In this document: piece by piece, positions 1 to 9,984 of the stretch | Numbering within the stretch: the stretch's first letter is position 1 | Layout of the letters: each line of letters starts with the position of its first letter | Virus record (IMG/VR): IMGVR_UViG_2703718842_000003 | DNA: 9,984 nt | From: a virus | Taxonomy: Duplodnaviria; Heunggongvirae; Uroviricota; Caudoviricetes | Direction: 5' to 3' (one strand) | Translations under genes and position numbers: made by a program | The notes under the pieces: model-generated | The model's database searches: none | What the model saw: only the letters and a program-made list of their open reading frames with translations | What the model was told of the DNA's origin: nothing

Positions 1-312
1 TTACTGCGAACCATCGCCCCCGCTGGTGGTATGCCGTTGCCTCTTGCCGCCATTTAACCGGAAGGCGTTACCGTTCGGTTGCGCTATCCCCATGCGGTGC
101 TGAGTTTCGGTGACAGCTTTATGCAGGTCGCCAAAGTCCTCAACCTTCACGGGCGGGCGCTTCACGTTCTCCAGACACGTTTCACGGCGGCGCTTTATCC
201 ATTCCCGATCATCGTCCTCGGTGCATAACAGCATGACTTCCATCCATCGCGCGGCGGCGCGTCGGTACAGCCCTTTTGCTTCCAGATCCTCAGCTTTGCT
301 GTCGTTTACCAT
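1..312 (-). CDS. PerC-family-like transcriptional regulator (about 103 aa)
   Basis: Six-frame ORF 1..318 begins with GTG; in-frame ATG at 312..310 is preceded by GAGGGGGG about 6 nt upstream. N-terminus MVNDSKAEDLEAKGLYRRAAARWMEVM resembles PerC-family proteins as I recall them from enterobacterial prophage-like islands. TAA stop at 1..3, so it appears complete. Confidence 0.5.
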   Translation of the reverse strand: MVNDSKAEDLEAKGLYRRAAARWMEVMLLCTEDDDREWIKRRRETCLENVKRPPVKVEDFGDLHKAVTETQHRMGIAQPNGNAFRLNGGKRQRHTTSGGDGSQ

Positions 313-323
313 GTTCACCCCCC

Positions 324-785
324 TCAGAATGGCGTTTCATCGTCGAATGGTGGGCGCTGGTCAAAATCATCAGGGGTGTTATATAGCTCCCATCCCGGCG
401 CGGATTGCGTTTCGTGGCCCCTGCTGGCTCCACTTGCTTTGACTGACTCGGCCCGCTTCCCGCCGGGGCGTACCGTTCTGGCGCTGATCACGCTGTCGGC
501 TACTACCTGATACCCCTGCTGTGTACCGCCATCCTTGCCCGCCCACTGATTGACCTGCATCGCTCCGGCAACACTGACTAAATCGCCTTTAACGTGTCCT
601 GCCAGTGCGTCGGCCTGTTTGCCGAATGCCACCACGCCCAGCCAGAAAGTAACCTCTCCGCCCTCTGCTGCATGGCAAGGCAGTGCCACCGCTAAACGCC
701 CCATTGTCATGCTGCCGCCGCTGTTTGTCGTTCTGGTCTGGGGATCTGCCACCAGCCGCCCGTAGGCTGATATCTGTGCTGTCAT
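324..785 (-). CDS. ssb: Single-stranded DNA-binding protein (SSB), 153 aa
   Basis: ATG at 785..783 with GAGG upstream; glycine/glutamine-rich middle and acidic C-terminal tip DDETPF, comparable to the canonical SSB tail DDDIPF; lies immediately downstream of the origin. Confidence 0.8.
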   Translation of the reverse strand: MTAQISAYGRLVADPQTRTTNSGGSMTMGRLAVALPCHAAEGGEVTFWLGVVAFGKQADALAGHVKGDLVSVAGAMQVNQWAGKDGGTQQGYQVVADSVISARTVRPGGKRAESVKASGASRGHETQSAPGWELYNTPDDFDQRPPFDDETPF

Positions 786-888
786 TTTGCGAATACCTCG
801 AATTATTAGTTTTGCTAATGAAGATTGCCCGGCACCGTCTTATTGTGGGACACCTTCGCCAGATTTTTTTGTATATAAACAAAAATAG

Positions 889-1148
889 TGTTGTCTCTGT
901 TGTCTTTGTTGTCTCACGGCTCTACAGGCCGCGCCACGTCTGGGTTTTGCTGAGACAACATTTGCAATTTCGTGTTGTCTCACCCGGCATAAATGTTGTC
1001 TCACTGCCTGCCGGACTAAAAACACACGTTCGCCCTGTTGTCTCAAAATGGCTAAATGTTGTCTCAATGTTGTCTCAGAAATTAAAATAAAATCCTTATA
1101 AATCAATGTAACTTACAAAATGAGACAACAAAGACAACTGAGACAACA
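889..1148. repeat. Iteron array, probable replication origin, with an AT-rich tract (about 1078..1120)
   Basis: 10-mer TGTTGTCTCA in direct orientation at 907, 973, 994, 1036, 1057, 1068 (variants at 889 and 898) and as inverse TGAGACAACA at 951, 1121, 1139 (variant at 1131). Spacings of 21, 21, 42 and 11 bp suggest helical phasing. Sits directly downstream of the primase-helicase stop (1174). Confidence 0.75.
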
Positions 1149-1173
1149 CTAAAACTACGTATGTGAAAAAAGA

Positions 1174-3933
1174 TTATTCTTCTGGCTGGCTGCTTTCCTC
1201 ATCCATGAAGTTGAGCACATAAACGCGAATTTGCCGCCCTCCTTCCCTTACCCGCCCCTGATAACCTCGCCCGCTCGTTGGTGGTGTTAGCATTCCTGCA
1301 TTCTTGAGAACTTCGGCAAACTGCCTGACATTAAAACCCCGTGCGATCTCCTGCTCAAATGTTGCCGGGAAGGTGTAGAAAATTATCGGGTCGCCGTCGT
1401 GGTTCCCCTTCTTCCTGTACCCGGCTAAATCACGGATGGGTAAATCGCGCGGGTCATAACCCAGCGGCGCGAATCTACTCAGCCCATAGGCATTTAAAAA
1501 CGCCTCCGTCTGCTCGATGATCTGCTGGTGCTCTTTGTTCCCCGTGCCGAACTCTTTCAGCCATGCGTTATAGGTGTGCTGTATCGCATCCCGGCACGTT
1601 TGAGCATCCCAGCCAGTAACCACGCCACCCAGCAGTAAAGCGGCCTCCAGAATGGCGAACCTCGCCCCTACACGGTGAACCTGTTCCCCATAGTCAGCAG
1701 GGATTAGACTTCGCCATCGGGCTTCACACTCACGAACGGCATCAATCGCCTGCTGCTGGTGGTCTGAAAGCCATCTAATCCACTCCCGCCCGGCAGCGCC
1801 ATGATGGTGCTGGTAAGCGTCTTTCAGCGCGTCGGCGTGATCTTTCCCTGTCTGGTGCTCATGAAAGCGCACCGCCTTACTCAGCGGGATATTCAGCAGT
1901 CGCACCAGTTGCCCCGCTTTTGTCTTGCGTCCTGCGGTGGCGATGAACGTTTCTAAATCCATTTCCCCGGTGCTGATTGCCACGGTGCGCCAGCGTTTCA
2001 GATCCCGGTTGCTTCCTTCCTTTGCTCCCTGCAATTTCCCCACGCCGTTAAACAGGGCATAGGCAGACTGAGAAACGCTTATCGGGTCTGCGCCCTGTCC
2101 GACTTCATCCAGCGGCATCAGCCCGTCATTGTGGGCGGCGGCCTCGTTTATCAGCCCCAGCGCCGTCCCATACCACGTCAGGCGCAAGGCATCAGGGTTG
2201 CCGTAAAGACTGCTCGCCACGTTCTGCGTGGTTGTTTTCCCGGCGCTCGATTGCTCATAAAAATGAATCCCGAATCCGTCACGATCTGCCACCCCGATTA
2301 ATGGCGCTGCCAGTGCTGCGGCGATGCCTGTCATCATCGCGTAGTTGCCGTATGCCAGCCGCGCAACACTGTTAAGCCAGCTTTCAGGCGTTCCTGCTAC
2401 GGTATACCCGGCAGCGGCTGAACTGCGCCCGCTGAACAAAACAGGCCGCTGAGGTGTGCCGATGATTTCCCCGTCCGGCATGATGTATGCCCCACACTGC
2501 CAGCCTGTAGCATGAGCAACGCGCCACAATTCACGCGAGCCGCTTCGCTGTAACCAGTCGGCAAGAATCGCCCGTAGGCTGTTTTTCGTTGTGACGTTGA
2601 CGCCACCAGCTTTCAGGGTGCGCCAGCCTTCACGCTCGCCAATATCAGCCAGCGGGATAGCCGCTGTTGTCGGTATGCCTGCACCAAATGCCAGCCATGA
2701 GATAATAAGATACTGATCTTTGTCGTCGCGTCCCGTGCCGATAACCTCCAACGGTGAACATAACCAGCTTTCAGCGTTGATGATCTCCCCGCTTTCCTTG
2801 TCCACCTTCGGCGTTACCCAGAAAACGCCATCTTTTCGGCTCTCAATGTGGGGTTTTAGTGGGTCTTTCTCTGGATGGTCAGTTTTACCGCCCTCAATGG
2901 CTTGCAATCGCGGTTTCACGGCTTCCCCTTGAATCTGGTACATCGAATCGTTAAACGCAGCCGTAGCGACTTCCAGCCCGTTTTGCTGGCGGTAGTCGTC
3001 CCAGTCGGCTTTGTAGTCTGTCGGCGGCAGCGCCACCCAGCCAGCCACGGATAAGGCGGCTTTCTCTGCGGCATCTTTGCCCGTGTTCGCCTGGTCGTCC
3101 TGCTGGTGGTCGTTATCTGCGGCAATGATAATCTGCGTGGCTGGATATATCCGGCGCATCACTTCGGCAACGGGTAGCAGGTTGCCCGCGTCAATTGCTG
3201 CCACTGCCAGCGCGTCCGGGCGCATCAGGTGAACTGAAAGGGCCGTCGCCAGCCCCTCGGCAATTAAAACGCTCTGCGGCGATTCTGGCGCGTTTACGGC
3301 GTGATATGCCCCGCGCTTTGCTGAACCTGTCAGGAGTCGTTTATCTCCCTGCGGCGTGATGGTCTGCGCCGCCACTACTGCGCCGGATTCATCCACCAGC
3401 GGCAGGAGTAGCGAACCATCAGACATAACCGGGTAATTAAACCCGGTCAGCCCTTTTGATTGCAGGTAATCAGATTCGCCCTGTGTGACACTCTGGCGCA
3501 TTCCGGCATACAGACGGGCAAACGTAGCCCTTCGCTGCTCTGCGTCCTCTGCTGCCTGTTTCTGGCGCTCCTGCTCACGCTGCTGGCGGTCAGCTTCCAG
3601 TTGCTCTCTTCTATGGCTCGCTGCCACCGGGTCGGTTTGCGCTGCCCGGTAATCAATACCCAGCACGTCAGCGGCAAGCTGTGCCGCCTCCGTAGTGCCG
3701 CAGTTGTTAACCCGCTTGATTAAATCCAGCCCGTCACCAGCGCCACACTGGTTGCAGATAAAGCTACCGCGCCCGTTGTCGTCGAATCTGAAACGGTCTT
3801 TTCCTCCACATGCAGGGCACGGAGAATGGCGGCGCGATGAATCAGGCACGTCGATAGACAGGCCAGCCAGCACATAAGGCCAGTTACCAGCGGCGGCGGT
3901 GGTCACTTCGCGGATAAGGTCGATATTACGCAT
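1174..3933 (-). CDS. Primase-helicase, P4 alpha / pri-rep type (919 aa)
   Basis: ATG at 3933 with GGGAGG 9 nt upstream. N-terminal Zn-ribbon CPAC...CNQC (residues 39-63), TOPRIM-like AEGLATA and IIAADNDHQ acidic motif, C-terminal P-loop-like SSAGKTT consistent with a D5/SF3-type helicase. Family call from motif recollection. Confidence 0.9.
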   Translation of the reverse strand: MRNIDLIREVTTAAAGNWPYVLAGLSIDVPDSSRRHSPCPACGGKDRFRFDDNGRGSFICNQCGAGDGLDLIKRVNNCGTTEAAQLAADVLGIDYRAAQTDPVAASHRREQLEADRQQREQERQKQAAEDAEQRRATFARLYAGMRQSVTQGESDYLQSKGLTGFNYPVMSDGSLLLPLVDESGAVVAAQTITPQGDKRLLTGSAKRGAYHAVNAPESPQSVLIAEGLATALSVHLMRPDALAVAAIDAGNLLPVAEVMRRIYPATQIIIAADNDHQQDDQANTGKDAAEKAALSVAGWVALPPTDYKADWDDYRQQNGLEVATAAFNDSMYQIQGEAVKPRLQAIEGGKTDHPEKDPLKPHIESRKDGVFWVTPKVDKESGEIINAESWLCSPLEVIGTGRDDKDQYLIISWLAFGAGIPTTAAIPLADIGEREGWRTLKAGGVNVTTKNSLRAILADWLQRSGSRELWRVAHATGWQCGAYIMPDGEIIGTPQRPVLFSGRSSAAAGYTVAGTPESWLNSVARLAYGNYAMMTGIAAALAAPLIGVADRDGFGIHFYEQSSAGKTTTQNVASSLYGNPDALRLTWYGTALGLINEAAAHNDGLMPLDEVGQGADPISVSQSAYALFNGVGKLQGAKEGSNRDLKRWRTVAISTGEMDLETFIATAGRKTKAGQLVRLLNIPLSKAVRFHEHQTGKDHADALKDAYQHHHGAAGREWIRWLSDHQQQAIDAVRECEARWRSLIPADYGEQVHRVGARFAILEAALLLGGVVTGWDAQTCRDAIQHTYNAWLKEFGTGNKEHQQIIEQTEAFLNAYGLSRFAPLGYDPRDLPIRDLAGYRKKGNHDGDPIIFYTFPATFEQEIARGFNVRQFAEVLKNAGMLTPPTSGRGYQGRVREGGRQIRVYVLNFMDEESSQPEE

Positions 3934-3947
3934 TCGTGTTACCTCCC

Positions 3948-4574
3948 TCAGTGCGCCGCTGGCATTTCAGGCCAGCCGTTTTCATCCAGATCAGCAATGA
4001 AGTGATCGTGTAGCTCTGCCAGCGTTTCACGTCCGAACGGGGTCAGCTCGCCGCGCTCCGTATCCAGCATGGACTGATAAAACACAATGGCTTTTTCCGT
4101 ACCCTGTTCGACGCCGTATCGCTCAATCATTGCGCCCTCGATGTTGTTCGCCATCGCCAGGCGTTCAGCAAACGGGTAAACCACAATGCCCGCTGTGCCA
4201 TTGGAGTAAATCGCCACCTGCGATGATGTGCCGTCAGACTCAGTAACCGTGGTGGTGCCGTTCTCGCGCTTCATCTCAGAAATGAACGTCGCAGCAATCA
4301 GCCAGCGCCACATAGTGACGTTATGCTGCGCGGTGAAGTCGAACCAGCCACGCGCCCCGCCATCAGCAACGGCAAAATGAATGGCGTATCCGATATCTGG
4401 CTTATCGTCGTACTCTCCGGCGTCAAGGCCGTTCACGGCGCTCTCGTAGCTGATAAGAGCAACCTGCTCATATCCCCCGGCATCATTGCGGGTCATGATA
4501 TTGACGCCGTGCGGTGTGGCTTCGGCGTGTAATAAGTCGGCATTTCCCGATTTAATGGTCGGTGCGTTGCTCAT
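3948..4574 (-). CDS. Hypothetical protein (208 aa), first gene upstream of primase
   Basis: ATG at 4574 with GGAGGG 6 nt upstream; TGA stop at 3948 sits inside the primase RBS region; no motif I can assign. Confidence 0.6.
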   Translation of the reverse strand: MSNAPTIKSGNADLLHAEATPHGVNIMTRNDAGGYEQVALISYESAVNGLDAGEYDDKPDIGYAIHFAVADGGARGWFDFTAQHNVTMWRWLIAATFISEMKRENGTTTVTESDGTSSQVAIYSNGTAGIVVYPFAERLAMANNIEGAMIERYGVEQGTEKAIVFYQSMLDTERGELTPFGRETLAELHDHFIADLDENGWPEMPAAH

Positions 4575-4834
4575 GCGCTGCCCTCCGCATCAATTCTGGC
4601 TATATCGACAATCGTCAGGACTTTACTCAGCCAGCAATGCGCGATGGCTGCTTGCTCACCTTCGAGGAGTGGTAATAAATCGGTCATAACGTGAGCCAGC
4701 CCATTGCGGGCGCGGGTCATGCGTTCTGCTGTTCGGTCTGCCAGCGTAAAATCATCCGGGTATGATTCTTTGCGAGATAGCATCGCTTCGGCTTCCAGCT
4801 CTGCCGGGTGGCGGTAGATGGTATTTATGTTCAT
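4571..4834 (-). CDS. Hypothetical protein (87 aa)
   Basis: ATG at 4834 with GAGGTG upstream; its TGA stop overlaps the ATG of the 208-aa gene (ATGA overlap, 4571..4574), indicating translational coupling. Confidence 0.5.
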   Translation of the reverse strand: MNINTIYRHPAELEAEAMLSRKESYPDDFTLADRTAERMTRARNGLAHVMTDLLPLLEGEQAAIAHCWLSKVLTIVDIARIDAEGSA

Positions 4835-5010
4835 GCTGCCACCTCACGAATGCGGGTAATCTGGATGTGGGAAAGGCGTTCATTTCTGGCCTGATTTAGC
4901 GCCTCAGCTTTGGCGCTGATCGCGCTGCGGGCGTCAACGATATAAACGAACTCGACTAATTCGCCGCTCCGGGCGGTGGCGCATCCTGCAACACGGAAGT
5001 AATTAAGCAT
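4831..5010 (-). CDS. Hypothetical small protein (about 59 aa)
   Basis: Six-frame ORF 4831..5100 begins with TTG; internal ATG at 5010 has GGGGG about 6 nt upstream and overlaps the stop of the Ash/Icd frame by 8 nt; its stop overlaps the next start (ATGA at 4831..4834). Confidence 0.45.
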   Translation of the reverse strand: MLNYFRVAGCATARSGELVEFVYIVDARSAISAKAEALNQARNERLSHIQITRIREVAA

Positions 5011-5194
5011 GTGCGCCCCCTGTGCGAATACGTCCGGCAAAAAAGCAGACGTGATCGCGCACCAGAGAACGGCGAGCATCGCGTTCAGACTCGGCAGCAA
5101 TATGATGAATTTTGGCGGTAATTGTCGGCATGTCGCGGCGAACTGCTGCGATAATCCAGATAAATTGCGGTTTTTTGGTAGGGGTAGTAGCCAT
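5003..5194 (-). CDS. Icd-like host cell-division inhibitor family-like small protein (63 aa), nested in-frame in the Ash-like ORF
   Basis: Perfect AGGAGG (plus-strand cctcct 5204..5209) lies 9 nt upstream of ATG at 5194; product MATTPTKKPQFIWIIAAVRRDMPTITAKIHHIAAESERDARRSLVRDHVCFFAGRI matches my recollection of Icd-like proteins of enterobacterial prophages/satellites. Confidence 0.55.
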   Translation of the reverse strand: MATTPTKKPQFIWIIAAVRRDMPTITAKIHHIAAESERDARRSLVRDHVCFFAGRIRTGGAHA

Positions 5195-5332
5195 TATGGC
5201 AGCCTCCTGTAACTGGGATTTATTCCCACCACCGGAAACGCCAATTTCACTGGTGGTGAGCTGAACAGGGTTGGCGTAACCGGCGTTACAGGAAACCGGC
5301 GCGGATCGCTCCGCCCCCATCCAGCCCACCAT
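5003..5332 (-). CDS. Ash-family-like protein (about 109 aa if started at MVGWMG); true start uncertain because the frame stays open up to 5962
   Basis: Segment MVGWMGAERSAPVSCNAGYANPVQLTTSEIGVSGGGNKSQLQEAAIMAT resembles Ash-family N-termini as I recall them; the frame is continuous with the Icd-like reading frame. Weak RBS at 5332; alternative in-frame ATGs at 5728 and 5791. Confidence 0.45.
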   Translation of the reverse strand: MVGWMGAERSAPVSCNAGYANPVQLTTSEIGVSGGGNKSQLQEAAIMATTPTKKPQFIWIIAAVRRDMPTITAKIHHIAAESERDARRSLVRDHVCFFAGRIRTGGAHA

Positions 5333-5764
5333 TACTTTTTGAGCAATATGGGCTATAGCCATATCGCCGGGAAAGAGGTGTGCAGATGCGAGGACACAAA
5401 AAAAGACGCTCGGCGCGTCATGTGTCGCCTGTAACATTATCAGGACGCCAATCCCGGCACCAGATTTTGCTGGCGCGCTATAACCATAAACCGGGTTGGC
5501 GATAGTCGGCAAGCCCTTTTTTATGGACTCCGAATACTCACCTTCTCGCGTAACGACCCCTAAAAAATCTTCCAGCGCACGCGTATTTGTCTCGAAAGTC
5601 GATGTGGAACGGTTCACAACGGTAGCAATCCAGTTCATACCACCAGCTAGCAGAAGGAATTTATTCCCCACAGCCAGCTTTTTTGAGGTTATTTTTTCTT
5701 GGTTTAAAATGTCATCATTTGTCGTCATCCCCCGTGCGTGGATGTCAGGTTTTGACAGGTTCAG

Positions 5765-5861
5765 GCTAAGTTTTGCTAAGTCCTTAGCCATAACAATTGA
5801 TAACAGGTAATCGTTCACAACCTTAGGTTTTATAAGGTTCTGAGGGTTAACATTTGTTAAC
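5765..5861 (-). promoter_or_regulatory. Palindrome-rich AT-rich putative operator region upstream of the Ash/Icd-primase gene block
   Basis: GCTAAG at 5765 and perfect palindrome GCTAAGTCCTTAGC at 5775..5788; TAACA direct repeat flanking CAATTG (5791..5805); palindrome AACCTTAGGTT at 5819..5829; two GTTAAC hexamers 4 bp apart at 5846..5861. No convincing sigma70 -35/-10 pair identified by eye. Confidence 0.3.
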
Positions 5862-5900
5862 AGGCTAGCCAGATTAAAGGCTTCTTTCTGGGCGGCAGGT

Positions 5901-6083
5901 TCATTCAGTATCACGGCGCACCTCCACGAACTCCTTAACGAATCTCTCCAAAGGCTGAACACATGGCGACTGATAGCCCTCGCGGTAAAAGGTCACTCGG
6001 TTATGCTCGACGCGCTGTACGGTCACTACAGCCCCGTGACTGTCCTTGTAACGGCTTCCCGGCATCGGATTATGGTTACGCAT
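5901..6083 (-). CDS. DUF4222-like small protein (60 aa)
   Basis: ATG at 6083 with GGAGGT 5 nt upstream; sequence PGSRYKDSHGAVVTVQRVEHNRVTFYREGYQSPCVQPLERFVKEF resembles DUF4222 proteins common in enterobacterial prophages (recollection). Confidence 0.6.
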   Translation of the reverse strand: MRNHNPMPGSRYKDSHGAVVTVQRVEHNRVTFYREGYQSPCVQPLERFVKEFVEVRRDTE

Positions 6084-6909
6084 GGTTTACCTCCAGACGT
6101 TTAGCGAGCCAGCGTTGCGACAGGCGGGTGAGTTCTCCTTTGCGCTGCTCATATTCCATGCCCATATCAATTAACGTGATATTGGTGCTTTCGAGATAGG
6201 CGAGGTGTTCAAGCTGTGCTGCGTTCATGCTGTCCCGTGGTTCGCCAGTAATGCCATTTGCCTGCGCCCACTGCTTCGCCGTCATGCCACCCAGCACGAT
6301 ACGGGCGATCATGTTGCTCTCGTTGCTGTAGTGGCGCTGCTGCGTCGTTTTCCCCTGCTCGGCACGGGCCATATTCAGCGCATCGCACATTGGCTTAAAG
6401 TTGTTTGCGGCACTGATACGGGCTTTTAGCTGGCGACGATAGCGGGCGGCGATTTCAGGCACGGTACGCTGTAATTCTTCCTCGCACTGGATGAAATAAC
6501 GGCGGATAGCGCGACCCTGATCATTGCGTTCGATCATTGCCAGTTCTTTCGCCATTCCGACACTTAACAGATAGTCTTTGCCGGGTCTGCCAGAGTGCTT
6601 TATCTTGCTGTAAGCCGCGCCATTCGGGCTTTTCCCCAAATTTGGGGAAATTGTTTTATGGACTGAGTAATCGTGCCCAATGGTGAAGTCATATTCAGAG
6701 ATGCGATCAGTGATCCATGTAGAGAAGTCTTTTCCCACGCCCAACGCTTTGTGTAACGCTTTTGCGCTAACAATATTGGTTTCACGCCCACCGATATGAC
6801 CAGGAATAACCGGGACAATTGCGGCAAATTCATTACCGTTAATTGTGCCCTGATAGGCGTTCAGATGAGGGGCGGCCTCAGAAATTAATCTGCTTTTTTC
6901 GATGTTCAT
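6076..6909 (-). CDS. Phage antirepressor-like protein, AntA/KilAC-type (277 aa)
   Basis: ATG at 6909 with GGAG 7 nt upstream; N-terminal NIVSAKALHKALGVGKDFSTWITDRISEYDFTIGHDY matches the AntA/AntB antirepressor N-domain pattern; stop overlaps the DUF4222-like start region by 8 nt. Confidence 0.7.
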   Translation of the reverse strand: MNIEKSRLISEAAPHLNAYQGTINGNEFAAIVPVIPGHIGGRETNIVSAKALHKALGVGKDFSTWITDRISEYDFTIGHDYSVHKTISPNLGKSPNGAAYSKIKHSGRPGKDYLLSVGMAKELAMIERNDQGRAIRRYFIQCEEELQRTVPEIAARYRRQLKARISAANNFKPMCDALNMARAEQGKTTQQRHYSNESNMIARIVLGGMTAKQWAQANGITGEPRDSMNAAQLEHLAYLESTNITLIDMGMEYEQRKGELTRLSQRWLAKRLEVNHA

Positions 6910-6921
6910 TTTCAGTCTCCG

Positions 6922-7356
6922 TTAGGCGGCGGTGAGATTGTCCGGGTATAGATTGAGAATGTCGGCAATTTCAGGCTGAGAAAGTCCCTGATAGCCCCCA
7001 GCGTCGGCGTTATGGTTCACAAGCCGAATAACTTTTAGAACGTCACCGCGCCCGGTAAAGCGATAGCGTAAATGTGACCCGATCCCGTCGGGATTCTTTT
7101 CGTCGATACGCTCTAACTGAATATCAAGCCTGCGTTCTAACTCGCTGGCGTAGTTCCTTCCAGACGAAAGGCGGCAGTAGCGCAGAATGTCGTTTTCTGT
7201 CCATCCCTCTACCCCAGTGCGTAGCATATAGACGCGGGCGCGGTGCTTCTTCGGTGTGCGGCGTGGCGCTTGTGTGGTGGGCGCTGGTGGCGTAACATCA
7301 GATCCGCGAATATCTATGTTAGCCGCCTGCTGTCCGGGGCGGTTTTCTTTTTTCAT
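6922..7356 (-). CDS. Hypothetical protein (144 aa) with a basic, proline-rich N-terminus
   Basis: Start ATG shares one nucleotide with the alpA stop (TGATG, plus-strand catca at 7354..7358), so it is translationally coupled to alpA; no motif assigned. Confidence 0.6.
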   Translation of the reverse strand: MKKENRPGQQAANIDIRGSDVTPPAPTTQAPRRTPKKHRARVYMLRTGVEGWTENDILRYCRLSSGRNYASELERRLDIQLERIDEKNPDGIGSHLRYRFTGRGDVLKVIRLVNHNADAGGYQGLSQPEIADILNLYPDNLTAA

Positions 7357-7574
7357 CAGGCCACCTTCCCGCGACGCTCTGCCAGCCAGTTGTTAATCTC
7401 TACCGCATCAAAGGCGGTAATCTTCTCGCCCAGCTTTACCGGGCGCGGCAGAACCCCATTGCGAACTTTGCGATCAATGGTGGAAACGCTAACGCCCAGC
7501 AATTCAGCAAGGCGGAAGCGTCGGATATAGCCAGATTGGGGGATTGTGTGGGTTGTTGCGTTATGTGTTGCCAT
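7356..7574 (-). CDS. alpA: AlpA / excisionase-family HTH regulator (72 aa)
   Basis: ATG at 7574; core RLAELLGVSVSTIDRKVRNGVLPRPVKLGEKITAFDAVEINNWL follows the AlpA/Xis-type winged-HTH pattern (HTH, then G.FP.P.klG, then a conserved W). Confidence 0.8.
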   Translation of the reverse strand: MATHNATTHTIPQSGYIRRFRLAELLGVSVSTIDRKVRNGVLPRPVKLGEKITAFDAVEINNWLAERRGKVA

Positions 7575-7685
7575 ATGTCCCGTAACCTCTTTTGATGGTT
7601 GTTGCTTCGTTACGGGTATGATGGGAGCAATAGATTGTAATGTATCGGAATTATTAGAAAACTCCCCGGAATTTTCATAATTCCG
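7575..7685 (-). promoter_or_regulatory. alpA leader/operator region with inverted and direct repeats
   Basis: Inverted repeat CCCGTAAC (7579..7586) / GTTACGGG (7609..7616) bracketing the alpA SD (cctc 7586..7589). CGGAATT direct repeats at 7646 and 7667 (21 bp apart) plus inverted copy ATAATTCCG at 7677..7685. Minus-strand TACAAT (-10-like) at 7639..7634. Confidence 0.4.
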
Positions 7686-8609
7686 TTATCGGTTGACTCC
7701 CCCTTTTCGCAGCCAATCTATAAGCGTCTTATCATCATCCGGGAGTGGTAGCTCCTCACCTTTATTGTTAGCTTTATTTCTCAGTTGTGTAATGCTGCCT
7801 TTTAAATCACTATCGGTTAAGCCTATACGTTTAAGTAATGCGACAATTAGTCTCATCTGTTTTTCTGTTGTTTTTACTGGTTTTCCTACATTCATTTCCG
7901 TCGGCGGTAAGGGAATAACACCTCCGTTAATCATGCTTTTAATCGGCTCGCCTGTGTCTATTGCGTCTTTGAGTTTTAAAATGGTATCTCTGGCAATAAA
8001 TAGATCGGAAGTTGTCAAAGTCTCATTAAGCGCAGGTTTTCGGCTCTCACTTAACTGAAACCCTATGCTTTCGGTTAGTTGTCTGTTTAGCGTAGGTAGC
8101 CAGCTCTGATTAAAATATCTATCGCTAATTATCTGACACGAAAGGCCAGTCTTCTCGCGGAAAGTGTCCCATCCGAACGGCCTGAAAATTGTCGTGTCTA
8201 TCACCCTTGCCCTCTTAGAATAAAGAAGACTTTCTATTTCACTGTGTCCCAGACACCATAGCCCGTTCGCCAATCCTCTAAATAAAATAAGCCCACTATC
8301 TGTTTTGTATGCGTCATGTTCGGTGAGCGTGGAATTAAAATGAGATATATAGTTGCCCTCACGAAAAAGAAATGATGAGTTTCCTTTGTGTTCGTGATAA
8401 AACTCAATTGGGTCTTTTATATCTTTACCGCCTATAAAAGCCAAAGTAGAAGAAAATCCTCTCATCATTATACACAACGGTATAGCCCCAATAACTCCAT
8501 AGTGAAGTAAATCATCTGTATCGCATTGCAAAATACTAGCTGCCCTGTCGAGCTTAAAGTATTCCATAGGTGGGATTTTAATACTGCTGTGGGCTTCTTT
8601 TTTGGTCAT
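7686..8609 (-). CDS. Orphan hypothetical protein (about 307 aa from ATG 8609; 312 aa if GTG 8624), AT-rich cargo-like gene between int and alpA
   Basis: Long ORF with AGGTG 5 nt upstream of ATG 8609; sampled 60-nt lines are roughly 35-40% GC versus roughly 55-70% in int and primase (hand counts); no family motif recognised. Confidence 0.7.
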   Translation of the reverse strand: MTKKEAHSSIKIPPMEYFKLDRAASILQCDTDDLLHYGVIGAIPLCIMMRGFSSTLAFIGGKDIKDPIEFYHEHKGNSSFLFREGNYISHFNSTLTEHDAYKTDSGLILFRGLANGLWCLGHSEIESLLYSKRARVIDTTIFRPFGWDTFREKTGLSCQIISDRYFNQSWLPTLNRQLTESIGFQLSESRKPALNETLTTSDLFIARDTILKLKDAIDTGEPIKSMINGGVIPLPPTEMNVGKPVKTTEKQMRLIVALLKRIGLTDSDLKGSITQLRNKANNKGEELPLPDDDKTLIDWLRKGGVNR

Positions 8610-8641
8610 CGCGTCACCTTTCACGCTGTGCCTTAAAGAGT

Positions 8642-8697
8642 GATTGAGCCAGGCGGTAAGGCTTCCCGCTTTTCGCCCCGTCGGGCTAGGCTCAATC
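8642..8697 (-). other. Compound hairpin in the int / cargo-gene intergenic region
   Basis: 9-bp inverted repeat GATTGAGCC (8642..8650) / GGCTCAATC (8689..8697) enclosing a GC-rich inner palindrome (GCCCCGTCGGGC, CCCG..CGGG); no clear U-tract on the minus-strand transcript. Confidence 0.35.
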
Positions 8698-8724
8698 TGT
8701 CCTCTGATTCTTTACATATCTTGG

Positions 8725-9984
8725 TTACTTCGCCTTTCTCAGCGGTGTAACGTTGTACTCTTCGCCGCGCTCCAGTGCCACCAGCAATCCCGCCCACTGT
8801 GTTAACGCGGCCCGGCGTTCATCAAAGTATTGGTGGCGGTTATAGATACCCTCCACGCCTTTAATTTTGTGGTTAAGGCATCTTTCTGCGACTACAGGAT
8901 CAACGCCCAGCGCGGCTAAATGGGTGCGGGCCGTGCGCCGGAAGTCGTGAATAGTGAAATTCGGCACGTCCGGCATTTCAGCGCGAACCTTCGCCAGCGC
9001 AACGGGCAGGGTGCTTTCCTGAATATGGGGGATCATGCGGTTTTGCATCTTTCTGGCTGGCAGTACCCATGCGCTGTTGCATGAGAACGTTTTAAGCTCT
9101 CTCAGCCATTCGACTGCTGGCGGTGCTAATGGAATGTCTATAGCGTCGCCGTTTTTGCTGCGTTCCTCTGGCAAGCGCCATACGGCTTTATCAAGATCGA
9201 ACTCCTCCCAGCGGGCGGCGCATAACTCCATTTTGCGGACGCATAACGCTAACAGTAATTTGAACGTGATTTCATTCTGGCGACTGAAACCCTTAGCCGT
9301 GCGCATGGCTTTGAATAGCTGGATTAACTCATCGCGTGTTAGCCAGCGGTCGCGGCTAACCTCCTTCCCTCCAGCGTCTGCCACCTCAAAGGCTGAACAG
9401 GGGTTAATCTCCAGCGCGTGCCGTTTGATTCCGTAGTCGAATATGCGGCGCGTCCATCTCAGCACGTCCGTTGCTATGGTCGGCGCTCCACGGTCAACAA
9501 TACCTTTCAGCATGTCGTCGATATGGCGCGGCTTCACGTCCTCTACCTTCATGCTGCCAATGCAGGGGTTTATATCTTTGTCGATACGGCGGCGGAGTAT
9601 ATCGGGGTGCTTCCAGCGGGGCAGTATCTGACGTTCAAAGTATTCAGCGGCAAGCTCTGAAACGCGCATGGCGTTTTTTTCTGCTTCCATCTTCGCTAGT
9701 GCTTCGGATTTCCGCTCCTGCTTCTCCCCGGCAACGTCATAACCCAGCGCAACACGCGCCGAAAGCTCCTTTGCTGTCTCTCTGGCCTTTGATAGTGATA
9801 GCTCGCTATACGAACCAATTAGCATTGCGCGGGACTTCCCTGCGAGTTTATAGCGGAATCTCCATGTGGGGGTTTTGTCGGCTTCACGGTAACGCAGGTA
9901 TAAGCCGTTCCCGTCCGCCCGTCCCTCGAATCGCTCTCCGGCCTTTATCCACGCGCGGATCTGCATGTCTGTGAGTTTTGGCAT
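8725..9984 (-). CDS. int: Tyrosine site-specific integrase, P4-type (419 aa)
   Basis: ATG at 9984 (window edge, upstream signals not visible); catalytic-region motifs HDFRRTARTHLA (HxxR) and GIYNRHQY (tyrosine nucleophile context); N-terminal arm-binding-type domain typical of P4-family integrases. Confidence 0.9.
   Translation of the reverse strand: MPKLTDMQIRAWIKAGERFEGRADGNGLYLRYREADKTPTWRFRYKLAGKSRAMLIGSYSELSLSKARETAKELSARVALGYDVAGEKQERKSEALAKMEAEKNAMRVSELAAEYFERQILPRWKHPDILRRRIDKDINPCIGSMKVEDVKPRHIDDMLKGIVDRGAPTIATDVLRWTRRIFDYGIKRHALEINPCSAFEVADAGGKEVSRDRWLTRDELIQLFKAMRTAKGFSRQNEITFKLLLALCVRKMELCAARWEEFDLDKAVWRLPEERSKNGDAIDIPLAPPAVEWLRELKTFSCNSAWVLPARKMQNRMIPHIQESTLPVALAKVRAEMPDVPNFTIHDFRRTARTHLAALGVDPVVAERCLNHKIKGVEGIYNRHQYFDERRAALTQWAGLLVALERGEEYNVTPLRKAK

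Follow-up and report, generated by a model that had tools for sequence, protein, structure and literature searches.

The window analysed here, a stretch of 9,984 nucleotides, covers the greater part of a phage-satellite island of 12.8 kb in E. coli, of the Gram-negative PICI type, namely the part from int to perC. It is likely that the island as a whole is a Gram-negative phage-inducible chromosomal island, a satellite and a mosaic in which known modules are combined: its int/alpA module, specific for yicC, is of the EcCIRM13514/CfCIP10159 type, its backbone for regulation and replication follows the EcCIMP1 type, and its ssb-perC pair is found also in EcCICFT073. A preliminary description of the window had proposed a distinct lineage; this lineage is in fact already known, as it was catalogued in 2018 and experiments on it followed in 2025. 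The PICI-like architecture that it recognised holds, as close relatives are published PICIs (EcCIMP1, EcCIRM13514, CfCIP10159), but the contrast that it drew with P4 was overstated.

Borders and gene content of the island

The window is 100% identical to an E. coli contig in which the island extends from 3750 to 16567, between yicC and dinD, and is inserted exactly at the yicC stop codon, a junction that was read from the empty site of strain HS. Housekeeping genes flank it on both sides at no more than 250 bp from its ends, and the flanks of this contig hold nothing phage-like around the island between yicC and dinD. Extending the sequence on both sides, as had been suggested, yielded a 12.8-kb island with neither a prophage nor sid, delta or psu outside the window, an outcome that speaks for the preliminary reading. 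An attachment site next to int, often at a tRNA 3’ end, had been expected together with a direct repeat at the other end; this repeat, of the yicC 3’ end, was found in imperfect form at the opposite island end, but the site is the 3’ end of yicC and not a tRNA. Inside both ends lie 28-nt arm-like repeats. The same island end at yicC occurs in about 470 of 5426 E. coli genomes, and at a related locus (L001) the island measures 13.5 kb. EcCIRM13514 and CfCIP10159 share this attachment region with the island: the yicC 3’ end is the site listed for both, and their published att cores, GAGCAGATTCAA and ATCGAGTAAG respectively, both lie within the same yicC 3’ segment. The island probably integrated at the last codons of yicC by means of its own tyrosine integrase.

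All 13 credible ORFs of the window, int included, are tightly packed on the minus strand, as the preliminary description had stated, and the genes, RNA elements and promoter-like site given below all lie on this strand. The same one-strand gene set is annotated in near-identical E. coli islands and in the contig matching the window. From int onwards the order is an orphan cargo gene, alpA, a 144-aa ORF, an AntA/B antirepressor, DUF4222 and the Ash/Icd locus; next are three small ORFs, the gene for a Toprim-DUF927 primase-helicase, an origin with 11 iterons, and then ssb and perC. This layout is conserved: int has the same direction and an upstream position in 60 of 62 species loci and in all 68 IMG/VR loci (68/68). 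The integrase (419 aa; 8725-9984) has an arm-binding domain (Arm-DNA-bind_3) besides Phage_int_M and Phage_integrase domains, points inward into the island and has the yicC 3’ end as its target. It is 100% identical to an E. coli integrase adjoining yicC and 86% identical to that of EcCIRM13514, and integrases of the same type have yicC as their immediate upstream neighbour in 16 species.

The int-alpA RNA motif (Rfam RF02996; 8630-8696; 64.9 bits against a gathering score of 35.8) follows int, and is present in locus L001 as well. The slot between int and alpA is occupied by the orphan cargo gene, most likely of 307 aa (7686-8609, in an ORF open to 8624), with a low GC content of about 41%. 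It has no match in Pfam, PHROG, PADLOC or NCBIfam, and its AF2 model (pLDDT 66) gave no PDB fold match; homologues occur in Klebsiella, Citrobacter, Dickeya and others, all labelled ‘hypothetical’, and distant homologues hold the int-alpA slot of other genera. Upstream of alpA, a promoter-like site at 7650-7678, a consensus match only, may by its position correspond to the helper-induced alpA promoter described for PICIs. The AlpA/Vis-type HTH regulator itself (72 aa; 7356-7574; PF05930), presumably the master activator and possibly an excision factor too, is 71% identical to the AlpA of EcCIRM13514 and 37% identical to P4 Vis. The stop codon of alpA overlaps the start of the conserved 144-aa ORF (6922-7356), which found no family in domain searches, is 75% identical to the EcCIMP1 ORF at the same position, and follows alpA in 43 of 78 species loci. 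Next are the AntA/AntB antirepressor (277 aa; 6076-6909; PF08346, phrog_5817) and the DUF4222 protein (60 aa; 5901-6083; PF13973), the latter 72% identical to its EcCIMP1 and 42% to its EcCICFT073 counterpart.

Between icd and the primase gene, three small ORFs (59, 87 and 208 aa; 3948-5010), whose stops overlap with starts, are 63% identical to their EcCIMP1 counterparts; the largest matches phrog_1515, and none resembles P4 epsilon, orf151 or orf106. The primase-helicase (919 aa; 1174-3933) combines Zn ribbon, Toprim_3 and DUF927 domains, and no full-length homologue of it was found in phage records. Between its stop and the start of ssb lies the external iteron origin (889-1148; GC 42%), whose existence had been correctly noted: 11 iterons, TGTTGTCTC, in both orientations are arranged around an AT-rich stretch at about 1078-1120. 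The whole window holds 12 matches to TGTTGTCTC, the twelfth at 9772 outside the array, whereas shuffled sequences gave a mean of 2.0 and reached 12 in none of 200 cases. The single-strand DNA-binding protein (SSB; 153 aa; 324-785; PF00436) is 61% identical to that of EcCICFT073, encoded at the same position. The PerC-family regulator (103-105 aa; 1-318; PF06069, E 2e-29) is 89% identical to the PerC-like protein of EcCIMP1, and 44% identical to EcCICFT073 PerC.

A putative immunity RNA locus and the relationship to P4

What had been described as an Ash/Icd gene does have Ash and Icd-like domains, but is a long Ash/Eta-like ORF (5003-5962) that embeds two RNA elements. The ORF spans the putative RNA immunity locus; its Phage_ASH domain (residues 160-263) is the stretch that covers isrK and C4, its last 63 codons form an Icd-like domain (NF033153), and the part at 5551-5825 varies between islands. 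This final part corresponds to a 63-aa ORF for an Icd-like cell-division inhibitor (5003-5194; NF033153, 71.6 bits against a cut-off of 25), 66% identical to its EcCIMP1 counterpart.

Both embedded elements, like the int-alpA RNA, exceed their Rfam gathering thresholds. The first, isrK/c4-a1b1 (5399-5489; isrK/seqA-like at 5399-5476), scores 72.2 bits with the isrK model against a gathering score of 50, and 39.1 bits with the a1b1 model, which is under the gathering score of the latter. As the equivalent of P4 seqA, this element would serve C4 RNA as its upstream target; it ends in an intrinsic terminator (5405-5419), the only minus-strand terminator found in the window. The C4 antisense RNA (P4 CI/P1 C4 family; 5249-5336) matches its Rfam model over the full length with 76.9 bits against a gathering score of 45, and by family would be an immunity RNA. 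Its loop UUUCCUGUAAC is complementary to GUUACAGG, and its ACGCCAA to UUGGCGU. Such complementary blocks lie upstream of C4 at 5428-5435 and around 5451, and downstream at 5205-5213 and around 5244; the downstream target overlaps the Shine-Dalgarno sequence of icd, with AGGAGG (5203-5208) within GUUACAGGAGG. On this basis the layout known from P4 and P1 appears complete, with a C4/CI RNA flanked by two targets, one upstream and one downstream where icd starts.

The island and P4 share the CI/C4 RNA with its upstream target, Vis/AlpA, an ORF of the Ash/cI region, an arm-binding integrase, the Zn-ribbon-Toprim portion of alpha, and iterons that lie downstream of the primase gene. The N-terminal 330 aa of the primase-helicase are 35% identical to P4 alpha, the Ash/Eta-like ORF is 40% identical to the P4 cI/eta region, and the integrases are 26% identical. 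The circular order is the same in both, and so is the co-direction of int with the replication operon. Co-directionality of int had been put forward as a contrast with P4; however, P4 int, alpha, epsilon, cI and vis also lie on one strand. Since the attP of P4 lies between int and alpha, integrated P4 reads int, vis, CI, alpha and iterons, an order like that of the island. There are also differences: sid, delta, psu, epsilon, cos and gop-beta-cII of P4 are missing from the island, the helicase module is DUF927 instead of the D5_N/DUF5906/Pox_D5 of P4 alpha, and AntA/B, ssb and perC are additional genes. The antirepressor stands in the place of epsilon, and may play an analogous role. We conclude that the regulatory and replication core of the island is related to P4, as indicated by the RNA with its target, AlpA and the primase N-terminus, while under the seven-component definition of de Sousa et al. 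(2021 and 2023) it does not classify as P4-like.

Known PICIs with the same modules

The backbone of the island is syntenic with EcCIMP1 of E. coli MP1 (Pick, Stadel and Raivio 2025, PMC11773190). Both carry, in the same order, int, alpA, the 144-aa ORF, AntA/B, DUF4222, Ash/Icd with isrK and C4, small ORFs, the Toprim-DUF927 primase gene, perC, a 61-aa ORF, PRiA4_ORF3 and a 119-aa ORF, and neither has an identifiable packaging module. EcCIMP1 is a proven PICI that was excised in an alpA-dependent manner and transduced by phage Kapi1; its excision depends on a helper phage and its transfer is specific, a chromosomal marker not being transferred, although transduction frequency is very low (PMC11773190). 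In EcCIMP1-like elements the antirepressor, Ash-family gene and primase are conserved and int, alpA and perC are variable (PMC11773190), a pattern that the island fits with identities to EcCIMP1 of 92% for the antirepressor, 42-66% for the Ash-family gene and 78% for the primase, against 29% for the integrase and 33% for AlpA. Unlike the island, EcCIMP1 is 20 kb long, uses a tRNA-Thr near proA instead of yicC, and carries a second alpA along with ejection-protein genes like those of P22; it is without the ssb adjoining the origin, the cargo gene and a 125-aa ORF, all three of which the island has.

EcCIRM13514 and CfCIP10159, both predicted as PICIs by Fillol-Salom et al. 2018 (Table S1, PMC6092414), resemble the island in other respects. 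EcCIRM13514 has a similar order of int, an ORF, alpA, Rha/AntA, icd, primase, ssb and perC, but its primase is of the D5_N/DUF5906/Pox_D5 type, and it has no C4 or isrK match at the gathering score. CfCIP10159 (12.4 kb, with perC) is likened to the island by its catalogue entry and not by sequence. EcCICFT073, the prototype Gram-negative PICI, likewise has an inward int and then alpA, and continues on one strand with an icd-like gene, DUF4222, primase, origin, ssb and perC. It differs in having genes for capsid, decoration and RppA together with a cos of the lambda type, none of which is in the island, in another type of primase, and in lacking C4 and isrK.

Packaging genes, classification and proposed working

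A packaging or interference module, if any, had been placed beyond the window. However, in the remaining 2.6 kb of the island no gene for capsid, terminase or Rpp and no P4 late gene could be recognised, and in the whole 12.8 kb no capsid-morphogenesis, terS, Rpp or cos element was recognisable, nor any gene for packaging or interference except for a weak TerS-motif match. The latter concerns the 125-aa ORF just outside the window, which has a motif-level match to TerS (phrog_1889) in 29 of 30 family members, with a best E of 5.5e-4. Its 18.8 bits with NCBIfam TerS NF040601 are far under the cut-off of 120, neither Pfam nor PDB gave a match, and its fold lends no support, so that a putative small terminase subunit is a weak lead. 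The reported absence of sid, delta and psu was borne out: P4 Sid, Delta, Psu and Epsilon had no tblastn match (E<=1) either in the window or in the complete island of a relative that is 97% identical, and were absent from 78 related species-level loci (E<=0.05). Among 80 IMG/VR loci no P4 late gene was found (E<=1e-3), and the capsid and decoration genes of EcCICFT073 had no match in the related loci.

Like the PICIs of Fillol-Salom et al. 2018, the island has int, AlpA and a replication module in conserved order on one strand, a size of 12.8 kb within the range of about 12-15 kb, and iterons around an AT-rich region next to pri-rep. The same authors also define Gram-negative PICIs by helper-dependent induction, phage interference, and specific packaging together with transfer at high frequency; these were demonstrated for relatives, EcCICFT073 and, at low frequency, EcCIMP1. 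The published signature of an inward int with AlpA and four zones, Integration, Bro, Replication and Late (PMC10111431), is also seen here: int and alpA form the first, AntA/B and the Ash/Eta ORF with relatives of CI and seqA the second, and primase, origin and SSB the third, while a Late zone is present by position, without recognisable late genes. In the SatelliteFinder scheme for PICIs (de Sousa et al. 2023) the capsid-morphogenesis component is missing, and with three of five core components the island ranks no higher than a ‘Type C’ PICI; this class may also take in elements that are defective or are not satellites.

Could the island then be an integrative, self-replicating element that is no true satellite, and spreads by generalised or lateral transduction, conjugative mobilisation or vertical descent only? 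The lack of a recognisable packaging or interference gene, the explicit warning about Type C elements and the very inefficient transfer of EcCIMP1 would all agree with this. However, domain searches found no relaxase or oriT-type gene, EcCIMP1 excises in a helper-dependent way and is transferred specifically, and the antirepressor, Icd protein and C4-type immunity RNA are modules of phage interaction, which leaves this reading rather unlikely. Still less probable is a decayed P4-like satellite, an immobile remnant that lost its sid-delta-psu late operon, cos and epsilon. The shared RNA with its target, Vis/AlpA, the Ash/cI-region ORF, alpha-like primase domain, P4-family integrase and circular order do speak for such descent. 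Conversely, the layout without sid, delta and psu recurs with intact, overlapping ORFs in the 78 species-level and 80 IMG/VR loci, not one of which retains a P4 late gene; EcCIMP1 is mobile with the same backbone, the helicase module is unlike that of alpha, and the conserved AntA/B, 144-aa ORF, ssb and perC are not P4 genes. That relatives are listed as viral contigs in IMG/VR, and that several genes have PHROG matches, might suggest a prophage, full-size or defective, of which this would be the early region. With housekeeping genes so close on either side, no structural or lysis genes, an inward int followed by alpA, unlike in prophages (PMC10111431), and a best phage record that covers at most 14% of the window, this is hardly credible, and the flanks of the contig matching the window rule it out. 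On the other side of the scale, the lack of recognisable capsid-morphogenesis, terS, Rpp and cos elements with the resulting Type C status, the low transduction of EcCIMP1, and an AlpA just 33% identical to that of EcCIMP1 were counted against the PICI reading.

As a PICI, the island would probably work as follows. In the quiescent state, the C4-type antisense RNA would pair with the terminator-ending upstream target and also with the downstream target covering the icd ribosome-binding site; by homology, pairing with both would silence icd and the replication genes that lie downstream. By analogy with experiments on EcCICFT073 and EcCIMP1, the lytic cycle of a helper phage would turn on alpA, with AlpA activating itself, and the operon could then be read through from alpA to the primase gene. 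Int, possibly with AlpA, would excise the island, and its replication by the primase-helicase, assisted by SSB, would start from the iteron origin; the antirepressor and Icd would act on helper and host, and island DNA would leave in helper capsids. C4-type immunity RNA with its target has already been published for some PICIs, and the same C4-isrK pair is present in P4 and EcCIMP1; in the window, this P4-type CI/C4 RNA and its target had been missed by the preliminary description.

Gene content and integration site of the island

All 13 closely packed ORFs of the window lie on its minus strand, and the six-frame ORF list holds no credible one on the plus strand, as the preliminary description had it when it placed every credible gene, int included, on the minus strand. 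Assigned with Pfam, PHROG and NCBIfam, they comprise a tyrosine integrase with an arm-binding domain (8725-9984), an orphan low-GC ORF or cargo gene (7686-8609/8624), AlpA (7356-7574), a 144-aa ORF with no assigned function (6922-7356), an AntA/AntB antirepressor (6076-6909), DUF4222 (5901-6083), the Ash/Icd locus (5003-5962), three small ORFs with no assigned function (3948-5010), a 919-aa primase-helicase with Zn-ribbon, Toprim_3 and DUF927 domains (1174-3933), SSB (324-785) and PerC (1-318). Because neighbouring ORFs overlap at their stops and starts from alpA through to the primase, this stretch is probably a single transcription unit. Between the primase stop and ssb, TGTTGTCTC occurs 11 times, in both orientations, around an AT-rich stretch, a count reached in 0 of 200 shuffles, which bears out the reading of an external iteron origin followed by ssb and a PerC-like regulator.

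Contigs that match the window at 100% identity were found via the exact primase protein. One of them, L086 (3950-13933, reversed), has the order slmA, a reverse-transcriptase gene, pyrE, rph, yicC, the island, dinD, yicG, ligB and gmk. At least 80% of the window is present in 34 complete E. coli genomes, at ~97% identity in the best-matching ones. With the junctions defined against the empty site of strain HS, the insertion measures 12.8 kb and begins directly after the yicC stop codon, and CAAATTCAATAGAGTAA at the far island end is an imperfect copy of the last 21 nt of yicC (CAAATTCAGAATATCGAGTAA). An att site beyond int with a direct repeat at the other end had been anticipated, often at a tRNA 3’ end; the imperfect yicC repeat agrees with the first part of this, but the site is not a tRNA. 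The window contains no tRNA, and a tRNA att site was ruled out, the insertion being at the 3’ end of the protein gene yicC, which yicC-type integrases directly adjoin in 16 species. Just inside both ends lies a 28-nt direct repeat (CCGTGTACACAAnnGTGTACCCAATGAG; L086 3857-3884 and 16466-16493), ~107 nt from one end and ~58 nt from the other; these copies, in which GTGTACAC and GGTACACC are frequent, probably serve as arm-type binding sites of the integrase.

The reverse-transcriptase gene of L086 (79-1038; 319 aa, RVT_1) is located between slmA and pyrE at a distance of ~3 kb from the island; none of the other E. coli loci that were compared has this gene, which may be a retron. In some E. coli copies, such as the close relative island L001 (11634-12458), an additional DinD-like (Bro-N) gene lies at the far island end, beside the native dinD; this gene matches PDC-S13, a candidate defence family of PADLOC (E 3e-126), and is absent from the window’s source and from strain PCN061.

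A catalogued PICI lineage and its relation to P4

The reading of the island as a PICI-type satellite, neither classical P4 nor prophage, is right in substance. The annotated region of EcCIMP1, the PICI of E. coli MP1, is syntenic with the window, with amino acid identities of 78% for the primase, 92% for the antirepressor, 75% for the 144-aa ORF, 89% for PerC, 72% for DUF4222, 63% for the small ORFs, 29% for the integrase and 33% for AlpA. This is exactly the pattern described by Pick et al. for ‘EcCIMP1-like’ elements, in which antirepressor, Ash and primase are conserved and int, alpA and perC are variable, and which have no identifiable packaging module and ‘Type C PICI’ status (PMC11773190). 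EcCIMP1 itself excises only with helper phage Kapi1, requires alpA and int, and is transduced (PMC11773190). The int/alpA module of the window is matched by that of EcCIRM13514 (86% and 71% identity), listed as a PICI at yicC-dinD in 2018 (PMC6092414), and the att core ATCGAGTAAG of CfCIP10159, listed at yicC-yicG (PMC6092414), is the yicC end used by the window’s island. The prototype Gram-negative PICI, EcCICFT073, has the same one-strand order of int, alpA, icd, DUF4222, primase, ssb and perC, to which it adds capsid, decoration and RppA genes that the window’s island does not carry. Under the five-component PICI definition, the island has three components. With EcCIMP1, EcCIRM13514 and CfCIP10159 in the literature, the lineage is already catalogued and partly characterised, so that the distinct lineage suggested by the preliminary description is not a new one, and the island matters little as a classification result.

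According to the 2023 survey, Gram-negative PICIs have four common zones, Integration, Bro, Replication and Late, and an inward int with AlpA separates them from prophages (PMC10111431). The flanks contain neither of the arrangements named beforehand as refutations of the PICI-like reading, namely a full-size prophage, or sid, delta and psu immediately outside the window, and none of the phage records covers over 14% of the window or encodes a full-length homologue of its primase. Jumbo-phage islands, also considered, are an unrelated class of element. The layout is widespread: we located the primase family in 80 IMG/VR contigs as well as in 78 species-level loci from across the Enterobacterales, and among the loci with a detected integrase, this gene lies upstream in the same orientation in 60 of 62 at species level and in all 68 from IMG/VR. 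The order of alpA/vis, 144-aa ORF, AntA/B, DUF4222, Ash/Icd, ssb and perC recurs across them. P4 Sid, Delta, Psu and Epsilon, and the RppA and decoration protein of EcCICFT073, had no homologue in the 78 species-level or 80 IMG/VR loci, and the EcCICFT073 capsid gene gave a single weak partial match (L053, a related locus; E 7e-4).

The orientation of int, which had been offered as a contrast with P4, does not set the two apart. The P4 record has int, alpha, epsilon, the cI ORF and vis on one strand, and since attP is located between int and alpha, integrated P4 reads int ... vis, seqA, CI, ..., alpha, iterons, like the island. Similarity to P4, at 26-40% identity, is seen in four ORFs of the window: Int, AlpA, the Ash/cI-region ORF and, in its N-terminal part, the primase. 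In place of P4’s cII-beta-gop-cos-psu-delta-sid block the island has the 0.9-kb cargo gene, and it differs further by AntA/B and other genes in its Bro zone, and by ssb, perC and four small ORFs after its origin. When the window primase (1174-3933) is compared with L004 4636-6969 and L006 12242-13996, the primase-helicases are domain mosaics: P4 alpha joins a window-type Zn-ribbon/Toprim N-terminus to an EcCICFT073-type D5_N/DUF5906/Pox_D5 helicase, where the window primase instead has DUF927. The EcCIRM13514 primase is 49% identical to residues 301-771 of P4 alpha. The seven-component definition of P4-like satellites excludes the island for want of Sid, Delta, Psu and Epsilon. The island is a clean example of the regulatory and replication skeleton (AlpA/Vis, CI-type RNA immunity, Toprim primase, iterons) that Gram-negative PICIs and P4 have in common, the difference between them lying in the helper-exploitation block.

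RNA elements and cargo in the regulatory region

Three RNA elements were identified with Rfam on the coding strand of the window. The preliminary description lists Ash/Icd and overlooks the P4-type C4/isrK RNA immunity core inside it. The isrK element (minus strand, 5399-5476; 5399-5489 for the isrK/a1b1 target as a whole) overlaps a c4-a1b1 target match, and is accompanied by a C4 antisense RNA of the C4/CI type (minus strand, 5249-5336). Both are inside the Ash/Icd ORF, where the Pfam Phage_ASH match covers exactly the RNA-bearing stretch, and the intrinsic terminator at the end of isrK is the only minus-strand one in the window. Two blocks, GUUACAGG and UUGGCGU, are complementary to the C4 loop (UUUCCUGUAAC) and to the ACGCCAA after it; they are present in an upstream copy within isrK and a second copy downstream of C4, where GUUACAGGAGG includes the Shine-Dalgarno sequence of an Icd-like ORF of 63 aa. 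In RNAduplex, C4 against the downstream target stands out (0 of 300 shuffles), whereas against the upstream target the energy is no better than shuffles (72 of 300), and therefore the pairing argument rests on the short complementary blocks read from the sequence. In its predicted form, the isrK-C4-icd arrangement is the P1 immI / P4 immunity design. The isrK-C4 pair is also present in P4 (as seqA and the CI immunity RNA), EcCIMP1, and Enterobacter, Klebsiella and Chimaeribacter relatives, and was not found in EcCICFT073 or EcCIRM13514; C4/isrK-type RNAs in some Gram-negative PICIs have already been published. The idea that Ash is merely a mistranslated RNA region was dropped because P4 eta is a real ORF in which CI and seqA are embedded (PMC10111431).

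In the N-terminal part of the Ash/Eta-like ORF (5551-5825), the window shares no sequence with E. coli islands to which it is otherwise 95-99% identical, as if this segment had been swapped; the segment’s translation includes DYLLSxxMAKxLA, a motif resembling one in the AntA/B protein.

The third element, an int-alpA RNA motif (RF02996, 64.9 bits; minus strand, 8630-8696), is located ahead of the cargo gene, after the int stop, rather than immediately before alpA. The cargo gene itself (7686-8609, minus) encodes 307 aa at a GC content of ~41%, and has no match in any family library. Foldseek of its medium-confidence AF2 model against the PDB gave nothing below E 0.5. Its homologues, in Klebsiella, Raoultella, Citrobacter, Dickeya and Enterobacter, are all ‘hypothetical’, and distant ones occupy the same int-alpA slot in other genera. 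This slot of a widely distributed gene corresponds to the defence hotspot of P4-like satellites, and we regard the gene as a candidate accessory or defence gene.

The packaging question

In the cycle we envisage, Int would integrate the island at the yicC end, which the junctions support, and the C4-type RNA would repress icd and the replication genes, by analogy with P4 and P1. A helper-activated, self-activating AlpA would then induce the island, as in experiments on EcCICFT073 and EcCIMP1, after which, to go by the anatomy, the primase-helicase would replicate it from the iterons with SSB, and a helper would putatively package its DNA. It is this last step that poses the lineage’s question: how do elements without a recognisable packaging gene, the very numerous ‘Type C’ PICIs, enter capsids? 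A packaging or interference module, if any, had been placed outside the window. The 2.6 kb of island beyond it contains four ORFs (125-aa, 61-aa, PRiA4_ORF3, and a 119-aa ORF on the opposite strand), none of which matches capsid, terminase, Rpp, Sid, Delta or Psu families; what this search of the flanks did yield is a weak TerS motif in the 125-aa ORF. Searches of the island for lambda cosN and P2/P4 cos gave nothing above chance.

The 125-aa ORF (L086 14343-14720) lies 410 bp beyond PerC and encodes an invariant N-terminal, Gly/Asn-rich motif, GWGGKRxGAGAPxGNxNAxKHGE. Within its family, 29 of 30 members match the PHROG small-terminase family phrog_1889, weakly (best E 5.5e-4), and against the NCBIfam TerS NF040601 the protein scores 18.8 bits, far under the cut-off of 120. 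In its AF2 model (pLDDT 78), the N-terminus is disordered and there is a long helical hairpin, which is too generic to have given an informative fold match in BFVD, and no match among PDB sequences was found with the protein alone or as a profile; the TerS link is thus confined to the 20-residue motif. Most relatives, EcCIMP1 among them, lack the gene. In E. coli it is flanked by exact 25-nt direct repeats (L086 14004-14028 and 14794-14818) that are not conserved in other species carrying it. We think it improbable that yicC-type islands of this lineage, in which neither a capsid-remodelling gene nor Rpp is present, nonetheless carry a packaging device of their own, in which the 125-aa protein, as a miniature TerS or TerS mimic, would steer a helper’s terminase towards the island, perhaps by way of the 25-nt repeats. 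If true, Gram-negative PICIs would have a third solution for hijacking packaging, and the movement of ‘Type C’ elements would be accounted for.

A Pfam census took in 23 species and 135 ORFs that lie downstream of the primase; no terminase or capsid family ranked among its 25 most frequent ones, and P22-type ejection proteins and SLT domains appeared sporadically. Such ejection-protein genes (gp7, DUF2824, injectosome translocase, SLT) lie downstream of the primase in several relatives including EcCIMP1, among them the related loci L003 (7481-12649), L017 and L037, and in 6-8 of the 80 IMG/VR loci, which suggests that the Late zone may repeatedly have captured podovirus virion genes.

Follow-up and report, generated by a model that had tools for sequence, protein, structure and literature searches.

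A putative C4-gated replication operon in a satellite island of Enterobacteriaceae and the three small genes upstream of its primase

What role is played by three small genes that are packed, end to end, against the primase gene of a satellite? The question is raised by a window of 9,984 nucleotides (the whole stretch of DNA analyzed here, from the IMG/VR virus record IMGVR_UViG_2703718842_000003), in which genes for proteins of 59, 87 and 208 amino acids lie directly upstream of a primase-helicase gene. A sequence-only reading of this DNA had proposed that the trio could be a small interference or immunity module, as genes at this position in satellites often mediate derepression of, or interference with, the helper phage. 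On balance we favor a different answer, namely, that the trio forms one section of a replication operon gated by C4 in a satellite island, and consists of a Cnr-like 208-aa regulator and two orphan accessory cassettes instead of being a fixed three-part module.

The host of the trio is, judging from its gene content, an integrase-AlpA-primase satellite island of Enterobacteriaceae. The int gene, an AlpA-like HTH gene and the primase gene were identified both in the window and in a complete E. coli copy of the island, which sits between yicC and dinD; psu, sid, delta and epsilon were found in neither, and the window showed no gene for packaging or for the redirection of capsids. Genes for an AntA-type antirepressor and a DUF4222 protein, together with a 144-aa ORF, lie between alpA and the RNA region, and the downstream part of the island carries genes for SSB, PerC, hypothetical proteins and a member of the pRiA4b ORF-3 family. 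The primase-helicase matches phrog_1139 (E 2e-176), and directly downstream of its gene lies the cluster of iterons that marks the probable origin: the iteron has 12 matches in the window, 11 of them within this cluster, for 2 expected, and none of 200 shuffles reached 12. The iterons may also be written TGTTGTCTCA. Whole related islands have been deposited as closed circular 'plasmids' of 12-23 kb (for instance, NZ_CP148430.1), though an assembled product of excision might underlie these records instead of a stable replicon. Such circular records fit an episomal state, and copy control would then matter, but they do not speak for dependence on a phage.

The gene chain from the Icd-like ORF to the primase

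The sequence-only reading had described the three ORFs as chained by ATGA stop/start overlaps, with the last gene ending within the ribosome-binding region of the primase. Both points were confirmed (for coordinates see Table 1): the overlaps lie at exactly 4831-4834 (59-aa and 87-aa genes) and 4571-4574 (87-aa and 208-aa genes), and the stop codon TGA of the 208-aa gene, at 3948-3950, is followed immediately by the Shine-Dalgarno sequence GGGAGG, leaving a gap of 14 nt before the primase ATG at 3933. The same three CDS are annotated by RefSeq in E. coli. The chain starts, however, upstream of the trio, with an Icd-like ORF, the stop of which overlaps the start of the 59-aa gene by 8 nt (ATGCTTAA); this ORF matches the NCBIfam model NF033153 (phage_ICD_like, E 4e-20) and shares 46% identity with the P4 'cI' ORF in the C-terminal part of the latter.

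Table 1. Position of RNA elements, target sites, genes and probable origin in the window
Feature	Position	Strand	Description
isrK-type RNA element	5399..5476	-	Rfam RF01394, 72.2 bits (gathering score 50); corresponds to P4 seqA region
Upstream target GTTACAGG	5428-5435	-	Inside isrK-type element
Terminator hairpin and T-run	5405-5419	-	End of isrK-type element
C4/CI-type antisense (immunity) RNA	5249..5336	-	Rfam RF01695, 76.9 bits (gathering score 45), E 4e-14
Downstream target GUUACAGG	5206..5213	-	Overlaps Shine-Dalgarno sequence (ACAGGAGG) of Icd-like ORF
Icd-like ORF (63 aa)	5003..5194	-	First gene of coupled chain
59-aa gene	4831..5010	-	Facultative cassette; orphan small alpha/beta-type protein
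87-aa gene	4571..4834	-	Facultative cassette; orphan helical-hairpin protein
208-aa gene	3948..4574	-	N-terminal domain plus Cnr-like domain; constant partner 5' of primase
Primase junction, TGA-GGGAGG-TAACACGA before primase ATG	3934..3950	-	208-aa stop abuts primase Shine-Dalgarno sequence
Primase-helicase	1174..3933	-	Last gene of chain; zinc ribbon, Toprim and DUF927 (PF08273, PF13362, PF06048)
Probable replication origin	863..1148		AT-rich stretch with 11 TGTTGTCTC(A) iterons in both orientations

The same mode of linkage was observed throughout 19 related loci. Between the Icd-like gene and the primase, 67 of the 88 junctions are overlaps, of 4 nt in 48 cases, 8 nt in 16, 1 nt in 2 and 14 nt in 1, and in the other 21 the genes are separated by 7-16 nt, almost always at the junction just after the 208-aa/Cnr gene. 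A junction of the CACTGAGGGGG type with a gap of +7 to +16 nt is found behind this gene in all the related loci. The 45 ATGA junctions from 18 loci, representing 36 distinct sequences, have in common the arrangement GGAGG-N5-GC-ATGA at fixed spacing, and in P4 and P4-like elements the Icd-like, 74-aa, DUF5375 and primase genes are connected by the same overlaps. Judged on these junction sequences, coupling within the chain exceeds chance, and the proposal that the trio and the primase are translated as one coupled unit is very probably correct.

The RNA control region

Upstream of the chain two RNA elements were recognized by Rfam profiles, one of isrK type and one of C4/CI type, both of which were retained in each of the 10 related loci that were scanned, among them a true P4-like element as well as an island from Xenorhabdus. 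On the minus strand of the window the sole terminator-like site is that of the isrK-type element, and no promoter-like site was detected on this strand between that terminator and the primase. The predicted fold of the C4-type RNA places its loop at GGUUUCCUGUAACGCC, and the loop carries CCUGUAAC, the complement of plus-strand positions 5285-5292. With this loop the downstream target can form 12 consecutive pairs (GUUACAGGAGGC against GUUUCCUGUAAC, aligned by hand). The GTTACAGG/CCTGTAAC motif occurs only three times in the window, that is, at the two targets and, as the complement, in the C4 loop; the number of GTTACAGG expected by chance is 0.13, and none of 200 shuffles reached three. Along the 6.4-kb operon strand the ribosome-binding site of the Icd-like ORF was the best site for a duplex with the C4 loop, and its energy was reached by 6 of 500 shuffles. 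The locus thus shows the features of a C4/CI switch (Rfam clan CL00128), with a C4 RNA above the gathering score and flanking complementary targets, one of which lies on the ribosome site of the Icd-like ORF; the c4-a1b1 model gave a score of 39.1, which is under its gathering score of 46.7. The profiles for C4 and isrK have already been reported to detect relatives of CI and seqA in Gram-negative PICIs (PMC10111431). By these sequence features, the immunity element of the locus is the C4/isrK RNA upstream of the trio, and not the trio itself.

The arrangement suggests how the operon may work. The early operon is laid out like the left operon of P4, from an isrK/seqA-like leader through the C4 RNA, the Icd-like ORF, the small genes and the primase-helicase to the iteron origin. 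In the quiescent island, pairing of the C4 RNA with the ribosome site of the Icd-like ORF would impose a block that runs down the chain as far as the primase through loss of translational coupling together with transcriptional polarity. Such a block could spread because the start of each gene further down falls on the stop codon of its predecessor. The spread of a C4-type block along a gene chain is drawn from the biology of P1 and P4; Biere, Citron and Schuster reportedly found in 1992 that expression of the downstream genes in immI of P1/P7 depends on the translation of icd. Once the block is lifted, all the genes of the chain would be made together in fixed proportion. The 208-aa gene is the constant element of this chain, with a probable role in modulating the primase/initiator or the copy number.

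The 208-aa protein and the two accessory genes

In PHROGs the 208-aa protein falls into phrog_1515 (E 6e-47), a diverse family (123 representatives at the 50% identity level). Its layout includes an N-terminal domain (residues about 1-75), a Cnr-like domain (about 76-195) that contains a beta insertion of 22 residues, and a His conserved at the C-terminal end. The similarity to P4 Cnr, which reportedly exerts negative control of P4 replication through the initiator protein (as Terzano et al. in 1994 and Ziegelin et al. in 1997 are said to have described), came from several profile comparisons. The family of Cnr (P4 ORF106), phrog_5991, was matched by the window protein at E 2e-4 and by 21 of 57 diverse members of the 208-aa family (best E 1e-8). 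By hhalign the 208-aa family gave a probability of 88% (E 3e-6) with P4 Cnr alone and 91% (E 9e-7, 94 columns) with a 3-sequence alignment of Cnr, the aligned span of 93-94 columns covering Cnr residues 7-102 of 106; two neighboring small proteins used as controls gave 0.8% and 1.5% against the same family. When the trio was compared by blastp with P4 epsilon, orf151, cnr and orf88, the sole match, a weak one, was between the 208-aa protein and Cnr (E 0.006). Motifs common to both are WRW/YRR-VA, IEG..I..YG..G, LS..G and a C-terminal P..H, and the homologous part corresponds to the C-terminal 115 residues or so of the 208-aa protein. The relationship is remote, with an identity of about 17%: no match to Pfam, DUF5375 (PF17345) included, was obtained for the 208-aa protein even at E<=10, and none of the 57 family members matched the DUF5375 model at E<=0.01; a precomputed match to PF17345 is listed, with its strength not given, for two close homologues (P0068 and P0114). 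The AlphaFold2 model of the 208-aa protein (pLDDT 93) had no relative in PDB or BFVD. Taken together, these comparisons point to the C-terminal two-thirds of the 208-aa protein as a remote homologue of Cnr, the whole protein being an enlarged relative.

Two further leads on this protein were rejected. One was that its N-terminal domain is a fused form of the 74-aa gene of P4-like elements, for which hhalign was negative, as it was for the 113-aa neighbor of the 208-aa gene; the other was an antitoxin family (phrog_2268), for which only one of the 57 family members gave a match, and a weak one (E 0.0086).

By analogy with Cnr, the 208-aa protein most likely modulates the primase/initiator of the island, or its copy number, while the island is episomal. 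In 90% of P4-like elements a gene of the cnr family lies between epsilon and alpha, and plasmid copy number is controlled by cnr (PMC8628076). The position of the 208-aa gene is likewise constant: among 17 related loci, which are those retrieved with the single 208-aa protein as query, the homologue is located in 17 either directly 5' of the primase or one gene away from it, the gene in between, often present, being one for a protein of 113 aa. This placement holds whether the C-terminal half of the primase is of the DUF927 type or of the P4-alpha type. The role as a Cnr-like regulator is weakened, however, because members of the family occur in phages without such a primase. In the temperate phages phiP27, CharmingMan and EKP1 the gene is found in the early-left operon near ant/xis/int, with no adjoining primase, and phiP27 replicates with DnaC/DnaB-like genes and has no P4-type primase; further homologues in Klebsiella prophages and Stx phages also lie in the early-left operon, away from replication genes. 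Since these phage members do not stand beside a primase, the function of the family cannot be strictly tied to one of the P4 type. The sequence of the 208-aa protein showed no co-variation with the exchanged C-terminal (helicase/origin-binding) half of the primase, which argues against a Cnr-style binding to that half.

These same observations speak for another reading, to which we give a real but minor chance, that the 208-aa family (phrog_1515, its Cnr-like domain included) serves temperate phages and satellites generally as an early protein, whose target would be a host component or a function common to phages and satellites, not the primase, so that its position reflects only the history of the operon. 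The fold, without a known relative that would point to binding of DNA or primase, fits this reading as well. Against it stand the placement of the gene, which in all the satellite-type loci sampled lies immediately before the primase or else the 113-aa gene, the conservation there of the junction with the stop codon in the Shine-Dalgarno sequence, and the fact that the only characterized relative, Cnr, is a replication regulator (PMC8628076). The comparisons give the widespread 'hypothetical' family phrog_1515 an annotation that can be tested: it appears to be an enlarged relative of the replication regulator Cnr.

Both the 59-aa and 87-aa proteins are orphans. That no motif could be assigned to the trio, as the sequence-only reading had stated, held for these two proteins but not for the 208-aa protein with its Cnr-like domain. 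The 59-aa protein gave no match in Pfam, NCBIfam, PHROG, PADLOC or PDB, nor in 50,697 phage records, and its homologues form just 13 protein clusters; it is possibly related to the 66-aa cassette family, with which it aligned end to end by hhalign (43%, E 2.5e-4). The 87-aa protein had no match in the same family databases (Pfam, NCBIfam, PHROG and PADLOC) and no homologue in the 50,697 phage records, and phmmer of the trio proteins against PDB sequences gave nothing meaningful. Its AlphaFold2 model (pLDDT 82), a short helix followed by two long helices, had no informative Foldseek match; comparison of its family by hhalign with epsilon, the 74-aa protein and a 73-aa cassette was negative. In RefSeq the 87-aa protein is misnamed 'nicotinic acetylcholine receptor subunit beta'; this and two other misleading database names, 'HAD family hydrolase' and 'flavodoxin oxidoreductase', are hereby corrected.

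The distribution of the three genes is uneven. Of the 17 related loci, 11 have the 87-aa gene and 3 have the 59-aa gene, with other small ORFs elsewhere, and in one locus (L002) a 104-aa gene is inserted among the cassettes. DNA similar to the 208-aa gene was found in 597 of 5426 complete E. coli genomes, as against 103 for the 87-aa gene and 99 for the 59-aa gene; about 66-90 E. coli genomes keep the trio together. Sequences similar to the 208-aa gene are also carried by many Klebsiella and Enterobacter genomes and by some Stx phages. The small genes are facultative and exchanged, and therefore the trio represents a local combination and not a three-protein machine. From these patterns the 59-aa and 87-aa genes are most likely satellite-specific accessory cassettes, swapped among islands at the GGAGG-N5-GC-ATGA junctions.

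These results lend no support to the idea of a module for interference or immunity, because no conserved unit exists (87-aa and 59-aa genes in only 11 and 3 of the 17 loci), because none of the three proteins resembles P4 epsilon or a PADLOC model, because the 208-aa protein has a domain homologous to Cnr and because the immunity element of the locus is, as judged above, the upstream RNA. Homology to a replication accessory protein, which the sequence-only reading had set against its own proposal, was found between the 208-aa protein and Cnr, although it is remote and the function is predicted. As to position, the slot between the immunity RNA region and the primase does hold epsilon, orf151 and cnr in P4, but the trio lacks any likeness to epsilon or to defence proteins: no trio protein matched epsilon (Derepression protein, PF25738; phrog_10016), which derepresses the helper P2 prophage, in Pfam or PHROG, blastp gave nothing meaningful, hhalign of the 87-aa and 59-aa alignments with epsilon gave a probability of 0.1% at most, and the defence models of PADLOC-DB 2.0 gave no match at E<=0.1. 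With epsilon, then, the shared slot is the only likeness. It is nevertheless conceivable, although unlikely, that the trio or its small members form a helper-directed module, either a derepressor like P4 epsilon or a device of interference or immunity against the helper. The occupied slot would suit such a role, as would the restriction of the 59-aa and 87-aa genes to satellites, their exchange between islands in the manner of host-range or helper-range determinants and their co-expression with the replication genes, at the time when the satellite must act on its helper. Apart from the negative comparisons, the three genes do not co-occur as a unit, the largest is Cnr-like, and the AntA-type antirepressor encoded upstream in the island could carry out derepression.

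About equally improbable in our judgment is a broader reading, in which the stretch from the Icd-like to the Cnr-like gene is a dedicated cassette array, recombination-swapped at GGAGG-N5-GC-ATGA, with each gene a small effector, such as a derepressor or a protein of interference, that is matched to one particular helper phage or host factor, so that the array would constitute a second, hitherto undescribed variable hotspot of satellites, alongside the defence hotspots already known. The members of the array are short satellite-specific genes, for proteins of 59/66, 87, 73, 92, 65, 104 and 167 aa. If these cassettes turn out to be helper-specific effectors, they would offer an easy entry point to the specificity between satellite and helper.

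That the three proteins assemble into one complex, with the ATGA coupling setting their stoichiometry, we regard as very unlikely; overlapping stop and start codons often accompany co-assembly, and the trio is kept as such in the E. coli genomes counted above, but the same junctions link whatever small ORFs are present, other cassettes such as the 104-aa gene can be inserted between the trio genes, and of the 17 loci that keep the 208-aa gene, 6 lack the 87-aa and 14 the 59-aa gene, so that the co-occurrence data have already weakened this idea. The suspicion that at least one small ORF is a chance reading frame in a leader region, which the shortness of the ORFs, the few homologues of the 59-aa protein and the nonsensical database names might raise, can be all but dismissed, since dN/dS is far below 1 at high dS for the 87-aa gene (0.14-0.24) and 208-aa gene (0.13-0.34), both against diverged loci, and for the 59-aa gene (0.29, against its only diverged homologue), which indicates purifying selection on all three, since length, Shine-Dalgarno sequence and overlaps are kept across genera, and since the AlphaFold2 model of the 87-aa protein is confident.

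Comparison with known systems

On present evidence the locus is an unremarkable section of an operon type already known. A close parallel to the proposed operon, in which a C4 switch would gate a Cnr-like regulator, two accessory cassettes and the primase, is the left operon of P4, in the order seqA - CI RNA - 'cI'/Icd-like ORF - epsilon - orf151 - cnr - alpha. The island shares this order of elements through to the iteron origin, together with the overlap junctions and the three-fold complementary motif. It differs from P4 in that its small genes show no relationship to epsilon, to orf151 or to the 74-aa protein known from P4-like elements, that psu, sid and delta are missing from both the window and the full E. 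coli copy, and that the AntA, DUF4222 and 144-aa genes are extra. The set of core genes by which SatelliteFinder defines a P4-like satellite (int, psu, delta, sid, alpA, epsilon, along with alpha) is accordingly incomplete, without psu, sid, delta and epsilon.

With P4 Cnr itself (ORF106; DUF5375/PF17345; phrog_5991), the 208-aa protein shares an alignment over nearly the whole length of Cnr and a gene position just 5' of the primase in a C4/CI-controlled, overlap-coupled operon. Cnr is, however, a single-domain protein of about 106 aa, whereas the 208-aa protein is twice as long, with the additional N-terminal domain of about 75 residues and the 22-residue beta insertion, and is not matched by the Pfam DUF5375 model; in addition, the partner primase of the 208-aa family is usually of the DUF927 type and not of the P4 alpha type, and the family also extends to phages, away from any primase.

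The immI operon of P1/P7 (c4 RNA - icd - ant) resembles the island in the complementarity between the loop of a C4-family RNA and the ribosome site of an Icd-like ORF and, as we infer for the island, in the dependence of the downstream genes on translation of this ORF. The cargo of the island is different, being the chain of small ORFs and the primase in place of the antirepressor Ant, and its AntA gene lies upstream of the RNA.

Gram-negative PICIs such as EcCICFT073 and EcCIMP1 share with the island the int - alpA - pri backbone, genes that all run in one direction, an origin located downstream of pri, a gene of the PerC family and a length of about 13 kb (PMC10111431, PMC11773190). Judged against the published descriptions (10-20 kb, no structural or lysis genes; PMC10111431, PMC11773190), the island has the layout of a Gram-negative PICI. 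The whole set of comparisons suggests that, in PICI-type islands without the capsid-hijacking genes of P4, the replication operon is governed by RNA immunity of the P4 style combined with overlap-coupled translation.

Overlap-coupled genes ahead of the primase

Three small ORFs, chained by ATGA overlaps immediately upstream of the primase gene (1174-3933), had been described in the sequence-only reading, and this arrangement proved robust: the 59/87 junction (...GCAGCATGAAC...) and the 87/208 junction (...GCGCATGAGC...) each carry a 4-nt ATGA overlap. As also claimed, the last gene ends in the region of the primase ribosome site, its 3′ end reading CAC-TGA-GGGAGG-TAACACGA-ATG, with the stop codon directly against the Shine-Dalgarno sequence. 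The coupled run from the trio to the primase stands as described, while its start has to be moved one gene upstream, because the Icd-like ORF and the start of the 59-aa gene share 8 nt. The same three CDS are found in the RefSeq annotation of E. coli, labelled as hypothetical proteins. In pairwise Nei-Gojobori comparisons with diverged loci, dN/dS ranged from 0.14 to 0.24 for the 87-aa gene and from 0.13 to 0.34 for the 208-aa gene, and was 0.29 for the 59-aa gene (one comparison, with its sole diverged homologue); all three are therefore real protein-coding genes.

Features of the window and of related loci (L numbers, islands in other genomes)
Feature	Position	Strand	Details
Probable origin of replication	863-1148	iterons in both orientations	AT-rich stretch plus 11 TGTTGTCTC(A) iterons
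208-aa ORF	3948-4574	minus	
87-aa ORF	4571-4834	minus	
59-aa ORF	4831-5010	minus	
Icd-like ORF, 63 aa	5003-5194	minus	NF033153, E 4e-20
GTTACAGG over Icd-like Shine-Dalgarno	5206-5213	operon strand	
C4 antisense RNA	5249-5336	minus	Rfam, 77 bits, above gathering score
CCUGUAAC, complement of GTTACAGG	C4 loop		
isrK-type element	5399-5476	minus	Rfam, 72 bits, above gathering score
GTTACAGG within isrK element	5428-5435	operon strand	
113-116-aa gene (phrog_37628)	L002 9027-9368		also L005, L007-L009, L012-L015, L018

All proteins of the window were mapped onto 17 loci, 15 from different species retrieved with the 208-aa protein plus two from E. coli. A 208-aa homologue was located immediately upstream of the primase, or one 113-aa gene away, in 17 of the 17, for both DUF927-type and P4-alpha-type primase C-terminal halves, while the 87-aa gene was present in 11 and the 59-aa gene in 3. 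The small ORFs between the Icd-like and 208-aa genes differ from island to island (59/66, 87, 73/63, 92, 65, 104 and 167 aa). A survey of 5426 complete genomes of E. coli detected 208-aa-like DNA in 597 of them, against 103 for the 87-aa gene and 99 for the 59-aa gene. In about 10 of the 17 loci, a conserved 113-116-aa gene (phrog_37628, starting MITKNFRLNALAN...) separates the 208-aa gene from the primase, whose start it overlaps by 8 nt; the window lacks this gene, which shows no detectable relation to Cnr, the copy-number regulator of phage P4. The junctions are constant in design: overlaps make up 67 of 88 junctions in 19 loci, 48 of them ATGA, the consensus of 45 ATGA junctions (36 distinct sequences) is GGAGG-N5-GC-ATGA, and the 208-aa/Cnr gene is always followed by a short gap, its stop codon lying inside the next Shine-Dalgarno sequence. 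Since the small genes vary while the position of the 208-aa gene and the junctions stay, the trio is one local combination in a modular overlap-coupled chain, of which only the last member is fixed.

RNA elements upstream of the chain

The isrK-type element and the C4 antisense RNA precede the Icd-like gene in the window, and the same order holds in 10 of 10 related loci that were scanned, a Xenorhabdus island and a genuine P4-like element among them; a c4-a1b1 target was matched in Rfam below threshold. The octamer GTTACAGG occurs three times in the window, the third as its complement in the C4 loop, against a chance expectation of 0.13 (three occurrences were reached in 0 of 200 shuffles). 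By hand, 12 consecutive pairs can be drawn between the C4 loop GUUUCCUGUAAC and GUUACAGGAGGC at the Icd-like ribosome site, which was the top-ranked C4-loop duplex site in a scan of the 6.4-kb operon strand. The isrK terminator is the single terminator-like site on the minus strand of the window, and no promoter-like site was found on that strand between it and the primase. RefSeq gives 'Icd-like protein' as one long ORF (5003-5962, minus; 319 aa from a GTG in the window and 303 aa in E. coli) that crosses both RNA genes and is similar, in its N-terminal part, to an Ash-family protein from a sister island. As the match to the Icd-like model is confined to the last 63 codons, with their own Shine-Dalgarno sequence and ATG, this long CDS may in part be an annotation artefact.

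A model for C4 control can be drawn from P4 immunity, as studied by Ghisotti, Deho and colleagues, and from P1 immI, reportedly analysed by Biere, Citron and Schuster in 1992. By analogy, C4 pairing would block translation of the Icd-like ORF and/or bring about early termination, and overlap coupling would hand the block down the chain to the primase, so that one RNA-RNA contact could silence the entire replication operon. Upon relief of the block, all proteins of the chain would be made together.

The proteins of the chain

The 208-aa protein has no match in Pfam or NCBIfam, and it matches phrog_1515 (E 6e-47). An exhaustive search gave a family of 123 representatives when clustered at 50%, mostly of about 200 aa, and alignment of 57 full-length members indicated the conserved motifs LD.G.YD, WRW, ER..LAN.IE, Y..M, LS..GR..L..LHD.F and a terminal His. 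The window protein gave a weak second match to phrog_5991 (E 2e-4), which represents P4 ORF106, that is Cnr (DUF5375); this profile was matched by 21 of the 57 members (best E 1e-8). By hhalign, the family aligned with P4 Cnr at 88% probability (E 3e-6) and with a three-sequence Cnr alignment at 91% probability (E 9e-7), covering family residues 76-191 and Cnr residues 7-102 with a 22-residue insertion, while two neighbouring small proteins, used as controls, gave 0.8% and 1.5%. From these profile comparisons we conclude that the 208-aa protein is a distant and enlarged homologue of Cnr, a link of use for annotation of the widespread hypothetical family phrog_1515. It does not belong to DUF5375 in Pfam's definition; the Pfam model reached neither the window protein nor any of the 57 members, and a precomputed PF17345 match exists for two close homologues. 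Some homologues carry the propagated misnomer '2-polyprenylphenol hydroxylase related flavodoxin oxidoreductase', and the Enterobacter adelaidei locus (L014) holds two tandem paralogues (6414-6977 and 6977-7579), about 22% identical to each other.

Cnr reportedly acts through the alpha protein to restrain the replication of P4 (Terzano et al. in 1994, and Ziegelin et al.), and the 208-aa protein might act likewise. However, members of phrog_1515 are found in temperate phages too (phiP27, CharmingMan, EKP1, Klebsiella prophages and Stx phages), where their genes sit in the early-left operon near ant/xis/int with no primase alongside, and the replication genes of phiP27 are of the DnaC/DnaB type; moreover, exchange of the C-terminal half of the primase is not accompanied by co-variation in the 208-aa sequence. 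A Cnr-like replication role is therefore proposed tentatively, at somewhat less than an even chance, and some other early function common to phages and satellites is rather unlikely though of appreciable weight.

The absence of an assignable motif in the two smaller proteins, noted from the sequence, was confirmed: neither matched any family library or PDB sequence, nor was a homologue found in 50,697 phage records. Conservation of the 87-aa protein is strong, and its predicted fold (pLDDT 82) consists of a short helix and a long helical hairpin, for which structural search returned generic matches only. The 59-aa protein, with 13 clusters in a large protein collection, may be distantly related to a 66-aa cassette that other islands carry before their 208-aa gene (end-to-end hhalign alignment, probability 43%, E 2.5e-4). 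Neither resembles the P4 derepression protein epsilon, the P4-like 74-aa protein or the 73-aa cassette. RefSeq calls them 'nicotinic acetylcholine receptor subunit beta' (87 aa) and 'HAD family hydrolase' (59 aa), names that are propagated errors. We can only say that both genes are satellite-specific, facultative, co-expressed accessory genes; a helper-directed role, as suggested in the sequence-only reading, has a low probability, and nothing positive was found for it. The proposal that the trio forms a small interference or immunity module is not supported, given that it lacks likeness to epsilon, is not a fixed unit and has a Cnr-like protein as its largest product.

The island and its relation to P4 and PICIs

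All genes of the window lie on the minus strand, in the order integrase, 312-aa ORF, AlpA-type HTH, 144-aa ORF, AntA antirepressor, DUF4222, Icd-like ORF, trio, zinc ribbon-Toprim-DUF927 primase, SSB and PerC-like gene; the E. coli copy is an island of about 13 kb between yicC and dinD. Directly downstream of the primase stop, an AT-rich stretch with iterons forms the probable replication origin, as judged from sequence (12 iteron matches in the window, where about 2 are expected; 12 reached by 0 of 200 shuffles). In sister islands (L004, L016, L002) the N-terminal 394 or so residues of the primase (zinc ribbon-Toprim) are 78% identical to those of the window and the C-terminal half is of the DUF927 or P4-alpha type, pointing to a domain swap inside the gene.

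Related islands are on deposit as closed circular 'plasmids' of 12-23 kb, which suggests that an excised or episomal form is abundant enough for assembly and fits a state where copy control matters. Two such records, from E. coli and Klebsiella, are whole family islands listed as non-mobilizable (L027, NZ_CP148430.1, 12,152 bp; L028, CP031370.2, 19,229 bp). A record labelled Chryseobacterium sp. 18061 (L005, CACSKA010000004.1), with 84-89% protein identity to the enterobacterial island, is probably mislabelled or contaminated. The 312-aa ORF (7686-8624, minus), between int and alpA, has no Pfam, NCBIfam, PHROG or PADLOC match, and its slot, where satellites often hold defence cargo, is occupied by different genes in related islands. 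Just downstream of the integrase gene lies an Rfam int-alpA RNA (RF02996, 64.9 bits; 8630-8696, minus), recurrent in several related loci.

The int-alpA-pri backbone is common to the window island and Gram-negative PICIs (PMC10111431, PMC11773190), and psu, sid and delta of P4 are all missing from the island. The RNA region matches the seqA/seqB/seqC arrangement of P4 immunity and c4-icd of P1, and relatives of CI/seqA have already been detected in some PICIs by C4 and isrK profiles (PMC10111431). P4 and E. coli P4-like elements share the design of the window, with Icd-like, 74-aa, DUF5375 and primase genes in series, and 90% of P4-like elements have a cnr-family gene located between epsilon and alpha (PMC8628076). 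The locus is a P4-type RNA-gated early/replication operon, of a kind already known, in a PICI-type island.

Follow-up and report, generated by a model that had tools for sequence, protein, structure and literature searches.

The analysed window, a stretch of 9,984 nucleotides assigned to the Caudoviricetes, carries an island with the gene order integrase, AlpA, AntA, DUF4222, immunity module, and P4-family primase (1174-3933). From alpA (7356-7574) downward, the genes upstream of the immunity module overlap each other, antA occupying 6076-6909. The features from the DUF4222 gene to the gene that follows icd are listed below.

5901..6083, minus strand: DUF4222 gene, upstream of the long ORF (Pfam PF13973, E 1e-22)
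5003..5914, minus strand: long Eta-like ORF, named "Ash/Icd-like" by PGAP; it likely starts at GTG 5914 and has 303 codons up to TAA 5005-5003
5490..5914, minus strand: N-terminal extension of the long ORF, variable and mosaic between islands, with 44.5% GC
5483..5512, minus strand: putative internal promoter (PLE-like), -35 TTGCCG 5512-5507, 18-nt spacer, -10 TATGGT 5488-5483
5399..5476, minus strand: isrK/seqA-like RNA element (Rfam RF01394, 72.2 bits; gathering threshold 50)
5337..5398, minus strand: spacer between the two RNA elements, holding the hairpin GATATGGCTATAGCCCATATTGC
5249..5336, minus strand: C4/CI-type antisense immunity RNA (Rfam RF01695, 76.9 bits; gathering threshold 45)
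5195..5248, minus strand: icd leader with downstream (seqC-like, a2/b2) targets, complementary to C4
5003..5194, minus strand: icd, nested in frame, Kil homologue, 63 codons with its own Shine-Dalgarno (SD) sequence AGGAGG and ATG 5194
4831..5010, minus strand: next operon gene, which starts at ATG 5010, has 59 codons, and shows an 8-nt overlap with the icd stop

The ORF listing of the window showed that the minus strand had no stop over 329 codons (5992..5003), and a 319-aa ORF running from GTG 5962 to the stop at 5005-5003 was listed within this run, in agreement with the initial annotation, which had described the frame as open from 5962 to 5003. Judging from the sequence, GTG 5914, which is preceded by an SD sequence (GGAGG, 5925-5921), is the likely start of the long ORF, and the same 303-aa ORF was called by PGAP in a 97%-identical locus (L001). 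Since GTG 5914 and its GGAGG overlap the DUF4222 stop codon (5903-5901), the arrangement suggests that translation of the long ORF is coupled to that of the DUF4222 gene. The overlap with the DUF4222 gene noticed earlier is 62 nt long when counted from GTG 5962 and only 14 nt from the likelier GTG 5914. When the region 4901-6100 was subjected to 2000 dinucleotide shuffles, the longest open run averaged 119 codons (sd 28) with a maximum of 281 codons, against the 329 codons observed, and the probability that the 425-nt N-terminal part is open was estimated from base composition to be ca. 2e-4. The view that such openness is unlikely by chance was therefore borne out, and a chance ORF was ruled out by the shuffles together with the frame conservation across loci. 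The region had also been called AT-rich, which holds only mildly (44.5% GC in 5490-5914 and 50% overall).

The RNA elements of the immunity cassette and the putative promoter lie inside the long ORF. The putative promoter matched only 8 of 12 consensus positions and did not reach the threshold set in the consensus scan, and a sigma-70 scan of the minus strand over 4900-6200 reported no promoter; its proposal is based on conservation and on the parallel with P4. The hexamers and their spacing were kept across loci while the spacer sequence varied, and P4 has TTGCCT-18-TATAGT equally far from its isrK/seqA element. From the hexamers at 5512-5483, a putative transcription start was placed at ca. 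5476, inside the long ORF. The isrK/seqA-like element contains the upstream C4 target sites ATTGGCGT (5452-5445) and GTTACAGG (5435-5428), and a terminator scan detected an intrinsic terminator in it, consisting of a hairpin (5419-5405) and a U run. The c4-a1b1 model (RF03163) overlapped isrK with 39.1 bits, under its threshold of 46.7. In the spacer hairpin GATATGGCTATAGCCCATATTGC, compensatory changes were visible across loci. The C4 RNA carries its recognition sequences in a loop (CCUGUAAC, 5292-5285) and in a single-stranded part (UACGCCAA, 5278-5271), and the downstream targets in the icd leader are ATTGGCGT (5245-5238) and GTTACAGGAGG (5213-5203), the latter covering the icd SD sequence AGGAGG (5208-5203). 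The cognate duplexes of C4 were calculated at -32.0 kcal/mol with the upstream isrK target and -40.3 kcal/mol with the icd-leader target, and the whole leader (5480-5185) folded at -123.3 kcal/mol (z = -4.4). Among 26 loci, the C4 recognition regions were of 18 distinct types, co-varying with both targets; the cognate duplexes averaged -34.7 and -36.1 kcal/mol, while the non-cognate ones averaged -23.2 and -24.7 kcal/mol.

The Pfam model Phage_ASH (PF10554) matched aa 160-263 of the ORF with 84.9 bits (cut-off 26). This match, which corresponds to nt 5485-5174, is coextensive with the isrK-C4 RNA cassette. The initial annotation had recognised an Ash-like protein stretch of 46 codons; the match extends over ca. 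104 codons, most of which belong to the C4/CI antisense RNA and to the isrK/seqA element, including its intrinsic terminator.

Homologous islands with in-frame stops or frame-breaking indels had been named as what would speak against the long frame. Of 91 distinct related loci, 90 had the frame open and kept its register with respect to both isrK and C4, and the remaining one carried a 1-nt deletion; these loci are phylogenetically related, and locus counts of this kind, as well as the Fisher test, overstate their independence. In the 26 loci analysed first, the frame of the long ORF had 0 stops in 5139 codons, versus 244 and 286 in the other two frames. The distance from the start of isrK to the start of C4 was 185, 140, 128, 125, 101, or 98 nt, all of which equal 2 mod 3, and spacer lengths differed between islands by multiples of 3 only. 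The mosaic, non-conserved N-terminal DNA was free of stops in every locus back to the upstream stop. At the junction with the upstream gene, a start codon and an SD sequence were found in related loci, and the nearest in-frame start was located -11 to +2 nt from the stop of the upstream gene in 85 of 87 loci. An ORF of 225-400 codons is retained in five lambdoid phages whose cassette is located within an operon, whereas the P1-like phages D6 and RCS47, in which the same RNAs stand at the 5′ end of the operon, have stops in the register of the long ORF, both between isrK and C4 and after C4. An open frame forced by RNA conservation alone was ruled out by these stops, and also by the openness of the non-conserved N-terminal DNA. 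The long open frame is real and selected, and selection keeps it open and coupled.

The last 63 codons, which had been read as an Icd-like product with its own AGGAGG and ATG at 5194, matched the NCBIfam model for Icd-like proteins (NF033153) with 67.4 bits (cut-off 25) at aa 267-314. The dN/dS values of icd were 0.20-0.35, indicating purifying selection on icd. The long ORF was in frame with icd in 39 of 90 related loci and in the +1 frame in the remaining 51, where it shares the frame of the gene after icd (here 4831..5010). The +1 frame across icd was free of stops in all 51 loci in which the ORF uses it, versus 10 of the 39 loci in which the ORF is icd-framed. In two loci, L022 and L023, icd was fused to frames of 432 and 313 codons, respectively; no match to C4 or isrK was obtained there even at E <= 0.1, and a brief alignment, fold, and duplex search yielded no convincing RNA partner.

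The N-terminal extension is variable. Coverage of 5490-5914 reached 80% or more in only 29 of 5426 E. coli genomes, and among the variants the extension ranged from 28 to 212 codons and could be aligned at both ends only. It contains direct DNA repeats (5747-5864) and repeat-like units near 5540-5610. A peptide repeat was considered and rejected: since the spacings (26, 28, 32, and 79 nt) are mostly not multiples of 3 and the repeats in related loci fall in different reading frames, these are DNA-level repeats. TRF found nothing in L024. The segment 5333..5728 holds both the internal putative promoter and DNA repeats.

The dN/dS of the extension was 0.5-1.3, no better than in other frames, and ca. 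1 for divergent pairs. Against close relatives it was 0.48-0.65, with 12 of 23 changes at third positions, and these values are compatible with a weak protein-level constraint on the extension. From isrK to C4, third positions showed no excess variability (entropy of 0.58, 0.58, and 0.56 at codon positions 1-3). Weak peptide similarity (38-46%) persisted among E. coli and Klebsiella homologues of the extension, and all 105 homologues detected were N-termini of PF10554-containing ORFs or fragments thereof. Outside the RNA-encoded stretch, the long ORF had no Pfam match. AF2 gave no confident fold upstream of Icd (pLDDT <40 there and 32 for the 303-aa ORF), which is weak evidence as the model was built on only 14 sequences. 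No amino-acid-level selection is apparent upstream of icd. The segment 5333..5728 had been described as open and protein-like; it is open, and its protein-like look does not reflect amino acid conservation.

These features make the long ORF the island's copy of the eta/kil arrangement of phage P4, a kind that is already known. BLASTP aligned the ORF of the window with residues 10-189 of P4 Eta (40% identity across 181 aa, E 6e-26), and Icd aligned with P4 Kil inside this alignment. In P4, C4 and isrK lie inside the 197/214-codon eta ORF in the same register as here, and the RF01695 model also found the P4 CI RNA inside eta. This homology and the open frame in 90 of 91 loci support the proposal made in the initial annotation of an Ash-family ORF that is extended at its N-terminus and has nested in it an Icd with internal initiation; taken as a whole, however, its interpretation was only partly supported. 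According to the summary of Forti 1999 in PMC10111431, P4 eta/kil consists of a long gene translated across the RNA immunity switch with kil nested in it, and translation of Eta is reported there to be functional; the P4 immunity mechanism is treated also in PMC4825925. Like the island, the P4 eta/kil and CI immunity system (seqA-cI-seqC, PLE/PLL, timm) has a long ORF coupled to the upstream gene and containing both the isrK/seqA element and the C4/CI RNA, and the RBS of its short in-frame nested gene is covered by a target. The internal promoter of P4 is PLE, and its PLE-like counterpart here is putative. The two systems differ in the upstream partner (DUF4222 preceded by AntA here, Vis/AlpA in P4), in the N-terminal extension (ca. 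142 codons versus ca. 26), in the isrK-to-C4 spacing (140 nt versus 185 nt), and in the genes after icd, the island being without epsilon. The C4 recognition sequences also differ from those of P4, which implies a different immunity specificity.

The immI system of P1/P7 likewise has a C4 RNA with two recognition elements pairing with upstream and downstream targets, the downstream target lying over the icd RBS, and icd is the first translated gene after C4. Its order c4-icd-ant with an untranslated cassette at the 5′ end of a C1-controlled operon was not found here: in the P1-like phages D6 and RCS47 the cassette heads the operon outside any ORF, whereas here it lies inside a coupled ORF, and ant follows icd in P1-like phages, whereas the island has antA upstream (6076-6909) and no ant after icd. 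The IsrK/orf45/anrP locus of Salmonella Gifsy-1 resembles the island in that the terminator of isrK is leaky and a C4-like RNA produced by processing (STnc1160) comes after it, and translation and translational coupling through the isrK region control downstream expression there (PMC4825925). In Gifsy-1, the start of the short orf45 lies downstream of isrK, orf45 is coupled to the antirepressor gene, and IsrK activates in trans; in the island, by contrast, the long ORF begins far ahead of isrK and runs across it. As for existing annotation, the ORF of the window scored above the cut-offs of both PF10554 (PGAP: "ash family protein") and the model for "host cell division inhibitor Icd-like protein". 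In relatives, the identical ORF is annotated by PGAP, whose treatment of equivalent loci is inconsistent: some are given one fused ORF, others a pseudogene with icd as a separate gene. Since the conserved columns of Phage_ASH coincide with the RNA cassette and codon-type constraint is absent here, the name says little on protein function.

Based on these results, we consider it probable (roughly 80%) that the region is a P4-type immunity/anti-immunity module of a P4-like/PICI-type satellite island, in which translation from upstream overrides RNA-mediated termination and transcripts from the internal promoter give the immunity RNA. The transcription start, RNA processing, Rho-dependent termination, and anti-termination by translation are taken over from P4 and P1, and the regulation would be as described below. 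Transcripts from the internal promoter (ca. 5512-5483) would begin at ca. 5476 and be initially untranslated. They would end at the isrK terminator, or processing would free a C4/CI RNA of ca. 88 nt, which would pair with the isrK sites and with the icd leader including its SD sequence and thereby block icd translation. By analogy with P4 and P1, C4 pairing would also lead to premature Rho-dependent termination before the replication genes, and the block of icd together with early termination would constitute the immune, quiescent state. On transcripts of the upstream operon, ribosomes would move from DUF4222 into the long ORF via the overlapping stop and start (GTG 5914) and cross the promoter region, the isrK terminator, C4, and icd without a break. 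Their passage would prevent RNA structure, RNA pairing, and Rho from taking effect, and it is proposed that the operon is read through as a consequence. Icd (Kil-like) would also be made alone from its internal start once the leader is free.

With regard to the long ORF itself, we are inclined, by a modest degree of belief, to think that the "Ash/Eta" ORF is conserved only as a track for ribosomes. The amino acids upstream of Icd would then be essentially unconstrained and the Pfam Ash family would reflect the isrK and C4 RNAs in translated form, with selection acting only on the open frame, on its coupling to the upstream gene, and on its reach past icd, whether it ends as Icd or runs out of frame into the next gene. 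The design would recur wherever an operon encloses the cassette, as in satellites and lambdoid phages, and would be missing from P1-like phages, in which the cassette heads the operon.

It is unlikely that the long ORF is instead a working protein, that is, a multi-domain regulator of the Bro-network/antirepressor type with a variable N-terminal specificity domain and real Ash and Icd domains, which the RNAs merely overlap. Phage_ASH has been treated as a Bro-network domain subject to domain swapping (PMC10111431), and in some lambdoid phages the same ORF runs on into an antirepressor-annotated region; the dN/dS of 0.48-0.65 with some third-position bias against close relatives and the 38-46% peptide similarity among E. 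coli and Klebsiella homologues also fit a protein. However, the variation from isrK to C4 lacks codon periodicity, dN/dS is ca. 1 in divergent pairs with other frames no worse, and the DNA repeats of the extension are read in differing frames. A working protein would moreover have to accommodate a C-terminus that alternates between Icd and an out-of-frame reading of icd (51 of 90 loci) and a largely mosaic extension of 28-212 codons, with no predicted fold and no Pfam match beyond the RNA-encoded stretch.

The opposite idea, that the ORF is untranslated, a by-product of conserved RNAs that happen to be stopless in one frame, would make the Ash family an annotation artefact, as happened with the P4 "ash/cI gene product" ORF, which later proved to be an RNA gene (annotation; PMC4825925). 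While the coextension of the Pfam Ash domain with the RNA cassette, and variation that tracks RNA features and not codons, agree with this idea, we regard it as highly improbable, as the mosaic N-terminal DNA is stop-free in every locus with a start and SD sequence at the junction, the frame survives spacer indels, and the frame over icd is held open exactly where the ORF uses it. Besides, P1-like phages with the same RNAs have stops, and for P4 a functional translation of Eta is reported in PMC10111431. Least credible of all is the suggestion, also made in the initial annotation, of a separate unannotated gene at 5490-5914 that became joined in frame to Ash/Icd solely in this island. The N-terminal part is indeed variable and missing from the majority of E. 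coli islands with the RNA cassette, but the segment ends with its own stop in no related locus, and islands with other N-terminal DNA show the same continuous frame. Every N-terminal homologue (105/105) heads an Ash/Icd-type ORF, being the N-terminus of a PF10554 ORF or a fragment thereof, which argues against such a fusion.

The reading of the region as a P4-type module explains a recurring puzzle in the annotation of enterobacterial satellite islands, where "ash family" or "Icd-like" ORFs of 200-350 codons, sometimes flagged as pseudogenes, are found: such ORFs would be read-through genes of the eta type, each belonging to an RNA immunity switch. For these ORFs, the Ash name and the Pfam family carry little information on protein function, and the annotation omits the functional core, namely the internal promoter (putative here), the terminator, and the antisense RNA. 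The comparative data suggest that the ORF is kept for the act of translation and not for its product. The known mechanism is left unchanged and is extended to this island family, whose many immunity specificities, seen as co-varying sets of loops and targets, could be used to predict cross-immunity among islands.

The initial annotation had reported a minus-strand frame without a stop from 5962 to 5003, and this frame was present in the window: the ORF listing gave a 319-aa minus-strand ORF from GTG 5962 to the stop codon at 5005-5003, and the stop-free run around it comprised 329 codons (5992..5003). When 4901-6100 was shuffled 2000 times with dinucleotides preserved, the maximum stop-free run over all frames was 119 codons on average (sd 28) and 281 at most, and base composition gave a probability of ca. 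2e-4 for a 425-nt N-terminal part free of stops. The long frame is thus real and not a chance event, as had been argued for a region called AT-rich; with 44.5% GC in 5490-5914 and 50% in the ORF overall, that description is only mildly apt. The nested icd gene starts at ATG 5194 behind AGGAGG (5208-5203), the signals that had been proposed for an Icd-like part. The in-frame start nearest to the upstream gene's stop, and the probable start of the long ORF, is GTG 5914; it lies behind GGAGG (5925-5921) and has a 14-nt overlap with the end of DUF4222. PGAP uses the same start in the related loci L001, L029, L031 and L032.

The following features were found by Rfam, Pfam, NCBIfam and a terminator scan.

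RNA elements and domain matches
5336-5249, minus strand: C4 antisense RNA (Rfam, 76.9 bits; gathering threshold 45)
5476-5399, minus strand: isrK element (Rfam, 72.2 bits; threshold 50)
5419-5405, minus strand: hairpin of an intrinsic terminator at the isrK end, followed by a U run (terminator scan)
5485-5174, minus strand: Phage_ASH, aa 160-263 (Pfam)
aa 267-314 of the long ORF: Icd-like model (NCBIfam)
8630-8696, minus strand: int-alpA RNA RF02996 (Rfam, 64.9 bits; gathering threshold 35.8)

A c4-a1b1 match overlapping isrK scored under its own Rfam threshold. Since the Phage_ASH span runs precisely from the isrK element to the ribosome-binding site of icd, the codons that had been read as Ash-like are primarily two genes for structured RNAs, together with the target sites of these RNAs. 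The Ash-like reading stands as a Pfam match, but it was superficial and overlooked the RNA genes, the terminator and the candidate internal promoter.

The C4 RNA carries two recognition sequences, CCUGUAAC in a loop (5292-5285) and the single-stranded UACGCCAA (5278-5271). Complementary sites are found in isrK, GTTACAGG (5435-5428) and ATTGGCGT (5452-5445), and in the icd leader, ATTGGCGT (5245-5238) and GTTACAGGAGG (5213-5203), the last of which spans the Shine-Dalgarno sequence. Among 26 loci there were 18 distinct C4 recognition regions, with which both target sets co-vary; cognate duplexes averaged -34.7 and -36.1 kcal/mol, as against -23.2 and -24.7 kcal/mol (sd 4.4-4.5) for non-cognate ones. 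For the leader 5480-5185 the folding energy was -123.3 kcal/mol (z = -4.4). The RNA switch of the window is intact. A conserved candidate internal promoter, TTGCCG-18 nt-TATGGT (5512-5483), stops 7 nt short of the position where the isrK model begins, and P4 has TTGCCT-18 nt-TATAGT at the same place; in a consensus promoter scan the window's candidate fell below the threshold. Directly upstream of it are repeat units of the form GRAKTTT...YACGCG (5540-5610 and 5747-5864), also seen in relatives (L009 2036-2183, L014 2055-2185, L024 1816-2125), with spacings of 26-32, 63, 79, 117 and 123 nt that are mostly not multiples of 3; upstream of these units there is also a 41-nt repeat bearing AACCTnnnAAAACCT motifs. 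Copy number differs among islands, and the frame is nonetheless open. These repeats may be binding sites.

Relatives were drawn from 23 loci (one genome per species of Enterobacterales), E. coli relatives and 80 IMG/VR loci, in which isrK and C4 were located with Rfam or with nhmmer profiles built from Rfam hits, giving 91 distinct sequences. The search for in-frame stops or indels, which the initial annotation had named as a check, found one frame running without a stop from ahead of isrK across C4 in 90 of 91; its register never varied, with a codon boundary where isrK begins and an offset of 2 where C4 begins. The sole break, in L035, is a 1-nt deletion (isrK-to-C4 spacing of 139 nt, about 2220-2360), due to decay of the element or to an error in sequencing. 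Distances from isrK start to C4 start were 185 (P4), 140, 128, 125, 101 and 98 nt, all 2 mod 3. Over 5139 codons in the first 26 loci, the ORF frame held 0 stops and the other two frames 244 and 286, and the open stretch always extended back past the upstream gene's stop codon. That gene is of AntA/Bro, DUF4222 or AlpA/Vis type across related loci, and in 85/87 loci the closest start codon in the ORF frame is between -11 and +2 nt from its stop, with the junctions ATGA, TAATG and ATGnnTAA.

According to Mageeney et al. 2023 (PMC10111431), who cite Forti et al. 1999 in describing phage P4 eta, P4 Kil is a truncated Eta made from an internal translation start, the full-length form depends for its translation on an upstream late promoter alone and is translationally coupled to the alpA homologue, and translation of Eta prevents termination; relatives of CI and seqA are detectable with the Rfam models C4 and isrK, and the module type was already noted in PICIs. 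CI pairing with seqA and seqC was summarised by Hershko-Shalev et al. 2016 (PMC4825925). Direct inspection of P4 (L027) revealed a 214-codon open frame downstream of vis that includes the 197-codon eta, holds isrK (1693-1616) and C4 (1508-1421), and ends in the 65-codon Kil. The window ORF (303 aa from GTG 5914) matched P4 Eta with 40% identity over 181 residues (E 6e-26), and Kil aligned with its Icd part. The window module belongs to the known P4 eta/kil immunity kind, and the first reading in the initial annotation, a long ORF with a nested Icd, was right. The anatomy, homology, co-variation and frame selection of the module are shown by these data. Older P4 annotation calls part of the eta ORF "put. 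ash gene" or "cI gene product", and this labelling is the origin of the Pfam name. In a comparison at L027 889-1176 and 1169-1813, Eta matched PF10554 and epsilon PF25738. A survey of P4-like elements uses PF10554 as epsilon marker, though P4 epsilon matches PF25738; its marker hits thus report the RNA immunity cassette and not epsilon.

An independent function of the encoded protein is unlikely. Column entropy across the candidate promoter, isrK, spacer and C4, computed for 14 loci with the 140-nt spacing, was 0.579, 0.582 and 0.555 by codon position, with no third-position excess of variability, and variable columns were concentrated in recognition loops and compensating stems. Against close relatives, dN/dS was 0.48-0.65 for the N-terminal extension, 0.19-0.32 for AntA and 0.20-0.35 for icd; in divergent pairs that of the extension was 0.5-1.3, not below the other two frames. 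The extension is a mosaic of 28 to 212 codons across loci, its DNA repeats are read in different frames, and AlphaFold2 gave pLDDT <40 everywhere upstream of Icd (shallow alignment). The ORF shares the icd frame in 39 loci, the window and P4 among them, and is +1 to it in 51, where it runs through icd, usually to the next gene's stop; the +1 frame across icd was stop-free in 51/51 of the latter vs 10/39 of the former (Fisher 2e-15, phylogeny ignored). Taken together, these observations indicate that an open, coupled frame reaching past icd is conserved, not the peptide. We incline, by a narrow margin over even odds, to the view that conservation of the ORF serves solely to provide a track for ribosomes, the Ash family being a shadow of the RNA.

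That the ORF is itself an untranslated shadow is very improbable. In the P1-like D6 and RCS47, where isrK, C4 and icd lie at the 5' end of the immI operon, the equivalent register is interrupted by stops both in the isrK-C4 interval and beyond C4; thus, the RNA sequences alone do not impose an open frame. The cassette lies mid-operon in five lambdoid phages (SfV, 118970_sal3, phiP27, cdtI and an Stx2a phage), and a 225-400-codon ORF in the same register was kept in 5/5. A separate gene fused in frame is hardly credible; homologues of the extension occur only as N-termini of PF10554 ORFs.

Our preferred reading, with a probability of about 0.8, is that the window module operates in the same way as that of P4. 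Where transcription starts, how the RNA is processed, the role of Rho and the anti-termination are inferred from P4 and P1. Untranslated transcripts from the internal promoter would yield C4 RNA, which would mask the icd ribosome-binding site and permit premature termination ahead of the primase gene. On transcripts from the upstream operon, ribosomes would move on from DUF4222 to the long ORF and traverse the entire cassette, upsetting terminator formation, RNA pairing and Rho access, and the Kil-like Icd would additionally be made alone from its own start.

PGAP is inconsistent on equivalent loci (L002 1781-2344 and L030 1372-2046 vs L001 5204-6115), calling one fused "Icd-like" ORF or an "ash family" pseudogene with the C-terminus missing plus a separate icd, the latter even with a continuous frame, as in L002. 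An Icd-like C-terminus is also fused to a 432-codon frame (L022 1385-2683) and a 313-codon frame (L023 1736-2677), from a Paenochrobactrum-labelled MAG and Rosenbergiella; neither had a C4 or isrK match at E <=0.1 or an ATG directly ahead of the Icd part, and their common blocks suggest a different, uncatalogued cassette.

Within window 4571-7574 (minus strand), almost every gene between alpA (7356-7574) and 3948-4574, these two included, has an overlap of 1-14 nt with its neighbours (7356/7356, 6083/6076, 5914/5901, 5010/5003, 4834/4831 and 4574/4571), the sole break being a 12-nt gap from 6922 to 6909; this chain of starts and stops suggests translational coupling through most of the operon. 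The int-alpA RNA is flanked by the integrase gene (8725-9984) on one side and by the next gene (7686-8624) on the other. An iteron-like array (887-1148), in which TGTTGTCTCA occurs seven times in direct orientation (887-1077) and three times inverted, as TGAGACAACA (950, 1120 and 1138), is probably the island's replication origin; the array is directly downstream of the primase gene (P4 family; 1174-3933, minus strand).

Follow-up and report, generated by a model that had tools for sequence, protein, structure and literature searches.

Genetic organization of the island

The stretch of DNA analysed here in full (9,984 bp, hereafter the window) carries the gene set of a PICI-type island, namely int, alpA, a Bro/AntA zone and genes for a primase, an SSB and PerC. 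Pfam matches in the window cover the integrase, AlpA, AntA, Ash, the Toprim/DUF927 primase and SSB. The island is about 13 kb in size, its site lies between yicC and dinD, and it contains a PerC-family gene. This organization agrees with the gene content of Gram-negative PICIs, that is co-oriented int, alpA and primase genes, a size of 10–15 kb and a dedicated chromosomal site; we describe the island as a PICI-like phage satellite, its induction by a phage being predicted from gene content.

The alpA gene starts with an ATG at 7574..7572 on the minus strand, the start that RefSeq also uses in identical E. coli islands, and the ORF list places int and orf312 on the same strand. E. coli D5 and CFS3313 are examples of strains with this island, and islands of the L001 type are present in 113 complete E. 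coli genomes. The 144-aa protein encoded next to alpA has no family match in Pfam, PHROGs, PADLOC or NCBIfam and is conserved to a degree similar to AlpA where the two were compared (L005). The overlap of its ATG with the alpA stop codon suggests that its translation is coupled to that of alpA.

The gene upstream of alpA, orf312, had been taken for an orphan in the original prediction. It belongs instead to a diverged, fast-evolving homologue family that occupies this position in nearly all related islands. The protein consists of an N-terminal winged helix of the MerR/Xis/AlpA type, a ferredoxin-like middle part and, at the C-terminus, an exchangeable tail of about 65 aa, here of type A. Neither the 312-aa protein nor three allelic upstream proteins matched anything in Pfam, PHROGs, PADLOC or NCBIfam, with the single exception of the L003 protein, which shows a weak PADLOC match to PDC-S31 (E = 0.002), and a second, profile-based protein search added six distant homologues and no more. 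The combination of winged helix, long dimerising coiled coil and effector site that marks MerR-family regulators was not found in the 312-aa protein. The spacer between orf312 and alpA, 111 bases long, contains two conserved elements, an RNA hairpin and a repeat array (Table 1).

Table 1. Features of the orf312–alpA region (window coordinates)
Feature	Position	Strand	Basis or remark
144-aa ORF	6922..7356	-	ATG overlaps alpA stop by 1 nt (TGATG)
alpA, 72 aa, Phage_AlpA / HTH_17	7356..7574	-	ORF list; Pfam PF05930, E = 5.6e-8
Hairpin 3' arm, GUUACGGG on mRNA	7579..7586	-	fold; covariation
Shine-Dalgarno (SD) GAGG, 11 nt before AUG, at 3' end of loop	7586..7589	-	read from sequence
Hairpin loop, 22 nt, GAAGCAACAACCAUCAAAAGAG, CA-rich, SD inside	7587..7608	-	fold
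Hairpin 5' arm, CCCGUAAC on mRNA	7609..7616	-	fold, covariation, comparison
-10-like CATCAT, 1 nt upstream of stem	7618..7623	-	predicted start ~7613-7610, in 5' arm
Alternative -10 TACAAT, 5/6 matches	7634..7639	-	invariant in 7/7 variants of the cassette type
-35-like GATACA, 17 bp upstream of CATCAT, 3/6 matches, weak	7641..7646	-	predicted; read from sequence
Half-site h4, AATAATTCCG (CGGAATT at 7646)	7646..7655	-	AACTCCG in some relatives
Half-site h3, GGGAGTTTT, degenerate inverted copy	7658..7666	-	homologous to GGAG(A)TTTT in other tail-A loci
Half-site h2, AAAATTCCG (CGGAATT at 7667)	7667..7675	-	repeat analysis
Half-site h1, CGGAATTAT, inverted copy abutting stop codon	7677..7685	-	repeat analysis
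orf312, 312 aa (307 aa from RefSeq start 8609)	7686..8624	-	

A conserved hairpin in the alpA translation-initiation region

The inverted repeat CCCGTAAC (7579-7586)/GTTACGGG (7609-7616) lies exactly where the original prediction had placed it and forms, on the alpA strand, an 8-bp stem closed by the 22-nt loop (5' arm 7616..7609, 3' arm 7586..7579). The stem 8-mer occurs twice in the window, both times here, against 0.23 expected. Folding of the leader, as the original prediction had proposed, bears the stem out: a 53-nt leader starting at 7627 adopts the hairpin with a free energy of -11.8 kcal/mol in 83% of the ensemble (z = -3.27; none of 200 shuffles folds as well), and the same stem is recovered in a 141-nt context. 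A search of positions 7300-8000 on both strands against Rfam 15 gave no covariance-model match better than E = 3.5. The similarity between the window and allelic islands that carry a different upstream gene begins exactly at the 5' arm.

The overlap of the 3' arm with the GAGG SD, which had been predicted, does exist and amounts to one base (G7586). The arm spans positions -12 to -5 relative to the AUG and ends 4 nt short of it, thereby filling the SD–AUG spacer, while the SD itself sits in the loop; with a single base paired, its occlusion is partial in the window. A purine-rich SD is found at the same place in all aligned leaders. As a candidate intrinsic terminator the stem was rejected, being followed by ACAUAUG rather than by a U-tract, and a terminator scan of the minus strand from 7300 to 8800 found none; a comparison with the P. 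aeruginosa AlpA antiterminator was dropped, the alpA leader here having no terminator.

A stem between SD and AUG was found in about 150 related loci. In a MAFFT alignment of all 78 leaders the 5' arms of different loop-length classes were not brought into register, and the unbiased count was therefore made on a class of 36 distinct leaders in a plain MAFFT alignment, the remainder being treated with a covariance model. Among the 36 leaders, 95.0% of the cells are paired, versus 28–47% with slid partners, and two-sided changes affect 5 of the 9 pairs (22 cells), the outermost pairs of the stem included; the observed score was reached in 0 of 500 shuffles. The covariance model finds exactly one sense-strand match per locus, always against the alpA ATG. 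The 45 arm haplotypes comprise 322 Watson–Crick cells, with 16 G.U versus 6 A.C cells, an excess that favours the mRNA strand. Compensatory arm changes are seen among loci whose AlpA helix-turn-helix is identical, the spacing between the arms ranges from 13 to 23 bp among related loci, and within a lineage the loop is more strongly conserved in its 5' part than pairing needs. Sister lineages have a stem that pairs the SD itself (GTAACTTC/GGAGTTAC). The second AlpA lineage has a different stem sequence that is still locked to SD and AUG, and there too the SD is paired (ATTTACCTCGTAA/TTACGAGGTAAAT, GCTCCTGTAG/CTACAGGAGC and CCCCCTGTT/AACAGGGGG). Selection maintains the leader stem as an RNA structure at the site where alpA translation is initiated. 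Because related lineages sequester the whole SD, a limitation of alpA translation is the natural reading of its effect; the predicted gating of translation by the stem thus stands in part, the SD of the window itself lying in the loop.

Promoter candidates upstream of alpA

A -10-like hexamer, CATCAT, lies immediately against the 5' arm and is preceded by a weak -35-like GATACA, which adjoins the proximal repeat of the array described below. A promoter scan of the L002 locus reports ATGACA-17-CATGAT, which also ends 1 nt before the stem, and GATACA takes the same position as ATGACA in promoters of this type. Across 42 non-redundant upstream regions, the pattern tAnaAT shows position-specific enrichment at the CATCAT offset: a hexamer with A2 and T6 ends 1 nt before the stem in 14 regions, against about 4 at other offsets. 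Such a hexamer lies within -2..+2 of the stem edge in 30 of 42 leaders of the second AlpA lineage, where about 13 are expected. The -10 signal is a weak one, with an information content of at most 0.6 bit per position, and no general -35 accompanies it.

The position of the hexamer suggests that the alpA promoter may start transcription inside the 5' arm, in which case only read-through transcripts would fold. Opening the SD..AUG region costs 12–15 kcal/mol with the full leader versus about 8 kcal/mol for a start at 7611-7613, and the leader truncated within the 5' arm has no significant fold. The original prediction had counted a transcription start that removes the stem against a role of the hairpin; our analysis suggests that a start inside the stem better fits the silencing of read-through transcripts by the hairpin. 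In L003-type islands, which have a canonical terminator upstream and hence less need for insulation, the stem is kept all the same.

Alternatively, alpA transcription could start upstream of the stem, for instance about 7627 from TACAAT, so that every alpA mRNA would contain the entire hairpin, which would then serve as a constitutive damper, as a switch operated by a trans-acting factor or as a 5' stabiliser. A model for a factor that opens or closes a hairpin is the Mu Com protein, which acts in trans on the mom mRNA. TACAAT is a better -10 than CATCAT and does not vary among the cassette-type variants (Table 1), the 53-nt leader starting at 7627 is the one that folds so well, covariation reaches the outermost pairs, and the conserved 5' part of the loop would suit an operator recognised by a protein. 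However, TACAAT has no usable -35 and was not reported by the promoter scan at its thresholds, TACAAT-like hexamers are not general (7 of 42 regions at d = 17 versus 14 of 42 at d = 1), and this reading does not account for the -10-like hexamer placed right against the 5' arm in each of two independent AlpA lineages. An upstream start appears somewhat unlikely.

A tandem repeat array at the end of the upstream gene

On the plus strand, CGGAATT occurs at 7646 and at 7667, with an inverted copy at 7679-7685 that abuts the TAA stop codon of orf312 (7686-7688). The direct pair 21 bp apart and the inverted copy are exactly as first described, and a fourth, degenerate copy (h3) had been missed. These three copies are all that the window holds; their number is unremarkable (1.7 expected) and their clustering within 40 bp is unusual. 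Half-sites h1 and h2 form a perfect dyad, CGGAATT-N5-AATTCCG, that is invariant in 7 variants, and the second dyad is imperfect (GGAGTT-N7-AATTCC). With h3 included, the array consists of four half-sites in alternating orientation at intervals of about 10.5 bp, which make up two dyads spaced by 21 bp.

The two-helical-turn spacing noted in the original prediction proves to be a conserved architectural rule rather than a local accident. Direct 8-mers at a spacing of 20–22 nt are present in 28 of 42 unrelated, non-redundant upstream regions, 18 of them at exactly 21, compared with about 1 per spacing in shuffles and 0–3 events in four regions taken from the same loci as controls; in the second AlpA lineage this spacing again gives a peak, though a smaller one. 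Of the 42 regions, 41 contain a dyad whose arms measure 8 bp or more. The repeat sequences are lineage-specific while their spacing is conserved, and many repeat units share an AAATT/TAATT-like core. Both tandem units keep the half-site sequence (GGAATATTCC twice, GGATTT..AAATCC twice, GTGAG..CTCAC twice), and the TCGCnnCGAAAA family has arms with conserved blocks on either side of a middle that is not complementary. The CGGAATT cluster looks like a docking site for a putative regulator. Repeats of the L049/L172 type read TTACGAAC...

A different explanation is that the cluster acts as RNA of the upstream gene, as a 3'-UTR hairpin, a weak terminator or a translation-coupled attenuator whose fold would limit transcription into alpA. 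The half-sites could pair as h1:h2 with h3:h4 or as h2:h3 with h1:h4, h1 starting right after the stop codon, and the 21-nt direct repeats would be a by-product of hairpins with internally palindromic arms. As RNA, the cluster folds with -16.1 kcal/mol (z = -3.3). It lies immediately 3' of the stop codon in every lineage and stays with the gene's 3' end, nearly all regions have a T-run at -44..-40, and textbook terminators occupy the same place in L003, L055 and L019. In tail-A loci the inner dyad resembles a weak terminator made of A-tract, stem and U-tract with U.G wobbles in the sense strand, and the changes in this dyad are from U.G to C-G. Yet the terminator scan mentioned above finds nothing on the minus strand here, and in L005 the long hairpin has two uncompensated mismatches while the DNA dyad h1/h2 is still perfect. 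Across the 41 regions the dyad mismatches lack the wobble and strand bias of the leader stem (9 G.U, 7 A.C and 29 other). Furthermore, a hairpin has no need of a shared half-site in both tandem units, and yet one is observed; the non-complementary middle of the TCGCnnCGAAAA arms also counts against this reading. We consider an RNA function of the cluster unlikely.

A third possibility is that the repeats are AlpA's own sites and mediate positive autoregulation as in EcCICFT073. AlpA activates PalpA in EcCICFT073 and EcCIMP1, proteins with Xis/Vis/AlpA-type winged helices typically bind phased direct repeats, and the AAATT/TAATT-like core is common to many of the repeat units. Against this, AlpA of the window shares 91% identity, and an identical helix-turn-helix and wing, with AlpA of L001/L003, and yet the repeats upstream of them are unrelated. 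At least six repeat types stand behind the same AlpA recognition region, and the AAyTCC element also occurs with a quite different AlpA lineage; AlpA was accordingly rejected as the specifier of the repeats, and their being its binding sites is highly improbable. Least credible, indeed close to untenable, is that a dimeric protein binds the inverted repeat CCCGTAAC/GTTACGGG as duplex DNA, the repeat not being an RNA stem: although a perfect 8-bp inverted repeat would suit a dimer and two-sided changes could in principle reflect co-evolution with a protein, the compensatory arm changes occur with identical AlpA and near-identical upstream-protein winged helices, the wobble bias points to the mRNA strand, a rigid dimer would not tolerate the variable arm spacing, and the stem is always locked to SD and AUG, even where its sequence differs.

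Linkage of the repeats to the upstream gene

Whichever N-terminus the upstream protein has, and in both AlpA lineages, the type of repeat goes with its C-terminal tail; the repeats change together with the 3' end of the upstream gene. The tail has no recognisable DNA-binding fold. The winged helix is identical in relatives with different repeats and therefore cannot set their specificity. Since tail and repeats are adjacent, their association may be plain physical linkage. Integrase arm sites were also considered for the repeats and dismissed, since the att site is about 2.3 kb off, past the far end of int.

A possible two-layer control region for alpA

Hairpin and repeat array are both familiar in kind; the original observation is confirmed and its interpretation is partly supported. 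The master switch with helper sensing that the original prediction had suggested is kept here as a hypothesis. We tentatively propose that the orf312–alpA spacer could well act as a two-layer control region, RNA and DNA, for alpA, whose product would be the self-activating inducer of the PICI-like satellite. In the first layer, the 8-bp hairpin (about -11 kcal/mol) in the SD–AUG spacer would have to melt before the 30S subunit can bind, which would lower alpA translation. The weak promoter would be set against the 5' arm in the order GATACA, 17 bp, CATCAT, 1 nt, stem. Transcripts from this arm-embedded promoter would be missing most of the 5' arm and would not fold, whereas transcripts entering from the co-oriented int and orf312 would carry both arms and go untranslated. 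The hairpin would in this way insulate a hair-trigger, positively autoregulated alpA from read-through, by the logic of IS10 fold-back inhibition.

In the second layer, the four alternating half-sites (consensus AAyTCC), arranged as two dyads that face the same side of the helix at a 21-bp spacing, with the proximal dyad abutting the -35 position, would be bound in tandem by a DNA-binding factor, particular to the lineage, that controls how active the promoter is. The product of the adjacent upstream gene is the simplest candidate for this factor, and a protein of the helper phage is the alternative. A bolder version, which we regard as speculative and rather improbable, makes the fast-evolving gene wedged between int and alpA the missing master regulator or sensor of this large group of Gram-negative satellites, a functional counterpart of the SaPI Stl: its C-terminal module would recognise the matching dyads, its variable body would sense a particular helper, and the hairpin would be a second lock, on read-through. 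On this version, the island could be induced only if the promoter fired and the transcript was free of the hairpin.

Comparison with known systems

The closest parallel to the proposed RNA layer is IS10/Tn10, where fold-back inhibition, described by Davis, Simons and Kleckner in 1985, reportedly protects the transposase gene from external promoters. In IS10 the inverted repeat sequesters the initiation region only in outside transcripts, the element's own promoter starting within the repeat so that the 5' arm is missing, and accidental expression of the protected gene would do harm in IS10 and here alike. The cases differ in that the start site is a predicted one here and the gene is a satellite activator/excisionase rather than a transposase. 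Moreover, the stem in the window covers the SD–AUG spacer and not the AUG or SD, and the 'outside' transcription here would originate in int and orf312 of the island itself.

For the DNA layer, two dyads separated by integral helical turns and placed next to a promoter recall OR1-OR2 of lambda, operators bound cooperatively by repressor dimers, and a fast-diverging regulator gene beside the genes it would control recalls Stl, the SaPI master repressor. Unlike in those systems, most of the array is located further upstream than the -35 position, an arrangement that would serve an activator as well as a repressor. The candidate gene points the same way as alpA instead of diverging from it, and the only DNA-binding domain recognisable in its product does not track the repeats.

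In satellite phage P4, the late promoter PLL precedes vis, an AlpA homologue, and eta, so that here too an AlpA-family gene comes first in a helper-responsive transcript. PLL is activated by P2 Ogr or P4 delta via a TGT-N12-ACA dyad near -55, a motif that is absent from the orf312–alpA spacer. The P4 vis leader contains a short, weak GCTACC/GGTAGC pairing that overlaps its SD, and the gene downstream of vis is translationally coupled (PMC10111431).

EcCICFT073 and EcCIMP1 have the same gene order, int ... alpA and then an operon. In these islands, alpA is the master activator, autoactivates and is switched on by the helper phage via an unidentified inducer (PMC6092414, PMC11773190); no mapped cis elements were found in these two reports, and no island repressor is known for Gram-negative PICIs (PMC6092414). 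EcCICFT073 differs from the island studied here in its AlpA allele, in having no gene between int and alpA and in its repeats, and a hairpin of the R1 type, as in the window's alpA leader, was looked for there and is absent.

Implications for phage-inducible islands

Gram-negative phage-inducible islands have their on-switch in AlpA. The literature searched, in which coverage was incomplete, describes no alpA leader hairpin and no mapped PalpA operator, and neither the hairpin nor the repeat array had been found for these satellites there or in Rfam. For one widespread Enterobacterales lineage, the analysis supplies concrete, mutable cis elements near alpA: a covarying hairpin in the ribosome-binding region that recurs in a second AlpA lineage, a putative promoter within it, and a tandem repeat array that keeps its architecture but exchanges its sequence along with the neighbouring gene. 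That gene, annotated as hypothetical and easily taken for variable cargo, encodes a conserved modular winged-helix protein. How alpA is kept off and switched on is thereby reduced to a short list of testable points and, if the fold-back reading is true, an insulation trick of insertion sequences would extend to phage satellites.

The leader hairpin is a conserved RNA structure

RNA folding of the alpA leader, a check proposed with the original prediction, yields the predicted hairpin as the predominant structure (−11.8 kcal/mol, 83% of the ensemble, z = −3.27), and all predicted coordinates are exact on the window sequence. The hairpin is real and lies within the ribosome-binding region, as claimed, but it does not cover the Shine-Dalgarno (SD) in the window: because GAGG shares just its last G with the 3′ arm, the stem occupies the SD-AUG spacer and leaves the SD itself unpaired.

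Features of the window and of the compared AlpA loci
Feature	Position	Strand	Remark
Integrase (int)	8725-9984	minus	
312-aa gene (orf312)	7686-8624	minus	
−10-like CATCAT	7623..7618	minus	GATACA 17 bp upstream
5′ arm, CCCGUAAC	7616..7609	minus (alpA strand)	
Loop, 22 nt	between arms	minus	
Shine-Dalgarno GAGG	7589..7586	minus	only the final G common to the stem
3′ arm, GUUACGGG	7586..7579	minus	followed by ACAU, then AUG
alpA	7356-7574	minus	
144-aa gene	start overlaps alpA stop	minus	
AntA/Bro-type gene, Ash/Icd-like gene, Toprim-DUF927 primase, SSB		minus	remaining window genes
Second AlpA lineage	loci L177-L256, L170, L174-L176		AlpA containing ..LIRLPEVQRRTGYSKAWIYRL..

A sensitive genome search shows that in 113 E. 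coli genomes conservation is limited to window positions 7578-7619 (~90% identity); the islands concerned carry another gene upstream of alpA, and their similarity to the window starts precisely where the 5′ arm does. From GTDB genomes, metagenomes and IMG/VR, about 160 loci with relatives of the window AlpA were gathered, and covariation was counted over a 9-pair stem in a plain MAFFT alignment of 36 distinct leaders. In this alignment 95.0% of stem cells are paired, versus 28-47% with partners slid by 1-3 columns; two-sided changes occur in five of the nine pairs (22 cells), and the observed covariation is reached by none of 500 shuffles. The derived covariance model finds exactly one sense-strand match in each locus, located every time next to the alpA start codon. 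The 45 arm haplotypes comprise 322 Watson-Crick, 16 G.U and 6 A.C cells, the latter two counts indicating the mRNA strand as the paired one. A protein site in duplex DNA is disfavoured, since compensatory variants (CTCGTAAC/GTTACGAG, CCCATAAC/GTTATGGG, CCCCTAAC/GTTAGGGG, CCCGTTAC/GTAACGGG) occur under an identical AlpA helix-turn-helix and loop length varies from 13 to 23 nt across loci. This comparative evidence indicates that selection has maintained the leader hairpin as an RNA structure.

In a sister subfamily the helix grows inward to GTAACTTC/GGAGTTAC and the whole SD is paired. The second AlpA lineage (80 IMG/VR loci and four others), which is larger than that of the window, has different stems, unrelated or partly related (for example ATTTACCTCGTAA/TTACGAGGTAAAT, GCTCCTGTAG/CTACAGGAGC and CCCCCTGTT/AACAGGGGG; z about −4.5), whose 3′ arm holds the SD and adjoins the AUG, with many compensatory variants. 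Because SD-pairing stems are present in both groups, occlusion is a recurrent design, and occlusion of the ribosome-binding region seems general among alpA genes of Enterobacterales satellites. The leader motif corresponds to no Rfam family and was not found in the EcCICFT073 alpA leader, and no description of an alpA leader hairpin was found in the searchable literature. In phage P4 (L257, 9030-9090, minus strand), the vis leader contains GCTACC (9088..9083), complementary to a GGTAGC that overlaps the SD GAGG; this pairing is short and a separate CCGGA/TCCGG hairpin lies in between.

Transcription start and mechanism

The location of the transcription start decides how the hairpin would act. 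Across 42 upstream regions (pairwise identity <65%), a weak tAnaAT pattern is seen at −7..−2 relative to the stem, and a hexamer carrying A at its second and T at its sixth position ends 1 nt before the stem in 14 regions, versus ~4 at other offsets; CATCAT is the window's version of this hexamer. In the family of locus L002, a promoter scan reports ATGACA-17-CATGAT, also ending 1 nt before the stem. Among 42 leaders of the second AlpA lineage, a good −10 lies no more than 2 nt from the 5′ stem edge in 30 (~13 expected). The alpA start may thus lie ~7 nt downstream of the hexamer, inside the 5′ arm at ~7613-7610. A transcript beginning there does not fold significantly (−3.3 kcal/mol, z = −1.1), and opening SD to AUG costs ~8 kcal/mol, versus 12-15 with the full leader.

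If so, transcripts from alpA's own promoter would be unable to fold, and the hairpin would arise solely on those running in from the co-oriented int and orf312. The logic matches that of IS10 fold-back inhibition. A terminator scan of the window found no minus-strand terminator between int/orf312 and alpA. Gram-negative phage-inducible chromosomal islands have AlpA as a master inducer that activates itself and whose transcription is turned on by helper phage via an unidentified factor (PMC6092414; PMC11773190). Insulation of this kind is plausible because such an inducer is positively autoregulated and its accidental expression triggers excision and runaway replication (PMC6092414). Against it count the weakness of the −10 signal and the lack of a general −35 in the 42 regions, the retention of the stem in L003-type islands despite a canonical upstream terminator, and the presence of a better −10, TACAAT (7639..7634), which never varies within the window cassette type. 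Fold-back inhibition is therefore a tentative reading, falling somewhat short of probable. A start from TACAAT would place the whole hairpin in the alpA mRNA, as plain occlusion or gating by the stem supposes; we regard this second reading as rather unlikely. That the stem has some translational role is quite probable. A start inside it would alter the mechanism without refuting a function.

An operator-like array upstream of alpA

The three exact copies of CGGAATT are the only ones in the window, and a fourth, degenerate copy (GGGAGTTTT, 7666..7658) completes four alternating half-sites forming two dyads 21 bp apart. The cluster is conserved only alongside this type of upstream gene. Among seven variants, conservation between the stop codon and TACAAT greatly exceeds that of the flanking coding sequence; the CGGAATT-N5-AATTCCG dyad never changes, and the proximal copy shifts to AACTCCG. 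Elsewhere, islands differ strongly in sequence at this position within a common architecture. Two-helical-turn spacing, originally noted for the window, is a conserved rule: direct 8-mers are spaced 20-22 nt apart in 28 of 42 non-redundant regions (exactly 21 in 18), whereas shuffled sequences give ~1 per spacing and four control regions from these loci give 0-3 events; the second AlpA lineage has a smaller peak. The units are mostly dyads (GGAATATTCC twice, GGATTT..AAATCC twice, GTGAG-N10-CTCAC twice, TTTCG-N3-CGAAA twice, and TTACGAAC..GATCGTAA plus TTACGATC), and the proximal one adjoins the −35 position.

The cluster could instead act as RNA, its four segments forming alternative, attenuator-like pairings: it folds at −16.1 kcal/mol (z = −3.3) and begins directly after the stop codon, and some lineages have a true terminator in this position. 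However, the dyad mismatches across 41 of the 42 regions (9 G.U, 7 A.C, 29 other) are mostly non-wobble and, in contrast to those of the leader stem, have no strand bias, so protein half-sites suit them better than RNA stems.

In L002 (3087-3115), the palindrome TCGCAACGAAAA..TTTTCGTTGCGA adjoins the predicted alpA promoter at its −35 hexamer, and the scan additionally reports it as a terminator on the plus (antisense) strand, so such dyads may work in both directions. In the experimentally studied island EcCICFT073 (E. coli CFT073, L169, 9185-9250), about six tandem 10-11-bp repeats (GAAACAACG, GACACAACG, GAACAACAAG and others) directly follow the int stop in the 365-bp int-alpA spacer and may be cis elements of the PalpA or Pint region.

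Repeat type follows the tail of the upstream protein

AlpA is rejected as the specificity partner of the repeats, since the window and L001/L003 proteins are 91% identical with identical DNA-binding regions and have unrelated repeats, and since the AAyTCC element is found with the other AlpA lineage as well. Nor is the upstream gene the orphan it was taken for: nearly all loci have a homologous ORF of 208-338 aa ending 35-94 nt (mostly 50-90) ahead of the stem. These ORFs have their N-terminal ~60 aa in common; for many, the alignment extends along the entire protein or nearly so, at 25-30% identity. The protein (homologues P0001-P0057) is modular, its body and C-terminal tail being exchanged independently. 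Each subfamily conserves the first ~240 residues; the last ~65 fall into at least three types (A, B, C) swapped between subfamilies. Tail A, with an invariant PDDDK..LI.WLR.GG, is 55-61% identical where overall identity is about 32-34% (27-30% by local alignment). Neither tail nor protein has a family match in four libraries.

Repeat type tracks this tail. Relatives with tail C whose body is 82% identical have TTACGA-type repeats, and a tail B relative with a near-identical body has AAATTTG-type repeats. Tail A proteins with bodies only 27-34% identical have AAyTCC/GGAG elements like those of the window, in either AlpA lineage.

Island setting

The window is part of a ~13-kb E. coli chromosomal island between yicC and dinD, near-identical in 33 complete E. 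coli genomes. Every island gene in the window is on the minus strand, a PerC-family gene lies outside it, and gene order is that of Gram-negative phage-inducible chromosomal islands. In E. coli CFS3313 (L024, 2346-4345), the far island end is flanked by two dinD genes, one chromosomal and one island-borne, which suggests insertion in or beside dinD with a replacement copy carried along.

The start codon of the 144-aa ORF overlaps the alpA stop codon by one base (TGATG, 7354-7358). This overlap, likened to P4 vis-eta, for which translational coupling is described (PMC10111431), implies coupling of the two genes, so control of alpA translation would reach the next gene too. Opposite the 5′ end of the 144-aa ORF, the plus strand carries a hairpin with a subsequent T-run resembling a terminator (7321-7344; four overlapping scan matches versus 1.1 expected), which could block antisense transcription arriving from downstream.

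Between the int stop and the orf312 start (8643-8696, minus strand), two small G+C hairpins lie within a 9-bp inverted repeat, GATTGAGCC/GGCTCAATC; the element folds as RNA at −37.2 kcal/mol (z = −2.4). Positions 8599-8698 are ~90% conserved in >110 E. coli genomes whose downstream gene differs. The element could terminate int transcription, serve orf312 as promoter or leader, or mark where the exchangeable segment ends on the left.

Implications for satellite induction

The original observation is thus confirmed and extended and its interpretation partly supported, the role of the region as master switch being hypothetical. A leader hairpin and an operator-like array are familiar in kind, and no earlier description of these instances was found in the searchable literature. 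Both bear on how Gram-negative satellites hold alpA off and switch it on.

Follow-up and report, generated by a model that had tools for sequence, protein, structure and literature searches.

The AT-rich gene between int and alpA, here called gene X, appears from sequence comparison to be a fixed but hypervariable part of the integration and regulation module (int, int-alpA RNA, X, alpA) of widespread Gram-negative PICI-type satellites. We suggest that X is a phage-specificity sensor and regulator of the island, following a logic like that of Stl, and put the probability of this reading at roughly 40%. The window, that is the whole stretch of 9,984 nucleotides that was analysed, carries the module on its minus strand, and the features of the module are listed in Table 1.

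Table 1. Features of the int-X-alpA module in the window
Feature	Codons of X	Coordinates	Strand	Description
int		8725..9984	minus	P4-type tyrosine integrase, upstream partner in the module; Pfam Arm-DNA-bind_3, Phage_int_M and Phage_integrase; island adjoins yicC
int-alpA RNA motif, Rfam RF02996		8630..8696	minus	Three-way junction between the int stop codon and X, 20 nt ahead of the X ATG
SD hairpin GCGT/ACGC		8611..8626	minus	Conserved; loop presents the X Shine-Dalgarno AAGGTG; directly before the ATG at 8609
Gene X		7686..8609	minus	307 aa from ATG; hypervariable member of the int-X-alpA module; unnamed satellite-specific family
Winged HTH of X (predicted)	14-46	8472..8570	minus	MerR/excisionase/AlpA type; best conserved block of the family
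Central beta-rich domain of X (predicted)	47-232	7914..8471	minus	Invariant G116-L-W118 motif, then conserved strand-helix block LTTSDLFIARDTILKLKDAI and 'P..INGG' linker
C-terminal part of X (predicted)	236-307	7689..7904	minus	Flexible linker and four-helix module
CGGAATT/AATTCCG hairpin		7643..7688	minus	Begins at the X stop codon; allele-linked 3' element of X
Hairpin CCCGTAAC-N22-GTTACGGG		7579..7616	minus	Encloses the alpA Shine-Dalgarno; downstream edge of the variable cassette
alpA		7356..7574	minus	AlpA/HTH_17 regulator, downstream partner in the module; Pfam PF05930, 5.6e-8

Gene X and its place between int and alpA

Gene X lies in an open frame that extends over 7686..8624 on the minus strand and would encode 312 aa if counted from a GTG. 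Translation almost certainly starts at the ATG at 8609, which makes the protein 307 aa long. This start is supported by a 924-bp CDS that RefSeq annotates in a 99.9% identical island of E. coli D5. The alignment of X homologues begins at the Met encoded at 8609, and a Shine-Dalgarno (SD) hairpin followed by an ATG is conserved ahead of X in 11 aligned loci. The RefSeq CDS, the homologue alignment and purifying selection confirm that the ORF of about 307 aa proposed in the initial annotation of this DNA is real.

X has a GC content of 0.40 and a GC3 of 0.37, against a GC content of 0.55 for int, 0.55 for alpA and 0.51 for antA. In 300-nt windows, GC is 0.39-0.43 over positions 7651-8550 and 0.51-0.62 across most of the stretch. 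Further AT-rich dips are found at about 900-1350 and 5550-5850. Neither of these is a large gene, and X is, as first described, AT-rich and the only large gene of deviant composition; the 55-70% GC given for the flanking genes at the same time was somewhat high, the values being nearer 50-62%. All X alleles checked are AT-rich (GC 0.34-0.44), thus low GC is a trait of the family and does not indicate that this island acquired X recently.

The dN/dS of X is 0.25-0.54 and below 1 in every pair, compared with 0.03-0.15 for int. These values mark X as a functional coding gene, which appears to be under purifying but relaxed selection. They also bear on a reading in which X has no role at the protein level, the RNA elements being conserved and the ORF being a fast-decaying spacer or an H-NS-silenced remnant. 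The AT-richness of X would agree with this, as would flanking RNA structures that are far better conserved than the ORF, but in addition to the dN/dS values an ORF that is intact, at about 280-340 aa, in hundreds of divergent members, a confident common fold from a diverse alignment (pLDDT 88) and a conserved SD hairpin ahead of the ATG all argue for a protein. We consider a spacer or remnant extremely improbable.

The window belongs to an X-bearing island, at locus L001 in E. coli, which is about 13 kb and is located between yicC and a duplicated dinD. In the order of transcription it encodes a P4-type integrase, X, alpA, a 144-aa ORF, AntA, DUF4222, Ash/Icd, small ORFs, a TOPRIM-DUF927 primase, SSB and PerC. 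We found no phage structural genes in it. The island has the features of a Gram-negative PICI, that is co-directional int, alpA and primase, a size of about 10-15 kb, no structural or lysis genes and a specific att site, and it matches the four-zone layout of Gram-negative PICIs (PMC10111431). The gap between SSB and primase is iteron-rich and AT-rich and looks like an ori. The island also holds the C4 and isrK RNAs, which are relatives of the P4 CI/seqA immunity RNAs (PMC10111431), and islands with X appear to carry a P4-like RNA immunity system already, consisting of C4 and isrK. Loci related to the island occur in IMG/VR viral contigs, which are possibly provirus calls.

The six-frame ORFs of each fetched locus were searched with HMMs of int, X and alpA. 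All 20 loci, which come from E. coli, Pectobacterium, Lonsdalea, Scandinavium, Rahnella, Aeromonas and ten IMG/VR contigs, have the genes int, X and alpA in this order, on one strand and closely spaced. The same order was found in seven more loci, L001 and L023-L028 (Klebsiella, Dickeya and E. coli). With the window counted, the three genes are on one strand in 28 of 28 loci from eight or more genera and IMG/VR. The islands themselves differ in the type of integrase (404-455 aa), in the att site (yicC, tRNA or der) and in the replication protein (DUF927, D5_N/DUF5906 or other). In all 28, the int-alpA slot holds X alone, one family and nothing else, and the slot thus does not appear to be a hotspot for mixed cargo but a place taken only by X in X-bearing islands.

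As a conserved syntenic component, X is not the orphan cargo acquired separately from the island backbone that the initial annotation had made of it; the order of genes in 28 of 28 loci and the low GC in every allele checked speak against such an origin. X is largely a core component of these islands, with the qualification that its relatives are AT-rich too and not host-typical in composition. Not every island has it. In EcCICFT073, which has been studied by experiment, int and alpA are separated by 365 bp that contain no gene, and in CP4-57 of E. coli K-12 the intA-alpA interval is occupied by yfjH on the opposite strand. YfjH was rejected as a homologue of X based on a hhalign probability of 1%. 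EcCIMP1_002, which occupies the int-alpA slot in a PICI that has been studied, is unlikely to be X, since the protein is described as much smaller.

Comparing the window with sister islands at the yicC site of E. coli revealed amino acid identities of 88-94% for int, 59-98% for antA, 64-85% for alpA and 19-27% for X. By pairwise BLAST and the family HMM, the sister-island copies of X are still homologous to that of the window. The int-alpA interval, which had been proposed as a variable slot, is thus highly variable in the sequence of X while the gene family is fixed. DNA similarity among the sister islands ends exactly at the X ATG and returns approximately 45 nt before the alpA ATG. The conserved int-X spacer is present in 169 of 5,426 complete E. 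coli genomes. At least three discrete X alleles occur in complete E. coli genomes, the window type in 33, the UMNK88 type in 76 and the CT29 type in 37. Identity within the UMNK88 and CT29 types is at least 95%, save one record, and window-type copies are at least 99% identical, save one. Between the window and a Klebsiella variicola island (L026), int is 66% identical with a dS of 1.77, X is 80% identical with a dS of 0.23 and alpA is 94% identical. Such comparisons show that X and alpA have moved between island backbones.

The X family and the predicted architecture of its product

A word-indexed search gave 51 relatives of X in Klebsiella, E. coli, Citrobacter, Raoultella, Enterobacter, Dickeya and Lonsdalea, all labelled 'hypothetical' and none with a Pfam domain. 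A profile search against 1.84 billion representatives gave 434 X-family proteins at E <= 1e-3 and 114 at E <= 1e-10. The family thus has at least 434 representatives, clustered at 50% identity and mostly 270-340 aa long, and X is no orphan. A repeat homologue search with the diverse alignment added almost no further relatives, and a profile scan of genome contigs gave six X loci. A tblastn search, using three X alleles against 50,697 phage genomes, gave no match, indicating that the family belongs to satellites. The int-RNA-X-alpA module is widespread in Enterobacterales and Aeromonas.

In Pfam, neither X nor any of 41 diverse family members has a match at E <= 0.1, and X is below the gathering scores of PF12728, PF05930, PF00376 and PF13411 (HTH_17, Phage_AlpA and MerR HMMs). 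X has no match in NCBIfam, and one family member matches TIGR01764 'excise' at 1.6e-4. Three of the 41 members match phrog_7144 of PHROGs (best E 2.5e-6), a profile of similar length (313 positions) that has no function assigned, whereas X of the window matches it weakly over the HTH, at an E of 0.036 that is below significance. Isolated C-terminal or central fragments of X gave no usable match to a known domain in Pfam, NCBIfam, PADLOC or PHROGs. The initial annotation had listed no Walker A, RT or nuclease signature, and in agreement with this no ATPase, RT or nuclease family was detected in X. A sequence-profile search of the PDB gave nothing, and a Foldseek search of BFVD with the X model gave nothing below an E of 0.07. 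In the literature, we found no paper on the X family or on its link to the int-alpA RNA, the 2022 Cell paper on PICI immunity being outside the scope of this search, and nothing relevant under DefenseFinder 'FS_' names or RefSeq protein accessions.

Modelling X with AF2 from 13 close sequences gave a pLDDT of 65, and modelling from 116 diverse family members gave a pLDDT of 88.3 and a pTM of 0.73. A confident model from the diverse alignment indicates that divergent X alleles share one fold. In brief, X is confidently predicted to consist of a winged HTH, a beta-rich domain and a tethered four-helix C-terminal module. The HTH is modelled as a beta-alpha-alpha-beta winged helix-turn-helix, the fold of the MerR/excisionase (HTH_17, AlpA) superfamily. 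It resembles in structure the excisionases Pukovnik Xis, GIsul2 AlpA-family Xis, RdfS and Tn916 Xis, and the excisionase/AlpA-like HTH that had been suspected at the N-terminus is thereby confirmed. Residues R22, A23, L27, C29 and D33 are nearly invariant in the family, and the only positions conserved at 90% or more are HTH residues and the G-L-W motif (G116 and W118). Structure prediction, which had been proposed as a check on X, thus recognised the winged HTH, and for the beta-rich domain the structure libraries searched gave no PDB match that was convincing.

The likeness to excisionases would be accounted for if X were a recombination directionality or architectural factor (RDF) for int, an enlarged excisionase that binds att arm sites by its Xis-like HTH. 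The 'excise' match of one family member and the location of X right behind int, in the 'integration zone' (PMC10111431), would also fit such a factor. X and int do not co-evolve, however. Integrases that are 88-94% identical go with X proteins that are 19-27% identical and, conversely, an integrase of 66% goes with an X of 80%; this lack of co-variation, which also sets X apart from AlpA, Vis and excisionases, makes a role as RDF unlikely. Furthermore, an Xis-like function is already provided by alpA in these islands (PMC6092414, PMC11773190). X also differs from known RDFs in having about 300 aa and two additional domains; it is four to five times larger than AlpA, Vis and excisionases and falls below the thresholds of HTH_17, Phage_AlpA and MerR. 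We regard an RDF role as quite improbable.

In the AF2 model, a linker of low confidence at approximately residues 220-248 is followed by the four-helix module at 249-302. We saw no catalytic motif and no effector, toxin or enzyme domain in X. The C-terminal module occurs in at least three unrelated-looking flavours on N-terminal bodies that are otherwise 72-96% identical. In loci L027 and L028, the C terminus is 19-30% identical and the remainder of X 78-96%. The X of Lonsdalea, with a body 27% identical to that of the window, shares its C-terminal flavour with the window. Based on these observations, the C-terminal module is exchanged between X alleles.

RNA structures on either side of X

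The sequence between int and X matches RF02996 over model positions 1-71 of 71 (cmscan, 64.9 bits against a gathering score of 35.8). The hairpin noted early on at 8642..8697 is real and corresponds to this match; it has perfect arms of 9 nt, and the three-way junction folds with z = -2.5. Compensatory changes on both sides are seen in 12 of 20 pairs, and the G-U pairs fit the int/X sense strand only. The RNA ends 14-20 nt before the X ATG.

Of 14 X-bearing loci scanned, 11 have RF02996 ahead of X at the gathering score. A second covariance model, built from 11 instances and including the X SD hairpin and ATG, matches 22 of 24 X loci, immediately ahead of X, and neither of the X-less islands EcCICFT073 and CP4-57 (0/2). 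From its position before X and its absence where X is absent, we conclude that this orphan motif is effectively the X leader. The match shares with the Rfam family its full length, above the gathering score, and a covarying three-way junction; in Rfam the type is an sRNA gene named for int and alpA, whereas here it is the immediate leader of X. An orphan Rfam motif thereby gains a protein partner and a genomic logic. The SD hairpin that follows was recovered by RNAalifold from 11 sequences (columns 76-92), three of which are changed on both sides at one pair.

Downstream of X, the window has exactly three copies of CGGAATT, which all fall within 7646..7685 at the X stop codon, where the cluster had first been noticed. 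The count by itself is not significant (50 of 200 shuffles reach three), while both clustering and fold reach significance (z = -3.97, 0 of 200 shuffles). In Klebsiella with the same allele, the 55 nt past the stop codon are 100% identical and the X protein is 91% identical. Other X alleles have unrelated hairpins in place of this one, at least two of them with T-runs like intrinsic terminators. The CGGAATT hairpin tracks the C-terminal module, not the N-terminal HTH, and changes when only the C-terminal module is swapped.

We infer that the CGGAATT hairpin is a transcript-end or terminator-like structure that would insulate alpA. The cluster was also considered as an operator of X and rejected, since it is linked to the C-terminal module and not to the HTH, a swap confined to that module being enough to replace it. 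It is an unlikely AlpA site because it is absent from islands with an 83-85% identical AlpA. The two structures that the initial annotation saw as bracketing X are thus both real but do not form one system, the upstream one being an Rfam RNA and the downstream one travelling with the C-terminal module. The hairpin at 7579..7616 is kept in E. coli, Klebsiella, Dickeya and Pectobacterium, with a compensatory change from C-G to A-T in Pectobacterium.

Possible roles in phage sensing or phage defence

Phage sensing by Gram-negative PICIs is an openly stated gap. We suggest that X would be made in the quiescent island from an int-X transcript and that its expression would be insulated from alpA. 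The conserved HTH would anchor X to a conserved nucleic-acid site of the island, for which the leader region is the obvious candidate, and the variable body and C-terminal module would recognise proteins of particular phages. Anchoring to a conserved site combined with variable recognition of phage proteins would make X a sensor and regulator that couples phage infection to the alpA-driven cycle of the island, as SaPI Stl does. Support for this comes from the synteny, the hypervariability between conserved flanks, the C-terminal swaps, the coupling to the leader RNA (22/24), the movement of X and alpA between backbones, the conservation of HTH residues and the G-L-W motif with no catalytic motif or enzyme domain seen, and the restriction to satellites.

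X resembles the master repressors SaPI Stl and Rpr of Gram-positive PICIs in several respects. It is encoded beside int in a phage satellite, and an N-terminal DNA-binding HTH is followed by variable domains. It has a modular build and diverges extremely between related islands, as seen from identities of 19-27% against 88-94% for int and from the C-terminal swaps. X would also follow them in its logic, with a variable domain that binds a protein of the phage (PMC6092414, PMC6695447).

The resemblance does not extend to sequence or fold, in which X has no match to known Stl proteins. The HTH of Stl is of the lambda-CI/XRE type, whereas that of X is of the MerR/Xis type. X and alpA are co-oriented in 28 of 28 loci while Stl is divergent from the operon it represses, and this difference in orientation counts against the sensor reading. 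Some helper-inducible Gram-negative PICIs are without X. One of these is EcCICFT073, which is inducible through alpA with no X between int and alpA, thus X is no general requirement for induction. Further points against a sensor are the P4-like RNA immunity (C4 and isrK) that is already found in these islands and the allele-specific 3' repeat, which follows the C-terminal module and not the HTH.

The hypervariability, low GC and raised dN/dS of X fit a defence gene equally well. The main and close rival to the sensor reading is that X is a stand-alone anti-phage protein in the 5' region of the PICI, which could work through abortive infection, superinfection exclusion or helper interference. 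The HTH would serve autoregulation or bind phage DNA, and the variable domains would bind a phage component and block it. The integrase-proximal slot had been put forward in the initial annotation as a site of immune genes, and PICI immune systems at the 5' or 3' ends are indeed reported by the Penades group, in the part of PMC11364771 that cites Fillol-Salom 2022.

Like the defence cargo of satellites (PICI 5'/3' immune regions, Tai and the P4 psu-int hotspot), X is integrase-proximal, AT-rich, highly variable and horizontally exchanged. Its discrete and highly divergent alleles, its low GC, a dN/dS of 0.25-0.54 against 0.03-0.15 for int and its movement between backbones are all consistent with defence, and the 3' hairpin of its own suggests that X is expressed in the uninduced state. 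However, no defence-protein HMM of PADLOC-DB v2 matches X of the window, and the check with PADLOC that had been proposed for X thus gave no match to any model; 41 diverse members gave three single-member matches only, at E 0.004-0.007. X also has no effector, toxin or enzyme domain. A satellite protein can nevertheless act in defence with no enzyme domain, Tai being one example. Many unrelated systems are found in cargo hotspots, whereas the slot of X holds one homologous family, with no assorted systems, in 28 of 28 X-bearing islands. In addition, the best conserved part of X is a DNA-binding domain and the gene follows a conserved structured leader, both of which are more typical of a regulator. 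We regard a defence role as a serious but doubtful alternative.

The sensor and defence readings share allele-specific recognition of phages and differ in the output. In a wider proposal, which we consider rather unlikely, X and its int-alpA RNA leader would together be the missing phage-sensing switch in a large class of Gram-negative phage satellites. Alleles would recognise different phage proteins by the variable body and the swappable C-terminal module, the HTH, possibly bound to the RNA or DNA of the leader, would gate alpA-driven induction or block the phage, and the int-alpA RNA would be a cis-regulatory partner and not a free sRNA. It may also be that none of the four readings, as sensor, defence protein, RDF or spacer, is right.

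Whether X is a sensor-regulator or a new single-gene defence, its allele series is useful either way. The natural alleles at one chromosomal site and the natural domain swaps are experimentally tractable and make up a ready-made specificity panel.

A leader RNA upstream of X and a hairpin at alpA

The int-alpA RNA, an sRNA type in Rfam (RF02996), behaves as a leader of X, the hypervariable HTH-protein gene between int and alpA, and not as a part of either neighbouring gene. We found it directly 5' of X in the window and in comparison loci L002, L004-L010, L013-L021, L023 and L026-L028, and the coding sequence of the X-family gene consistently begins 14-20 nt past the 3' end of the RNA. The RNA is absent from EcCICFT073 and CP4-57, int-alpA islands that lack X.

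A conserved hairpin enclosing the alpA Shine-Dalgarno sequence may control alpA translation. It is present in E. coli, Klebsiella, Dickeya and Pectobacterium, the Pectobacterium copy carrying A-T in place of C-G, which is a compensatory change.

Features of the window
Feature	Position	Strand	Remarks
AT-rich gap, SSB to primase	887-1148		iteron copies
Ash/Icd ORF, 319 aa, GTG start	5003-5962	(-)	Ash and Icd matches; probably over-called
C4 antisense RNA	5249-5336	(-)	76.9 bits; within long Ash/Icd ORF
isrK RNA	5399-5476	(-)	72.2 bits; within long Ash/Icd ORF
AntA/AntB protein gene	6076-6909	(-)	C-terminal half matches PDC-S22 (PADLOC candidate model)
Hairpin CCCGTAAC-N22-GTTACGGG	7579-7616	(-)	conserved; encloses alpA Shine-Dalgarno, just 5' of alpA ATG
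int-alpA RNA (RF02996)	8630-8696	(-)

Exchange of segments between islands

The X-alpA segment has been swapped between islands that differ in integrase and attachment site, as seen when the window is compared with L026 (K. variicola) and also with L027 (Dickeya). Between L026 and the window, int is 66% identical (dS 1.77), whereas X is 80% identical (dS 0.23) and alpA 94%. Klebsiella islands that are otherwise identical carry differing primase types (L023 and L025 versus L024).

In L006, from an assembly labelled Chryseobacterium sp. 18061, the coordinates of int, X and alpA are the same as in the Rahnella locus L007, and the alpA HMM score is equal for the two. L006 probably reflects contamination of that assembly or mis-binning of a contig in it.

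RNA immunity, defence match and candidate origin

The C4 and isrK RNAs are related to the RNA-immunity pair CI/seqA of P4, and the two were found together again in six related loci (L002, L008, L009, L013, L017 and L021). The Ash and Icd matches of the surrounding ORF are limited to residues 160-314, and its upstream portion overlaps both the RNA genes and a stretch of raised AT content. In the identical island of E. coli D5, the RefSeq CDS here is 726 bp long and Icd-like.

The match of PDC-S22 to the AntA/AntB protein (E 5.5e-11) is the sole notable defence-database match within the window.

In the gap between SSB and primase, the iteron TGTTGTCTCA occurs seven times in direct and three times in inverted orientation; this gap is probably the replication origin of the island.
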